A stretch of DNA of 64,000 bases from an uncultured delta proteobacterium (lineage in GTDB: Bacteria; Desulfobacterota; Binatia; Binatales; Binataceae): positions 1,024,001 through 1,088,000 of the forward strand of contig CAVQEQ010000001.1 in NCBI GenBank assembly GCA_963711565.1, given 5' to 3'. The notes beneath the pieces are model-generated. The model made no database searches, was not told where the DNA came from, and saw nothing but the letters and a program-made list of their open reading frames with translations. How positions within the stretch are numbered: the stretch's first letter is position 1; the number at the start of each line of letters is the position of its first letter. This document shows, one piece after another, positions 1 to 64,000 of the stretch. A program made the position numbers and the translations under genes.

Positions 1-459
1 TTTTTCGATCACAGCCCGCTGATTGGAATCTCAAATCCGCTCGCCCCGCCGATTCGCCTCGCCGTGCTCGGCGACAAGGTCGAGGGACGCGTGACCTTCG
101 GCGTCGCCTACGAGGGCCCTCCCGGACACGTGCACGGCGGCTTTCTCGCCGCCGCCTTCGACGAGGTGCTAGGCATGGCGCAATCGCTGACCGGCAACCC
201 CGGCATGACGGGGACGCTGACGATTCGCTACCGCCGCCCGACGCCGCTGCTGACCGAGCTGGTTTTCGAGGCGCGCGTCGATCGCGTCGAAGGGCGCAAG
301 ATTTTCACGCACGGAACGCTGTCGGCGAACGGCATGCTGACGGCGGAAGCCGAGGGACTCTTCATCGCAGTCGGCCAGGAGCGTTTTGCCGCGATGGCGG
401 CGATGGTAACCGAGCGCGCGACTTCTGCGAACAAGAAGAAGTCGGCGAGAAAGGATTGA
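1..459 (+). CDS. PaaI-family (hotdog-fold) thioesterase, 5' truncated by window edge
   Basis: Frame open from base 1; motif EGPPGHVHGGFLAAAFDEVLG. Confidence 0.85.
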   Translation, partial: FFDHSPLIGISNPLAPPIRLAVLGDKVEGRVTFGVAYEGPPGHVHGGFLAAAFDEVLGMAQSLTGNPGMTGTLTIRYRRPTPLLTELVFEARVDRVEGRKIFTHGTLSANGMLTAEAEGLFIAVGQERFAAMAAMVTERATSANKKKSARKD

Positions 460-469
460 GTCGCCTTCA

Positions 470-1276
470 TTGAAATCGCGCCGCCCCAAATCACCATCGC
501 GCGCCACCAAGCGGCTCATCGCGCGCGCCTACCCAATCTTCGAATACGATCCCGCGCCGACCGCGATCATCGAGCCGAGCCGCGTGTACAAGCCGATCGA
601 TATTCCGAAACACTGCGTCCTCTGTTTCTTCCAGGACGTGATCGACGACCTGGTCCGCAATGGCGCCCGCCAGATTCACGTCGAGCATTGGGAGACTGGC
701 AATCATCCGATTTACGAGCTCGACTTCAACGGCCGGCGGCTCGCCGTGCTTCATCCGCGAGTCGGCGCTCCGGTCTCGGCGGCGATGCTCGAGCTGGTGA
801 TTGCGCTCGGCTCGCGCAAGTTCATCGCATGCGGCGGCGCCGGCGTGCTCGACTCAAAGATCGCTGTCGGCCATATCATCGTGCCGAGCGCCGCGGTTCG
901 CGACGAGGGCACTTCGTACCACTACCTGCCGCCGTCGCGCGAAGTCGCGCCGCATCCGCGCGCCCTGGCGGCGATCGAAAAAACGCTGCGCCGAAACGGG
1001 ATGGAATACATCGTCGCGAAGACCTGGACCACTGACGGAATTCTCCGCGAGACGCGCGCCCGGATGCTCGCGCGCAGGCGCGAAGGATGCCTCACGGTCG
1101 AGATGGAAGCGGCGGCGTTCTTCGCGGTCGCGCAATTCCGAGGCGTCCAGTTCGGCCAGATTCTCTACGGCGGCGACGACCTCGCCGGCGACGACTGGGA
1201 CCCTCGCAACTGGAATCGCCATCAGATCCGCGAGCGCCTGTTCACGCTGGCCGCCGAAGCCTGCCTCAGCCTGTAA
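470..1276 (+). CDS. Nucleoside phosphorylase (uridine phosphorylase/PNP_UDP_1 family)
   Basis: Motifs RDEGTSYHY, WTTDG and VEMEAAA. Confidence 0.85.
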   Translation: MKSRRPKSPSRATKRLIARAYPIFEYDPAPTAIIEPSRVYKPIDIPKHCVLCFFQDVIDDLVRNGARQIHVEHWETGNHPIYELDFNGRRLAVLHPRVGAPVSAAMLELVIALGSRKFIACGGAGVLDSKIAVGHIIVPSAAVRDEGTSYHYLPPSREVAPHPRALAAIEKTLRRNGMEYIVAKTWTTDGILRETRARMLARRREGCLTVEMEAAAFFAVAQFRGVQFGQILYGGDDLAGDDWDPRNWNRHQIRERLFTLAAEACLSL

Positions 1277-2527
1277 CTATTGCGCCAGTATAATCCCGTA
1301 CGGCCCGCTGTTGGCATTGGCCGGGCTCTCGGTCGCAACCGGAGAATTGACCAGGCACGGAGCGCCTGTGTTCAAACACGTCGAAGTCAACGCGAATTGG
1401 CTTACCGTTCCAGCGTTTTGGTTGGTGACGTAAAGGAACGCGACCTGCGGATCGACCACCAACCCGGTCGGCGCATTCAGGCCCGTAGACGGGGTTTCGA
1501 CCGGCGTCAACGGAAAGCCCGGACTCGTAATCAGGAACGACCACAGGGTCGAGACGGCCTGATTCGCAGTGAAAACAAAATTGCCGACCGAGGTCACGGC
1601 GGCATATCCGATTCCGATCGGTTTGTTGCCCGTAGTCGTTGTCGGTACCGTCGAAAAGAATGCCAACGCACCCGAGGTTGTACTCAGTACCCCCAGCACT
1701 CCCGCGTTGAGATCGGTGACGTAGATAAAGCCGCCGCCCGGATCGACCGCAATGAAGCCCGGGCTGCCGCCCGATCCGCCGAGATCGGGAACTCCCGATC
1801 CTATCTGAGTGAGCGTACCGTCGGCGTTGATCGAGAAGGAAAAAACCAGTCCGGCTCCGTTGTCCGCGACGTAAACGTACGTGCCAGTTGGATCGACCGT
1901 GATTCCGAGTGGGCTCGTGAGTCCGCTCACCTTGGTGCTGATTTGCGTAAGCTGACCGGTGCTGCTGTTAATCGAATAGGCGGTAACGGTGCCCTTGATG
2001 GAGCCGGTCACCCACAGGAACGTCCCGGCGGGATTGATTGCAATCTCGTTGGGTCCAGACCCGCTGCCGTTGCTGACGGACGCCGGCGACAGCGGCGTCA
2101 GCACCCCGCTGGTCGGATTGATCGAGAACTGGTAGATATTGCCGTCGCTGTTGTTAGCGACGTAGAGGAAGCTGCCGCTGGGCGCCGCGACCAGCCCCAG
2201 CGGCCCCTTTTTCGCTCCTGCGGTGACCTGGGCACTATGTTTCAGCACCCCGGTCGTCACATTGCGCGTGAACGACGACACCTTGCCGTCGTTGAAGTTG
2301 GTTACGAACGCGAGCGCTCCGGTGCCGCTTGTCGCCGTGGCAGTCGGAGATCCGCTGCCGCCACTGCCTGATTGCGGAAGAAGTCCATTGTTCGAGCACG
2401 ACAACGTATTGAGCGTAGCCGCGATAATCACAAAAGCGGGAATCAGCCGGACGGTGTTTTTAAGAATTGTGGATCGCCGGGCCAACGCGGCTCGCACGGA
2501 TAGTCGGATACCTTCCTCTGTCGCCAT
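1277..2527 (-). CDS. Secreted lactonase-family 7-bladed beta-propeller protein
   Basis: Repeated P-x-G-(I/L)-x-x-DP-x-G-x-FLYV blades; hydrophobic N-terminus followed by Cys and a Gly/Ser linker; start uncertain. Confidence 0.75.
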   Translation of the reverse strand: MATEEGIRLSVRAALARRSTILKNTVRLIPAFVIIAATLNTLSCSNNGLLPQSGSGGSGSPTATATSGTGALAFVTNFNDGKVSSFTRNVTTGVLKHSAQVTAGAKKGPLGLVAAPSGSFLYVANNSDGNIYQFSINPTSGVLTPLSPASVSNGSGSGPNEIAINPAGTFLWVTGSIKGTVTAYSINSSTGQLTQISTKVSGLTSPLGITVDPTGTYVYVADNGAGLVFSFSINADGTLTQIGSGVPDLGGSGGSPGFIAVDPGGGFIYVTDLNAGVLGVLSTTSGALAFFSTVPTTTTGNKPIGIGYAAVTSVGNFVFTANQAVSTLWSFLITSPGFPLTPVETPSTGLNAPTGLVVDPQVAFLYVTNQNAGTVSQFALTSTCLNTGAPCLVNSPVATESPANANSGPYGIILAQ

Positions 2528-2695
2528 TCGAGCCCCTTCCCGGCCGGTCCGGTTCGAAAATACGAATAATGTTCTGATTATCACAAAACTAGACGTAGAT
2601 GGCATCGAAAAGTTTCAAAAGTCTCGATGGCGGCGAGGAAAATCCGGAAGGAAGAGCCTTGACAACGCACCATCTTCAGACGGAAACCGACATTG

Positions 2696-3142
2696 ATGGC
2701 TATCGTTTTCCGACGCGCGACTGCTGCCGACGCGGCCGAAGTCGCGACGGTGTATATCGCCTCGCGCCGCGGCGCTGCCGCATATCTGCCGACCGTCGGC
2801 ACCGACGCGGAGATTCGCGCCTTCGTTGTCCATCAGATGGTGCCGGAGCGGGAGACCTGGGTCGCCGAGGACAGCGGCCGAATCGTCGCGGTGCTGGTGC
2901 TCCACGACGACAACGTCGATCAATTTTACGTTGCGCCCGGCGATCAGCGCCACGGCGTCGGCGACGCGATGCTCGCGCATGCCAAGCGTCTTCGCCCGGC
3001 CGGTCTTCACCTCTGGGCGTTTCAGCGCAACGCTCCCGCCCGCCGCTTTTATGAAGCGCGCGGCTTTATCGCAAAGAAATTTACCGACGGCGCAACCAAT
3101 ATGGAGCGCGAAGCCGACGTGCTCTACGAATGGACGCCGTGA
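2696..3142 (+). CDS. GNAT-family acetyltransferase
   Basis: YVAPGDQRHGVG and NAPARRFYEARGF acetyl-CoA-binding motifs. Confidence 0.9.
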   Translation: MAIVFRRATAADAAEVATVYIASRRGAAAYLPTVGTDAEIRAFVVHQMVPERETWVAEDSGRIVAVLVLHDDNVDQFYVAPGDQRHGVGDAMLAHAKRLRPAGLHLWAFQRNAPARRFYEARGFIAKKFTDGATNMEREADVLYEWTP

Positions 3143-3166
3143 AACTTTCGTCAAGGAGCTGATGCG

Positions 3167-4144
3167 ATGCCCAAACTCGATCTCGACAAAGTTCCGCGCT
3201 TCTCCGAACTTCCGATCAAACCTGACAAGCCCAAAGAATCGTCGTGGGGCGTGTTCGGCGACGACGACGAACTCGGATGCCTGAATTTCCTGACGCCGCA
3301 AGGTGTGATCGACGCGGCGCAACTGGTCCGCAAAGGCTCCGTCTTCCGACTCGATACGAAAATCAACTACGCGAATCCGCCGCTGTTCGCACGCCGTCCC
3401 GCCAAGCACAACATCATGAGCTTTGAGAGCTTCGGCCTGCTCGGTTTCGACGACTCGCTCGACAGCTACAACACGCAGGAGGGCAGCCAATGGGACGGCC
3501 TCGCCCACGTCGGCAGTCCGCGCTACAAGGCATTTTACAATGGCGTGAAGTCGAGCGAGATCAAGGACGGCCCGAGCGGCCGCCTCAGCATCCACAAATG
3601 GGCCAACAAGTTTGTCGGCCGCGCCGTGCTGCTCGACGTGTTCCGCTACATCATTTCGCACAAGCGCACGATCAATCCGCTCAAGTCTGAGAAGTACAGC
3701 CTCGACGATTTGAAGGAGACTGCCGTCGCGCAAAACGTCGAGCTGACGCCGGGCACGATCCTGTTGATTCGCACCGGATGGATGCAGGCCTATCTCGCCG
3801 CGTCAGTTGACGACAAAGCCGCGATGGCGCCGCTGGACGGCCTCAAAGCCTGCGGCATCGAGGACAGCCGCGCGATGGTCGAATGGTTCTGGGATCATCG
3901 GCTCGCCGCCGTCGGCACTGATTGTCCCGCCGTCGAGCCATGGCCGTGGGATTTCAAGAACGAAGGAGCGCTGCACTACCGCACGCTATGCCTGCTCGGC
4001 CTCCCGATCGGCGAGCAATTCAACCTCGAGGAACTCGCCGCGGACTGCGCCGCCGACAAGCGCTACGAATTCATGCTAGTCTCAGTCCCAATAAACCTGG
4101 AAGGCGGCATCGCCTCGCCTCCAAACGCCGTGGCGATCAAATAA
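3167..4144 (+). CDS. Cyclase family (kynurenine formamidase-like) metal hydrolase
   Basis: WG..DELGCLNFL, SQWDGLAH, LLIRTGW and GGIASPPNAVAI. Confidence 0.88.
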   Translation: MPKLDLDKVPRFSELPIKPDKPKESSWGVFGDDDELGCLNFLTPQGVIDAAQLVRKGSVFRLDTKINYANPPLFARRPAKHNIMSFESFGLLGFDDSLDSYNTQEGSQWDGLAHVGSPRYKAFYNGVKSSEIKDGPSGRLSIHKWANKFVGRAVLLDVFRYIISHKRTINPLKSEKYSLDDLKETAVAQNVELTPGTILLIRTGWMQAYLAASVDDKAAMAPLDGLKACGIEDSRAMVEWFWDHRLAAVGTDCPAVEPWPWDFKNEGALHYRTLCLLGLPIGEQFNLEELAADCAADKRYEFMLVSVPINLEGGIASPPNAVAIK

Positions 4145-4205
4145 GTAGGACGAAATTTATTTCGTCGATTCTGTTGACAGGACGACGGAATAAATTCCGC
4201 CCTAC
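4145..4205. repeat. GTAG-tagged REP doublet (REPIN-like) between convergent genes
   Basis: GTAG-GACGAAAT-TT-ATTTCGTC at 4145-4166 and an inverted GTAG-GGCGGAAT-TT-ATTCCGTC ending at 4205. Confidence 0.75.
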
Positions 4206-4212
4206 TCGGATC

Positions 4213-4830
4213 TCACCGCGCCGAGCGCGCAGTCTCCACGATCGCGACGCGCACCGCATTCTCCATCTGCGCCAACGCCATGCTGGGCTGACTACGATGC
4301 CGCCCCGCTTGCCGGGCCTCGTACGGCAGATGGATAAATCCCACCGGAACTCCGGGCTTGCGCCGCAGGTAGTGCAGCGCGGCATACATCAGCGCGTTGC
4401 ACGCGAACGCACCGGCCGTCAGCGACACGCTCGCGGGGATGTCCTTGCGATCGAGCTCGCGGATAATCGCGCGCAGCGGTAGTCGCGAGAAGTACGCGTC
4501 CGGCCCGCCGCGAACGACCGGCGTGAATCCCGGGTCGCCGCTTTTGCCGAGCGCGCCGCGTTCGTCGGCAAGATTGATCGCGATTCTCTCCAGCGAGATC
4601 GCCGGCCTGCCGCCCGCCTCGCCGAGTCCGATCACCGCGCGCGGCCGATAGCGCACGATTGCGCCCCTGATTCGCCGCGCCGCCCTGGCGCATCCAACCG
4701 GCACGCGCACCGACTTTATCTGCAACCCGCCAATCACGTCGCCGTCAAAGCCGCGCGCAACCTCCCACGACGGATTGATCCGCTCGCCGCGAAAAGGCTC
4801 AAACCCGGTAAGAATCAAAATCGGCGGCAT
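4213..4830 (-). CDS. pcp: Pyroglutamyl-peptidase I
   Basis: LTGFEPF..NPSWE, ERIAIN, AGAFACN and GFIHLP. Confidence 0.93.
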   Translation of the reverse strand: MPPILILTGFEPFRGERINPSWEVARGFDGDVIGGLQIKSVRVPVGCARAARRIRGAIVRYRPRAVIGLGEAGGRPAISLERIAINLADERGALGKSGDPGFTPVVRGGPDAYFSRLPLRAIIRELDRKDIPASVSLTAGAFACNALMYAALHYLRRKPGVPVGFIHLPYEARQAGRHRSQPSMALAQMENAVRVAIVETARSAR

Positions 4831-4843
4831 CGACCAACAATCC

Positions 4844-4884
4844 GGTTCCCCTTCCCGCGCGGGAAGGGGTTAGGGGTTAGGTTC
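4844..4884. repeat. 41-bp palindromic intergenic repeat (identical copy at 60344-60384)
   Basis: GGTTCCCCTTCCCGCGCGGGAAGGGGTTAGGGGTTAGGTTC; contains a 22-bp perfect palindrome followed by a G-rich tail. Confidence 0.9.
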
Positions 4885-4903
4885 CGACGGCTGCAAGCAT
4901 CGC

Positions 4904-5722
4904 TCACTTCCGCCGCGGATGCTCTCTTGGCACATCGTCGCGATTGCCCCATTCCGCCCACGACCCGAGATAATTTCTCACCTTCGCATAGCCCGCGATT
5001 TTGAGCGCAAGGTACGCATGCGCAGCGCGATAGCCGCCCTGGCAGTACGGGATTATCTCGTTGGCGGGATCGAGGCCGATCGCTTCGAACTGCGCGCGCA
5101 GCTCAGCCGCGGGTTTCACGGTTCCATCTGCCGCAATCGCCAACGTCCAATCCTGATGGTACGAGCCGGGGATCGCGCCGCCATGTTTCGCGCGGACGCG
5201 CTCGCTGTAATATTCCGCATCGCTGCGCACGTCGAAGATTTGTACTTCGCGACGCCCTAGTTGCTCCAGCAGATGCGGATACGTCGCGAGAATCTCCACA
5301 CGCGCCTTGATCTGGAAATCCGTCGGCGCGAACTTCTCGACTTCCGTCGTCAACTTTTCACCACCGAGCGCCTTGAGACCGCCATCGAGCATTCGCGCCC
5401 TCGGATGCCCTGCGTATTCGAGCGCCCACTGCCCGCGCGCCGCGCGCATTCCGGATTCGTTCTCGTAAAACACCACGGTCTCGCGGCCGGTGATTCCGAG
5501 CGCCGAAAATATCCACTCGAGTTGCGCGCCGAACTCCGCGACGCCGCGCTCCGACGTATCCGTATGATGGAACGGGAACGGATCGAAATGCCGCGCGCCG
5601 CGGAGATGCCCGGCGTGGAATTCCTTGGCCGGCCGCGTGTCGACGAGGATTAAATCGCCGTCCCCGCGATGCTCCCGCAGCCACTTCGCATCGACAATCA
5701 ACTTTTCTTCTTCGTGATCCAA
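4904..5722 (-). CDS. Two-domain rhodanese/sulfurtransferase
   Basis: GHLRGA, LDGGL, YCQGGYRAA and YLGSWAEWG; TTG start after GGAGG; the N-terminal part of the 579-aa ORF is shadow of pyrD. Confidence 0.88.
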   Translation of the reverse strand: MDHEEEKLIVDAKWLREHRGDGDLILVDTRPAKEFHAGHLRGARHFDPFPFHHTDTSERGVAEFGAQLEWIFSALGITGRETVVFYENESGMRAARGQWALEYAGHPRARMLDGGLKALGGEKLTTEVEKFAPTDFQIKARVEILATYPHLLEQLGRREVQIFDVRSDAEYYSERVRAKHGGAIPGSYHQDWTLAIAADGTVKPAAELRAQFEAIGLDPANEIIPYCQGGYRAAHAYLALKIAGYAKVRNYLGSWAEWGNRDDVPREHPRRK

Positions 5723-5733
5723 ATCGCCTCCGC

Positions 5734-6804
5734 CTACCTGTCGATTCCGACCGCTTCGCCAATAGAACGAAATCCATGGCGCCGGAGCAAGTTCGCCAGT
5801 CCCGCTTTGATCCTCTCCACCACGCCCGGGCCCTCGTAGATGAGCGCCGTGTAAAGCTCCACCAGCGACGCGCCCGCGCGAATGTGCAACCACGCATCCT
5901 CGGCCGTGGCGACGCCGCCGACGCCGACGATCGGAATCTTCCCGCGGGTGTGCGTATGAATATCGCGAATCAGCTCGCGCGCGCGAATCGTCAGCGGACG
6001 GCCGCTGAGTCCGCCCGGATGCGGTGACGAGACGCCCAGCGCCTCGCGCGCGACCGAAGTGTTGCACGCGACGATCCCGTCCACGCCCAAATCGAGCGCG
6101 GTCTCGCAAATCCGAAACAGCTCGCTGCGTTCGAGGTCGGGCGCGATTTTCACCAGCACCGGCCGTGGCGATTCGCCGGCCTCGCCGAGCATCGCCGCGA
6201 ACAGCTCGCTCATCTTCTCCGGCGATTGCCAGTTGCGCAGCCCGGGCGTATTCGGCGAGCTCACATTGATTACGATGAAATCGGCCAGCGGCCCGAGCCC
6301 TTCCATCAGGACGGTGTAATCGGCCGCAATCCCCTCGGGCGGCGTGTTGCTGTTCGGCCCGAAGTTGAGCCCCAGCCGAATCGAAATCCCGGCCTTGCGC
6401 ATCCGCTCGATTCGCGGCGCGATCGCTATCATCCCTTCGCTGGGAAATCCGAGCCGGTTGATCAGCGCGCGGCGTTCGGGAACCCGCCATACGCGCGGCG
6501 CATCGTTTCCCGCCTGCGGACGCGGCGTGATCGTTCCCAGCTCCGCGAAGCCGAAGCCGAGCGTCTCCCACCCGCGGATCGCGACGGCATCCTTGTCCAT
6601 CCCGGCCGCGAGTCCGATCGGATTCCGAAACTCTGTCCCCCACAACTTGATTCCGAGCTCGGGCCTTTCGCGCGCCGGCGAAAACGGCGGCATCATCGAA
6701 AGCATCCGCAGCGCTAGGCCATGCGCATATTCGGCGTCGAAGCGGAACAGGTATTGCTGGAGGAATTTCCGATAGACGGCGTCAAATGTGTTTACGGCGG
6801 GCAT
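5734..6804 (-). CDS. pyrD: Quinone-dependent dihydroorotate dehydrogenase
   Basis: NPIGLAAGMDK, INRLGFPSEG, NVSSPNTPGLR and GGLSG. Confidence 0.95.
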   Translation of the reverse strand: MPAVNTFDAVYRKFLQQYLFRFDAEYAHGLALRMLSMMPPFSPARERPELGIKLWGTEFRNPIGLAAGMDKDAVAIRGWETLGFGFAELGTITPRPQAGNDAPRVWRVPERRALINRLGFPSEGMIAIAPRIERMRKAGISIRLGLNFGPNSNTPPEGIAADYTVLMEGLGPLADFIVINVSSPNTPGLRNWQSPEKMSELFAAMLGEAGESPRPVLVKIAPDLERSELFRICETALDLGVDGIVACNTSVAREALGVSSPHPGGLSGRPLTIRARELIRDIHTHTRGKIPIVGVGGVATAEDAWLHIRAGASLVELYTALIYEGPGVVERIKAGLANLLRRHGFRSIGEAVGIDR

Positions 6805-6971
6805 CGCGGCTCTGACAGCCAATCTTGCAATGCGGCGCGGCCAGCGCAATCCGGGCGCAGGTGTGGATTAAGAGCGAGCACCCCTGATGCGGTCGCACCG
6901 CGGCATGGAATAAGATTAGGGTTGCCGGCGGCGTCAGCCGCCAGGCCATTCGCGGGAGGCGTCAGGATCGC

Positions 6972-7799
6972 GTGGAAAATCAGGCGAAAATGCAAGTCAA
7001 GTTGATCGACTACGCCCAGCAGCCGCTCGAAAAACTCTACGCGGCCTTTCGCACCTGCTATTCCTCCGACACGCCGATCGAAGTCTGGGAAAAAATCAAA
7101 TCCGAGAAAATCACCCACGACAAAATCCGCGAGTTCATCACCGAACGCCTCAAGACCGGCCACGCTTCTCCCCTCGAGCAAATCGTCTTCTGGTTCGGTA
7201 TCGCCAACGTCTCGCGCTCGCTGTCGCATCAGTTCGTGCGTCATCGGATCGGCATCAGCTTCGAGCAGCAGAGCCAGCGCTACGTGAAATTCAAGCAGGA
7301 CAAGCTCGCATTCGTCCTGCCGGACTCGTGGTCGCGCGCCGGCCTCGAAAGTGAATTCTCCGATCTGCTCTCGAAAACCTCCGAGCTCTACGCCAAGGCG
7401 CTGAAGGCCGGCATCCCGGCCGAAGATGCGCGCTTTGTGCTGCCCAACGCCGCGCCGACGAATTTTCACGTGATGGTGAATTTCGCCGAGATGCTGCATA
7501 TCTGCGACCTGCGCCTGTGCGTGCGCGCGCAATGGGAAATCCGCCGGATGGTCGCGATGATGCGCGCGGAGATCAAGCACGTGCTCCCCGAAATCGCGGT
7601 CTTCCTGCAGCCCAAGTGCGGCGAGAACCGCATGGGCTACTGCGACGAGTCGCTCGACGAATGGCAAAAATGCCCGCTCGGCAAAGTCCGCCCGCACAAG
7701 TCGAGCCTGTTCGATCTCTACGAGCGTTACGGCTCGCGCAAAGCGCAGGCCCTCGGCGAGGCCGAGTACCGAGCCGTCGAGGAAAAAGAGCAGCTGTAG
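6972..7799 (+). CDS. thyX: FAD-dependent thymidylate synthase
   Basis: GHASPLE, RHRIGISFEQQSQRY (RHRx7S), EDARFVLP and AQWEIR. Confidence 0.95.
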   Translation: MENQAKMQVKLIDYAQQPLEKLYAAFRTCYSSDTPIEVWEKIKSEKITHDKIREFITERLKTGHASPLEQIVFWFGIANVSRSLSHQFVRHRIGISFEQQSQRYVKFKQDKLAFVLPDSWSRAGLESEFSDLLSKTSELYAKALKAGIPAEDARFVLPNAAPTNFHVMVNFAEMLHICDLRLCVRAQWEIRRMVAMMRAEIKHVLPEIAVFLQPKCGENRMGYCDESLDEWQKCPLGKVRPHKSSLFDLYERYGSRKAQALGEAEYRAVEEKEQL

Positions 7800-7813
7800 T
7801 TTCCCAGGTTCCT

Positions 7814-8221
7814 GTGAGTGACGATTCCCCACCAGCATCGATCGACGATGCGATTGCAGCCTTCAACCGCGGCGCATACTTCGAAGCAGCCGAGATGTTC
7901 GAAACTGTCTCTCATAGCGCCGACGACGATCTGAAAGCTCTGATCGTCGCGTTCAATCAAATTGCCGCGGCGTTCCATCTACGCTTCGAACGCGGCGGGC
8001 GCCAGGCGTCGATCAACCTGATGTCGCAGGCGATGATCGCGCTCGACGACATGAAGCCCGCCCGCGGCGGCATCGACATCGAGCGGCTCTGCACCGAGCT
8101 GGCGGCCTACACCGAAGAGGTGCGTGCGACACCGCGCGACGAGCGCGACGGCCTCAAACATCGCGCCCGAATTTTCCTCGAACGCCGCCGCGCCCCAAAA
8201 ATCAACCGCCGCACTTCCTAA
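7814..8221 (+). CDS. DUF309-like protein
   Basis: FNRGAYFEAAEMFE...QIAAAFHL pattern; GTG start inferred. Confidence 0.7.
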   Translation: MSDDSPPASIDDAIAAFNRGAYFEAAEMFETVSHSADDDLKALIVAFNQIAAAFHLRFERGGRQASINLMSQAMIALDDMKPARGGIDIERLCTELAAYTEEVRATPRDERDGLKHRARIFLERRRAPKINRRTS

Positions 8222-8282
8222 CCTCCCCTTGTCCAAGTCCAAGGGGAGGTCGCCGCGCGCCGAAGGAGCGCGGCGGGAGGGG
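8221..8282. repeat. Double-hairpin intergenic repeat of the CCTCCCC/GGGGAGG class
   Basis: ACCTCCCCTTG/CAAGGGGAGGT stem, then CGCCGCGC/GCGCGGCG stem, then GGAGGGG. Confidence 0.7.
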
Positions 8283-8404
8283 TGCAACGCCGACACCGCA
8301 CTCAACCCAACTCGTCTAACCGCCCTGCAAGTTACTCGGTCCGCTCCGATATTCCCTCAACGCGATCCAGACCGGCACGTTTTGCGATACAATCCGCGGG
8401 AGCG

Positions 8405-9277
8405 ATGAATATCACCCGCGATCAAATCTCCGACGGCCTCAAGCGCGCCAAGTACGTCACCAACGAGCGCGTCGAGACTGCGATCTTCCTCGCGCTCGCG
8501 CTCGAAAAGCCCCTGCTGATCGAAGGCCCCGCCGGCGCCGGCAAGACCGAGGTCGCCAAGGTGCTCGCGGAAATTCTCCACACCGAGCTCATCCGCCTCC
8601 AGTGCTACGAAGGACTCGACGAGGCGCGCGCGCTCTACGAATGGAACTATCAGAAACAACTCCTGCGCATGCAGGCCGGCGAGCAGAATGGCCTGCGCTG
8701 GGAGGATCTCAGCGAGCATATTTTCTCGCGCGACTACCTGCTCGAGCGTCCTCTCCTCAAGGCGATCACCGCGCCGAACCGCGTCGTCCTGCTGATCGAC
8801 GAGGTCGATAAAGCCGACGAGGAGTTCGAGGCCTTCCTGCTCGAGCTGCTCTCCGACTTCCAGGTAAGCGTACCCGAATTGGGAACATTGAAGGCGCACG
8901 AGCGCCCCGCTGTGATTCTGACCTCGAATCGCGCGCGCGAACTCTCCGAGGCTCTGCGCCGCCGATGCCTGCATTTGTTCATCGACTTTCCCGGCACCGA
9001 GCAGGAGCGAAAGATCATCGAGCTCAAGGTGCCCGAGCTCGACGCGAAGCTGGCTGTGGAGGCCGCACGTTTTGTCGGCGCGATTCGCAAGCTCGGCCTG
9101 CGCAAGCCGCCGTCGATCGCGGAGACTCTCGACTGGGCGCGCGCTCTCGTGCAACTCGGCGTGCGCGAACTCGACACCGACGCCGTCCGCACCGCGCTCG
9201 GCGTCCTGCTCAAGCACGAGGACGATCGCGCCAAGGTGGAGTCGAAAGCCTCGGCACTCGCCCCGCGCCGCCGCTGA
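8405..9277 (+). CDS. MoxR/CoxD-like AAA+ ATPase
   Basis: Walker A GPAGAGKT, Walker B LLIDEVDKAD, LRRRC. Confidence 0.92.
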   Translation: MNITRDQISDGLKRAKYVTNERVETAIFLALALEKPLLIEGPAGAGKTEVAKVLAEILHTELIRLQCYEGLDEARALYEWNYQKQLLRMQAGEQNGLRWEDLSEHIFSRDYLLERPLLKAITAPNRVVLLIDEVDKADEEFEAFLLELLSDFQVSVPELGTLKAHERPAVILTSNRARELSEALRRRCLHLFIDFPGTEQERKIIELKVPELDAKLAVEAARFVGAIRKLGLRKPPSIAETLDWARALVQLGVRELDTDAVRTALGVLLKHEDDRAKVESKASALAPRRR

Positions 9278-9292
9278 ATCCGCAATAGTCAG

Positions 9293-10561
9293 ATGCCTCG
9301 CCTTCGCGATCAGCTCGTTGCTTTCATCGCCGCGCTGCGCGATGCCGGTGTAAGAATCTCGGTTGCGGAATCGATCGATGCGATGAACGCGGTCGCGGCC
9401 GTTGGCCTCGAGCGCACGCTGATGCACGAGGCGCTGGCGGCGGCGTTGATCAAGGACGAAGCCGACCGCGCGGTCTTCGACGAATCGTTCAACCGTTTTT
9501 TCGCATCGCCGCGGACAGTCCGTGGCGAGCATCCCGATCAACGCGGCGACAATATCTCCGCTGCCGCCGGCCGCGGCCGCCCCGGCGATGATCCCTCGCA
9601 GCGCGACGATACGCCGCCGCGCAAGCCCGAACAGTCGCGCGAAGGCGCCCGCTCAAGCGATCGTGATAAGAAGTCGCCGCCGTCGGAAACGAAGCCATCA
9701 AAGAAAACTGCGGCGGCGCGCCGCGATGACGCCAACAGCAAAGATGCCGAGCGCGATTTAGACAAGCTGCACGGCCGCGAGGAGCGGGGCGCCGCCGATA
9801 CTCAAGCGGAATCACGAACCCCCGGCATCGACGCCGCACGCATCGCGCGGCTCCGCGCGATCGAGCGGATGCCCTTCGACCGCTTCTCCGACCTCGACTA
9901 CGACGAGGTGCGCGACGCGCTCGCTCCCCTGATTCGCCGCTTCCGCATTCGCCTTGGACGCCGTCTGCGTCTCGCGAAGACCGGCAGAATCGATTTCCGC
10001 CGCACGATTCGCGCCGCGATGCAGCGTGGAGGCGCGCTCATCGATCTCAACTTCCGCGCACGTCGTCCGCGTCACGTCGATCTGGTGATCCTCGCCGACA
10101 TCTCTGGCTCCGTCCGCTATGCGGCGCAGTTGATGCTCGAATTGATGGCGGGCGCGCGCGGAACCTTCCGCCGCGTCAGCAGTTTCGTTTATGTCGATCA
10201 TCTCGCCGAGGCGGATTTCGAGGATGGCCACCTCGTGATGACGCCCGCGCTCGATCTTTATGCGCGCTCGGATTTCGGGCGCGTGCTCGGCGAACTCTGG
10301 AATCGCCGAATCGGATTGCTCACGCGCAGCACGATCGTCGTGATCATGGGCGACGCGCGCAACAATCGCCTCCCCGCACGCGCCGACCTAGTTCGCGAGA
10401 TCGCGCGCACTTGCCGCGCCGTTATCTGGCTGAACCCCGAAGATCCCGCGCGCTGGGGCACCGGCGACAGCGCGATCAAACAGTACGCGCGCGAAGTGAA
10501 GGCCGTCGCGCCGTCGCGAAACCTCCGCGAGCTGCAACTCGCCCTGGCCGCGATCGCTTAG
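9293..10561 (+). CDS. VWA-domain CoxE-like protein
   Basis: DFRRTIR, MIDAS DISGS, GDARNN and WLNPE; follows the MoxR ATPase. Confidence 0.9.
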   Translation: MPRLRDQLVAFIAALRDAGVRISVAESIDAMNAVAAVGLERTLMHEALAAALIKDEADRAVFDESFNRFFASPRTVRGEHPDQRGDNISAAAGRGRPGDDPSQRDDTPPRKPEQSREGARSSDRDKKSPPSETKPSKKTAAARRDDANSKDAERDLDKLHGREERGAADTQAESRTPGIDAARIARLRAIERMPFDRFSDLDYDEVRDALAPLIRRFRIRLGRRLRLAKTGRIDFRRTIRAAMQRGGALIDLNFRARRPRHVDLVILADISGSVRYAAQLMLELMAGARGTFRRVSSFVYVDHLAEADFEDGHLVMTPALDLYARSDFGRVLGELWNRRIGLLTRSTIVVIMGDARNNRLPARADLVREIARTCRAVIWLNPEDPARWGTGDSAIKQYAREVKAVAPSRNLRELQLALAAIA

Positions 10562-10567
10562 CGTCGA

Positions 10568-12073
10568 TCAGAAGTCGAACAGCTCGCGCATCTTGTTGAG
10601 CAGCCATCGATGCGGCCCGCCCTTGCCGTCGAGCGTGTCGCCCGATGAGAGCTTCTCCAGCCGGTCGCGATTTCGCGCCGCGATAATATCGCCGATGCTC
10701 GCGGCCGCATCGGGATGCTCCTTGAACAGGCGCGTGAATCCCTCGCGGTCCATCTCGATCACTTCCAGATCGGTGATCGCGCGCACGCTGGCGTTGCGCG
10801 GCTCGCCAGTCATCAGCGCCATCTCGCCGGTGACGACGCCGCGGCCGATCTCGGCAATGTGGCGCACCTGGCCGTCTGCCGTCTGACCGAACACTTCCGC
10901 TCTACCGCTGCGCACGATAAACATCGACTCGCCCGCTTCTCCCGCGCGCACCAGCATCTCGCCCGCGCCAAACTGCCGCACCGAAACCGTCGGCACCAGC
11001 AGGCGCAGCTCGTCGTCGCGCAGCCCGCGCAGCCAATCGACCTGGCGCAGGTCGGTCATCAGCTCGCGCTCGAACTCGGCGTCAGCCGCCTCGTCTTCAT
11101 CACGGCCCGCGTCGCGCACATGGACGGTGCGGGTCGGGAACGGAATCTCGATCCGATGCCGCCGCAGCGCGTACCACAGGCTCGACGCGACGCGATCTCG
11201 CACGTGTTCCTGCGCGCCGTAGTCGGCGATCGAGTACTTGATTCGATACTGGATCGCGAAATCGAGATAATCCCAGGCCAGAACTTCGGGCGGCGGATCG
11301 CGCAGCACCTGCGGCACGTCGTGCAGCAACGTGAGCACGACTTCGCGCACGTGATTCGGCGGCACGCTGTAGCTGATTCCGACCGTGAGCTCGTCCACCA
11401 CGTGGCCGGTGGCGTAGTTGAACAACACGTCCTTGGCGATCACCGAGTTGGGCACCTCGAGCCGCTCGTTCGCGCGCGTCACGATCGTCGTCGCCCGCCA
11501 CGCGATTCCCTTGACCTGCCCCACGTAATGCCCGCTGCGGATCCAGTCGCCCGGATCGAAGGGCCGCCCCATCGAGAGCGACAGGCCGCTGAAAATATTG
11601 CCGAGAGTCTCCTGCAACGCGAAGCCCAGCACCGCCGCGAACACGGTCGTCGTCGTCAGGATCGAAAGCGGCTGCACGCCGAAGTCCGTGTACAGCACCA
11701 CCATCACCACCACGAACCACAACACCAGCATCAGCAGGTCCTTGCCGATAGTCGAGAAGTGGACCTTGCCGCGCCGCGTTATCGCGTCGACGAACTCGAG
11801 CACCAGCCGGATCACGCCGAACAGGAAGAGCACAAAGGCCGCCACCGCGACCTTCTGACCGACCTGCTCGTTGGGGATGAAGCGGGAACCGGCGTCGATC
11901 AGCGCGCTGCCCGACAGCAGCAGGAATGTCGTCGCGGTCACCGCGCGCTTGCGGCGGCGCACGGCGAAAGCGCCCAGCAGGCCGAACAGCACCAGCACGC
12001 TTTCGACCAGCGTCCGCAAATCGCGATGCAGCGCGTCCAATCCCAGCATCGATTGTAGCGGCGTCGGCACCAT
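10568..12073 (-). CDS. MscS-family mechanosensitive channel with C-terminal cyclic-nucleotide-binding domain
   Basis: GFALQETLGNIFSG..PFDPGDWI; GEMALMTGEPRNASV. Confidence 0.92.
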   Translation of the reverse strand: MVPTPLQSMLGLDALHRDLRTLVESVLVLFGLLGAFAVRRRKRAVTATTFLLLSGSALIDAGSRFIPNEQVGQKVAVAAFVLFLFGVIRLVLEFVDAITRRGKVHFSTIGKDLLMLVLWFVVVMVVLYTDFGVQPLSILTTTTVFAAVLGFALQETLGNIFSGLSLSMGRPFDPGDWIRSGHYVGQVKGIAWRATTIVTRANERLEVPNSVIAKDVLFNYATGHVVDELTVGISYSVPPNHVREVVLTLLHDVPQVLRDPPPEVLAWDYLDFAIQYRIKYSIADYGAQEHVRDRVASSLWYALRRHRIEIPFPTRTVHVRDAGRDEDEAADAEFERELMTDLRQVDWLRGLRDDELRLLVPTVSVRQFGAGEMLVRAGEAGESMFIVRSGRAEVFGQTADGQVRHIAEIGRGVVTGEMALMTGEPRNASVRAITDLEVIEMDREGFTRLFKEHPDAAASIGDIIAARNRDRLEKLSSGDTLDGKGGPHRWLLNKMRELFDF

Positions 12074-12076
12074 CGT

Positions 12077-13249
12077 TCAGATCCCCGCCGCCAGCGCGAT
12101 TTCGTCGAGGAGTTTCACCGCGTCGAAATACTCGGCCGCTATCTCGCGCGCCGCCCGCGCATGGCGCGGGTAGTCGGCGTTGATTTGCCCGATCGCATCG
12201 ACTGCCTCGTCCGGCGTGTCGAAGCCGAGCAGCCCCACGCCGGTGGGAATGAATTTTTCAAATCCGGTGCGCTGCGTCACCACCGGACGCCCCGCCGCCA
12301 AGTAACACACCGTGCGATCGCTGAACCATCCCGTGCGCGGCCTCACGTAGATATCCTTCGCGACCGTGAACTCGCCGCGCGACGCGCTGATGTACTCGCG
12401 ATATTCGTCGATATCGAGCGACATCGGGATCGCCGGCGTAAACGTGAATCCCCCGGCAAGCGCGCGATCGTAGTCGGGCCCGGCGGTCAGGTTGGTCGCG
12501 ATTTCGATCGGTTGCTTCGCGCGCGCCGCAACTTCGAGCGCCTTGCGAAAATTCAGATGCTTCGACCAGTAGTAGGTCTCGCCCTTAATCACCATGTCGT
12601 TGCCGTTATTCTGCCACGTGCCGACCGTCGTGAACGCGCGCGGCTCGGCGGGACCGACCCCCGGATGCCATTCGTCGAGACTCACCGGCGGACGCGTCGG
12701 ATGCCAATCGACGCCGGCAGTGGGCAGGAGGCAATCGGGCGCGCCGATATTGTAGCAATACGTGAAGAACAATTTGTGCGACCTGGCAAACGCCACCGTG
12801 GTCGGAATCTTGCGCGCAAGTTCGAGTTGAAAAACCCCCGGGTCGGTCTCGAGATACACCAGGCAGCGGCTGCGTTCGTGCTCCTCACGCGGCTCCGTCG
12901 ATCCGCAAAGATTGATCACCATGTCGGCGTCGCGGAACAGCTCCATGCAGCGCTCGCGCGACATCCCCACGTATTGCTCCGTCGCCGAGTCGAGAAACGA
13001 CCACCGCTCGCCGAACCCGTAGCGCTCGAGGATTCCCCCAATCACCTTCAAGTTGCGCGACGGATCCTTGGCGCCACTTTCGATCGTCGGATCGTACACG
13101 TACGCGCGATGATCCTCGATATAGTAAACGTCGAGACCAAGCTGCCTGAACCCCAACAGGTGATGAAGCAATTGCCAGATCACCCCGGCAAACGGGTACC
13201 GCACCGCCAGATGCAGCACGACGACTTTGCCCTTGCGTTTGCGGTCCAC
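12077..13249 (-). CDS. Putative GT-B fold glycosyltransferase
   Basis: C-terminal WFSDRTVCYLAAGRPVV and AAREIAAEYFD. Confidence 0.65.
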   Translation of the reverse strand: MDRKRKGKVVVLHLAVRYPFAGVIWQLLHHLLGFRQLGLDVYYIEDHRAYVYDPTIESGAKDPSRNLKVIGGILERYGFGERWSFLDSATEQYVGMSRERCMELFRDADMVINLCGSTEPREEHERSRCLVYLETDPGVFQLELARKIPTTVAFARSHKLFFTYCYNIGAPDCLLPTAGVDWHPTRPPVSLDEWHPGVGPAEPRAFTTVGTWQNNGNDMVIKGETYYWSKHLNFRKALEVAARAKQPIEIATNLTAGPDYDRALAGGFTFTPAIPMSLDIDEYREYISASRGEFTVAKDIYVRPRTGWFSDRTVCYLAAGRPVVTQRTGFEKFIPTGVGLLGFDTPDEAVDAIGQINADYPRHARAAREIAAEYFDAVKLLDEIALAAGI

Positions 13250-13265
13250 CTTGTGCGTCGCAATC

Positions 13266-13937
13266 TTAACCCGCGGCGCGCCCTGCGGCTATCCGTTCCA
13301 GCTCGTCCCGCAGCTTGAGGATCGCAATCCGCCGCTGGCTGATTTGGGCCTCTTCTTCGTCGCCGAGTTCGCCCAGGTAACGGTTGCGCTCGGGGATCAC
13401 CAGCACCGCGCGATACGGAAAACCCGCGCGAATCACAGGATATGCGCGCTCCGCGATCACGCCCTCGATCGCCGCCTCAGCCGTGCGCTCGCGAATCCCC
13501 AGTGGGGCGGGCCGCCGTGCCCGCCATCCACCCTCCTCATCTGTCAACGCGATCGTCGCGCGCAGCCGCGCCGTCCGTCGCGCCGCCTCGACGCCCTTCA
13601 TCCGCCGAATAACTTCGGCCACCAGCGCCTGATCGGAATCGTCGCCACCCGTACCCAGCCATCGATGCGACCTCACTCCCGGCTCTCCGCCCAGCGCGTC
13701 GATCTCGAGTCCGCCGTCGTCGGCCAGCGTCGCCATCCGCGCGCGCTTGAAATAGAACCGCGCCTTGAGCAACGCGTTTTCCGTGAAGGTCGCTCCCGTC
13801 TCCTCGGGCGTCTCGAAAATCCCAACCTCGGCTAGCGACACCAGTTCGAGCTCGATCCCGATATCGCGCAGGATCAGCCGGTACTCGGCAAGCTTCGCCG
13901 GATTCGTAGTCGCAATCAGCAGCCGCCGTATCGCCAT
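13266..13937 (-). CDS. rdgB: Non-canonical purine NTP pyrophosphatase (Ham1/RdgB family) with internal repeat-derived insertion
   Basis: ATTNPAKLAE, EETGATFTENALLKA and ADDGGLEIDALGGEPGVRS. Confidence 0.88.
   Translation of the reverse strand: MAIRRLLIATTNPAKLAEYRLILRDIGIELELVSLAEVGIFETPEETGATFTENALLKARFYFKRARMATLADDGGLEIDALGGEPGVRSHRWLGTGGDDSDQALVAEVIRRMKGVEAARRTARLRATIALTDEEGGWRARRPAPLGIRERTAEAAIEGVIAERAYPVIRAGFPYRAVLVIPERNRYLGELGDEEEAQISQRRIAILKLRDELERIAAGRAAG
13501..13525 (+). repeat. GTGG-tagged REP-like palindrome inside the rdgB coding sequence
   Basis: AGTGGGGCGGGCCGCCGTGCCCGCC; 23/25 identical to the intergenic copies at 48932 and 49038. Confidence 0.8.
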
Positions 13938-13947
13938 CTCGACCGGC

Positions 13948-15114
13948 TCAGTCGCGCGGCTTCCCAGGAGGCTTCGGCTGATACGTGATCTTCAACGACG
14001 CGCGCTCGCGATGCTCCTCCAACGCCAGCTCGATCAACCGCTCGATCAGCTTCGGCAGCGGGATGCCCGATGCCTCCCACAGCTTCGGGTACATGCTGAT
14101 ATTCGTGAAGCCGGGAATCGTGTTGACCTCGTTGACGTAGATCTCGCGCAAATCGCGGCTCGCCAGGAAATCTACCCGCGCCATCCCGCGCAGTGACAGC
14201 GCCTTGAACGCCGCCACCGCCATCGCGCGCAACTTCTTCGCCTTGGCCGCCGGGATGTCGGCGGGAATTTTTGTAGCCGATCCTTCCGGATCGACGTACT
14301 TCGATTCGTAGTCGTAAAACTCGTGCGCGCCCGTCACCAGCACTTCGCCGGGAATCGACGCCTCGGGACGATCGTTACCGAGCACCGCGCACTCGAACTC
14401 GCGCCCCTCGCACGACGCCTCGATCAGCGCCTTGCGATCGTACTGAAACGCGTCGTCGAGCGCGGCGTTGAGCTCGCGGGCGCGCTTCACCTTGCTGATT
14501 CCGATCGACGATCCCAGCGCATTGGGCTTGACGAACACCGGATACCCGAGTTTGCGCGCGAGCTTCGTCCCAAGCTGCGGACTCTCATGATAGTCGGCGC
14601 GCTCGATCGCAAAATATTTCACTACCGCCACGCCCGCATCGCGCAGCAGCCGCTTCTGCGCGTCCTTGTCCATCCCGATCGCCGATCCGAGCACGCCCGC
14701 GCCCACGTACGCGATCCCGGCCAGCTCCAGCAGCCCCTGCACAGTGCCGTCTTCGCCGTAAGTGCCGTGCAACACGGGGAACACCACGTCGAGCGTGCCC
14801 GCAATCGCTTCATGGCCGCGCGCGCCGTCCGCCGGCGTCGCAATCAACGACTGTCCCTCCGGATGAGTCAGCAACGTGACCTGTGTACCGCCCGCGCCGA
14901 GCGCCGCCAGATGCGGCGTCTTCTCGGCGAGCAGCTTCAGCGCGTTGCGTTCGAGATACCACCGCCCATCGCGCCCAATCCCAATTGGCACAACTTCGTA
15001 CCGCGCCGGATCCATCGCCGACATCACCGTCAGCGCCGACCGCAGCGAAATCTCATGCTCGCCCGATCGCCCCCCAAACAAAACGCCAACCCTGAGTCGT
15101 TTCTTATCCGCCAT
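13948..15114 (-). CDS. ddl: D-alanine--D-alanine ligase
   Basis: FGGRSGEHEIS, LHGTYGEDG, KPNALGSSIG and NEVNTIPGFT. Confidence 0.96.
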   Translation of the reverse strand: MADKKRLRVGVLFGGRSGEHEISLRSALTVMSAMDPARYEVVPIGIGRDGRWYLERNALKLLAEKTPHLAALGAGGTQVTLLTHPEGQSLIATPADGARGHEAIAGTLDVVFPVLHGTYGEDGTVQGLLELAGIAYVGAGVLGSAIGMDKDAQKRLLRDAGVAVVKYFAIERADYHESPQLGTKLARKLGYPVFVKPNALGSSIGISKVKRARELNAALDDAFQYDRKALIEASCEGREFECAVLGNDRPEASIPGEVLVTGAHEFYDYESKYVDPEGSATKIPADIPAAKAKKLRAMAVAAFKALSLRGMARVDFLASRDLREIYVNEVNTIPGFTNISMYPKLWEASGIPLPKLIERLIELALEEHRERASLKITYQPKPPGKPRD

Positions 15115-15147
15115 CGCACCGCCCCACCGCGCATGGAACTTAGAGGA

Positions 15148-15453
15148 ACTTAATTGTAATGAAACCCACGGTGGGTTTCATACTTCCTTCGGCAGGGGTG
15201 ACCCCTGCACCCGGTATCAATCGCAAAGTTGCGCGCATCGCGCTACTTTGCTCTCGGTCCAAAAACCGGTTCCCCCGACGCCCGCAAGTTGAGGCATTGT
15301 GATCGCGCGCACGACGCTCGCCACATCCCCAAAATAACCCGAGAGCGAAATGTCGTCCTCGACATTTCGCTCTCTCTTATCACTGGGTGCAGGGGTCACC
15401 CCCCGCGACGGTGTCGATGCCGAGGGCGCGGGGCGAGGAGCCCCGCATCCTAC
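15148..15453. repeat. Composite cluster of palindromic repeats between ddl and guaB
   Basis: Divergent GGGTGCAGGGGTCACCCC copies (15195-15212 minus, 15385-15402 plus), ATGAAACCCAC/GTGGGTTTCAT palindrome, perfect 15-bp stem at 15341-15374, GTAG-tagged hairpin overlapping the guaB stop. Confidence 0.75.
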
Positions 15454-16904
15454 TGCCGATAATTCGGCGCTTCTTTCGTAATAAACACGTCATGCACATG
15501 GCTCTCGCGCATGCCCGCGTCGCTGACCTTGACGAACTTCGCCCGCTTGCGCAGCTCCGCAAGATTCGCCGCGCCCAGGTATCCCATCCCCGATTGCAAC
15601 CCGCCGACGAGCTGCTCGATATTCGACGCGAGCGATCCGCGATGCGGTACGCGGCCCTCGATTCCTTCCGGCACATGTTTGCCGTCGGTCACGCCGAGCT
15701 GCCCGTAGCGATCTCCGGTGCGCTCGTTCATCGCGCCGAGCGATCCCATCCCGCGATAAAGTTTGTACGTGCGCCCCTGGTACAGAATCGTCTCGCCGGG
15801 ACTTTCCTCGCTCCCCGCGAACAGCGATCCGATCATCACGCTGTTCGCGCCCGCCGCAATCGCTTTTGTAATATCGCCCGAGAACCGGATTCCGCCGTCC
15901 GCGATCACCGGGATATTGCGCGGCTCCGCAATCGCGATCGTATCCATTATCGCCGTGATCTGCGGCACGCCGACTCCCGAGATCACCCGCGTCGTGCATA
16001 TCGATCCGGGCCCCATCCCGACCCGCAGCGCATCGGCCCCCGCGTCGCACAACGCCTTGGCGCCTTCGCTGGTCGCGACGTTCCCTGCCACCACCTCGAC
16101 GCCCGGCCACTCGCTCTTGGTCGCCTTGATCGCGTCGATCACGTTCCGCGTATGCCCATGCGCGGTATCGATACAAATCACATCGACGCCCGCCCGCCTG
16201 AGCGCCGCCACCCGCGCCTCGCGCTCCGGCCCGACGCCGACCGCCGCGCCGACGCGCAGTCGCCCCAGCTGATCCTTGCTCGCATGGGGATGCCGAATCG
16301 CCTTGTCCATATCCTTCACCGTGATAAGACCGCGCAGCCGGTTCTGATCGTCAACCAGCGGCAGCTTCTCAATCCGATGCGCCTGCAGGAGCTCCTTGGC
16401 ATGCTCAAGATCGATCCCGGGGCGCGCCGTGATCACTTTGCTCGTCATCACGTCGCGCACCTGCTTGTCGAGCCGCCGCTCGAAGCGCAGATCGCGATTA
16501 GTCAAAATTCCAACCAGCCGCCCGTCCGACACGACCGGCAACCCTGAAATCCGGAAACGTTCCATCACCGCGACCGCCTCGCCGATTTTCTGCTCGGGGC
16601 TGACGGTGATCGGATCGACGATCATCCCGGTCTCGTATTTCTTGACGGTCTCGACTTCGGCCGCCTGCTCCTCGATCGAAAGGTTCCGATGGATAAATCC
16701 GAACCCGCCCATCTGCGCGATCGCGATCGCGGTGCGCGATTCGGTGACGGTATCCATCGGGCTCGACACGAGCGGGATGCGCAGCCGAATCTTGGGCGTG
16801 AGCGGAGTCGAGACGTCGCAATTCGACGGCAGCAAGTCGGAAGATTGCGGCAACAAGAGAACGTCATCGAAGGTAAGAGCTTCGCGGAGTTCCTGATGCG
16901 CCAT
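15450..16904 (-). CDS. guaB: Inosine-5'-monophosphate dehydrogenase
   Basis: [11 protein letters not shown] pair, GPGSICTTR and YRGMGS. Confidence 0.97.
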
Positions 16905-16923
16905 AAAAATAACCCTCCTGGGT

Positions 16924-16955
16924 AAAAAAAGAGCCCGCGGGTTTTCCGCGGGCTC
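16924..16955 (-). terminator. Intrinsic terminator in the guaB 5' leader
   Basis: GAGCCCGCGG-AAAAC-CCGCGGGCTC followed by U7, about 5 nt before the guaB SD (AGGAGG). Confidence 0.8.
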
Positions 16956-16965
16956 AAATCGGCCT

Positions 16966-17004
16966 TCAGTTCTTGTACGCAGTCCGTTTAGTCAGATGCG
17001 CCAT
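16966..17004 (-). CDS. Putative 12-aa leader peptide [12 protein letters not shown] upstream of guaB
   Basis: ATG...TGA between a predicted promoter and the leader terminator; ATG begins 6 nt after the -10 element (leaderless). Confidence 0.5.
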
Positions 17005-17009
17005 GTCCG

Positions 17010-17038
17010 AAATTAACAAACCCCGACCATCCGATCAA
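17010..17038 (-). promoter_or_regulatory. Putative sigma70 promoter for the guaB leader
   Basis: TTGATC-17 nt-TAATTT with extended -10 TG. Confidence 0.5.
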
Positions 17039-17111
17039 TACGGGTCCACAGCCGCGAGTCGTTACCAATTTTGTTGCGCAAAAAAGCATGACTGTCCTAT
17101 CGTGCATACCA

Positions 17112-17444
17112 ATGAAATCCTGCCATGCAGCCGCGCTCGCGCTTGTCGGATGGTCTCTGATGGTGCCGGGCATCACCTATCAATCGGCAACCAACGTGTG
17201 GACAGTGAGCGGCTATGACGAACACAAAAAGCCCGTCTATTCCGCCTGGGAAACCGACGGAACATACGCTACGGCCGCGGAATGTCAGGACCAGCTGCGC
17301 AAACTGGACCCCACCGCAAGCCCCGTGATGCCCACCGCTGAGGGCGCCGTACGGAATCCGACAGGCCTGGCAAACGCAGTGCGAGATTCGGTGAATCAAG
17401 CGATCTGCATCGCAACCGACGACCCCCGCCTCAAGCAAAATTAA
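17112..17444 (+). CDS. Small secreted hypothetical protein
   Basis: Signal-like HAAALALVGWSLMVP N-terminus, two Cys in the mature part, C-terminal CIATDDPRLK. Confidence 0.65.
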   Translation: MKSCHAAALALVGWSLMVPGITYQSATNVWTVSGYDEHKKPVYSAWETDGTYATAAECQDQLRKLDPTASPVMPTAEGAVRNPTGLANAVRDSVNQAICIATDDPRLKQN

Positions 17445-17719
17445 GCCAAAATTCAAAAATGCCCGCGAGTCGCCGGTCTTTGAAATCGCGTGCCGGGCCG
17501 CCTGGTTGTCATTCCGACGACGGGAGCGAATGCGACGGGAAGCATGGTTTCTGGCCTCCGGACAGCTTCGCGCACGCGAAGCCGGTACCGGTTCCGCATC
17601 GCCGCATCAATTCGGAGGCCCTCCAACTGAGGGTCCCGCGACTCAACCCAGATGACCACGCCGCAGTCTAGCCTCTCTCTATCAGGAGACCTTTGCCTAA
17701 CTGCGCCGCGGCGCATCTT

Positions 17720-17783
17720 CCCCTCTCCCAGGATGGGAGAGGATCGAAGAGCCTGCCCTGAGCTTGCCGAAGGGTGAGGGTCC
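17720..17783. repeat. CCCTCTCCC/GGGAGAGG hairpin repeat interrupted by a 24-bp insert
   Basis: CCCTCTCCCAGGATGGGAGAGGATCGAAG[AGCCTGCCCTGAGCTTGCCGAAGG]GTGAGGG. Confidence 0.75.
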
Positions 17784-17987
17784 TTATACAGCGCGCGTTT
17801 TTTCCGCGCGCGATTCAGGATTCCGCCCGCAAGGGTTGTGCAGAGGTCTCTTATCAGGCAGAGGCCGCGCCGCCGCGGCGCGGCTGAGTGTCAACATCCC
17901 AAAATGCCCGAGAGTCTGCGCCCTCCAGACTTCCAATTCTCACGCACCCAGGCCAGGCTTCAAAACTCGAATCCACGGAGGAAGCAT

Positions 17988-18374
17988 ATGCCCTTATCAG
18001 ATACCGCTCCAAGAAAATTCAGAATCGAAGGCTCCAGCCGAATGCTGCAAGCTCTCGCCCAAGCAATCGAACTCGCGCTCCGAGCAGCCCGCAAGACACC
18101 CGATCGCAGAGGCGCCGGGACAATCGCTAACGGTCCGATCACCATCGAAGTCGAGGCAACCAACTACGATCAAGATCGTCTGCGCTACGTCATCGACAGC
18201 ATCGACGATGCCGTCAACACCATCGCCGGATGGGCCGAGCCGAAACGCTGCACCGAATGCGAAAAGCCAGTAGCCTTGCTTTTCGACGATGCATACCTGG
18301 AAACTCGAAACGGCGAAGGCGTCATCTGCTGCCAATGCTACGGCCGAATCGAAGACGGTGAAGAAGAATCCTGA
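17988..18374 (+). CDS. Hypothetical protein with C-terminal CxxC...CxxC zinc ribbon
   Basis: GGAGG SD; CTEC...CCQC. Confidence 0.55.
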   Translation: MPLSDTAPRKFRIEGSSRMLQALAQAIELALRAARKTPDRRGAGTIANGPITIEVEATNYDQDRLRYVIDSIDDAVNTIAGWAEPKRCTECEKPVALLFDDAYLETRNGEGVICCQCYGRIEDGEEES

Positions 18375-18536
18375 CCACACCAATTAACGGGGGTCCGCGA
18401 ATTCAGAACCGGTCAATACGGGTCGCTGCTGCCTATCAAAGGGAGTCGCCGGTCAAAGCATTTTCCTGTCTTCGTTCGGTTCACCGCGCTAGAATCGTGA
18501 AATCGCGCTCAACCGCGCGCAAAGGGGAACCCGACC

Positions 18537-18740
18537 ATGAAATGCATCGTCGAGCTGCTCGATGAACTCCGCCCGCTCACGCCATTCTCATTCGCTCAAC
18601 GGATCCACTTAAACAATCTAAATTCGGCCAACGGTCAGCGAACGGATTTCGAGAATTGGCTACGGCGAGGCGTCGCGGCCAGCCGACAATTTGCAGACAT
18701 CGACGAGGCCTACAGCGCATACATCGCGAACTTCGGCTGA
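18537..18740 (+). CDS. Small hypothetical protein
   Basis: 67-aa ORF, purine-rich sequence upstream, genome-like codon usage. Confidence 0.4.
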   Translation: MKCIVELLDELRPLTPFSFAQRIHLNNLNSANGQRTDFENWLRRGVAASRQFADIDEAYSAYIANFG

Positions 18741-18829
18741 TTCTGAACGCCGTACTAGCGGCTGGTGCAAACCTTTTGCACTTGTTGTAGTGTCTGTTCG
18801 AAGCGAGGAATGGAGGGAGAGAGGTTGTT

Positions 18830-19983
18830 GTGAGCGGACGCTTCACTTTCTATGAGTTCTTCGCCGGCGGTGGCATGGCTCGATTGGGTCTTGGTGAACG
18901 TTGGCGATGCACCTTTGCCAACGACATTTGCGAGAAGAAGGCCGCTTCGTACCGTGCGAATTTCGCACCTGCGAAGGAACTGCTGGTACGAGACATCTCC
19001 AAGGTAAAGCCGTTCGACCTTCCCGGTCGTGCGCAAATGGCTTGGGCATCCTTCCCCTGCCAGGATCTGTCGCTTGCGGGGTCAGGAGCCGGTCTGGATG
19101 GAGACAGAAGCGGAACATTTTGGCCGTTCTGGAAGCTGCTGCAAAACTTGAGGTCCGAAGACAGGGCACCGCGAGTCGTTGTGTTGGAAAACGTCGCGGG
19201 TGCGCTGACATCTCATGGCGGAGAGGACTTTGCTGAGATTTTTCGCGCACTCGTTCGAGTCGGCTATCGCATCGGGCCCATGGTCATGGATGCGATCCAC
19301 TTTCTACCGCAATCTCGTCCGAGGTTATTTGTACTAGCGGTCGAGACAGAACGAGAGATCCCCCGATCGCTCATCGCTTCCAGCGCCATTAAACCTTGGC
19401 ACCCCCGGGCTATTGAAGATGTCTACACTTCTTTTAGCCCCTACTATCAACAGAAGTGGATCTGGTGGGGACTTCCCCCCCGCCGAATTGCGACATATCA
19501 ATAGACGATATGATCGAGGACGAACCAACTGGTGTTGAGTGGCATACGCGCGATGAAACGGCACGTTTGTTATCCCACATGAGTCCGCTGAATCTTTCAA
19601 AGGTTGATCAGATCCGAGGTAGCGGAAAGCGCAGGGTAGGTTTTGTTTACCGGCGTACTCGACCTCAGGCCGACGGACAAAAGCGCCAGCGCGCCGAAGT
19701 TCGGTTCGACGGCATTAGCGGTTGTTTGCGAACACCCGTCGGTGGTTCGAGTCGCCAGATTGTCTTAATCGTCGAACGAGGTCAGCTCCGCTCGCGCTTA
19801 CTTTCCCCGCGCGAAGCCGCTCGACTCATGGGACTGCCTGACACCTACCGACTACCCGAGAAATACAACGAGGCATACCACGTTGCCGGCGACGGCGTTG
19901 CGGTCCCGGTTGTTCGACATCTAGCAGAGAATCTATTGCATCCGATTCTGAATCCGCGCGAGCGATTGGAAAGAGCTGCGTGA
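18830..19983 (+). pseudogene. DNA (cytosine-5)-methyltransferase, frameshifted at a C7 tract (19475-19481)
   Basis: Motif I FAGGG, IV SFPCQDLS, VI LENV and VIII QSRPR in ORF 18830-19504; motif IX REAARLMG and X GDGV in ORF 19456-19983; one added C fuses the two. Confidence 0.85.
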
Positions 19984-20711
19984 AGAGCGAAAGCAAGCTC
20001 GACAAAACAAAAGACCCACCTTTTGAGACTCGCGAACTACGTCGCAAGCTTCAGGAGTTCCTCGATTCCGAAATAGTTGATCCCGCCACTGGCAAGAAAG
20101 TCAAAATTGGGAACTATAAGTTCGGAGTATATGCTTTCTTCGACTACGACGGTGAGCCAATTTACGTTGGCCAGACGAACGAAAAGCTGCGTACACGGAT
20201 CCGCCGTCATCTGACCAACCAGCGGACAGACGCGGTCGCAATGAACGTGCTCGATCCATTTGAGGTATACGAGGTCGAGGTGTGGCCGCTTCCGCAATTT
20301 GAGGGACGTGCAACCGGAGATGTCGAAGCAGCCAACTACCTGAACGCGCTCGAATACGAGGTATTCGAAACCGAATTGAGTCGTTCTCGATTCAAGGCCG
20401 TGCTTAACGAAGTAGAACCAGGAAAGCCCGGGAAGCGCGCCCAAAAGCCGAAGTCTTATCGCCGAAGGATTGTGTCGGAGGAAGTATTCAAAATTCGTAG
20501 CCATCCAGATCTAAGAATCGCGCGCCGCGCGGCGACGTTAGCCCGCTTGGCGCACGTGATAAGCGAGCGCAGAGTACAGTCGGGCTTGAGAAAAACGCTG
20601 CTCACGCAGGCGAAGCGATTGGAATGGCTAGCAGAACGTCGGTATGAAGGTGCAGCAGACGAAATCGAGGACAGCGAAGCGTCCGCAGCGGAGGACGAAG
20701 ACCACCTTTAA
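19980..20711 (+). CDS. GIY-YIG nuclease (putative restriction endonuclease)
   Basis: GVYAF..PIYVGQT..LRTRIRRH; overlaps the methylase stop (GTGA). Confidence 0.8.
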   Translation: MKSESKLDKTKDPPFETRELRRKLQEFLDSEIVDPATGKKVKIGNYKFGVYAFFDYDGEPIYVGQTNEKLRTRIRRHLTNQRTDAVAMNVLDPFEVYEVEVWPLPQFEGRATGDVEAANYLNALEYEVFETELSRSRFKAVLNEVEPGKPGKRAQKPKSYRRRIVSEEVFKIRSHPDLRIARRAATLARLAHVISERRVQSGLRKTLLTQAKRLEWLAERRYEGAADEIEDSEASAAEDEDHL

Positions 20712-20745
20712 TCTTGAGAAGCCGAGCGCAGCGCGCAGCAGCATC

Positions 20746-21132
20746 ATGAGGGCGGTGCGCTCGATCAATACCACGCCTGAAAAGAAGGTTCGTTCTCTAG
20801 TCCACAGGCTCGGCTTTCGCTTTCGTCTACACCGATCCAACCTACCGGGTAAACCCGATCTCGTTTTTCCATCGAGGAAAAAAGCCCTCTTTGTCAACGG
20901 ATGCTTTTGGCATGGCCATCGCTGTCAACGCGGTGCACGAATTCCCAAGACGAATCGAAGCTACTGGCTGAAAAAAATTGCGGCTAACCGTTCTCGCGAC
21001 CACCAGACTAAGCGTGCCCTCTCGCGACTTGGTTGGAGAAGCCTTGTAATCTGGGAATGCGAACTTAGCCACGTTCAAGCTACCCGCAAGCGAATTGGAA
21101 AATACCTCGGCTCGACTGGCAGCTCCCGATAA
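20746..21132 (+). CDS. vsr: Very short patch repair endonuclease
   Basis: NTTPE, LPGKPDLVF, FVNGCFWHGH and IWECE; start may be 20644. Confidence 0.9.
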   Translation: MRAVRSINTTPEKKVRSLVHRLGFRFRLHRSNLPGKPDLVFPSRKKALFVNGCFWHGHRCQRGARIPKTNRSYWLKKIAANRSRDHQTKRALSRLGWRSLVIWECELSHVQATRKRIGKYLGSTGSSR

Positions 21133-21329
21133 GCTTCGCTGGCCGCATTCATGAGTTTTCACTGTTCCAAAAACGCGCTTGTTTCCTGCGCATCCATCGC
21201 CACAGCCACTAGCACCGATAATCTCCGCTTTAGCCACAGAGGTTCAGGGGATCGAGTAGCAATCGAAATGAAAGTCAAAGGCCCTGCTTCGCGCCGCGCC
21301 GGAAAAAATCTTCAGCATCTCGGCCCCCT

Positions 21330-22118
21330 TCACTTCCCGCACCAGACCGGTTTCCGCTTCTCCAGGAATGCGCCGATTCCTTCCTGCGCGTCTATCGCCA
21401 TCGCGTTCTGACTCATCACCTCTTTCGTGTAGTCGTACGCCTTCGCCGTATCGAGATCGATCTGCTCGTAGAACGCCCGCTTGCCAATCCCAATGATTAG
21501 CGGACTCGCCTCTACTATCTGCATCGCGAGCTTGCGCGTCTCCGCAACCAGCTCCGCATCCGCGACCACTCTGTTCGCCAGTCCCCATTCGGCCGCGGTG
21601 CGCGCTTTGACCGGCTGCCCAGTCAGCAGCATTTCCATCGCATGCTTGCGGCCGACCGCGCGCGTCAGCGCGACCATCGGCGTCGAGCAGAACAGTCCTA
21701 TCCTCACGCCCGGCGTCGCGAAGCTCGCGCTCTCGCCCGCGACCACCAGGTCGCACGTCGCCGCCAGCTGGCATCCCGCCGCCGTCGCGATCGCATGCAC
21801 TCGCGCGATGACCGGCTGCGGAATTCTTTGAATCGTCAGCATCAGCTGGGCGCACAGATCGAATTCGGACCGATAGAATGCGAGGTCGCGCCCCTTCAGC
21901 TCGCCGAGGTCGTGACCGGCCGAGAACGCCGGCCCGTTGCCCGCGATTATCACCGCGCGCGCATCGCCGCGTTTGCCGATCGCGACCAGCGCGTCATTCA
22001 GCTCCGCCATCATCGCGGTGGACAGCGCGTTGCGCTTCTCGGGCCGGTTCATCGTGAGCGTGATCAGCCCGGCCTCTTCCTCGACGATCAGATTCTTCTG
22101 CCCATTTTCATTTGCCAT
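21330..22118 (-). CDS. Enoyl-CoA hydratase (crotonase family)
   Basis: NRPEKRNAL, FSAGHDL, TAAGCQL and GLFCSTP. Confidence 0.92.
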   Translation of the reverse strand: MANENGQKNLIVEEEAGLITLTMNRPEKRNALSTAMMAELNDALVAIGKRGDARAVIIAGNGPAFSAGHDLGELKGRDLAFYRSEFDLCAQLMLTIQRIPQPVIARVHAIATAAGCQLAATCDLVVAGESASFATPGVRIGLFCSTPMVALTRAVGRKHAMEMLLTGQPVKARTAAEWGLANRVVADAELVAETRKLAMQIVEASPLIIGIGKRAFYEQIDLDTAKAYDYTKEVMSQNAMAIDAQEGIGAFLEKRKPVWCGK

Positions 22119-22148
22119 CGCTTTCACCTGCCTTCGATTCTTACTCTC

Positions 22149-22979
22149 TCACTCGCGCGGTTCGCTTTTCCATTCCTCGGGATAGAGCAGCAGCAAGTCC
22201 TGGCCGAGCGCGCGCACCAGGAATCGCTGCGTCTCATTGATCGCGCGTTCGAGCGCCCGCCCGCCGATCAGCCAATGCCCACGCCCCGCGATCTTCGCCA
22301 GCTTCGCGCCGATCGATTCGGCGAAAGCTTTCGTCTGCGCAATCGGCGCGAAGATATCCGAGTCGCCTGCGACGACGAGTCGCGGCGCGGCTTTCTCCGA
22401 TGCGGCGAACTCGATCGCGCCAGTCATGACGTCGGTCGCCAGCACGCCCGAGTCGGGCACCATCGCATTTATCAAACCGTCCCGCGTGAACGGATCGGAA
22501 TCGGCGATCAACTCGAACAAGGCTCGCCCACGCGGCGGCTTGATCGGTCTGCCGAGCATCATCGCGAGCCGATTCGCGAATCCTCCTACCAGCGGCGTGC
22601 GGAAGCCCGGCACCAGCGGCGCGTATGCGACCGACGCCTTCACCCGCCGATTCTCGCTGAGCTTGAGCGCGATCAATCCGCCGACGCCATGACCGAGCAC
22701 GACGGCGTCGCGGCCGATTCCGTCGAGCGCTTCGCCCGCCAGGGCGGCCAGATCGTTGAAGCGAAGTTTCTCGAGCGGCGGCGTCGAGCCCTTGCCGAGT
22801 GCGGCCCGCAGATTCGGCACGAACACTTCCCAGCCGATCGACGCGAGGTAACCGAGCACGAGCGCGAGATGCCGCGGCGTCGCGAACAGTTCGGGGACCA
22901 GCATGATAGGCGATGCGAACTTGACCGGCTCGGGCAGCTCGCGCTGCGCGGGGATGCGGCCGAGTTCAACGTCGTCCAC
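22149..22979 (-). CDS. Alpha/beta-hydrolase fold protein lacking the nucleophile Ser
   Basis: VLGHGVGG elbow (Gly in place of Ser), GDSD and GRGHWL. Confidence 0.75.
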   Translation of the reverse strand: MDDVELGRIPAQRELPEPVKFASPIMLVPELFATPRHLALVLGYLASIGWEVFVPNLRAALGKGSTPPLEKLRFNDLAALAGEALDGIGRDAVVLGHGVGGLIALKLSENRRVKASVAYAPLVPGFRTPLVGGFANRLAMMLGRPIKPPRGRALFELIADSDPFTRDGLINAMVPDSGVLATDVMTGAIEFAASEKAAPRLVVAGDSDIFAPIAQTKAFAESIGAKLAKIAGRGHWLIGGRALERAINETQRFLVRALGQDLLLLYPEEWKSEPRE

Positions 22980-22991
22980 GGGACTGCCGGG

Positions 22992-24254
22992 TTATGCGGC
23001 CCGCGACGCGGCCGCCATCAGCCGCGCGAATCGAAACGACGGGAACGCAGCGCGCGGCGTGATCATCTGCGCGAACCTGATCATCTCGTCCGCCGCCCAT
23101 TGCTCGCGGCTGGCCGCGCGATGCGCAAAGCGGGCGCCTTGATCGAGCCCCAGCTCCTGCGACGCGCGCACGCTCGCCCTGTAGTACGGCATCAGTTCAG
23201 CGTCGCGCCGCTTCGTAAATTCCGCGAGCATCGCACTCCAAATCGATTTGCCGCCGATGGTCGAGAACCATTGCGGTGCAAGCTCGCCGACGATCGACGC
23301 GCTCATCAACGCCATCGAATGCCCCTGGCCGAACAGCGGATCGACATGCAGCCCCGCATCGCCGAGCAGCAGCGCGCCGTCGGTGACTGGATCGCGATAC
23401 GTGTTGTTGAGCAGGCCCGAAGAAAACACCTTGCCCACCATCGTCGCACCTTCGAGCATCTTGCCGACCTCGAACGAGCGATTAAGGTACCGGCGCAGAT
23501 TCGATACGAGGTCGGTGCGAAACGTTTTCATCTCACCCGCGTCGAACGCGGTCGCCGCTACGGTGAGTCCGTTCTCACATCGGCAAACCAGGTTGCCGGC
23601 GCCGGGTGCCGATTCGAATTCCGTGACGACTTCATCGCCGAGATTCTTCCGCGCGACGCCGTCGAAGTACGCGTAGTAGTAAGCGCGCGCGCACGGCACG
23701 TCGGTGCGCTGGAACGCGTCGATACGCTCCGACGCGATCTGCGCGACCGAGCTGCGCATCCCGTCGGCGCCGATCGTCAGCGGCGCGTGGAACTCGTGAA
23801 CGCCCGACGCATCCTCGCCGCGAATTCCCATGACGGCGCCATCTTCGATGATCAGATCGGTAAGCCTGAGGCGCTCGCGAACCGTAACGCCCTCGAAACT
23901 GCGCGCCGCATCGATCATCGCGGCGTCCATCAGCACGCGCCCAAGACACAGTCCGCGATCGTCCGCGCCGTCGCGCGCGAGCGCGCCGCTGTAGTCGAAG
24001 TCGGGACCGATCGAGCGCATCTTCGAGAAGCGCACGCCGCCGAGACGCTCGAGCGTTTCGAGCACGCCCATTCGCTCGAGCACTTTCGTTCCGCCGCCAA
24101 GCACGATGTGCGTCGACAGCCTCTCCGACGGGAATGCGTCCTTATCGACGAGCAAAACACGGCGCCCGTCGCGCGCGAGCAGGATCGCGGCCGCGCTGCC
24201 GGCGACGCGCGCGCCAACGATTATCGCGTCAAATGTTTTTGCCGATTCGGACAT
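22992..24254 (-). CDS. FAD-dependent oxidoreductase (geranylgeranyl reductase/aromatic hydroxylase-like)
   Basis: DAIIVGARVAG, GADGMRS and LLGDAG..DPLFGQG. Confidence 0.88.
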   Translation of the reverse strand: MSESAKTFDAIIVGARVAGSAAAILLARDGRRVLLVDKDAFPSERLSTHIVLGGGTKVLERMGVLETLERLGGVRFSKMRSIGPDFDYSGALARDGADDRGLCLGRVLMDAAMIDAARSFEGVTVRERLRLTDLIIEDGAVMGIRGEDASGVHEFHAPLTIGADGMRSSVAQIASERIDAFQRTDVPCARAYYYAYFDGVARKNLGDEVVTEFESAPGAGNLVCRCENGLTVAATAFDAGEMKTFRTDLVSNLRRYLNRSFEVGKMLEGATMVGKVFSSGLLNNTYRDPVTDGALLLGDAGLHVDPLFGQGHSMALMSASIVGELAPQWFSTIGGKSIWSAMLAEFTKRRDAELMPYYRASVRASQELGLDQGARFAHRAASREQWAADEMIRFAQMITPRAAFPSFRFARLMAAASRAA

Positions 24255-24324
24255 TCTGCTTGCGCAACTTCGCGGCGATCGAACCCTATCATGTTGAACG
24301 CGCGCGCCCGCAAGCAAGCGCGAT

Positions 24325-24358
24325 AAAAGGAAAGAGCCCCCTCTTTCGAGGGGGCTCT
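24325..24358 (-). terminator. Intrinsic terminator
   Basis: AGAGCCCCCTC-GAAA-GAGGGGGCTCT followed by TTCCTTTT. Confidence 0.85.
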
Positions 24359-24460
24359 CCCGTGTTGCGAGGCCTTTCAGCCTCGGCTTATTCCAGCAGC
24401 AATCCTGGCAGCCTTAGCCAGCCCTCGGGGTATTAGCCCGAAGGTAAACTCGTTAAGTGG

Positions 24461-24565
24461 TTACTTCTTTTTGGTCTTTTTGGCAGCTTTCTTTTTTGCC
24501 ATTTTGCTCTTCCGCATCGGTTTGGACTTGGTGGCCTTTTTGGCCCGTTTCTTCATTCCTGGCAT
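24461..24565 (-). CDS. 34-aa Lys-rich basic peptide MPGMKKRAKKATKSKPMRKSKMAKKKAAKKTKKK
   Basis: Strong SD AGAGGAGG, own promoter and terminator; below the ORF-track size cutoff. Confidence 0.75.
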   Translation of the reverse strand: MPGMKKRAKKATKSKPMRKSKMAKKKAAKKTKKK

Positions 24566-24646
24566 AGGTACCTCCTCTTCCTAGGCTGCTGCTGGAGAAG
24601 CGCCTTTTCTTATAGATGAGAGGTCATCTCTCATCGAGTCGGGCCG

Positions 24647-24675
24647 ATTATAGAAACATGTTATTCTCAAATCAA
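24647..24675 (-). promoter_or_regulatory. Sigma70 promoter for the Lys-rich peptide gene
   Basis: TTGATT-17 nt-TATAAT. Confidence 0.75.
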
Positions 24676-24810
24676 GGGCCATCACGTGATTTATAAAGAA
24701 ATTTTAAAGTCGGAAGAGTGCAACCGAACCGGTCACTTTAGGGCCTTTAGAATGACGTTCAAAATTAGATGCCTTGAACTCGGCCCGGCGCTTGAATTAC
24801 GATTGCTGGG

Positions 24811-25149
24811 ATGACCCGCTTAAGCTTCGTACTCCGCCGCGAGTGGCTCAGCCTAATCTTCGGCGGGGTGCTCGTGATGCTTATCTTAAGCGCGCTCCTC
24901 GGCAACCTGGGGCCGCGCGACCTCGTTGCCCTCCAGAGCCATCGTGCCGCGTTGGAGGCCCGCCGCGATCAACTGGCAGCGGACAACGCAGCGTTCAGAA
25001 CGCGCATTCAGAAGCTTCGTTCAGACGACCGCTATATCGAAAGCCTCATCCGCCGTGAGCTGGGCTACGCGCGTCCCGATGAACTCGTGTACAAGTTCGC
25101 CGACGGAAACGATGCCGACCACGGCAACGATTCTGCGCCCTCGCATTAA
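24811..25149 (+). CDS. ftsB: Septum formation initiator (FtsB/DivIC family)
   Basis: N-terminal TM helix, coiled coil, IESLIRRELGYARPDE. Confidence 0.85.
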   Translation: MTRLSFVLRREWLSLIFGGVLVMLILSALLGNLGPRDLVALQSHRAALEARRDQLAADNAAFRTRIQKLRSDDRYIESLIRRELGYARPDELVYKFADGNDADHGNDSAPSH

Positions 25150-25164
25150 ACGGTTCTCGAAAAT

Positions 25165-26496
25165 TTAGAAAACTGCGCGAGAGATCAGCCGATACTCGCG
25201 CGCCTGGCGTTCCAGCTCTTCGCGGAAATCAGGATGCGCGATCGAGATCAGCGCGCGCGCCCGCTCGGGAACTGATTTGCCTTTCAAATTGACCATGCCG
25301 TACTCGGTCACGACGTACATCACGTCGGTGCGAGGCGTCGTCACGATATTGCAGTCGTCGATTCGCGCGACGATTCGGCTCGCGCGCGCATCGCGCTCGT
25401 AGGTCGAGGCGAGGCATATGAACGACTTGCCTTCGCGCGAGGCGTACGCGCCGCGCACGAATTGCAGTTGCCCGCCGGTGCCGCTTATCTGCCGCACGCC
25501 GGCGGACTCGGAGCATGCCTGTCCAGTGAGATCGATTTGCGCTGCGTTGCAGATCGAGATGACGCGATCGTTCTGCATGATGTGATTCGGCAGGTTGGTG
25601 TAATCGACCGGGCCCGCGAAGCACGCGGCGTTGCGATCGAGAAAGTCGTACATGTGCTTCGAACCCGCCGCGAAGGTGTACGTCATCTGATAACGATTGG
25701 TCGCCTTGTGCGCGCCGGTAACTTTGCCGGCCTCGAACAGCGACACGAGCGAATCGACGAACATCTCGGTGTGAATGCCGAGATCCTTGATTGGCGCCGT
25801 CGCAAGCAACTCGCAGACCGCGTTGGGCATCGCGCCAATCCCAATCTGCACGCACGCGCCGCTGGGAATTTCCGGCGCGATCAGCTCGGCTACTTTCTGA
25901 TCGACGGCGTTCGCCGCTGGATTTTTCAGCTCCGGCATCGCTGACGCGCCCGCGTCGAGCACGTACTCGACATCGTCAATATGCACCGCGTTCTCGATTC
26001 CGAAAACGTAGGGCACGCTCGCGTCGGTCTCTACGACCAAGGTCTTCGCCTTTTCGCTGATCGCTTTGTGATACGTGACCGACGGGCCGAAGTTGAAAAA
26101 TCCGTGCTCGTCCATTGGCGCCGTCTTCAACACGGCGAGGTCCACGTCGATAAAGCGTCGATAGTTGTCGGGCGCCTCGCCGAAATTCATCGGGATATGA
26201 TGCGCCAAGCCCCGATCGTGCATCTTTCTCTCGAGACCCGAGAAATACCAGGACAGGTACGTGAGATGACGTTCGTCGGGATCCGCCTCGACCGCCGCGC
26301 GCGGACGCATCGCGAGGCATCCGCGAATTTTCACGCGGTCGAGCGTCGCCACTCGCGCGGCGAGCGCGCGATCGAACAAGTCCGGCTGTCCGAGTCCGAA
26401 TCCGTACTCGACCCAGTCGCCGGACTTGACGTGCGCCGCCGCCTCATCGGCGCTGATTTGTTTGCGTTTCAATTCTCCCAGGTAGGAAGTCGCCAT
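25165..26496 (-). CDS. Acetyl-CoA hydrolase/4-hydroxybutyrate CoA-transferase family
   Basis: QIGIGAMPNAV, GIHTEM, ISGTGGQLQF and VVTEYG. Confidence 0.92.
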   Translation of the reverse strand: MATSYLGELKRKQISADEAAAHVKSGDWVEYGFGLGQPDLFDRALAARVATLDRVKIRGCLAMRPRAAVEADPDERHLTYLSWYFSGLERKMHDRGLAHHIPMNFGEAPDNYRRFIDVDLAVLKTAPMDEHGFFNFGPSVTYHKAISEKAKTLVVETDASVPYVFGIENAVHIDDVEYVLDAGASAMPELKNPAANAVDQKVAELIAPEIPSGACVQIGIGAMPNAVCELLATAPIKDLGIHTEMFVDSLVSLFEAGKVTGAHKATNRYQMTYTFAAGSKHMYDFLDRNAACFAGPVDYTNLPNHIMQNDRVISICNAAQIDLTGQACSESAGVRQISGTGGQLQFVRGAYASREGKSFICLASTYERDARASRIVARIDDCNIVTTPRTDVMYVVTEYGMVNLKGKSVPERARALISIAHPDFREELERQAREYRLISRAVF

Positions 26497-26660
26497 CGGT
26501 ACGCCTCATGTCGATTGTTAGCGGTTCGCTTGACTGCGCGGTTAGCGTAGGATTCTCTTCAACCGGCGTACTCCAATCAATGCCAAGTATCGAACTATTC
26601 AAGCAAGCGCCCACCAGCGGCATCGGCGTGCACACAATCTGACGCAACCGGGGGATCACG

Positions 26661-27089
26661 ATGTACTTTGTTCGCGCCTTCATACTCTCCCTTCACATCT
26701 TCGGCGTGATCTTTTGGATGGGCGGACTTTTGATGATCACCAGCCTGCTCGCGCGCGTGCCCGAAGAAGTCGGACTGCCCAAGGAACGCTTTCTCGGCGC
26801 GGCGCGCGGTTTGTTTGAGTCCACGGTCAACCTCGGCGCCGCAGTCAGCATCATCCTTGGGCTGGTGCTGATTCTGATGGATCCGTCGGTGCTGCGGCAG
26901 GGATGGCTCCACGCGAAGCTGCTGCTGGTGGCGATCCTGCTTTTTTATCACGTGCGCTTTTATCGCCGGATCAAGTTCCTCGAGAACAATCCGAGCCAGT
27001 CATCGAGCCGCGAGTTTCGCGTCATCCACGGGATGGTGAGCGCGCTGTTGATCGCGATCCTGTTGCTCGCCGTGATGAAACCCTTCTAG
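26661..27089 (+). CDS. hemJ: Protoporphyrinogen IX oxidase HemJ (UPF0093)
   Basis: LHIFGVIFWMGGL, GWLHAKL and C-terminal VMKPF. Confidence 0.8.
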   Translation: MYFVRAFILSLHIFGVIFWMGGLLMITSLLARVPEEVGLPKERFLGAARGLFESTVNLGAAVSIILGLVLILMDPSVLRQGWLHAKLLLVAILLFYHVRFYRRIKFLENNPSQSSSREFRVIHGMVSALLIAILLLAVMKPF

Positions 27090-27121
27090 CAGTGCGCGTC
27101 TCCGATCCTATCTCCCTTCCG

Positions 27122-27163
27122 GTTCCCTCGCCCGTTATCGGGAGAGGGTTAGGGTGAGGGACC
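27122..27163 (+). repeat. Left 42-bp inverted repeat flanking the DUF559 gene
   Basis: 41/42 identical to the reverse complement of 27622-27663. Confidence 0.9.
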
Positions 27164-27198
27164 TTTGTGCGGCGCGATTGTCTGGTGCGCCGCACGTC

Positions 27199-27573
27199 TT
27201 ACATTCTTCGCTTTCTAGTTTTCCGCCATCCTTCGAGAGCGTCGGCAATCCGCTGGAGAACCTCGTCGATCTCGGAAATCACTTCGTTGTTCCAGAACCT
27301 CAGAACCCTGTAGCCGGCGTCGCGGATAAATTGGGTCCGGCGCTCGTCCTCGTCCGATTGATCAGCGTGTTGAGATCCATCGACCTCGACTACGAGTTCG
27401 GCCTCCTAACAAAAGAAGTCCGCAAAAAACGGCCCGATTGGATATTGCCGACGGAACTTGAATCCCTCGAGCTCTGAGTTGCGCAAGCGCGACCATAACA
27501 TGCGTTCCGCTTCCGTCTGATCGCGTCTAAGGCGGCGAGCGACATCTCGAGTAAGAGCTGGTTTCGAGGTCAT
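27199..27573 (-). pseudogene. DUF559 (Vsr-like PD-(D/E)xK) endonuclease with in-frame TAG at codon 56
   Basis: Manual translation: [68 protein letters not shown]. Confidence 0.88.
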
Positions 27574-27621
27574 TGCGGTGGCCTTAAGATTTGCGGCGCG
27601 TAAGAGAATCGCACCGCAAAT

Positions 27622-27663
27622 GGTCCCTCACCCTAACCCTCTCCCGATAACGGGAGAGGGAAC
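27622..27663 (-). repeat. Right 42-bp inverted repeat flanking the DUF559 gene
   Basis: GGTCCCTCACCCTAACCCTCTCCCGATAACGGGAGAGGGAAC. Confidence 0.9.
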
Positions 27664-27698
27664 TCGGAACGAGGGCGGCAGCATTTTGACACCCTCTG

Positions 27699-28475
27699 CT
27701 AAAAGTGATCTTTGAGTTCGCGGGTCCTGGCGAAAATCGCGATCGGATCGTCGGCCACCGACGGATCGCGATCTTTCAGATTCGCGCGCAGCTCGGGACT
27801 GTCGGTGCGCAGAAACGGATTGGTCTGCTTCTCGTCGCCGATCGTTGACGGCACCGTGAACTTGTTCTCCGCGCGTGTCTTGACGCTCCAATCGTGCTTC
27901 TTCTTTAGCGCGGCGTTCCCCGGCTCGAGCGTCAGCGCGAAGCGCAGGTTTTTCTCCGTGTACTCGTGACCGCAATAGACCTGGGTCGAGTCGGGCAAGG
28001 ACGCGAGTTTCTTCAGCGACGCGACCATCGTCGCGGCTTTGCCCTCGAACACGCGGCCGCATCCGCCGACGAACATCGTGTCGCCCGTGAAAACCGCGCC
28101 CAGCGTCGGAAAATAGTAGGCGACGTGCCCGTTGGTATGCGCCGGGATTCCAATCACCCGCCCTTCGAGCGCGCCGATTCGAAGGTTGTCGCCGTCCGCC
28201 ACCGGATTCGTCAGCGCCGGAATCTTTCCGCCTTCCGCACTCGCGCCGTAAATTTTAATTCCCGACACCTTCGCCGCGATGTCGCCGTTGCCGCCGGAAT
28301 GATCGCCGTGCCAGTGCGTCGTCAGCACCGCAACGACTTTTGCGCCGTGCGACTTTGCCGCCGCGATCACCTTGTCAGCCTCGGCGCAGTCAACCACCGC
28401 GCATTGCTTACTGCCGTCGTCGATCACCAGGTACGCGTAGTTGTCCGATAGCTGCGGGACAGTGACTATTGCCAT
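27699..28475 (-). CDS. gloB: Hydroxyacylglutathione hydrolase (glyoxalase II)
   Basis: DNYAYL, THWHGDHSGG, FTGDTMF.GGCGR and CGHEYT. Confidence 0.93.
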   Translation of the reverse strand: MAIVTVPQLSDNYAYLVIDDGSKQCAVVDCAEADKVIAAAKSHGAKVVAVLTTHWHGDHSGGNGDIAAKVSGIKIYGASAEGGKIPALTNPVADGDNLRIGALEGRVIGIPAHTNGHVAYYFPTLGAVFTGDTMFVGGCGRVFEGKAATMVASLKKLASLPDSTQVYCGHEYTEKNLRFALTLEPGNAALKKKHDWSVKTRAENKFTVPSTIGDEKQTNPFLRTDSPELRANLKDRDPSVADDPIAIFARTRELKDHF

Positions 28476-28492
28476 CGCGATACTCCTTGCCA

Positions 28493-29266
28493 CTAGACGC
28501 CGACGATATTGTAGCCCACGTCCACGTATAGCGTCTGTCCCGTGACGCCGCTCGAAAAATCGCTCAGCACCGCGGCTGCCATCTTACCGACTTCTTCGAC
28601 TTTCATCGCACGACGCATGGGCGAACGCGCTTCGACCTCATGCTGCATTGAATGGAAGTTTCGAATCGCCGACGACGACAGCGTCCGCGCAGGGCCTGCG
28701 CTGAGCGCGTTGACGCGAATATTTTTGGCGCCGAGGTCCACCGACAGGTAGCGCACGCAGGCTTCCAGAGCCGCCTTCGCGACACCCATCATGTTGTAAT
28801 TGGGAATCGCGCGGACCGCGCCGAGGTAGCTGAGCGTCAGAATCGATCCGCCGCCGCGCGCTTCCATCAGCGGTTCCGCGGCGCGCGCAAGTGCGACCAG
28901 CGAGTAGGCGCTGATCTCGAGCGACTTCTTGAAATTCTCGCGCGTCACCGTCAGGAATCGATCGCGCAAATCCTCGCGCTCCGCAAATGCGACCGCATGC
29001 ACGAGCAGGTCGAGCCCGTCCCACTTTTTCTTGAGCGCCGCGAACACCGACGCGATTTGTGCGTCGTCGTTGACGTCGAGCTCGCCGATCACGTCTGCCT
29101 CGATCTGCGCGGCCAACGGACGTACGCGCTTCTCCAGTATCTCGCCCTGGTAGGTCATCGCGATCTCGGCGCCTTCCGCGGCCAGCGTCTGCGCTATCGA
29201 CCACGCCAGGCTCTTGTCGTTCGCGACGCCGACGACCAACGCTCGCTTGCCTTGTACTATGCCCAT
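28493..29266 (-). CDS. fabI: Enoyl-ACP reductase
   Basis: GVANDKSLAWSIA and YNMMGVAKAALE. Confidence 0.95.
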   Translation of the reverse strand: MGIVQGKRALVVGVANDKSLAWSIAQTLAAEGAEIAMTYQGEILEKRVRPLAAQIEADVIGELDVNDDAQIASVFAALKKKWDGLDLLVHAVAFAEREDLRDRFLTVTRENFKKSLEISAYSLVALARAAEPLMEARGGGSILTLSYLGAVRAIPNYNMMGVAKAALEACVRYLSVDLGAKNIRVNALSAGPARTLSSSAIRNFHSMQHEVEARSPMRRAMKVEEVGKMAAAVLSDFSSGVTGQTLYVDVGYNIVGV

Positions 29267-29299
29267 GGGAGGTGTCCTTGTCTGAGAAGGTGCGCGGGC

Positions 29300-30073
29300 T
29301 CAGAGCTTAATCTTCATGCCGTCATAGCCCATTTCAAGCGCGATCTCATCCTCGCGACTCAGCACTTCGCGGCCAAGATGCGTCAGCACCATCCGCCGCA
29401 CGTTGAACTTGTCGCGATTTTTCGCCAGCAACGGATAGTTGAGATGAAAATTCAAATGCGCGCTCTCGTAGTACGTACATTCGCACAGGAACAGGTCGGC
29501 GCCGTCGGTAAAGTCCACCAGTTCATCATTCCACCCGCTGTCGCCCGAGAAAACTATCGACTTGCCGCCGCCATCGATTCTCAGCGACAGCGAAATGTCC
29601 GGCTTGGTATGCGGACTGCGAATCGCACTCACCTTGAACTTGCCCAGCCGCTGCGAGCTCTCCGGCTCAAGCACCACGAACTTCAGCTTGTGCTTGATCT
29701 TGTCGAGCTCGAAATGCGGGAACATCGTGCGCATCAGCGACCACGTCCGCTCCTCGAGCCTGGCCGGCCCCGCGATGGTCAGCATCTTTTTGCGGCGCGT
29801 CTCCCACATGTAGTCGAGGATCAGAAACGGCAAGCCGCCGAAATGGTCGCCGTGCAGATGACTGATCAGTAGCAAATCGAAGCTGTCGGTCGAGACGCCG
29901 CTGCCCTTCAGCGCCTGCATCAGCCCGGGCCCGGCTTCCATCAGGATGCGGCCGCCGGGTGCGTCGATCAGGTAGCCGGATTGCGAACGGCCAAAACTCG
30001 CGAACGCGTCTCCGGTGCCCATCAGAGTCACGGTCACCGGCGCACCGTTCGATGCCGTAGGATTCTGATTCAT
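29300..30073 (-). CDS. MBL-fold metallo-hydrolase (RNase Z-like)
   Basis: SHLHGDHFGG, FSGDS and LTHL. Confidence 0.85.
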   Translation of the reverse strand: MNQNPTASNGAPVTVTLMGTGDAFASFGRSQSGYLIDAPGGRILMEAGPGLMQALKGSGVSTDSFDLLLISHLHGDHFGGLPFLILDYMWETRRKKMLTIAGPARLEERTWSLMRTMFPHFELDKIKHKLKFVVLEPESSQRLGKFKVSAIRSPHTKPDISLSLRIDGGGKSIVFSGDSGWNDELVDFTDGADLFLCECTYYESAHLNFHLNYPLLAKNRDKFNVRRMVLTHLGREVLSREDEIALEMGYDGMKIKL

Positions 30074-30130
30074 TGAGGCGGCCTATGCTATTATCATCGG
30101 CCGAAGCGCGCAAACATGGGAGCGCGGGCG

Positions 30131-31078
30131 ATGAAACAGGTTAAGATCGGTGTGGGATTCGGACTTTGGCGCCTTGGCATGCCGCCAGCGGAGACGATCG
30201 CGCGCGTCGCGGAACACGCCGAGGACTGGGGCCTCGATTCGTTCTGGCTCTCCGATCACCTGCTCGCACCCTCGCCGGAACTCAACGTCGTCGCGACGCT
30301 GTCGCTCCTCGCCTCGCGCACCTCGCGCATGAAACTCGGGCCGAGCGTGCTGCTGCTCAACCTGCGCCACCCGCTGATGGTTGCGAAATCGTTCGCCTCG
30401 CTCGACTACCTGTCCGGCGGCCGGATGGTGATGGCGGTCGGCACCGGCGCCAATCTCGCCGACTATGCCGCGTGCGGAATTCCAGTCGAGAGCCGCGGCA
30501 AGCGCCTCGACGAGGGCATCGAGGTGCTGCGCACGGTATGGCGCGAGCGCGGCGCGAGCTACCACGGGCGCTTCTTCAACTTCGACAACGTCACAATCGA
30601 GCCGCGCCCAGTCGCGCGCACCAACAACGATTTCGGCACGATGGATATCTGGGTCGGCGGCCGATCCGACGCGGCGCTGAAACGCGCGGCGCGAATGGCC
30701 GACGGCTTCTTCGCGTCGTTCCAGACGCCCGACGAGTTCGGCGCGAGCATGGCAAAGATTCGCGACTACGCCGCCGGCTACGGACGCGCCAACGCGCACA
30801 TCGAATCGGGACTAATCCTGCTGTGCCGCATATCGTCGTCGCGCGAGCGCGCACTCGAGGAGATGCGGCCGATGCTGACGGCGATGGGCCGCGGCGCGGA
30901 GGCCTACCTCGAACGAACCGTGTACGGCTCACCCGATGACGTGATCGCGCGCCTCAGCGAATACGTTGCGCAGGGTCTCGACAAGTTTGTACTGTGGCCA
31001 ATCGCGGAACCCGATGCGTGGCCGAAGCAAATCGAACTGGTCGGCCGCGAAATTGCCTCGCACTACGCAGCCGCCTGA
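30131..31078 (+). CDS. LLM-class flavin-dependent oxidoreductase
   Basis: DSFWLSDH, LDYLSGGR and IWVGG..AALKRAARMADG. Confidence 0.9.
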   Translation: MKQVKIGVGFGLWRLGMPPAETIARVAEHAEDWGLDSFWLSDHLLAPSPELNVVATLSLLASRTSRMKLGPSVLLLNLRHPLMVAKSFASLDYLSGGRMVMAVGTGANLADYAACGIPVESRGKRLDEGIEVLRTVWRERGASYHGRFFNFDNVTIEPRPVARTNNDFGTMDIWVGGRSDAALKRAARMADGFFASFQTPDEFGASMAKIRDYAAGYGRANAHIESGLILLCRISSSRERALEEMRPMLTAMGRGAEAYLERTVYGSPDDVIARLSEYVAQGLDKFVLWPIAEPDAWPKQIELVGREIASHYAAA

Positions 31079-31652
31079 AAAATTCACGCGAACCGCGGCC
31101 GTCGTCGCGTTCGCATTCGTTGTCGCGACGCTTGCGGGATGCGCAAAATCGCCGCCGGTCGCGGCTCCACCCAGCATCTATGCCAGCGCCGAAGACGTCG
31201 AGCTCAACTTCCGCGACCGCACTTTCGTGCTCGGCGACAACAATCAAATCGCCGAAGTGCGCCCGCTCGATTGGCGCCAGGACAGGTTCCTCAAGCTGCC
31301 GTTCTGGTTCGGCGTCAACATTCTCGTGCCGGGAGTGATGGCGCCGAAGGAAGGCGAATTCTACGTCATCAGCGAGGCGACTCTGGAAAAGCCGCTCGAC
31401 ACGCCCGGCGAATGGATGATCGAAGCGGGCAGCTCGCTGGTGAAGCAGGAGACCGTGTTCATCACGACGCGCACGCAATATCTGGCGCCCGGAAAAATTC
31501 TGCCGACCGTCGTTCAGTACATGGGCAAGCGCGAATTCAAACGCGCTGACGGCAAGGTCGTGCAGATTCCCGTGCTGCGCGAGGTCTCGTTGCCGATGAA
31601 GTGGACGCTCGGCGGCAGAATCCCGGCAAGCTACGCGAGATACCGGACATGA
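31053..31652 (+). CDS. Hypothetical lipoprotein (paralog 1)
   Basis: Lipobox LAGC; homologous to the next ORF; start uncertain. Confidence 0.7.
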   Translation: MPRTTQPPEKFTRTAAVVAFAFVVATLAGCAKSPPVAAPPSIYASAEDVELNFRDRTFVLGDNNQIAEVRPLDWRQDRFLKLPFWFGVNILVPGVMAPKEGEFYVISEATLEKPLDTPGEWMIEAGSSLVKQETVFITTRTQYLAPGKILPTVVQYMGKREFKRADGKVVQIPVLREVSLPMKWTLGGRIPASYARYRT

Positions 31653-32266
31653 TTCGGCGCGGCAACACGATCGTCATCGCGATTGCGATTATGCTGATCT
31701 CGTTCGTCGCCGGATGCACGCCGGATAAGGCGCTCGACTTCGGACCCACAGGCGAAATTTCCACGCCGCCCGAGGATCAGTTGAGCCGCGACATCATGCG
31801 CGATTTCGCCGGGCGCGATTTCATCCTCGCCAACAACGATCACGAAGCGCACGTCAGCCTCACTGACTGGAAGCCCGGCCGCCGCATCGTCATGCCGTAC
31901 TGGCTCGGCGTGAATCCGCTCTACCCCGGATTTTTGCGCCCCACCGTCGGACATCTATATGTGATAAGCCAATCGACACTGGTCCGCCCGCTGCCGAACA
32001 ACGAGTACCTGATTCGCGCAGGGTCGAAGCTCTTCAAAAGCGACACCGTCTTCGAAGCGACGCGTACGCACTACATCGACACCGGCGGGATGCTCCCGAC
32101 GGTAGTCCGCTTCGTCGGCACGCGCATAGTAACAGTGCCAAAGGACGCTCCCGCCACCGGCACGATCACCGAGAAGGTCCCAGTCCTCCGCGAAGTCTCG
32201 ATGCCCATGCATACAACCCCCGACCAGGACCTGATGGGCTACGCCAAGTTCGAAGCGGTCAAATAA
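31649..32266 (+). CDS. Hypothetical lipoprotein (paralog 2)
   Basis: Lipobox VAGC; ATGA overlap with paralog 1. Confidence 0.75.
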   Translation: MIRRGNTIVIAIAIMLISFVAGCTPDKALDFGPTGEISTPPEDQLSRDIMRDFAGRDFILANNDHEAHVSLTDWKPGRRIVMPYWLGVNPLYPGFLRPTVGHLYVISQSTLVRPLPNNEYLIRAGSKLFKSDTVFEATRTHYIDTGGMLPTVVRFVGTRIVTVPKDAPATGTITEKVPVLREVSMPMHTTPDQDLMGYAKFEAVK

Positions 32267-32272
32267 GCCGTA

Positions 32273-33394
32273 CTAGTTTCCCACTTTTGGGACGGCCGAC
32301 GACGTATGTTTCGACGACTCTCGCAGCAGCTTAGGCCGCATTCGCAATACCGGCTTCTCAACCATGTAGTAGGATGCGGCCGCAATCATGAAGGCAAAGA
32401 CCAAGTTGATCGGAAACACTCCGAACATAGTTTTGTTCATTGGGGTAAGAAATACCTGTTGCCAAAGGTACAAGCTGTAGGAGATCAGCCCGGTCCAGAC
32501 CAGGAACCTATACCTGAGCAGCGTTGCGATACGCGAATCTGGTTTGTGCAATACGGTAAAGACAATTAGAGTGATACCTATTCCCTCCAGCGTAAAGCCG
32601 AATGGAAGAATGTAGAATCCTCGAAAATAATAAGCTAGAAGAGGATCAACCAGAAATAAATATATAGCCGCGAACGATAAATAGAGAGGCTGACTCAGTC
32701 TGGTTAACAATCTATAAAGTGGGTCCGTGCTTTGCGACAGAGCGAGCAGGCACCCGAACATAAGTATGTCAGCCCGAGTGTGAAGCATCACAGGTATTCG
32801 CGCGCGAAGTGATGGCAATAGAATATATGTGAGGATTCTTATCAATGGCTCTATGCAGACTATGACAAGAGCGAGGCGCCATGCTTTCTTGCGACCGAGT
32901 GAGACAAGAATCATTGGCCACAAGAGGTAGAATTGCTCCTCTATACATAGCGACCAGGTTTGCCCCAACCACCAGCTTCCCGAGGTCACTGGCAGATAGT
33001 TCCACAGGAAACACGCGGATACGATTAGGTCCGCCTGGGTTACCGTCACCGCTCTTAGGAAAGATAGAACTCCTATGAAGGCGAGATAAACATAGAAGGC
33101 GGGGAAGATTCTCGTCACGCGACGAACGTAGAAATTGTAGAACGACAGTTGTCCGGTACCCTCTATCTCCCTAAGGAGCAGATCGGTTATCAAATAGCCG
33201 CTGATAACAAAAAAGAAACTCACCCCTAATCCGGCGTTTCCCAACACCAGCATTCCTGGTATCAACCATCGAGGAAACACCAAAATCGTGCCACTGGCGT
33301 GTCCAAGAATGACCAATCCGATCGATAGCCCTCGGATGCCATCCACCGACGGCAACCGTCCTGGTTTGGATTCGACGCGGCTACCTGTCTTCAT
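32273..33394 (-). CDS. OafA-like membrane acyltransferase (acyltransferase 3)
   Basis: DGIRG, FFVISGYLIT, FYVRRVTRIFP, WSLCIEEQFY and ISYSLYLWQ; visibly AT-rich. Confidence 0.92.
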   Translation of the reverse strand: MKTGSRVESKPGRLPSVDGIRGLSIGLVILGHASGTILVFPRWLIPGMLVLGNAGLGVSFFFVISGYLITDLLLREIEGTGQLSFYNFYVRRVTRIFPAFYVYLAFIGVLSFLRAVTVTQADLIVSACFLWNYLPVTSGSWWLGQTWSLCIEEQFYLLWPMILVSLGRKKAWRLALVIVCIEPLIRILTYILLPSLRARIPVMLHTRADILMFGCLLALSQSTDPLYRLLTRLSQPLYLSFAAIYLFLVDPLLAYYFRGFYILPFGFTLEGIGITLIVFTVLHKPDSRIATLLRYRFLVWTGLISYSLYLWQQVFLTPMNKTMFGVFPINLVFAFMIAAASYYMVEKPVLRMRPKLLRESSKHTSSAVPKVGN

Positions 33395-33504
33395 CGAAGC
33401 AACATACCCTCTAGCTTCATCGGCTAATCAGCTTGTGAATTTGACTATGCTATGCGATGAACGCAAATGTTGAAATATCTGAACGTGAATGGAGGATTAG
33501 GCTC

Positions 33505-33927
<423 letters not shown>

Positions 33928-33933
33928 CCTTAG

Positions 33934-34665
33934 CTAGGACTGAAGAGTCCACACGCGCAGCGGGCCAAGAGACTCGAATCCCAACGCGTTGGCGTGGCGC
34001 AGGTCGTCCCCATGCTCATAGCCGACGATCGGCAGATCGGGAAATAAGCCGGCGATTGCCGAGAGCAAGTCGACGGCACAATCGCGCAACTCAGAGCTAG
34101 GTGCGAAGAAGTTCGACCATCCAACAACGTCGTCGCTGCGATTCGCAACCGCACCCGCGACAATTCGATCATCGCGGGAACCGGCGAGAACGCCGATGTC
34201 TTTGTTCTGGAGCAGCGAAGGCAAGAAGATTCTGTCTCCGCCCGTATCGCCTGACGATCTGCTGAATGCGGATTCCCACTCTGCCAGTTCGTGATCGCTC
34301 TGAACCACTTTCCATCTCATGGTCTTTCCCGCAGTGGCATCTTTTCTGACGCGCGAGACCGCCAGATAGATCCAATGTGCCGCGAACAGCACCTCGAACC
34401 CACGCGACGAAAGATCGAGCATCGAGAAACTGTCCTTGACCGCCCATCCCGACGGCAGGCGTGTACCAATCAGCTCATCGATCAGAGCGAGCTGATGTGG
34501 ACTGGGCTCAGCTAGTGTCCCGGCGTTCGGATAGAAGCGTGGCACTCGATGACGATTGAGCCATATGTCGTCGTGGAACTCGCCGGGATTCCCGTGCGCG
34601 CGGCAAACCGCGTCACACCATTGGGCATTGTTGCGCGCCGCGCGGATGATTCGATCGTCGAGCAT
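33934..34665 (-). CDS. Hypothetical protein (possibly degenerate GNAT-like)
   Basis: ORF abutting the helicase stop; AARNNAQWCD, KDSF and GFESLGPLRVW. Confidence 0.6.
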   Translation of the reverse strand: MLDDRIIRAARNNAQWCDAVCRAHGNPGEFHDDIWLNRHRVPRFYPNAGTLAEPSPHQLALIDELIGTRLPSGWAVKDSFSMLDLSSRGFEVLFAAHWIYLAVSRVRKDATAGKTMRWKVVQSDHELAEWESAFSRSSGDTGGDRIFLPSLLQNKDIGVLAGSRDDRIVAGAVANRSDDVVGWSNFFAPSSELRDCAVDLLSAIAGLFPDLPIVGYEHGDDLRHANALGFESLGPLRVWTLQS

Positions 34666-34676
34666 AAGCTGGAACC

Positions 34677-36677
34677 CTAAGACTCTTCCGACTCCTGCAA
34701 CGTCGCCGTCTGCAACAACTCCGCCGGCACATCTTCGAGGAACCTCGACACGCGGCCCATCACGAAGCCGAAGCTGCGGTCGAACATGTATATAGGGTAC
34801 GAGAGGTACAGCTCGTCGCGCGCGCGCGTGCTCGCGACATACATCAGTCGGCGCTCCTCCTCGATTTCGTCGTCGCCGACACTTTGCGGCCCCGGGAAGC
34901 GTCCGTCGGCCGCCCAGATCAGGAACACCACCTTCCATTCGAGTCCCTTGGCGGAGTGAATTGTCGTGAGCGTCATGTGCTCGTCTTCCGAATCCGTAGC
35001 GAGCACGCCGTCGAGCGAATCGCTCGGCGGTTCGAGCGCCATGTCGGCCAGCATCTGCTCGAGACTCTTGTAGCGCTCAGTGAGATTTTGAAAATGCTCG
35101 AGGTCGCGCTCGCGCTTGGGGTAATCGTCGGCGTACGCCTCGCGCATCACGGGCAGATAATACTCCAGCGTCATCGCGATCTGCTCGGGTGGCCGCTTCT
35201 CTCCGCTGCGCAACTCCGCCAGCAGCGTGCCGAGCCGCTTGAGGCCGCCTTCCGCACCGCCGCGAGCTTTGTCCGCAAATTTAGCAATTGCCGCCGCCGG
35301 ATCATCGGTCGCGACGAGCGAGTCGATCGCCCGCTCCGCTGTCCGATGACCGATGCCTTTGACCAGGGTGAGCACGCGCAGCCATGACACTGCGTCCGCC
35401 GGATTCGCGATCACCCGCAAATGCGCCAGGACGTCCTTGATATGCGCCGTCTCGATAAACTTGAAGCCGCCGCGCTTGATAAACGGAATGTCGCGGCGCT
35501 GCAGCTTGAGTTCCAGATCGAAAGAATGAAAGCTCGATCGGAACAACACCGCGATCTCGCTGAGTTCGACACCCTCCTCGCGCAGCTCCAGGATGCGTTG
35601 TGCGACGAATCGCGATTGCATGTGCTCGTCCTGCGCGCGCACCAGGAACGGCCGGAAACCGCCCTCTCGCTGCGTGAACAGCGCCTTGGTGTATTTTTCA
35701 CCCGCGCGGGAGATCACATCATTCGCTACATCCAGGATCCCCTGGATCGAGCGGTAGTTCTCTTCAAGCTTCACGATCTTCGCGCCCGGAAAAATCGTGG
35801 GGAAGTCCATGATGTTGCGGAAATTGGCGCCGCGAAACGAATAGATCGACTGCGCATCGTCGCCCACCGCCATCACGTTGCGATGATTCATCGCGAGCAG
35901 CCGCACCAGGTCGGCCTGGATCAGGTTGGTGTCCTGGTACTCGTCGATCATGATGTAGCGGTAGCTGTCCGACAGCCGGCGCCGCACATTCTCATATTGT
36001 TCGAGCAGCTCGGCGAGCCGATACAGCAGGTCGTCGTAGTCGAGCAGGGCGCGCTCGCGCTTGTAGCTTTCGTAATTGTTCGCGAGCTCGAGAATTTCGG
36101 TCTGATGCTCGCCAAGATGCGGAAAATCGATCTCGATCTCCTCTTCGAGCGCGCGCCGCTTGTTACGCGCCATGCTGATGGCTTCGGCAATCGTGCTCTT
36201 CTTCGGAAACCGGCGCTCGCGCGACGCCAGCCCCATCCGCGTCCGCAGCAGGTTGATCACGTCCTCCATGTCGGAGCGATCGAGAATCGTGAAGTTGGGT
36301 TTGAGGCCCATCGGCGCGCCCATTCGGCGGAGCACATTGTTCGCGAAGGAATGAAACGTGCCGCCCGCAACCGCGCCCGCCCGATCTCCGACGAGCTGCT
36401 CGGCGCGACGCAGCATCTCCTGCGCGGCCCGGCGCGTGAACGTCAGCAGCAGGATCGCACCCGGCGGCACGCCGCTCTCGATCAGCCGCGCGACGCGATA
36501 GATCAGCGTCCGAGTTTTGCCCGATCCCGCGCCCGCGACGACCAGCAGCGGGCCGTCGCGATGCGTCACGGCGGCAAGCTGCGCGGGATTCAGCAGCTCG
36601 GCATACTTGATTTTGAAATTGCGCTCGTCGGCCGGCGATGCCGGCTTTTCGCGCAGGTAAATTACCTTGTCGGCCAC
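34677..36677 (-). CDS. UvrD/PcrA/Rep-family ATP-dependent helicase
   Basis: AGAGSGKT, DEYQD, VGDDAQSIY, ENYRS, TIHSAKGLE and EERRLMYVASTRA. Confidence 0.95.
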   Translation of the reverse strand: MADKVIYLREKPASPADERNFKIKYAELLNPAQLAAVTHRDGPLLVVAGAGSGKTRTLIYRVARLIESGVPPGAILLLTFTRRAAQEMLRRAEQLVGDRAGAVAGGTFHSFANNVLRRMGAPMGLKPNFTILDRSDMEDVINLLRTRMGLASRERRFPKKSTIAEAISMARNKRRALEEEIEIDFPHLGEHQTEILELANNYESYKRERALLDYDDLLYRLAELLEQYENVRRRLSDSYRYIMIDEYQDTNLIQADLVRLLAMNHRNVMAVGDDAQSIYSFRGANFRNIMDFPTIFPGAKIVKLEENYRSIQGILDVANDVISRAGEKYTKALFTQREGGFRPFLVRAQDEHMQSRFVAQRILELREEGVELSEIAVLFRSSFHSFDLELKLQRRDIPFIKRGGFKFIETAHIKDVLAHLRVIANPADAVSWLRVLTLVKGIGHRTAERAIDSLVATDDPAAAIAKFADKARGGAEGGLKRLGTLLAELRSGEKRPPEQIAMTLEYYLPVMREAYADDYPKRERDLEHFQNLTERYKSLEQMLADMALEPPSDSLDGVLATDSEDEHMTLTTIHSAKGLEWKVVFLIWAADGRFPGPQSVGDDEIEEERRLMYVASTRARDELYLSYPIYMFDRSFGFVMGRVSRFLEDVPAELLQTATLQESEES

Positions 36678-36726
36678 GGCAAGCGCGATCCTACCACGCC
36701 GCGCGACGCAAGTTACGATGCCCGGC

Positions 36727-37170
36727 CTACGGCAGCATCGGCCCGCTGCCCGCCGGGCTCTGCCCGCCGTTCTTGTAGATGCCCTGCATCGTCTTCTTCC
36801 ACAGTTGATCGGGACTGTTGGGCGATTGCGCCTCCGGACCGGCTGCTGCCGAACCCGGTGGCGGGCGCCTATCTTCTACGTGCGGATCGAGTAGGATCTG
36901 GTCAACCAGGTTGACGCTGGGATCGTTCAAGTACCCTATCGCGATTCGTTCCGCGTCATTGCGCCCGAACTGCGTCGCCACAAACCCAGTGAGTATCAAT
37001 TGCTTGCGGCCGCCGGCCGAGGTCGAGAACTGCGCCGTTACCATCGACAGCTCGCTCATATGGAGGTATTTCGTAAGCGCGTCGCTGGTGCCTTGATCGA
37101 TTACATAGTTGTGCGCCCGCGCAACGCTGCAAACCCCCACAATTGCGATCACCGCCATCAATACTTGCAT
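36727..37170 (-). CDS. Secreted hypothetical protein (BON-like domain)
   Basis: Signal peptide ending ARA; LILTGFV...VNLVDQI. Confidence 0.55.
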   Translation of the reverse strand: MQVLMAVIAIVGVCSVARAHNYVIDQGTSDALTKYLHMSELSMVTAQFSTSAGGRKQLILTGFVATQFGRNDAERIAIGYLNDPSVNLVDQILLDPHVEDRRPPPGSAAAGPEAQSPNSPDQLWKKTMQGIYKNGGQSPAGSGPMLP

Positions 37171-37220
37171 TCGTCGAATCACAATGTTCGACGATACACC
37201 TGATCGCGGCAATTTTCGCG

Positions 37221-38252
37221 TTACGGAACCTGGATCTCCTGGATCTGCGCCGTCTCCTTCTGCACGACCTCGGCCGGCAGCGGAGCGTATTGCAGCGCGG
37301 GCGCCAGCGTCTGGCCCTCGGTCATCGCCCAGCCCAGGAATTTCTTGATCTGCTCGCCAACATCCTTGTTGGTCTGCTTCTGATAAACCAGCAGCCACGT
37401 GAACGAGGATATCGGATACGCATCCGCGCCCGGCGCATTCGTGATTGAGACGCGGAAGTCAGACGGCATGTCTCCCGCCGATGACGCCGCGGCGGCCGTC
37501 ACTCCCGCCAGGCTCGCAGTCACCCAGTTACCCGCCTTGTTCTGGATCTGGGCGAAAGGAATTTTGTTGTTGAGTGCATATATCAGTTCGATGTAACCAA
37601 TCGCCCCGGGCGTCTGCTGGATCAGTGCCGTGACACCCTCGTTGCCTTTGCCGCCGAGCCCGGCCGGCCATTTGACCGCAGTGCCCTTACCGGGGTCCGA
37701 CGCCCAGCTCGGGCTAACCTTCGAAAGGTAGTCGGTGAAAATGTACGACGTGCCGCTGCCGTCCGATCGATGGCACACGACGATGTCCTGCGACGGGATC
37801 GCTCCCCCGGGATTCAACGCTTTGATCTGATCGTCGTCCCACTTGGTGATTTTGCCCGCGTAAATATCCGCGATCACCGGGCCGGTCAGGCGCAGCGTGC
37901 CGCTAAATCCGGGCAGGTTATACGCGAGTACGACCGCGCCCATCACGCTCGGGAAGTGCAGAATTTTCCCCGGCGCATCGGCCAACTGCTGATTGGTCAT
38001 CGGTGCATCGCTCGCGCCAACGTCAACGGTGCGATTCGAGAGCATCCGAATCCCGCCGCCCGAACCGATCGATTGGTAGTTAAACTTGATGCCCGGATTT
38101 TCTTTCGCGTAAACGTCGAACCACTTGGAATAGATCGGATAGGGGAACGTCGCGCCGGCGCCGTTGATCAACATATCGGCGAATCCGGATCGGCCGATTC
38201 CTGCGATCGCCAGGACTATGAATAGGGCAACGATTATTCGTCGTTTGAGCAT
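37221..38252 (-). CDS. pstS: Phosphate ABC transporter substrate-binding protein
   Basis: GAGATFPYP, SIGSGGGI, HRSDGSGTS and GGKGNEGV. Confidence 0.96.
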   Translation of the reverse strand: MLKRRIIVALFIVLAIAGIGRSGFADMLINGAGATFPYPIYSKWFDVYAKENPGIKFNYQSIGSGGGIRMLSNRTVDVGASDAPMTNQQLADAPGKILHFPSVMGAVVLAYNLPGFSGTLRLTGPVIADIYAGKITKWDDDQIKALNPGGAIPSQDIVVCHRSDGSGTSYIFTDYLSKVSPSWASDPGKGTAVKWPAGLGGKGNEGVTALIQQTPGAIGYIELIYALNNKIPFAQIQNKAGNWVTASLAGVTAAAASSAGDMPSDFRVSITNAPGADAYPISSFTWLLVYQKQTNKDVGEQIKKFLGWAMTEGQTLAPALQYAPLPAEVVQKETAQIQEIQVP

Positions 38253-38317
38253 CGTCTGATCTTGCCTCGAAGTTAGTCGTCTCCGTTCCGCGGATCTGGG
38301 TGCGGCGCGCAGAAGCT

Positions 38318-38345
38318 ATGCACTGAACATTAACGGAGAATGAAC
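38318..38345 (-). promoter_or_regulatory. Putative PHO box upstream of pstS
   Basis: Three 11-bp-periodic half sites GTTCAT-N5-GTTAAT-N5-GTGCAT. Confidence 0.6.
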
Positions 38346-38479
38346 CCGCCGTGTCCGCGGCTTGAATTCGTCCGCGTGGACCGCGATTCTCGTGTACAAT
38401 CGCGCGTTGGCGCAAGCGTTTGCTTTTCCAAGCGGCGCTCGACGACAATTCAAATCGCCAAACTGCGCGGTAATTTTCA

Positions 38480-40798
38480 ATGAGTAAAGCACTCGACGGA
38501 ATCAACATCGTTGAATTCGATTCCAACCTTGGCGCAGCTTACGCCACGATGCTGCTCGCGGAAAACGGCGCGCGCGCCATCAAGGTCGAACCAGTCGGCG
38601 GCTCGCGCGATCGCGCCACCTCGCACTTCCACGTCCTCAACCGCAGCAAGCGCACGTTGGAGCTGGACCTCGACAACAGCGCGTCGCAGGCTCGTGTCGC
38701 CGACCTGGTCCGATGGGCTGATATCGTCGTCACCGGCTTCACGCCGGCGCGGCTGCGACAACTGAACCTCGATCCCGAATCCATTCGACGGATAAATCCG
38801 CGCGCGATTGCGCTCGGCGTGCCTGCGCTCGGCAGCCGCGGTCCCGACGCCGACTTCGATGCCAACGACGCAATCGTCGCCGCGCGCGGCGCAATCACCG
38901 GGACTCAATGGGCGCGCAGCGGCAATCCTGTCGCGCTGGTTTTTCCGGCGGCGAGTTATTCGGCGGGCGTGATGGCGGCGACGGCGGCAGTCGCGGCGCT
39001 CCTCGCGCGCGGCGACAGCGGAACAGGGCAGGCGGTCGAAGTGTCGCTTCTGGCCGGCGCGTTCTCGCTCCATACCGGCGCCATCCTGCGTCACGAGAAA
39101 ATGACGGCTCTCTATCACGGGCCGCAGGATCCTCTTGGCCCGATTCCGGTTTATCGTCTGTTCGAGGCCGCTGACGGCAAATATCTCTTCGCCGCATGCG
39201 GCAACGCGACCTTCTGGGGCAAGTTCGCGATCGCAATCGAACGTCCCGATCTCGTCGGCGATCCGCGTTTCGAAAATGCGCCGTGGGGGATTGCGGCCGA
39301 GCACTGGCAGCCGCTCAAGGACATCATCGAGCCGATCATCCGCACGCGGCCGCGCGACGAATGGCTGAGCATCCTGCGCGAGTCCGACGTTCCGTGCGCC
39401 CCGGTGATGTCCCGTCAGGAGTTCATCGAACACCCGCAGACGCGCGCACTCGGCATGCGCCACGAAATCGACGACCCCACGCTCGGCCGCATGATTCAGA
39501 TGGGCCTGCCCGTGTTTCTCAACGACACCCCCGGCGCAATTACCGGCCCGACTCCAAAAGTCGGCGACGACCGCGCGGCGCTGCAGTGGCTTCGAGAGCC
39601 AACGCACGACGTTCCGCCGAAGAACGACCAACGCATCGCCGCACGGCCTCCCCTCGACGGAGTCACCGTGCTCGACTTCGCCAGTTACATCGCCGGTTCG
39701 TACGGTCCGATGATCCTCGCGCAGCTCGGCGCCAGAGTTATCAAGATCGAAAGCCTCGAGGGCGATTCGTTTCGTCATTTCGGTTTCGGTTTTCTCGGTT
39801 GGAACCAGGGTAAGCGCGGCATCTCGCTCAATCTTGCGACGCCGCAAGGCCGCGAAATAATTTACGGCCTCGCGGACAAGGCCGACATCGTGGTCGAGAA
39901 TCTGCGCCCCGGCCGGATGCGCAAGTTCGGCTTCGACTACGAAACGCTGGCGGCGCGCAACCCCCGCATCATCTATATGTCAGTCAACGCGTTCGGAAAT
40001 CGCGGACCCGAGCACAATCAACCCGGCTTCGATCCGCTGCTGCAGGCGCGTTCGGGCGTGATGGCGGCGCAGGGCGGCCATCACGGGCATCCGGTTTACC
40101 TCACCTGTGCGATTTGCGACTACGGCGCCGCGATGCTCTCTGCGTTTGGATGCGTCCTCGCACTGCGTGCGCGCGAACTGACAGGACGCGGGCAATTCTG
40201 CGAAACCTCGCTGCTGCAATCCGCGATGGCGTTCCAAGCCGGCGAGTTCGCCTTCTACCAGGGCCGTCCAGACATGGAAAACGGCAACCCCGAGTATCGC
40301 GGACGCTCCGCCCTCTCGCGCGCATATCAATGCCGCGACGGCAAATGGCTATTCATCTCACTATCCAATGAAACTCAGTGGAACGCGCTACTGACTATTC
40401 TTCCCGATCTGCCGAATACCAACTGGGATACCGCCATGACCGAACCGAACGAGGGCGGGCTTGCGTCAGCGCTCGCGGAACAATTTGCGAAGATCGATCT
40501 CGACGACGCTCTCGCGGCACTGAGAAAATCCGCCATACCCGCGACGCGGATCAACCATTCCCGCGAATTATTCGACGATCCTCAGGTCGTCGCCAACGAC
40601 CTGATCGCCGACTTACCTCATTCGCAATGGGGCCGCGTACAGCAAACCGGGATGCTGACGAAGTTTGCCGCGACTCCCGGCACGATCGACCGCGCCGCTC
40701 CGATGCTTGGCGAGCACACCGACGAGATTCTGCGCGACTACCTCGGCATCTCGCCCGACCGAATCGCCACGCTGCGCGCCGATGGCATAGTCAAGTGA
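38480..40798 (+). CDS. Family III CoA-transferase (CaiB/BaiF), two fused domains
   Basis: Two LDG..V..F/GA..IK.E/N..KR repeats; C-terminal APMLGEHT. Confidence 0.92.
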   Translation: MSKALDGINIVEFDSNLGAAYATMLLAENGARAIKVEPVGGSRDRATSHFHVLNRSKRTLELDLDNSASQARVADLVRWADIVVTGFTPARLRQLNLDPESIRRINPRAIALGVPALGSRGPDADFDANDAIVAARGAITGTQWARSGNPVALVFPAASYSAGVMAATAAVAALLARGDSGTGQAVEVSLLAGAFSLHTGAILRHEKMTALYHGPQDPLGPIPVYRLFEAADGKYLFAACGNATFWGKFAIAIERPDLVGDPRFENAPWGIAAEHWQPLKDIIEPIIRTRPRDEWLSILRESDVPCAPVMSRQEFIEHPQTRALGMRHEIDDPTLGRMIQMGLPVFLNDTPGAITGPTPKVGDDRAALQWLREPTHDVPPKNDQRIAARPPLDGVTVLDFASYIAGSYGPMILAQLGARVIKIESLEGDSFRHFGFGFLGWNQGKRGISLNLATPQGREIIYGLADKADIVVENLRPGRMRKFGFDYETLAARNPRIIYMSVNAFGNRGPEHNQPGFDPLLQARSGVMAAQGGHHGHPVYLTCAICDYGAAMLSAFGCVLALRARELTGRGQFCETSLLQSAMAFQAGEFAFYQGRPDMENGNPEYRGRSALSRAYQCRDGKWLFISLSNETQWNALLTILPDLPNTNWDTAMTEPNEGGLASALAEQFAKIDLDDALAALRKSAIPATRINHSRELFDDPQVVANDLIADLPHSQWGRVQQTGMLTKFAATPGTIDRAAPMLGEHTDEILRDYLGISPDRIATLRADGIVK

Positions 40799-40801
40799 TC
40801 G

Positions 40802-41362
40802 ATGGACCCTGAGGCAGCCGCCGTTATCACCCCGCATCTGTTGGCGCGCGAAGAGCTGCTGTGGTGCGGACGCCCGCATGACACGACTGCTTTACGTTTG
40901 CGCGCGGGCGCGATCATCCTCGTCGGAATCGCGGCGCTCATGTTGCGGTCGCTGCCGCTCGATTCGAACCTTGCCGAGCGCGCTGACGCAAATTCAGTTC
41001 TGCTCGCAATTATGGTTGGAGTGTTAATCGCAGAAGCGATCGTGTTTCACACGTATCTGTCGAACACGTTCTACGGCGTCACCAACCAACGCCTCATCAT
41101 CGTGTCGGGATTGAGGCGGCGCGAGGTGGTGGCAGTTTTACTCGACCTGCTGAACACTCCTCATCTCCGCGTCCAGCGCATCCACCGCCATATTGAATTG
41201 GGCGCTCGCGGCGAGCAGATGTTTCAACCGAGTTATCTGCCGTTCACGAACCCATCGGTCGCGCCCGATTGGACCGGCCGCGAATCCTACCGCCTGCTCG
41301 CGCTCGAAGACCCGCGCAGTGTCTACGACCTGATAGTCGAATCGGCGCACAAACTCGAATAG
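40802..41362 (+). CDS. Hypothetical membrane protein (bacterial PH-like domain)
   Basis: EELLWCGRP, two TM segments, YGVTNQRLII. Confidence 0.65.
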   Translation: MDPEAAAVITPHLLAREELLWCGRPHDTTALRLRAGAIILVGIAALMLRSLPLDSNLAERADANSVLLAIMVGVLIAEAIVFHTYLSNTFYGVTNQRLIIVSGLRRREVVAVLLDLLNTPHLRVQRIHRHIELGARGEQMFQPSYLPFTNPSVAPDWTGRESYRLLALEDPRSVYDLIVESAHKLE

Positions 41363-41386
41363 TCAGGTGCACTCGCGGTTTGCCGA

Positions 41387-42835
41387 TTAGGTCGTCTTGC
41401 TGATGGGACGTCGCTCCAGCCGTGGGAAGCGCGGGTCCTCCTCCCACGGGATTACGTCGGAAGTTTCGCACAGCCACGCGAGAATCTGATCGCGCGATTC
41501 GCGTTCGAGCTCTGCGTACTCGGGCAGGCCCGCGAGATTGGTTACTTCGAGCGGATCGTTCACGCGGTCATAGAGTTCCGGCCGCTCGTACAGCCGGTAG
41601 ATGTAGGTCCACTTGCTATCGCGCACTGCGATCGCGCGGCCCATCGTGATCGGGTCCTCGTGCATGATCGCTGACTTCCGATCGTACGGAAACTGCGCAC
41701 GTTCGAACTGATGCTCCTCGATCGTCAGATAGCCGCCCTCGGAGAATGCCCGCTCGCGATGAGCGCGCGTCTCGCCGCGCATAAGCGGCGCCAGGCTCTT
41801 GCCGAACTGAGTATATTTCGGCGCGACTTCGCCAAATTCCAGCATCGTCGGCGTCAGGTCAACCAGTTCGACCATCTCGTCGCACGCCTGGCCTTCACGC
41901 AGTCCCGGCCCTGCGATCACCAGCGGATTGCGCACCAGGCACTCGCTGACGCCCGCCGGCCACTTCTCCACCAGCCCAAAATCCCCTGCGTACTCGCCGT
42001 GATCGGTGAAGAACGCCGTCACCGTACGCGCGCCGAATCCAGCACCGTCCACCGCGCGCATCACGCGCCCGAGCTGATCGTCGACGCGCGCGATCATGCC
42101 GTAGTAAGTCGCGCGAATCTCCCTGAAGTCGTCCTCGTCGAGCCGTGCAAGCTCGTAGCGATCGTACATCGCACGCATGTAGCGCGGTTTGTCGTCGAGC
42201 CGAGTCGGCGCGCGCGGCGGGACGTCCTTGCGGCTGTGCATCGAGAACCACGGCTCCTCGACCTCGAACGGCGGATGAGGAAAAATCAACGCCGCAAACA
42301 GCACCCACGGCTCGCGCGGCCCGGCGGCCAGCCACTGTTCGGCGCTCTGCACGGTCGCTTCGTCGAAGTCGAGCACCACCCCGTCATGCATGCGCCGTCC
42401 GTGATAGAACGAGTGGCGCAGCTTGTGGCCTTCCGGAAACGGGCACGGCTCGAACCCAACCTCTGGGCGCACGATCCAGCCCGCGAAGTCGGTGCTCGCC
42501 TCGGTGACGCCCGGCGCAAACGTATCGCCGCGCTGTCCGACCCACGCAACGTTGTAGCCGCTCTCCTTCAGGCTCTTCAGCAGATTCGGTTCCCACGGCT
42601 TGAGCAAATTGGTCAGCGTGCGATGGCCGCCCACGTGCGGATACCATCCGGTGAACATCGACACGCGGCTCGGCCCGCACAGACTGTGCTGCGAGAACGC
42701 GTTGCGGAAGACGGTCCCGCGCCGCGCGAGCGCGTCGATATTCGGAGTTTGCACAACAGGATTCCCGAACGCGCCCACCGAGTCGGCGCGCAGTTGATCC
42801 GGCATAAACATCACGATGTTGGGCCGATCGCTCAT
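41387..42835 (-). CDS. Sulfatase-like hydrolase
   Basis: PNIV..DQLR, CGPSR (CxPxR) and TDHGE. Confidence 0.92.
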   Translation of the reverse strand: MSDRPNIVMFMPDQLRADSVGAFGNPVVQTPNIDALARRGTVFRNAFSQHSLCGPSRVSMFTGWYPHVGGHRTLTNLLKPWEPNLLKSLKESGYNVAWVGQRGDTFAPGVTEASTDFAGWIVRPEVGFEPCPFPEGHKLRHSFYHGRRMHDGVVLDFDEATVQSAEQWLAAGPREPWVLFAALIFPHPPFEVEEPWFSMHSRKDVPPRAPTRLDDKPRYMRAMYDRYELARLDEDDFREIRATYYGMIARVDDQLGRVMRAVDGAGFGARTVTAFFTDHGEYAGDFGLVEKWPAGVSECLVRNPLVIAGPGLREGQACDEMVELVDLTPTMLEFGEVAPKYTQFGKSLAPLMRGETRAHRERAFSEGGYLTIEEHQFERAQFPYDRKSAIMHEDPITMGRAIAVRDSKWTYIYRLYERPELYDRVNDPLEVTNLAGLPEYAELERESRDQILAWLCETSDVIPWEEDPRFPRLERRPISKTT

Positions 42836-42845
42836 CTGAATGAAC

Positions 42846-43943
42846 TTACACGATCCTCAAATATTCCGGCGACGGCAGCGGCGGGAACTTTGCCGCCGGG
42901 ATCGTCTGGTACCAGTACGCCACCGACGCGATATCGTCCTGCAGCGGCAGGAACTCAGCGCCCTTGCGCGGATCGCCCATCCATCCCAGCGCCTGGATTG
43001 TCACTCGCAAGTCGCGCGCGAATCTGACCGGGTCCGCGATATGCCAGCGATACATTCCGAATCTCTGCTGCGACGCGTACAGCCCGTCGGGCCGAATGAC
43101 TTGCGCTAATCCCGCATACGGCGTCGTGAACTCGCGATAGCCGCCGTTTTCCTTGCCCACGTCGAAGTTGTACGAGCCGCAGAAGTAATCTTCGGTGCCC
43201 GTGCCGCAGATCGTCGGAAACTCCGCGTCGCCGTCGATGAAAAACTTTATCTCACCCTCGCCCCACCATCCGCTGTTGTGAACGCCCCACGCCATGTACG
43301 TACCCACGTATTGCCCGCGCCCCGTGACGCCGTCGAGAATCGTGTACACCTCTTTGTACGGCAGCGGGTTGACGCGGCGGAACTGCGCGTGGAAGTAGGC
43401 AGCATCAGTAGGTACTTCAGTGAGTACATAGTTGATTTGATAGAATAGTATCATCGCCGTCTCGGCCGTATTGGTCATGGTAATCAGGCAGCGCTTGCGA
43501 AATGGCATTTCCCAATAGCAATTGAACGCGCTGCCGGGATTCACGCACACTGCCAGCGACGACACCTGCGCATAACGGTTCCATCCGCAGGCGAAAAAAT
43601 CGCCGACCGGGCATTCCACCGACGGCTCCGGCGCGCCGTCCCAGTAAATTCGCAGGATGCTCGAGCGCCACGGCCCCGTCGGCGTCATCCAGATTTGCGC
43701 AATCGCGCCCGCCCCCGCGATATCGGCGAGCACTTTCACTTCGCCCGGCTCGATGACGACGTAAGGCGCGACCTTCCATCCACGCCCTAGCTTGCGCGCC
43801 GGACTCTTGGCCGGGTCGGGCATCGCCGTCGCGCCCTTGCCTTTTTCGCCGGTTGGATTTTCGGGACTTATCGAGCGGCTCTCCGCGTTCGACAGAATCG
43901 CGAGATTCCCCATGTGCATGCCGAGTCCGTTGAACGATGCCAT
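42846..43943 (-). CDS. DUF2961 / glycoside hydrolase family 172 protein
   Basis: ISPENPTGEKG, WWGEGE, GTGTEDYF and SVAYWYQ. Confidence 0.9.
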   Translation of the reverse strand: MASFNGLGMHMGNLAILSNAESRSISPENPTGEKGKGATAMPDPAKSPARKLGRGWKVAPYVVIEPGEVKVLADIAGAGAIAQIWMTPTGPWRSSILRIYWDGAPEPSVECPVGDFFACGWNRYAQVSSLAVCVNPGSAFNCYWEMPFRKRCLITMTNTAETAMILFYQINYVLTEVPTDAAYFHAQFRRVNPLPYKEVYTILDGVTGRGQYVGTYMAWGVHNSGWWGEGEIKFFIDGDAEFPTICGTGTEDYFCGSYNFDVGKENGGYREFTTPYAGLAQVIRPDGLYASQQRFGMYRWHIADPVRFARDLRVTIQALGWMGDPRKGAEFLPLQDDIASVAYWYQTIPAAKFPPLPSPEYLRIV

Positions 43944-44008
43944 CGCGTGCGCCTCCTCAGGTCGGGCCGCGCAATTCTAGTCAGGTAGCATCGCGATGCG
44001 GAAGGATT

Positions 44009-44971
44009 TCATAATTCCAGATCGACTGTCACGAAGTCGTGATCGGATATGCGCCGCTTTAGAATCGGCGACCGCGGTGTGACGACCGCCGCCGTCCCCG
44101 CGACTGGACGGAAACCGCGGACCGCGAGCCAATCAAGTTTCGGCCTCATCGATCGCGGGATTAATCCCGAAAACGTGAAAGTAGGGCAATTCGCAACGTT
44201 AACGCCGTCGATCTCCAGCCCATGCTCTCGCAGATGATCGAACAAGGGCTCGTATGCCTGGGGCGCGCGGAATCTGTTCGGATTGGTGATCATCTGCCAC
44301 ACCGTCGCCGCCATCGACGCGCGGTCCGATAGCTCAGTGGTCGTCGTGTTCAAGTCGCCGCCGAAGATCACTCGGCCCGCCGTCGGGAACGACTCCATAT
44401 AATCCGCCATCTGGCGGGCGCGCTCCGCCGGCGTGCAGCGGCTGTGCAGATGCGCGACGCCGACTGAAATCTCTGCCGGGCCGAATTTCACTCTGGTAAT
44501 CAATCCGGTTGGCCTGCCGACGCGCGTCACGCCCCGGTCGCGCCTCGGCAGCACCCGTGGTGGACGCGGATTATGCATCGCGATCGCGGCCACGTCCGCG
44601 AACGGCGCCGAACTCAGAATGGCATTGCCCATGTACGTTTCATTTTCCTTTCCCTGTCGGCTGAACCCGAATTCGCGAACATACGCACAGCTCATCCCAA
44701 GCGCCTCGCCGAGCTCCTCCGCGATGTCGCGACCCGGCGATCGCCTCAATCCGGAATTAACCTCGCACAGCAGAATCACATCGGCGCCCGCGAGCGGCTT
44801 GCGCTGCAGACATGCCAGGAGCTCGCGGAACCGCGCACCGCCCGCCGCATTGAGCAACACGACCCGCAGTCGCGATCCTGGCCGCCGCGCCGCACGATTC
44901 ACGACGATCGGCGGAAAATGCGGCGTCGCCTTGGCGCCAGCCGCGGTAAGATCGAGCGCGTCGCGATGCAT
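44009..44971 (-). CDS. Endonuclease/exonuclease/phosphatase family protein
   Basis: LLCEV, GNAILS, GGDLN, LDW and SDH. Confidence 0.88.
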   Translation of the reverse strand: MHRDALDLTAAGAKATPHFPPIVVNRAARRPGSRLRVVLLNAAGGARFRELLACLQRKPLAGADVILLCEVNSGLRRSPGRDIAEELGEALGMSCAYVREFGFSRQGKENETYMGNAILSSAPFADVAAIAMHNPRPPRVLPRRDRGVTRVGRPTGLITRVKFGPAEISVGVAHLHSRCTPAERARQMADYMESFPTAGRVIFGGDLNTTTTELSDRASMAATVWQMITNPNRFRAPQAYEPLFDHLREHGLEIDGVNVANCPTFTFSGLIPRSMRPKLDWLAVRGFRPVAGTAAVVTPRSPILKRRISDHDFVTVDLEL

Positions 44972-44980
44972 CGCCGGCAG

Positions 44981-47068
44981 CTAGTCGGTCAGTTCCTTCT
45001 GCAGATCCTTGAACGTCGTAATCGGCGGTGTGCACGTATGCTCGCGGCAGACGTAAGCCGTCACGTGGCCGTCGATTTGCCGCTTGCCGCGCACCTGCTC
45101 CGGGATGAATCCGGTTTCGGCGTCCGCTTCATCCGCAACGAAGATTGCAAGATTCGGCACATAGATGAGGCCAAGCCGCTCGATCCATTCGAGCAGCTCC
45201 GGCGAGTTGCGGTCGCCGACAATCACAACTTCGGTCGGGCCGCGCTGATAAAGGTCCACCGCTTCGAGCATGTGCGAGAATCCAAACGGCTGCTTCTCGA
45301 TAAATTCGCGAAACAGGCGGAGCGTCCGCGTTGCCTCGACGCGGTAACGCTCGTCGCCGGTGTAGCCATGCAGCCTGAGCAGCGCCATCGCCGCCGCGCT
45401 GTTGCCCGACGGCGTCGATCCGTCGAACGCCGCCTTCGAGCGCATGATCAACGCTTCGTGATCGTCCGACGTGAAATAGAAGCCGCCTTTTTCCTTGTCG
45501 ATGAACCGCTCGATGATCACGTCGGCGAGCGTCCGCGCATGCGCCAGGTACTTCGCGTCGAGCGACGCTTCGTACACGTCGAGCGTCGCGCCTGCCAACT
45601 GTGCATAGTCTTCGAGGTAGGCGTTGTGCCGGGCGACGCCGTCCTTGAACGACCGGCGGAGCGCGCGCCCGTCCCACATCGTCGTCATCATGAAATCGGC
45701 GGCGCGCTCCGCCGCTTTCAGATAACGATCCTCATGCAGCGCGCGATATCCCTCCGCAAACGCGCCGATCATCATCGCATTCCACGCCACCAGGATCTTC
45801 TCGTCGCGGCCCGGCTTCACCCTTTGTTCGCGCGCGGCGAAAAGCTTGTCGCGAGTCTCGCGTATCTTCGACGCCATTTCGTCTTCCGATAGCTTGAACA
45901 TCCGCGCGGCGTCGGCCAGCTCGATCGTGCGATGCGGAATATTCGCGTCTTCGAAATTGCCTTCGATCGAAATGTCGAAATACCGCTCCGCTATCGCGCC
46001 GAGTTCAGGACCAACAACGGCATCGATCTGCTCCGGCGTCCAGACGAAGAACTTCCCTTCGACGCCCTCGCTGTCCGCATCCTGCGCGGCGTAGAAACCG
46101 CCCTCGGGACTCGTCATCTCGCGCAAAACGTACTCGAAAATTTCACGCGCGACGCCCAGAAACTCCGGCTCGTTCAGCGCGCGCCCGGCGTCCAGGTAAA
46201 GCCGCGCCAGCAGCGCGTTGTCGTACAGCATTTTTTCGAAGTGCGGCACCAGCCACCGCTCGTCGACGCTGTAGCGATGGAATCCGCCGCCGACCTGGTC
46301 GTAGATTCCGCCGCGCGCCATCTTCGACAGCGTGTGCCGAACCATCTCGGCCATCGCCTCGTCGCCGTCGGCCGCGTGCACGCGGAGAAACAGCGAGAAC
46401 ACGAACGTGTTGGGAAATTTGGGCGCCTGGCCGAGCCCGCCGTTGATACTGTCGTAGTGCGTTGCGAGCGCGCGGGCAGATTCAATCGCCAGTTCGGGCT
46501 TGAGGTCTCCGCCCGTCGGCACGTAGTTGGTGAGCGCGCCGAGCGCTTCCGTCAGCTTCTCGAGATTGTTGGTGACTTCCTTCGCCTTGTCGCGATAAGC
46601 CTGCGACACCGCCGCCAGGATTCGCGGGAAGCCGGGCATCCCCTGCCGATCCTCGGGCGGATAGTACGTGCCGCCGAAAAACGGCCGCCCATCCGGCGCG
46701 AGGAACATTGTGAGAGGCCATCCGCCGCGCCCCGTGATCAGCTGCACTGCGTCCATGTAAATCTGATCGAGGTCGGGCCGCTCTTCACGATCCACCTTGA
46801 TCGGTACGAAATTCTCGTTGATCAGCCGCGCGATCGCGTCGTTCTCGAACGACTCGCGCTCCATCACGTGGCACCAATGACACGCCGAGTAGCCGATCGA
46901 CAGCATGATCGGCTTGTTCTCCGTCCGGGCTCGCGCGAGCGCGTCGGGCCCCCACGCATACCAATCGACTGGATTGTACGCATGCTGGCGCAGGTACGGA
47001 CTCTGCTCGTTGATTAACCGGTTCGGCTTGCGCCCGGAATGACTCTCGGGATTTTTCGCTTGGCTCAT
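44981..47068 (-). CDS. YyaL/DUF255 thioredoxin-domain protein
   Basis: [24 protein letters not shown] and [11 protein letters not shown]. Confidence 0.93.
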
Positions 47069-47165
47069 GAATCTCGCTTCATGTTATCCGGCTCGGCGCC
47101 CTCTGTCATTCCGATCAATCTGCCGTATAGCAGAGCATCGAGCGCGCCAGTTACAATTCGCTGCT

Positions 47166-48909
47166 ATGACCTCCGCTTCCGCACCGCGCGATCCCATCGC
47201 CTCGCAACACGCTGGCGACGATTCGCAATTCCGTCTGCGCGCCGCACTCGTCCTCGTTCTCGCCGCGATTCTGTTCCTCGCCCGACTGGGTGCGCGAGCG
47301 CTGTGGTCCTCGGAATTCCGATGGGCCGAAATCGCGCGCGAGATGCTCGTGACGCACAACTACTTTTGGCCGACCATCAACGGTCACGTCTATTACGACA
47401 AGCCGCTCGGTTCGTACTGGCTCGTAATTTTTTCGACACCGTTCACAGGCGGCCTCAATGAGGCTGCCACGCGCCTGCCCAGCGCGATCGCAGGACTGCT
47501 CGCAGTACTGCTGCTCATGCTGCTGACGCGACGCCTCTACGATGCTCGCACCGGCTTGCTCAGCGGAATCATTCTCGCGACCAGCTTCAGCTTCGTATTC
47601 TTTTCGCGCGACGCGAGCGCCGACGTCGAAACGATCACCGGCGAACTCGCCGCACTGCTGCTCTTCAATCACTTCGAAGATCGCGGCGGCGGAATCTGGA
47701 TCGTTGGCCTCTGGCTGATCATGGCCGCAACTTCACTCACCAAGGGCTTGCTGGGATTCGTCCTGCCGCTATTGGTGATTGGCGCGTACTCCTGTCTCCG
47801 CGACGGTTCGTCGCAATTCTTTCAGGAAATTCTCACCGGCTCGATTGGTGATCGCGTAAGCAAACTCATCGAACGCAATCGATGGTTCTTCAATTGGTAC
47901 ACCGTCGCCGGCATCGCGGTCGGCGGCTTTGTGTACTACCTACCGTTCGAAATCTCGGCGCGCATGATGGGCACGCAAAAGGGACTCGCGATGGTCTATC
48001 GCGAAAACGTCGTGCGCTTTTTCCATCCGTTCGACCATCGCGGCCCCATCTACCTGTATGTCTACGTCATCTTCGGCCTGATGGCGCCGTGGTCGGCGCT
48101 GTTGCCGGCGGCCTTGGTGGAAACGCACAGCCTCCGTCACGCCAATACCGCCGGCCCGCGCGGATCGATTCGCACTGGTGTATTTCTGGGCGACGTTTAT
48201 ATTCTTCACGCTCTCAGGATCGCGCCGCAGTTACTACATCCTGCCGATTCTGCCTGCCGCCGCGATCCTCGTCGCTCGAGCGCTCACCTATCCCGGCGAG
48301 TTACGCTCGATGATCGCCCGCCGCCTGCTCGCTATCGGCTATGGGATCGTCGCATTCGCCGCGATCGCCGGCATCGTCCTGCTAATCCCAGCCTGGGCAA
48401 TTCTGCCGAGCCCCTACGACGCGCTGCCCGACTTGCCCGACAAATTCGCGTTTATCGTGTTCTGGATCGTATCGGTTGCCACCGTCATCTACGTGATTCG
48501 CAAATTCAGCCCGTACCGCATCGCGATCTCGATGGGCATCATCGCTTACCTCGTGATGGCCTACATATATATCTTCGCGATGCCCGCGGCGGAGGCATAC
48601 CGCGGTGAAAAGCCGTTCGGCTACGCGGTCCTGAACAAGATCGGCGGTGCGACCGACCACCTCGTCCTGTTCAAGACGCAAGGCCCGCTGTTCTATCTGA
48701 ATCCGCCGAATCCGCTACCCGAGTTCGACAAGAAGCAGGACTTGCAGGACGCAATCGCGAAAGGCGACGCCCAATGGATGATCGTCCGCCGACGAGACAT
48801 GCCCAAGCTCGACACCCCGACGACAGTCGAACTCAGCGAGGCGTCATACCCGTGGGAGACCGACTACAATTATCGCAACAAGGTAGTGCTGGTCCGCCTC
48901 GGCAACTGA
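47166..48909 (+). pseudogene. ArnT/PMT-like GT-C glycosyltransferase, frameshifted near 48150
   Basis: E.RWAEIAREM, YYDKPLG and RLPSA in ORF1; hydrophobic continuation in the +1 frame (RSYYILPILP). Confidence 0.8.
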
Positions 48910-48931
48910 TTCGGGAGAGATCGTGAGATAG

Positions 48932-49062
48932 AGTGGCGCGGGCCGCCGTGCCCGCGATTCAATCCTCTGATGCCATTGCCACGATGGCCGCCGCTTGGAC
49001 GCAGTCGACTCGGATTGTTCGCATCGGTGAATGCAGCCGCGGGCACGGCGGCCCGCGCCACT
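48932..49062. repeat. REPIN-like element: two perfect 25-bp inverted GTGG-tagged REPs
   Basis: AGTGGCGCGGGCCGCCGTGCCCGCG at 48932-48956 and its exact reverse complement at 49038-49062. Confidence 0.88.
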
Positions 49063-49116
49063 TGAGCGGGTGGCTCCGGGATCGAGGAAGGGCGAGGCCA
49101 AATGGACGCCAGCGAC

Positions 49117-49674
49117 TTATCGGCTCGGAAGCACCGCCGCGCCGCCCATTGCGGCCAGAGAGACGCCACCGAGATTATCGAGACCCAGGATGCCGATGAT
49201 TGTTCCTTGGAACCGAGCCGGAATCATCGGATCTGCAAGAATCGAATAGTGCTTGCCGTCGTTGGTGCTCATGATCTCAACCCGAAACGCTTTATCGACC
49301 TGAGCAACGGTCCCGGTGAACTGAATTCCTATGAAGTTCGGGTCGCGCGCCGTTATTTTGAAACCCTGAGACGTGAGCCACGAGCCAACCTGGTCGAACC
49401 AGCTTGCGGGCGGTTTGTTCAATTCCCTGCTTTCCTGCGTGGTCCAGAACTTGTGGTAGAGCGGCGACGAAGGGTCTTCGAATTCCTCGTGACGCATCTT
49501 CCATTCCGGCTTATTGCGAATGTCGTACACGATCCGCATGTTGAGCACGCGGCCGGGTTGTGCCGGAACTACAAGGCCGAACGTGGACGCCTGCGGTGGT
49601 ACGCCTCCCGGCAGGGTGACCATAGGCTCGGATGGCGGAGTTGGTACGCCAGCCGCGGCTGAAGACGCGATCAA
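49117..49674 (-). CDS. Stand-alone S53 (sedolisin) propeptide/activation domain protein
   Basis: DPSSPLYHKFWT..E, WLTSQGF, FTGTVAQVDKAF and IIGILGLDN; no catalytic domain follows. Confidence 0.7.
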   Translation of the reverse strand: MIASSAAAGVPTPPSEPMVTLPGGVPPQASTFGLVVPAQPGRVLNMRIVYDIRNKPEWKMRHEEFEDPSSPLYHKFWTTQESRELNKPPASWFDQVGSWLTSQGFKITARDPNFIGIQFTGTVAQVDKAFRVEIMSTNDGKHYSILADPMIPARFQGTIIGILGLDNLGGVSLAAMGGAAVLPSR

Positions 49675-49737
49675 CCAGATCGGGAGCGCTGCTATCAGTA
49701 AGGTATGAAACGTATTTGCCCCCCGAGCGGCCCCGCA

Positions 49738-50880
49738 TCACAGCCGCATCGGCATGACGACGTACGTGTACTGCTGATCCGTCTCCGTTCTGATGACGCC
49801 GGGGCTGACATCGTCGCTCAGTCCGAGCTCCACCGTCGAATCCGCGCCTTGCGGGATCACTCCCAGCGCCTGTTGCACGTATGACGCGTTGAATCCGATC
49901 GCGAATTCTTCGCTCTTGAAATCCACATCGAGCGACTCGCTGGCTTCGCCGGTTTCCGGACTCGTCAACGAGACCGTCAGCGTGCCGGCCGACAGCGCAA
50001 ACTTTACGCCGTGGTATCGCTCGCTCGAGAAAATCGCGGCGCGCTTGATTGCCGCGAACAGCAGATCTCGCTTCACGGTAATCTTGTATTTCGATTGCTT
50101 CGGGATGACGCCGCGGTAATCGGGGAATTCGCCCTCGACCAGCCGCATCGACACTTCGGTGGCACCGCGCTTCAGGTATGCGAGCTGACCCTCGAGGCTG
50201 AGCCGCACTTCGGCTTCTCCGCCTACATCCAGAATTTTGCGCAGTTCCGCGAGTCCCTTTCGTGGAATGATCGCGCCGCTCGGCATCGTGAATCCCGGCA
50301 CTTCGCGCTCGATCATCGCCAGCCGATGGCCGTCAGTCGCGACCATCCTGACCGCGCCGGGAGCGTTGGACTCGACGAACACGCCGCTCAGGTTGTAGCG
50401 GGCTTCATCGGGACTGACCGCGAAGATCGTCTTGTCAATCATCTGGGCCAGCACCGCCGCCGGAATTGCCAGTTCGGCCTTGAGCTGTTTCTTCGCGGCC
50501 CCCGCATCCTTGCCGGTGCTCTGACTCGGCATCGCGGGGAAGCTGCGCGGATCGAGGCCCATCATTTTGAATTTCGCGCGGCCGCATTTCAGCTCGACCC
50601 AATCGCCGTCGAGCAACGTCAGCGCGACTTCATCGCCTTCGGTCTCGCGCACGATTTCGAACAGCTTGCGCGCGTTTAGCGTCAGGCTTTTTTCCTTGCC
50701 GGAGCACGCGACCTGGGTGCGGATTCCGACTTCGAGGTCGGTCGCGCTGAGCATCAGCGAATTTCCGTTGGGTTCGAGTAGAACATGGCCGAGGATCGGG
50801 ACCGTCGTGCGCCGTTCCACGATGCCCTGGACCAGACCCAAACCGCTAAGCAGCGAAGCACGCTCGATTGCGAGTCCCAT
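49738..50880 (-). CDS. dnaN: DNA polymerase III beta clamp
   Basis: SATDLE, VATDGHRL, FPDY and VVMPMRL. Confidence 0.97.
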   Translation of the reverse strand: MGLAIERASLLSGLGLVQGIVERRTTVPILGHVLLEPNGNSLMLSATDLEVGIRTQVACSGKEKSLTLNARKLFEIVRETEGDEVALTLLDGDWVELKCGRAKFKMMGLDPRSFPAMPSQSTGKDAGAAKKQLKAELAIPAAVLAQMIDKTIFAVSPDEARYNLSGVFVESNAPGAVRMVATDGHRLAMIEREVPGFTMPSGAIIPRKGLAELRKILDVGGEAEVRLSLEGQLAYLKRGATEVSMRLVEGEFPDYRGVIPKQSKYKITVKRDLLFAAIKRAAIFSSERYHGVKFALSAGTLTVSLTSPETGEASESLDVDFKSEEFAIGFNASYVQQALGVIPQGADSTVELGLSDDVSPGVIRTETDQQYTYVVMPMRL

Positions 50881-50919
50881 GAATTGTTAGCCCGTCTTCC
50901 TATTCCGGATCTTTAGATA

Positions 50920-51110
50920 TCTAAAAAAGAATAGCAGTAATAGTAGGAGTTGTGGATTTGTTGATTGATACTGCAAGCGCCTGAAATTGAACGCCGATCG
51001 ATCGCTGAAAAGTTGTCGACGGAAAAGCGGCTGACCGACAGGGCCGGCCTTGCGCGCACCGGCCCTGTCGATAGCTCTAACGTTATGCGCACCTCATCCA
51101 CAGCCTCCCC
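50920..51110. other. oriC unwinding region between dnaA and dnaN (DnaA-trios and DnaA boxes)
   Basis: TAG-CAG-TAA-TAG-TAG trio run at 50932-50946 next to the degenerate box TGTGGATTT (50951-50959) and an AT-rich tract; TCATCCACA at 51094. Confidence 0.8.
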
Positions 51111-51121
51111 CACATCGATTC

Positions 51122-52534
51122 TCACGCCGCATTTGCGCGAATCGATTTAAGCTCGCGCTCGATCTTTTCGATCGAGAGCCGAAAAGCCGAATCACTGGTG
51201 ACCCGCCGCATGATCAGGTTGTAGGCGTGAATCACCGTCGAATGATCGCGCCCGAAATGTTCGCCGATCGTGGGAAACGAGCTGTCGGTCAGCTTGCGGC
51301 ACAGGTACATCGCCACCTGCCGGCAGAACGCGATGTGCTGGGTGCGCTTCTTCGACTTCAAATCGGTCAGCCGGATATGGAAAAAATCCGCCACCGTCTT
51401 CTGGATCGATTCGATGTCGGGCTTGGCGTCGTGATTGCGAATCAAATCCTGCAGCGACTGCCGCGCGAAATCCAGGGTAATCGTCGCGTCGTTGATCGAA
51501 GCCAGCGCTGCCAGCCGCGTCAGGCATCCCTCGAGCTCGCGAACGTTCGACGAAACACTCTGCGCGATATACATCGCGACCTCCGGCGCCAACCGCAGGT
51601 TTTCAAGCACCGCCTTTTTCTGCACGATCGCCACGCGCGTCTCGAGATCGGGCGGCGCGATATCGGCGATCAATCCCATCTCGAACCGATTGCGCAACCG
51701 CTCCTCGAGTCCCGGAATTTCGCGGGGAATCTTGTCCGAGGTCAGGATGATCTGATGCCGCTCGGCGTGCAGCACGTTGAAAGTATGGAAGAACTCCTCC
51801 TGGGTGCGCTCGCGGCCGGCCAGGAACTGTACGTCGTCGAGAATCAACGTGTCAACGCGGCGAAACTTTTCGCGAAACTCGTTCATCTTGTCGCGCCGTA
51901 GCGAACCGATCAGCTCGTTCATGAAAATTTCGGCCGGCATGAACAGCACTTTCCGCGGCCGCTCGCCGCTCGCATATATATGGTGCCCGATCGCGGTCAC
52001 CAGGTGCGTCTTGCCGAGGCCGACTCCGCCATAGATGAAGAGCGGGTTGTATTTTTCGCCCGGCTGATTCGCGACCGCCTGCGCCGCGGCATGCGCGAAC
52101 TGATTGGCCGATCCCACCACGAACTCCGCGAAACTGTAGCGCGGGTTCAGGCTCGGATGCCGATCTCCGCGCGGCGCGGCAGCAGTTGTCGCGCGATTCG
52201 CCGCGGACATCTTGGCGGTGCCGTTGCCGTTCGCGTGACCGTTACCATTCGCATGGCCGTTGCTCGTGCGTTGTTGCTGCGGCGCTGCCGCGGCGTTCTC
52301 GCCGAGCGTCAGCCGCACCTCGATTTCACCGCCGGCTTCCGCCGACAGCGCCGAGCGCATCATGCTCATGTAGCGTTCGTTGACCCAATCGCGAAAAAAT
52401 CGATTAGGCGCTTCAACAGTGACGGTCGATCCCTGGTGACCGACAAAATTGAGCGGCCCGATCCACGTCTCGTAGCCGACCTGACCGAGCTCATCGCGCA
52501 TACGGTCGCCGGCCCGTTGCCACAAACCATTCAT
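51122..52534 (-). CDS. dnaA: Chromosomal replication initiator
   Basis: YNPLFIYGGVGLGKTHL, DDVQFL, NVRELEG and RDHSTVIHA. Confidence 0.98.
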   Translation of the reverse strand: MNGLWQRAGDRMRDELGQVGYETWIGPLNFVGHQGSTVTVEAPNRFFRDWVNERYMSMMRSALSAEAGGEIEVRLTLGENAAAAPQQQRTSNGHANGNGHANGNGTAKMSAANRATTAAAPRGDRHPSLNPRYSFAEFVVGSANQFAHAAAQAVANQPGEKYNPLFIYGGVGLGKTHLVTAIGHHIYASGERPRKVLFMPAEIFMNELIGSLRRDKMNEFREKFRRVDTLILDDVQFLAGRERTQEEFFHTFNVLHAERHQIILTSDKIPREIPGLEERLRNRFEMGLIADIAPPDLETRVAIVQKKAVLENLRLAPEVAMYIAQSVSSNVRELEGCLTRLAALASINDATITLDFARQSLQDLIRNHDAKPDIESIQKTVADFFHIRLTDLKSKKRTQHIAFCRQVAMYLCRKLTDSSFPTIGEHFGRDHSTVIHAYNLIMRRVTSDSAFRLSIEKIERELKSIRANAA

Positions 52535-52610
52535 ATCGTCTCCCCCTGACCAAAACCGGATGGCAAAACACGTCCGGAACTAGCGCGCCGGTATCGAAAT
52601 GCGGCGCGAA

Positions 52611-52642
52611 TTACGCACAGTCTTATCCACACCTGTGGATAA
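52611..52642. promoter_or_regulatory. DnaA boxes upstream of dnaA
   Basis: Perfect TTATCCACA (52623-52631) and TGTGGATAA (52634-52642); degenerate TTACGCACA at 52611. Confidence 0.88.
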
Positions 52643-53132
52643 GCGGTATTTCCTTCGTTACAACCAACAATTTGACGGCACGACACGCCGGACTATCAAC
52701 TTGTCCGGGTTAAGATCGGTTCTGTTAGGCTTAAAAATTTGACCGAGAATACGACCGATATACACGCGCTTAAAAGCCATAGCTCACGCGCCGCGGATGA
52801 ACCGTTCAGTGGAAATGGGTTCTTACGAGTACGAAGTGTGCGGCCAAGGGAACGTGATAAACTTATTTCGCGATGAGGACAAGCGCGGAAAAAAATTTGT
52901 TGGGAAGCGCGCGAATCGTAAAGGAAATTTCGCGATCAATCGATCGCGCGGCGCGCGAGCAAAATTTTGCGCCGATCATGCGATCGCGTAAATTGGCTCT
53001 GGAAGCCAGCATCCGCGATCCTAAATTTTTACGCCTCCGCGCAAATTCGTCAAGCAATCGTCGCGCGCGATCATTTTTTTCTTCGCGATCGAAATTTTTT
53101 TTTCGCTCGCATCAAATCTTCAAGGAATCGCG

Positions 53133-54426
53133 GTGACATCACGCAAAAAATCAGATGAACTCTTCCACCGCGCCAGTGTTAAGATTCCTGGTGCGGTCAA
53201 TTCTCCCGTGCGCGCGTGGAAGGCCGTCGGCGCCGCGCCAATCTTCATCGAAAGTGGCAGCGGTGCAACTCTGATCGACGCGGACGGCAACGCTTTCCTC
53301 GATTACGTCTGCTCCTACGGCCCCGCGATCCTTGGACATGCTCATCCGCGCGTCACTCAAGCAATTGCTGAGCAATCTCGACTGGGTCTGGGCTTCGGCG
53401 CACCGACGCGGCTCGAAGTCGAGCTTGCGGAATTGATCTCGTCGGCGATCGAATGCGCACAAAAAGTAAGATTAGTTACTTCGGGAACCGAAGCCGGACT
53501 CACCGCGCTGAGACTGGCACGCGCTGCCACCGGACGCACAAACATAATCAAGTTTGACGGATGCTATCACGGTCATAGCGACTCGATGCTGGTGCGGGCC
53601 GTCGGGCGCGATGACTTTTGGTCAACCCGACAGCGGTGGAGTTCCATCGGCGGTCGCCGCGATGACGATGGTTGCGCGATATAACTCGATTGAGACAGTC
53701 GAAAGTTTATTTCGCGCCGCGCCTGAGAAAATCGCCGCCGTGATCGTCGAGCCCGTCGCCGCCAATATGGGCGTGGTAAATCCTCACCCCGGTTCTTTGA
53801 AAGCGCTCGCCGAAATCGCACACGCCAACGGCGCGCTTCTAATATGTGACGAAGTTATATCCGGGTTCCGTCTGTGCTTTGGCTCAGTCGCCGAAAGCAT
53901 GGGCGTTGCGCCCGACCTCATCATGCTCGGAAAAATAATCGGTGGCGGCATGCCCGTTGGCGCCGTCGGCGGCCCCGCGAAGATTATGGATCTGCTCGCG
54001 CCGGTCGGTCCGGTTTACCAGGCGGGCACGTTGTCGGGAAATCCGCTTTCTGTTCGCGCCGGTCTCGAAACACTTCGGCTCCTGAAGGGAAGCAACCAGT
54101 ACGCCGCGCTCGACTCTGCTGGCGCGCGCCTTGAAGCTGGATTGCTCGCCGCGCTGAAAAAAACCGGCCAGCCGGGATGCGTCAATCGCGCTGGCTCGTT
54201 GCTCACGATGTTCCTCGGTCCCGAGCGCGTGCGCGACGCCGACGAAGCTCGCACCTCGAACTCGGTCAGTTTCGCCAAATTTTTCCACGGGATGCTCGAG
54301 CGTGGCATAAATATTCCGCCGTCGCAGTTCGAGGCCATGTTTCTCTCGACCGCGCACACCAACGCCGACATTGACCGCACGATCGCCGCCGCCGCGGAAT
54401 CTCTGCGGGGCCTTTCAAACGGGTAG
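53133..54426 (+). CDS. hemL: Glutamate-1-semialdehyde 2,1-aminomutase, apparent frameshift at ~53601
   Basis: PGAVNSPVRA and GCYHGHSD in ORF1; GKIIGGGMPVGA, YQAGTLSGNP and PSQFEA in ORF2. Confidence 0.9.
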
Positions 54427-54437
54427 ATACTGAAACA

Positions 54438-54656
54438 ATGGCGATGAGCACTGGCAGGATGATGCGCTTCGCAGCGATCGGCTTCGAGTTCGCGTGGCCG
54501 ATGATCGCCGGCGCAATTCTCGGCCACTACCTCGACCTCTACTTTCACACCGACCCCTGGCTGACGCTCGTGTTCTTCCTGCTCGGAGTCTTTGTCGGCT
54601 TCTACCGCCTGATTCAGGAACTCGCACTCTTCCAACGCGAGAACCGCGAGTCTTGA
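54438..54656 (+). CDS. AtpZ/AtpI-family small membrane protein
   Basis: GHYLDLYFHTDPW with two TM helices, upstream of the F0 genes. Confidence 0.8.
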   Translation: MAMSTGRMMRFAAIGFEFAWPMIAGAILGHYLDLYFHTDPWLTLVFFLLGVFVGFYRLIQELALFQRENRES

Positions 54657-54705
54657 TTGACGGTCGCAGAGTTCTCAATATTCTCGGGAGATCGAGGTCA
54701 ATCCG

Positions 54706-54975
54706 ATGTGCAGGAATATAAAGACGCTCCACAATTTCGATCCTCCCGTCACCGACGAGGAAATTCGCGCCGCCTCGCTTCAGTTCGTCCGCAAAATATC
54801 CGGCTTCAACAAACCGTCGAAGGCGAACGAAGGCGCGTTCGTCGCGGCCATCGATGAGATAGCCGGGGCGTCGGCGCGGTTTCTTCGTTCGCTCGAAACC
54901 AATGCTCCTTCGAGGAATCGCGAGGAAGAAGCCGCCAAAGCGAAAGCTCGCGCCGCGGAAAGATTCGGCGCTTGA
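54706..54975 (+). CDS. DUF2277 family protein
   Basis: MCRNIKTL.NFDPP..EEIRAASLQFVRKISG. Confidence 0.85.
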   Translation: MCRNIKTLHNFDPPVTDEEIRAASLQFVRKISGFNKPSKANEGAFVAAIDEIAGASARFLRSLETNAPSRNREEEAAKAKARAAERFGA

Positions 54976-55376
54976 TGGGATTCTCGTGGTCAGTGCCGAC
55001 GATTGCGTCGATCCAGCGCACCAACTTCATCCTCGTGGTGGTCAGCTCGGCGATTCTCGCTTTGTTCGCCTCCGCCAGCCTGGCCGTGGGATGCATGCTC
55101 GGCGGCACAGTGGTGATCGCGAATCTGTGGATCCTGTCCGCTCTCGGCGGATTGCTGCTGGCCGCGTCCAGCGCGGGAGTGTCCGGCGCCGCCGCCAAGT
55201 TGGGCGCGCTCGCGATTCCGCTCAAGCTGTTCATCATCGTCGGCCTGGTCTATCTCATTTTCACCCGCGCGCGCGTCAACGGCGCGGGCTTCGGCGTCGG
55301 CGTCTTGACTCAGATGGCCGCTATCATTATTGAAACCGGGCGTGCTTCGGCTGCGCGGCGCCCGTCAAAAAGCTAA
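54975..55376 (+). CDS. atpI: ATP synthase accessory subunit I
   Basis: Four-TM protein directly before subunit a. Confidence 0.75.
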   Translation: MGFSWSVPTIASIQRTNFILVVVSSAILALFASASLAVGCMLGGTVVIANLWILSALGGLLLAASSAGVSGAAAKLGALAIPLKLFIIVGLVYLIFTRARVNGAGFGVGVLTQMAAIIIETGRASAARRPSKS

Positions 55377-55400
55377 GATCGCCGCGTCGGAGATACTTAA

Positions 55401-56096
55401 TTGCAAAAATCGGTAAATTTCCTGGAACTGCTCGGCGGCGGCAAGATTCCCGAGGTGATACTCGGTACTTGGATCGTGATGGGCATCCTGCTCGTCTTTG
55501 GACTCACAGCGCGCGCGTCGATCGCCGGCGCTAGCGATCCTGTAGTCCCCGAGGAAAGGGCCAGCCTGCGGTCGGTTGCGGAAGTCTTTGTCGAATGGTT
55601 CGACACTTTCGCCCACAACGTCCTCGAGACCCATCACTACCGTCAGTTTGTTCCATTTTTTGGTACGCTGTTCGTTTTCATTCTAGCCGCCAACTTCTTT
55701 GGACTGATTCCGGGGATGGAACCGCCGACTGGCGACTCCGACCTGACCTTCGGCCTCGGTGCAGTCGTCTTCGTTTACTTCGTCTATCAGGGCCTGTCGC
55801 ACGGCGCTGCCAACTTCGTGAAAAACGATATCATCGGCCCGGTCTGGTGGCTGTTCTTCCTTATGATCCCCATCAATCTCGCCGACCTGCTGTTCCGTCC
55901 GTTTTCGCTCGGCATTCGACTGTACGCAAACATGTTTGCCGACCACACGGTGCTCAGTATCTTCACCGGCCTGACGAAGCTCATCGTCCCGCTGGCGTTT
56001 TACGCGCTCGGGTCCATCGTGTGCATCATCCAGGCAATTATTTTCGTGGTGCTCGCGATGAGTTACGTTCGGCTCGCGACCAGCCACGGTCACTAG
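55401..56096 (+). CDS. atpB: F0 ATP synthase subunit a
   Basis: NFFGLIPG, RPFSLGIRLYANM and IQAIIF. Confidence 0.93.
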   Translation: MQKSVNFLELLGGGKIPEVILGTWIVMGILLVFGLTARASIAGASDPVVPEERASLRSVAEVFVEWFDTFAHNVLETHHYRQFVPFFGTLFVFILAANFFGLIPGMEPPTGDSDLTFGLGAVVFVYFVYQGLSHGAANFVKNDIIGPVWWLFFLMIPINLADLLFRPFSLGIRLYANMFADHTVLSIFTGLTKLIVPLAFYALGSIVCIIQAIIFVVLAMSYVRLATSHGH

Positions 56097-56202
56097 AAAG
56101 GATTTTTCGCGCCGGGGATTCCGTCCGGAATTTGAGGTGGTAGAGGAAGAGAGGTGGCCGGCTGCGGCACCCAGGGGCGCGCGAAAGAGAAGGAGGATCG
56201 AA

Positions 56203-56544
56203 ATGCTACGACACAGGATTGGAACCATAGTAACGATGGCCGGGATGGCCATCCTCGCGTCTCCGCTGCTCGCGATGGCGCAGGAAGGAGCCGCGGCGGC
56301 AGCGGGTAGCGGCGAGTTGCGCGCCGGCCTTATCGCGCTTGCCGCCAACATCGGCATCGGCATCGCGGCATTTGGCAGCGCGCTCGGCCAGGGCCGAATG
56401 GCGGCCTCGGCGATGGAATCGATCGGCCGTAACCCGAACAGCGCGGGCCAGATCTTCGTCCCGATGATCATCGGCCTCGCCTTCATCGAAGCGCTGACCC
56501 TGTACGCGCTGGTGATAGCATTCTTCCTGCAGGCGAAGATCTAG
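56203..56544 (+). CDS. atpE: F0 ATP synthase subunit c with N-terminal extension
   Basis: GxGxxxxG, RNP loop, FIEALTLY; AGGAGG SD. Confidence 0.93.
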   Translation: MLRHRIGTIVTMAGMAILASPLLAMAQEGAAAAAGSGELRAGLIALAANIGIGIAAFGSALGQGRMAASAMESIGRNPNSAGQIFVPMIIGLAFIEALTLYALVIAFFLQAKI

Positions 56545-56571
56545 CGATTGCACGCGCAGAATGTCTGGTAC

Positions 56572-56600
56572 AACGGGGCCCATCTCGGGCCCCGTTTCTT
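56572..56600 (+). terminator. Intrinsic terminator after atpE
   Basis: AACGGGGCCC/GGGCCCCGTT stem followed by TCTT. Confidence 0.7.
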
Positions 56601-56635
56601 ATGTTGCCGCAGATTGGGCGAGGCAACAAAGAGCC

Positions 56636-56663
56636 GGGATTCTTCGCTTCGCTCTGAATGACA
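56636..56663 (-). repeat. TGTC/CGTC-class REP half element
   Basis: Reverse strand reads TGTCATTCAGAGCGAAGCGAAGAATCCC. Confidence 0.55.
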
Positions 56664-56673
56664 CAAAGACAAT

Positions 56674-56774
56674 GGGTGCAGAGCCTGTCCTGAGCCTGCC
56701 GAAGGAGGTCACCCCCCGCGACGGTGTCGATGCCGAAGGAAGTTTGAAACCCACCGCGGGTTTCAAATTAAGTT
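56674..56774 (+). repeat. GGGTGCAG...TGAAACCCACCG repeat (homolog of 15148-15212 and 15385-15423) carrying the 24-bp insert
   Basis: GGTCACCCCCCGCGACGGTGTCGATGCCGA shared with 15394-15423; GCCGAAGGAAGT.TGAAACCCACCG.GGGTTTCA shared with the reverse complement of 15160-15192. Confidence 0.85.
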
Positions 56775-56790
56775 AGTAGTGCTCCACGCA

Positions 56791-57600
56791 TTATCTTCGC
56801 TTCGCGCCCTGCAGAATATCGAACGGCGCGCGGCTCTTCTCTCGCTTCAGCAACACGTACGTCGCGCCCGCGCCGCCGTCCGCGGGTCGCGCGCTTGTGA
56901 ATGCCAGCACGTGGCCGCCGATCGCGCCGTGCGAGAGCCATCCTGCCGACGCATGCTTGAGCACCGAATGCCCGCCGGGAGATCGCAGCCCGCGACCATG
57001 CACGACCAGTACCGTGCGCAGCCCTTTGCGCACCGACGCGATGATGAACTCTTTCAGCGCTTCCTTCGCCGCGCTCTGGATCATCCCATGCATATCGAAA
57101 TGCGCCTGCACGGCGAACTCGCCGCGCCGAAGCTGCGACACGAGCCGCGGGTCCAGTCCGACGCGGTAGCCCTCGACGTATTCGTCCGACTCGGTGATAT
57201 CGAAAGGCGCCTGTCCCGATACCAGATCGGACAGCAGCGCGATTACCTCCGCGTCTTCATCGACGATCGTGTGAGTCGTGGGAGGATCGAGCGGGATACG
57301 CGACCGCGCGTTGCCGTTGGCATGCAGCGGGCGCACACCCTCGAGCGCGCGCCGCAGAACGGACTCGTCGTCGAGCGGTTCCGCGACGACTGGCGCAGAT
57401 TTTTCGACGACCGTCGGGACGGGCGGCAAGGCCTTGGGCTTGATCGCCGCCGCCGGCTTCGACACCGTCCGCTCGCGCTCGGCGAGCATCTTCTTGAGAT
57501 CTTTGAACGGCGATGCGAAGACCCGTTCAGGCGCGGGCGTCGCCTTTCGTTCGCCGTCTCGTTCCTCGGCGAGGCGGCCATGCTTTCGCTTTTTTGCCAT
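56791..57600 (-). CDS. Smr-domain protein
   Basis: LRRGEF..FDMHG, VVHGRGLRS and DGGAGATYVLL. Confidence 0.9.
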   Translation of the reverse strand: MAKKRKHGRLAEERDGERKATPAPERVFASPFKDLKKMLAERERTVSKPAAAIKPKALPPVPTVVEKSAPVVAEPLDDESVLRRALEGVRPLHANGNARSRIPLDPPTTHTIVDEDAEVIALLSDLVSGQAPFDITESDEYVEGYRVGLDPRLVSQLRRGEFAVQAHFDMHGMIQSAAKEALKEFIIASVRKGLRTVLVVHGRGLRSPGGHSVLKHASAGWLSHGAIGGHVLAFTSARPADGGAGATYVLLKREKSRAPFDILQGAKRR

Positions 57601-57786
57601 CGGAAGGGCGTGGGTTCCTGACTAGCGCACGAGTGGACAGACTACGCTGCGGACACAACGCGGTTCAAACCGCCGCGCCATCGCAAGATAAATCGCGGGC
57701 CAAAATGATGCGCATCCGGTGCGCATCGACTACACTTGCGGGCGTGTCGCGAGCCGCTCTGAAGTTGCCGAGGTGAAGGTCGTCCT

Positions 57787-60330
57787 ATGCGTCGTGTCAT
57801 CGTAATCGCCGCCGCAATTGTTGGAGCCGTCGTTATTTTCGCCGGCGCGATCCTCTTCTACGCCGCCACTAACCTCAACTCGATCATCGCCGAGCGCCGC
57901 CAGAAGGTCCTCGACAAGGTCAGTACCGCGCTCGGTCGGCAGGTTCATGCCGACGACATCAAGGTTAGTCTCGGTTGGGGCATCATGGCCGACGTGACGG
58001 GTGTGCAGGTCGCCGACGATCCCGATATCTCGAGCAAGCCGTTCATCGAGGCGAGCAACGTTTATACGCACCTGCAACTGCTGCCGCTGCTGGCCCGGCG
58101 GATCGAAGTCACCGAAGTCGTGCTCGAAAAGCCGGTGATCCGAATCGTGCAGACTCGCGACGGTTCTTTCAATGTCTCGACGCTCGGCCGGAAAAAAGTC
58201 CATACCGACGAGGAATCTGGCGAAGGCGAAGGCGAGGGCGGCAAGGGCGGCGGCGCGAACGAAGAATCGCCGATGGCCGAAGCGCGCCGCGCGCCGGCGG
58301 CGCTGGGCTCGTTGCTGGTGCGGAATTTCGCAATCAACGACGGCACTCTCATTTTTCAGACGCAGGGCGCGCCGGAATCTGCCACCGTCAACGCGATCGA
58401 TCTCAAGGTGAGCGACTTCGGCTTTCAGGCGCCGTTCACCATCGCGCTAACCTTCCAGGCGCTCGGCGACCAGCAGAACTTCGATCTCTCCGCGACCATC
58501 GGGCCGCTGATAAGCAACGGCGTTATCGATATCGACGCGATTCCGATGACCGGGAAAGCCAAGGTTGGCCCGATTCTGATGTCGCAGCTCCAGACGATCC
58601 CGATGCTCGCGAAGGCTATACCGCCGAAGCTTTCGATTTCCGGCCCGCTCAACGTCAACGCGACGGCCGACGGCACCCTTCAATCGATCAAGTTCACGGC
58701 TTCGAGCGATTTGAGCGCGCCCGCTGTCGCGTTCGGCGACACCTTCAACAAGCCCGCCGACACACCACTGAAGATTGTTGCGGAGGGTGCGCAGACGGAT
58801 ACCGGGGTGGCGGTGACGCTCGCCAACGTCACGCTCGGCGACCTCGAGGCGAAGGCGACGGATATTAAAGTCGGCGGCGGCACGACCGCGGCGCACGTCG
58901 ATACCAACAGCTTCGATATCGCTTCGCTCACGAGAATTATCCCGCCGCTTGCCCGGTACAACCTCGCCGGCAAGACCGAGATTCACACCGCCGCGAGTTT
59001 TGCGAATCACAAGGCGTCGGCTGATGGTACCGTCGCTCTCGCCGGCGTCGGATTCTCGATTCCCGATCAAAAACTGCCGCCCCTCAGCAATATCAGCGGC
59101 AACATCCAGCTCGCGGGCACCAGCGCCAACGTCGGCCCTCTGACCTTCAACCTGGGCGCGCAGCAGGCGACGTTGAAGTCGCACATCGACCAGTTCCAGC
59201 CACTGGTCATGAGCTACGAGCTGAACGCTGCGTCGGTTCGCCTGGCGGATCTCGCGCCGTCGCGACCGCCCAACGAGGTGATCAACCAGCTCTTCGCCAA
59301 GGGCGCAGTCTCGATCGGCTCGATGACGGGTCGAACCGTCGATTCCGATATCACATCGCCGTCGGGCAACCTCGCAAACGTGCCGTATCAGAATTTGCGG
59401 TTGTCGCTGTCGCTCGTGGACAAGCAGGTGCGGGTGACTTCGCTCAAGCTGAAGGCATTCACGGGCGACATCGTCGCCACGGGCAACACCCGGCTCGAGG
59501 CGTCGGCGCCGATGCAGGCCTCGATCAGCTTCACCAATCTCAACGTCCAGCAGGCACTCGACTCGCAAAAATCCAAGGCAGCCGGCACGGTTCGCGGGAC
59601 GCTCGGTGGAAACATCAGCGTCAGCGGAACGACTGGCGCCTTCGACAAGATGAAGCCGACGCTGAAGGGCAACGGCAAGCTCGTGCTGACCAACGGCAAA
59701 CTGATCGGCGTCAACATCGGCGGCCAGGCGCTCAAGAAGGTGCACAAGCTGCCGGGCATCGGCAATCTCGTGCCGCAGTCCGTCGTCCAGAATCACCCCG
59801 AGCTGTTCAGCAACCCCGACACCGACATCCAGCTCGCGAGTCTGACCTTCGTGCTCGAAGGTCCGCGAATCACCTCGCACGACATCAAGGCGCAGACGGT
59901 CGATTACAATCTGCTCGGCGACGGATGGTTCGACATGGACAAGAACATCGATCTCGCCGCGCACATCGTGCTCTCGCCGCAATTCAGCAAGGAGCTGATC
60001 GAGCAGAAGAAGGAAGTCGCATTCATCGCGAACAAGGACGGACAAATCGACATCCCGCTGCAAGTCGTCGGGCAACTGCCCAAGCCGCAAGTCCTGCCCG
60101 ACGTGACGCAACTCGCGCAGACGGCGGCGAACAACGCGATGCACGCGCAGGGCCAGAAGTACCTGGGCAAAGTTTTCGGCAAAAAGGGAATTCCGAAAGG
60201 ATTGAGCAAATTCTTCGGCGACGACTCGGGCGGAAACGACAACTCCGGCAACGGCTCGGGCGGCGCCAATGGAGGAGGCAACTCCAATCCCAAGCCGAAT
60301 CCGCTGGATCAGCTGAAGAAGTTGTTCTGA
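57787..60330 (+). CDS. AsmA-family protein
   Basis: N-terminal anchor, LLPLL..IEV.EVVLEKP, beta-rich body. Confidence 0.85.
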   Translation: MRRVIVIAAAIVGAVVIFAGAILFYAATNLNSIIAERRQKVLDKVSTALGRQVHADDIKVSLGWGIMADVTGVQVADDPDISSKPFIEASNVYTHLQLLPLLARRIEVTEVVLEKPVIRIVQTRDGSFNVSTLGRKKVHTDEESGEGEGEGGKGGGANEESPMAEARRAPAALGSLLVRNFAINDGTLIFQTQGAPESATVNAIDLKVSDFGFQAPFTIALTFQALGDQQNFDLSATIGPLISNGVIDIDAIPMTGKAKVGPILMSQLQTIPMLAKAIPPKLSISGPLNVNATADGTLQSIKFTASSDLSAPAVAFGDTFNKPADTPLKIVAEGAQTDTGVAVTLANVTLGDLEAKATDIKVGGGTTAAHVDTNSFDIASLTRIIPPLARYNLAGKTEIHTAASFANHKASADGTVALAGVGFSIPDQKLPPLSNISGNIQLAGTSANVGPLTFNLGAQQATLKSHIDQFQPLVMSYELNAASVRLADLAPSRPPNEVINQLFAKGAVSIGSMTGRTVDSDITSPSGNLANVPYQNLRLSLSLVDKQVRVTSLKLKAFTGDIVATGNTRLEASAPMQASISFTNLNVQQALDSQKSKAAGTVRGTLGGNISVSGTTGAFDKMKPTLKGNGKLVLTNGKLIGVNIGGQALKKVHKLPGIGNLVPQSVVQNHPELFSNPDTDIQLASLTFVLEGPRITSHDIKAQTVDYNLLGDGWFDMDKNIDLAAHIVLSPQFSKELIEQKKEVAFIANKDGQIDIPLQVVGQLPKPQVLPDVTQLAQTAANNAMHAQGQKYLGKVFGKKGIPKGLSKFFGDDSGGNDNSGNGSGGANGGGNSNPKPNPLDQLKKLF

Positions 60331-60343
60331 TCTTTTCCTATCT

Positions 60344-60384
60344 GGTTCCCCTTCCCGCGCGGGAAGGGGTTAGGGGTTAGGTTC
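60344..60384. repeat. 41-bp palindromic intergenic repeat (identical to 4844-4884)
   Basis: Exact match; lies between convergent genes. Confidence 0.9.
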
Positions 60385-60423
60385 TTCGAACCTTCACGCC
60401 GCCGCTTTCCGCACAGAACGACG

Positions 60424-62760
60424 CTACAGATTCATCTGCACGATCGTTGCGCCCGCGCCACCGTGATGCGGTTCGGCGCCCCGAAACGACGCGCAATACG
60501 GCAACGTCCCGAGGTATTCCGCCACGGCCTTCCTCAGCGCCCCCGATCCAATTCCGTGAACGATTCGCACTTCCGCCCGATTGGTCAGGAACGCGGTGTC
60601 GAGAAATTCCTCGAGCTTGCGCAGCGCGTCCGTCGTGCGCATCCCGATGAGGTTCAACTCGTTGCCCTCGGCACCCTCGAAGCTGAAGGTGATGGTCGCG
60701 GCTTTCGGTTGCGCGGGACGATTCTCGGCGACGATCGCCGACGACCTGCGCAGGCGCTCGGGCGCGACTTCGATCCGCAGGCCGCCGCGGCTGATCACGG
60801 CGCGGGTCGCATCGAGCACGATCAATTCGCCGCGAATGTCGCCGACCTGCACGGTGTCGCCGACCTTGAGCGGTGCATCGGACTCCGGCGCGTCCTCAGG
60901 GGCCGGCGCGAGGCCCTCGAGTTTCGCCGCCGCCTTGGTGATGAACCCCTTCAAATCGGTGCGCGACTTCGCTCGCGTCTTTAACTCGTCCATGAGCGCG
61001 GCGCCGTCGCGCCTTAGCTCCTCGATCAGCTCGGCGACTTCGGCGCGCAGCCGCTTGCGATCCGCCTCTGCACCCACGCGCGATTTTTCGGCATCCTGGA
61101 TCAGTTCATCCTCGACACTGGCGAGACTGGCTTCGCGCGCGCGCAGTTTTTCGACTTGCTCATTCAGCTTGGCGCGCTCAGCGTCCAGTCTTTTCAACGA
61201 GTCGGTCAGCTCGATAGTGCCGGTGCCCATCGATTGCTCGGCCGCGCGGATTATTTCCTCGGGCAGTCCGAGCCGGCGCGCGACCGCGAGGCCGTAACTC
61301 TGCCCAATCGTGTGCGGCTTCAGTCGATAAAGCGGCGCAAGGTGCTCGGCGTCGAAGTCCACCGCCGCGGCCTCGAACCCGGCTTGCGAGTATGCGTGCA
61401 GCTTCACGGCGGTCGAATGCGTCGCGATCGCGAGCATGCAACGCCGCGTCCCGAGATGGTTCATCAGGCCGATTGCGAGCGCCGCGCCTTCTGCCGGGTC
61501 CGTCCCTGCGCCCGGCTCGTCGAGAATCATCAGCGCCGGCTCGTCGAGCGACCTGATTATCTCCGACAGGTTTGCGATATGGCCCGAGAAGCTCGACAGG
61601 TTCGACTCGATCGATTGCTCGTCGCCGATATCGGCGAACACACTGCGAAACACCGTCGCCTTGCTGCCGGTCAGCGCGGGAATCAGCATCCCCGCCTGCG
61701 CCATCAGCGACAGCAGCCCAACCGTCTTGAGCGCGACCGTTTTGCCGCCGGTGTTCGGCCCCGAGATGACGATGCCGCGCTGGCCGGCGCCGATTTTCAC
61801 GTCGATCGGGATCACGTCGCGGCCGCTGGTCATCAACAGCGGATGGCGCGCGCCGATAAAATCGATTCCCTCGTCCACGAGCTGCGGCTCGATGCATCGA
61901 AAGCGCTCGGCGAACAGCGCGCGCGCGTTGAGCGCGTCGAGCGCGACCATCGCGTCGAAGGTGAGCTGCAGTTCCGGCGCGTAGCCGCCGACCATCGCCG
62001 TCAGCCGCGCGAGGATACGCGTTTCTTCCGCCTCGGCTTCGCGCTCGAGCATCATCAGCCGGTTGTTCAGCTCGACCGCCCACATCGGCTCGACGAACAG
62101 CGTCTCGCCCGACACGCTGCGGTCCTGCACGATTCCCTCGAAGCGCTCCGAGTAATTCAGCTTCATCGGCAACACGAAGCGCCGGTTGCGAATCGTCACG
62201 ATATAATCCGAGACGAACGATTCCATGCCCGACGCGTTGAGCGAGCGCAGCAGGCGCGCTTCGAGGTCGGCGCGCTCGTCGCGCAGCCGGCTGCGGAGCC
62301 GCTTCAGCTCGGGGCTCGCGTCATCGAGGAGTTTGCCATCGTCGGCCAGCGCACCGAGCATCGCGTCGGCGAGTTCCTTGGGCGCGAGCAGGTTGTGCAC
62401 CAACGCCGCCACATGGGGGAAGCGCTCGACCCGCGAGCGCAGAAATCCGCCGACGTGGCGCGAACCGACGATAAAGTCGCGCACTTTCACCAGCGCTTCG
62501 CCGCCGAGGATCGCCCCGACGCGCGCCGCCGCGAGCAGGTACGGCCGCTGATCGCTAAATTCGCTAATCGGAATCGAGCCGGCGTGCGAGCGCAACTCGA
62601 CCATCTCGGCGGTCGCCGTCAGCCGCCGTTGCACTTCTGCGGCGTCGATCGACGGGCGCAACTCGGCGGTCGCCTCGCGACCCGGATCGGAAGCGCAGAG
62701 ATCCATGACGAGGTGAATCACCTTGTCGAATTCGAGAGCTTTCAGATCGCGTTCGCGCAT
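60424..62760 (-). CDS. mutS2: MutS2 ATPase/endonuclease
   Basis: ISGPNTGGKT, DIGDEQSI, DEPGAGTDP and C-terminal Smr IVHGIGSGALR. Confidence 0.95.
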   Translation of the reverse strand: MRERDLKALEFDKVIHLVMDLCASDPGREATAELRPSIDAAEVQRRLTATAEMVELRSHAGSIPISEFSDQRPYLLAAARVGAILGGEALVKVRDFIVGSRHVGGFLRSRVERFPHVAALVHNLLAPKELADAMLGALADDGKLLDDASPELKRLRSRLRDERADLEARLLRSLNASGMESFVSDYIVTIRNRRFVLPMKLNYSERFEGIVQDRSVSGETLFVEPMWAVELNNRLMMLEREAEAEETRILARLTAMVGGYAPELQLTFDAMVALDALNARALFAERFRCIEPQLVDEGIDFIGARHPLLMTSGRDVIPIDVKIGAGQRGIVISGPNTGGKTVALKTVGLLSLMAQAGMLIPALTGSKATVFRSVFADIGDEQSIESNLSSFSGHIANLSEIIRSLDEPALMILDEPGAGTDPAEGAALAIGLMNHLGTRRCMLAIATHSTAVKLHAYSQAGFEAAAVDFDAEHLAPLYRLKPHTIGQSYGLAVARRLGLPEEIIRAAEQSMGTGTIELTDSLKRLDAERAKLNEQVEKLRAREASLASVEDELIQDAEKSRVGAEADRKRLRAEVAELIEELRRDGAALMDELKTRAKSRTDLKGFITKAAAKLEGLAPAPEDAPESDAPLKVGDTVQVGDIRGELIVLDATRAVISRGGLRIEVAPERLRRSSAIVAENRPAQPKAATITFSFEGAEGNELNLIGMRTTDALRKLEEFLDTAFLTNRAEVRIVHGIGSGALRKAVAEYLGTLPYCASFRGAEPHHGGAGATIVQMNL

Positions 62761-62827
62761 CGCTAATATCCAGCCAGCTTTCTAATATTTAGCCCAACTT
62801 CGGGCCGCAGGCATCAAGGATACTCAC

Positions 62828-64000
62828 ATGGATCGAATTGAATCTCGGCTGAACCTCAACTCCGACGAGTTCCGCCGCAACCGCGACGCGATGGACACGC
62901 TGGTCAGGCGCCTGCGCGATGAGATCGAGCGCGTTCGCCAGGGCGGTCCGGCGCCGGCGCGCGAGCGGCACATCGAACGCGGCAAGATGCTCGCGCGCGA
63001 CCGTGTCAAAAAACTTCTCGACCCCGGCAGTCCGTTCCTCGAGCTGTCTCCCCTCGCGGCGTTCAATATGTACGACGGCGAATCGCCGTCCGCGAGCATC
63101 ATCACCGGCATCGGCAGAATCCACGGCCGCGAAGCAGTCATCGTCGCCAACGACGCGACGGTCAAGGGCGGCACGTATTTTCCGATGACGGTGAAGAAGC
63201 ATCTGCGCGCGCAGCAAATCGCGATCGAGAATATGCTGCCATGCGTTTACCTGGTCGATTCGGGCGGCGCATTTCTGCCGATGCAATCCGAGATTTTTCC
63301 CGACGAGCGCCACTTCGGCCGCATCTTCTACAACCAGGCGCGGATGTCCGCGAAAGGAATCGCGCAGGTCGCGGTCGTGATGGGCAGTTGCACGGCGGGC
63401 GGCGCGTACGTCCCCGCGATGTGCGACGAGAACATCATCGTGCGCGAGGAGGGAACGATTTTCCTGGCGGGACCGCCCTTAGTACGCGCGGCGACCGGTG
63501 AAGAGGTCACGGCCGAGGAGCTCGGCGGCGGCGACGTTCACACGCGGCTCTCCGGCGTGAGCGATCATCTGGCCGACGACGACGAGCATGCGCTCCAGAT
63601 TGCGCGCGCCATCTTCGAGAATCTTGGCCCTCGCACCGCCAGCGGCGTGCTCGAGCAGGACGCGCCCGAGGATCCGCACTACGATCCCGCCGAACTCTAC
63701 GGCATCATCCCGGTCGATACCCGCAAGCCGTACGACGTGCGCGAGGTGATCGCGCGGCTGGTGGACGGCAGCCGCATGCACGAATTCAAGTCGCGCTACG
63801 CCACGACGCTCGTCACGGGATTCGCGCGCATCTACGGCTATCCCGTCGGCATCATCGCCAACAACGGCGTGCTGTTCAGCGAGTCTGCGTTGAAGGCGAC
63901 GCATTTCATCGAGCTGTGCTGCGCGCGCCGCATCCCGCTGCTCTTCCTGCAAAACATCACCGGTTTCATCGTCGGCAAGCGCTACGAGCAGGGCGGTATC
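62828..64000 (+). CDS. Methylcrotonyl-CoA carboxylase beta (carboxyltransferase) subunit, runs off the window
   Basis: Manual translation: [40 protein letters not shown] and QNITGF. Confidence 0.9.

Follow-up and report, generated by a model that had tools for sequence, protein, structure and literature searches.

In the hbs mRNA of Bacillus subtilis, a segment of the 5' UTR that follows a 5' hairpin forms a 14-bp interaction with a stretch immediately ahead of the terminator; this interaction limits cleavage by RNase Y, and RNase III plays no part (PMC5737220). Among H1-like proteins, Hc2 of Chlamydia is 165-237 aa long (PMC2848022), and AlgP of Pseudomonas has a folded N-terminal domain and an H1-like tail of KPAA repeats, KPAA peptides being able to bind DNA (PMC9239181). 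The small basic ribosomal proteins bS22 and bL37 have 33 and 24 aa, respectively (PMC10081302), and the full-length aapA1 mRNA is inert and is activated by 3' trimming (PMC5416894).

The window analyzed here, meaning the whole stretch of 64,000 nt, contains on its minus strand a unit of promoter, Shine-Dalgarno (SD) sequence, 34-codon Lys-rich open reading frame (ORF), and terminator, placed back-to-back with ftsB. Like hbs, the unit is a short monocistronic histone-like message with a strong SD, a 5' hairpin, and a helix that joins the 5' UTR to the stretch before the terminator and leaves the SD outside; RNases Y and J, known from hbs, are also encoded in this genome. It differs from hbs, which encodes the folded HU protein, in encoding a polycation of 13 to 106 aa across lineages, in a helix that is known from class-wide covariation, and in the extra hairpin that follows this helix. 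The product resembles Hc2 and the AlgP tail as a low-complexity chain rich in Lys, Ala, Pro, and Thr whose length varies with repeat number, but the peptides are mostly 25 to 36 aa, down to 13, against 165-237 aa for Hc2, and they lack the folded N-terminal domain reported for AlgP. To our knowledge, those of 13 residues would be the smallest stand-alone H1-like peptides known.

Layout of the unit and its reading frame

A first-pass annotation had proposed a promoter, a 5' hairpin, an SD, an ORF, 3' hairpins, and a terminator on the minus strand, and every one of these parts was recovered where it had been placed. The features are as follows, in window coordinates.

24690..24708, minus strand: AT-rich tract 5' of the -35 element, presumably UP-element-like (64 home-family loci)
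24647..24675, minus strand: sigma70-type promoter TTGATT-17-TATAAT (sequence and family conservation)
24615..24635, minus strand: 5' hairpin (predicted fold)
24584..24601, minus strand: 5' arm of the long-range helix (fold and covariation)
24571..24578, minus strand: Shine-Dalgarno sequence AGAGGAGG, outside the helix (sequence and accessibility prediction)
24461..24565, minus strand: ORF for the 34-aa Lys-rich peptide, net charge +18 (frame conservation)
24422..24444, minus strand: 3' UTR hairpin within the loop (8 pairs, 92% paired, 7 changing on both sides)
24407..24419, minus strand: small GGC/GCC hairpin or helix extension, weak (3 pairs, 83% paired, 0 two-sided changes)
24386..24405, minus strand: 3' arm of the long-range helix (fold and covariation)
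24368..24385, minus strand: hairpin immediately 3' of the helix (6 pairs, 97% paired, 2 changing on both sides)
24325..24361, minus strand: intrinsic terminator (8 pairs, 91% paired)
24811..25149, plus strand: ftsB (DivIC family), divergent neighbor (PF04977, E 3.6e-14)
22149..22979, minus strand: alpha/beta hydrolase, conserved downstream neighbor in other families (domain search and neighbor comparison)

The unit DNA was matched in 137 of the 165 genomes of the order, which consists of a single family. The 116 home-family loci comprised 30 from the first search, 6 more of the genus, and 80 picked across genera. Genomes normally carry a single copy of the unit, whose position beside ftsB is fixed; ftsB was divergent and about 230-257 nt off in 115 of these loci. 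On its other side lies a FAD oxidoreductase gene, which here separates the unit from the alpha/beta hydrolase gene; the gene 3' of the unit varies in the home family, being the FAD oxidoreductase in 52/116 loci. The promoter was the sole promoter-like site within 1.4 kb (shuffle mean, 0.3), and the -10 hexamer with a TTG-starting -35 element at equal spacing was found in 112/116 loci. The tract upstream of the -35 element had an AT fraction of 0.81, compared with 0.39 for the loci (64 home-family loci), and similar AT-rich tracts occur 5' of the -35 element in other families. The earlier description of a self-contained small gene with its own promoter, SD, and terminator is thus borne out across the home family. 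The promoter spacer also holds a palindrome, AACATGTT (24655-24662), whose flanking AAC and TTT are kept in the home family and which is a possible regulator site.

The 34-aa peptide contains 16 K and 2 R and no acidic residues. In 116/116 home-family loci, a K/R-rich ORF opened with an ATG behind an SD, and the distance from the ATG to the conserved stop was in frame in 112 of them, with eight lengths, so that the conservation asked of related genomes was found and the frame is under selection. The four exceptions were one frameshift, giving 47 aa, and three loci of one genus (L067, L070, and L071) with a 1-nt deletion that yields an Arg-enriched 18-aa peptide and a separate conserved 12-aa Lys frame. 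AAA-AAA dicodons were avoided in the ORFs (6/442 observed against 33 expected; 127/1143 genome-wide), a count in which kin are not independent and which selection against A-runs in the DNA could equally produce. Iterated AAA is reported to lower translation (PMC4363877), and the avoidance therefore fits selection on translation. Variable sites at the three codon positions numbered 16/21/26, a figure confounded by internal indels and therefore set aside. S14, K19, M22, and one KKK block were invariant within the home family, and AlphaFold2 predicted a helix at residues 15-33 (pLDDT 73, pTM 0.31); together, these invariant residues and the modeled helix could point to a specific site.

The long-range helix and its range across the class

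The 321-nt fold had a z score of -6.1, with 0/100 shuffles equally stable, and the long-range helix was present in both its minimum-free-energy and centroid structures. In alignment A1, composed of 64 home-family sequences less than 90% alike (mean pairwise identity, 65%), RNAalifold chose this helix unprompted. Its 14 pairs were formed in 90.8% of cells, and 11 of the 14 changed on both sides, a covariation reached by 0/500 shuffles; slid controls paired in 18-50%. The helix proposed by the first-pass annotation is therefore supported as a covarying element under selection. Further support came from the predicted energies, as own 5' and 3' arms averaged -28.1 kcal/mol, compared with -22.7 for swapped arms. 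The own partner arm ranked first in only 7/64 loci since many arms are near-identical. Covariation in A1 extended to the terminator and to the 3' hairpins on either side of the 3' arm, the hairpin after the helix being lost in L067. The 5' hairpin was weak, with 64-66% of cells paired at a place where the home-family alignment is poor. Within the genus (n = 33), identity was 95% for the 3' UTR, 92% for the ORF, 88% for the 5' UTR, and 84% for ftsB.

The helix had been described as ending directly before the SD. This holds in the window, but in most other-family loci the two are about 23-45 nt apart. For the full-length transcript of the window, the SD was predicted to be unpaired at 0.88, compared with 0.53 when the RNA was cut 20 nt past the stop; the home-family means were 0.64 and 0.50, the full-length value being higher in 22/32 loci. 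In other families, the SD had a mean unpaired value of 0.48 that varied between loci (predicted folds with noisy ends; 40/48 loci). From the 22/32 loci, a switch that hides the SD in the nascent RNA is only weakly suggested by these folding predictions.

Because profile searches missed the other families, their units were read from synteny, upstream of ftsB, together with a start-region pattern. Of the 20 family labels, 17 (f1-f7, f9-f13, and f15-f19) yielded a Lys-rich ORF behind an SD and flanked by promoter and terminator, mostly with the home-family layout. No unit was seen in the f8 and f14 genomes examined, and f20 was detected by profile only. Within 6-kb segments, 15/20 regions contained the unit, the misses being G233, G201, G190, G043, and a short contig of G235; G048 (f10) had none within its 3.2-kb segment. 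The unit sits 0.2-4 kb upstream of ftsB, pointing away from it and usually ahead of the alpha/beta hydrolase gene, with f3 showing only the hydrolase link. Peptide length ranged from 13 to 106 aa by repeat expansion, and the composition was 50% K, 23% A, and <0.5% D+E (27 loci, 17 families).

The helix arms were wholly different between lineages, with one type in f1, a separate type in genus g42, and others in f6 and f11, while f13 had perfect helices of 16-17 bp in two kinds. A 9-bp core, UCGCCUGAG/CUCAGGCGA, was common to f3, f5, f7, f9, f10, and f16. A crude first cross-family score gave the own arm pair as best in only 9/27 loci. Once the 3' segment was trimmed to end at the terminator, 21/27 loci (17 families) scored higher with their own pair than with any of six other-family controls, and the best 3' segment lay ≤29 nt from the terminator in 26/27. 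The other 6/27 loci did not beat the other-family controls, and no helix was found in f17.

Several lineage-specific elements were observed beside the helix. Most other families (L194-L253 and L340-L353) replace the 5' hairpin by a G-rich leader of GG/GGAGG repeats before the arm. Such a leader might form a two-tier G-quadruplex or, acting as an SD with no start codon, hold a parked ribosome that keeps RNase J off. Inside the loop, the f9 loci (L177, L178, and L193-L202) carry the 3' UTR motif GCTAGGCACGT, 11/12 aligned, and f6, f11, and f18 (L345, L346, L348, and L353) carry a GGCC-closed hairpin with a CAC loop in the 3' UTR. In L331, a more distant unit, the leader is shorter and the 5'/3' complement spans 10 bp, again with a different sequence.

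RNA contigs and database searches

Parts of the stretch were contained in 18 metatranscriptomic RNA runs, and contigs were examined for 8 runs from 7 studies, all chosen by this sequence. In 7/8 runs, one contig fell inside 24325-24627, the predicted transcript, and three of these contigs showed no difference from the window. The end of four contigs, which came from three studies, was at 24626-24627 (for two of them at adapter), some 13 nt short of the predicted start, and one contig ended at 24328, followed by eight non-genomic A residues on the RNA strand. In one run, a contig of 921 nt, differing at 88 positions, reached across the promoter as far as ftsB. The lack of contigs over neighboring genes in the RNA runs was not taken as an expression ranking. 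As they come from RNA runs only, and from runs picked by this sequence, the contigs are a hint of a discrete transcript, not of its level or strand.

Neither the window nor 12 loci of other lineages matched Rfam at the gathering score, so that no described Rfam family matches the unit; below gathering, only weak terminator-type matches were listed, with E up to 10. Neither the peptide nor its family matched Pfam, NCBIfam, or the PDB significantly, and PF07382 or an NCBIfam H1-like model was over cut-off in 0/57 home-family peptides and 0/6 long orthologues. Two members of the f7/f9 set matched Rv3852_fam weakly (best E, 0.00046). The first-pass annotation had called the locus unannotated. That stands for the family libraries, but an entry identical to the peptide, unnamed, is present in the ESM Atlas. 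Among named Atlas clusters the nearest, a lead, was HC2, with a score of 0.93 for the 106-aa orthologue and comprising 23% of members.

Profile A2 found 24/29 home-family genomes and 0/171 others, thereby understating the range, and when profile A3 was run on 301 genomes drawn from the phylum, 0 matches fell outside the class. A codon pattern found 6 loci in 5 genomes outside the class, which were not counted as members: 4/6 had H1-like ORFs of 46-92 aa, none with a clear UTR helix or ftsB match, and 2/6 were without an SD-led ORF. Over genome contigs, a codon pattern gave 85 stretches, and the 80 listed comprised 48 small SD-led ORFs and 32 longer or cut frames. Of the 48, 18 were titled Candidatus Binatia or Binatus and most others bore generic labels. 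All three longer frames tested were topoisomerase C-terminal regions (Toprim_C_rpt), at the end of which the motif KAKKKAPAKK also occurs. Profile A5 gave 599 candidates against genome contigs, with 0 confirmed, and a 60-aa orthologue as query gave 551 unscored candidates; a representative library yielded 9 candidate matches of 32-61 aa.

6S RNA usually lies between zapA and ygfA. RF00013 was unmatched in this genome and in 61 home-family genomes, but these misses are uninformative because the model also misses 83/105 other-family genomes and gives nothing in the zapA-ygfA spacer; the unit's fold did not form a rod with a central bubble. That spacer (G000:C1:212757-213080), about 300 nt long and upstream of rny, has no Rfam match and is a candidate divergent 6S RNA. 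A tmRNA reading was rejected, as none lies in the window and the genome's tmRNA is on C3. A processing stem of the rRNA type was likewise rejected, the host 16S leader/spacer stem being unlike the arms by eye and A1 containing no boxA.

Interpretation of the peptide and the proposed closed loop

On balance, we favor the reading that the unit is a conserved stand-alone gene for a tiny Lys-rich polycation that likely binds DNA or other polyanions by charge, as the histone H1 tail does, from an mRNA whose ends are predicted to pair and thereby probably protect it from decay. The likeness to histone H1 drawn in the first-pass annotation agrees with the composition (50% K, 23% A; Lys/Ala/Pro-rich with few acidic or aromatic residues) and with the repeat-based length series of 13-106 aa. 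Action by charge is suggested because length changes by repeats and splitting is tolerated, and the same two properties disfavor a fitted ribosomal pocket. A stabilizing loop was proposed because the layout matches the hbs mRNA and the relevant enzymes are present: the genome encodes RNase J, RNase Y, and RNase III, with RNase Y and RNase J matches over cut-off. By this analogy, it is reasonably probable that the closed loop stabilizes the message. The near-consensus promoter and AT-rich upstream tract would drive a transcript of ~315 nt ending at the terminator, and the 3' arm, once made, would pair with the 5' arm and enclose the SD, the ORF, and one hairpin in a loop. In this loop the SD would stay unhidden, so that the full-length RNA could be translated, and RNase Y cleavage of the UTRs, like the entry of RNase J, would be hindered by the helix together with the hairpins beside it. 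The outcome may be a steady and abundant supply of polycation for nucleoid compaction. The gene signals, the selection on the frame, the covariation of the helix, the layout across the class, and the RNA contigs over the unit are observed; translation, stabilization, and DNA binding are what we infer. Against this reading stand the presence of five HU/IHF-family genes in the genome and the lack of any member above an H1-like cut-off, and the fixed 9-bp core in six families counts against stability alone since stability needs no fixed sequence.

That core, kept while the peptide spans 13-55 aa, also speaks for a dual-function RNA, with the fold binding an RNase, RNA polymerase, or its own peptide in feedback and the helix as the recognition site. 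The order of genus identity (3' UTR 95% > ORF 92% > ftsB 84%), the conserved 3' UTR motifs in f9 and in f6/f11/f18, and the absence of RF00013 matches noted above would fit such an RNA. However, the arms were wholly replaced several times (f1, g42, f6, f11, and two forms in f13), from which it was concluded that pairing matters more than sequence; moreover, a separate zapA-ygfA spacer exists where 6S RNA would sit, and no Rfam match was obtained. This explanation was deemed unlikely. Similarly unlikely is an ancestral class-wide module of RNA plus peptide, a closed-loop mRNA in which the 9-bp core would be a protein or peptide recognition site and the RNA would have a role of its own, whether as a scaffold, as a sponge, or as a sensor for feedback by its own polycation. 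An accessory small ribosomal protein that fills an rRNA pocket, as do bS22, bL37, or eL41, was considered rather improbable. The unit's product resembles these in being small and strongly basic, comparable in both respects to bS22 (33 aa) and bL37 (24 aa) (PMC10081302), and in that gene callers readily overlook it; a PF08213 gene is absent elsewhere in the genome, and the home-family peptide has a predicted C-terminal helix and invariant positions. Unlike them, it has no PF08213 match or PDB relative, its orthologues vary by repeats and are in some cases split, and it is Lys/Ala-rich with low Arg (5%). The invariant residues, predicted helix, fixed core, and 3' UTR conservation nevertheless keep the ribosomal and dual-function explanations alive.

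A pure polycation cannot be assigned to DNA by sequence, and its main partner might be another polyanion, polyphosphate granules or bulk RNA; AlgP is reported to localize to polyphosphate granules and to space them (PMC9239181). No polyphosphate gene was seen among the identified neighbors, and the folded N-terminal domain described for AlgP is missing from the peptide, so this partner was judged distinctly improbable. The hok mRNA has a small ORF in a folded message with 5'-3' pairing. A type I toxin mRNA like hok or aapA, silent until its 3' end is trimmed, would share with the unit this small ORF, the 5'/3' pairing, and a long structured 3' UTR, and control of translation by such pairing had been suggested at the outset. 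The translational lock was not upheld: the helix does not include the SD, whose predicted openness is greater at full length, no hydrophobic stretch was found (the best 11-residue hydropathy segment across all 116 peptides was 0.17, and that of the window's peptide was -1.34), an antisense sigma70-like promoter was seen in 0/64 loci, and the unit is single copy as a rule at a fixed chromosomal place beside ftsB. A toxin mRNA is accordingly very improbable. Equally hard to credit is a Lys-sensing leader peptide attenuator controlling the downstream gene. The short Lys-rich ORF, the hairpins, the terminator, and the co-oriented gene beyond, in many families the hydrolase, have the outline of one, but the next gene varies, lysine genes include neither the FAD oxidoreductase (52/116) nor the hydrolase, about 100 nt separate the stop from the terminator, and the covarying helix joins the 5' UTR to the 3' UTR and leaves the terminator intact.

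For the favored reading of an H1-like polycation on a closed-loop message, each of the two ingredients has a precedent. A search of openly accessible articles located no published account of the unit, of the combination, of so small a size, or of a class-wide helix of turning sequence. The unit represents a small-gene family without a name together with an RNA motif; Pfam, NCBIfam, and Rfam contain neither, and both are kept through most of a widespread uncultured class. Its natural series of 13-106 residues with split forms makes the minimum length of an H1-like polycation testable. Pairing of 5' and 3' mRNA ends was previously known from single cases such as hbs, and a position-fixed, repeatedly rewritten helix is strong comparative evidence that it can persist over deep time; this suggests a shared design for nucleoid-protein messages.

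Some other features of the genome were recorded in passing. Small basic SD-led ORFs of 35, 41, and 68 aa were located at G000:C3:1131909 (+), C3:1189726 (-), and C1:738903 (+), respectively, and the 35-aa ORF, being Arg/Lys-rich, is the better ribosomal-peptide candidate by composition. ARAGORN called a tRNA-Sec at G000:C1:1184871-1184966. In the window at 18830-21132, a DNA cytosine methyltransferase-like product in overlapping frames (18830-19504 and 19456-19983) was recognized by eye, together with GIY-YIG-like nuclease and Vsr-like endonuclease ORFs.
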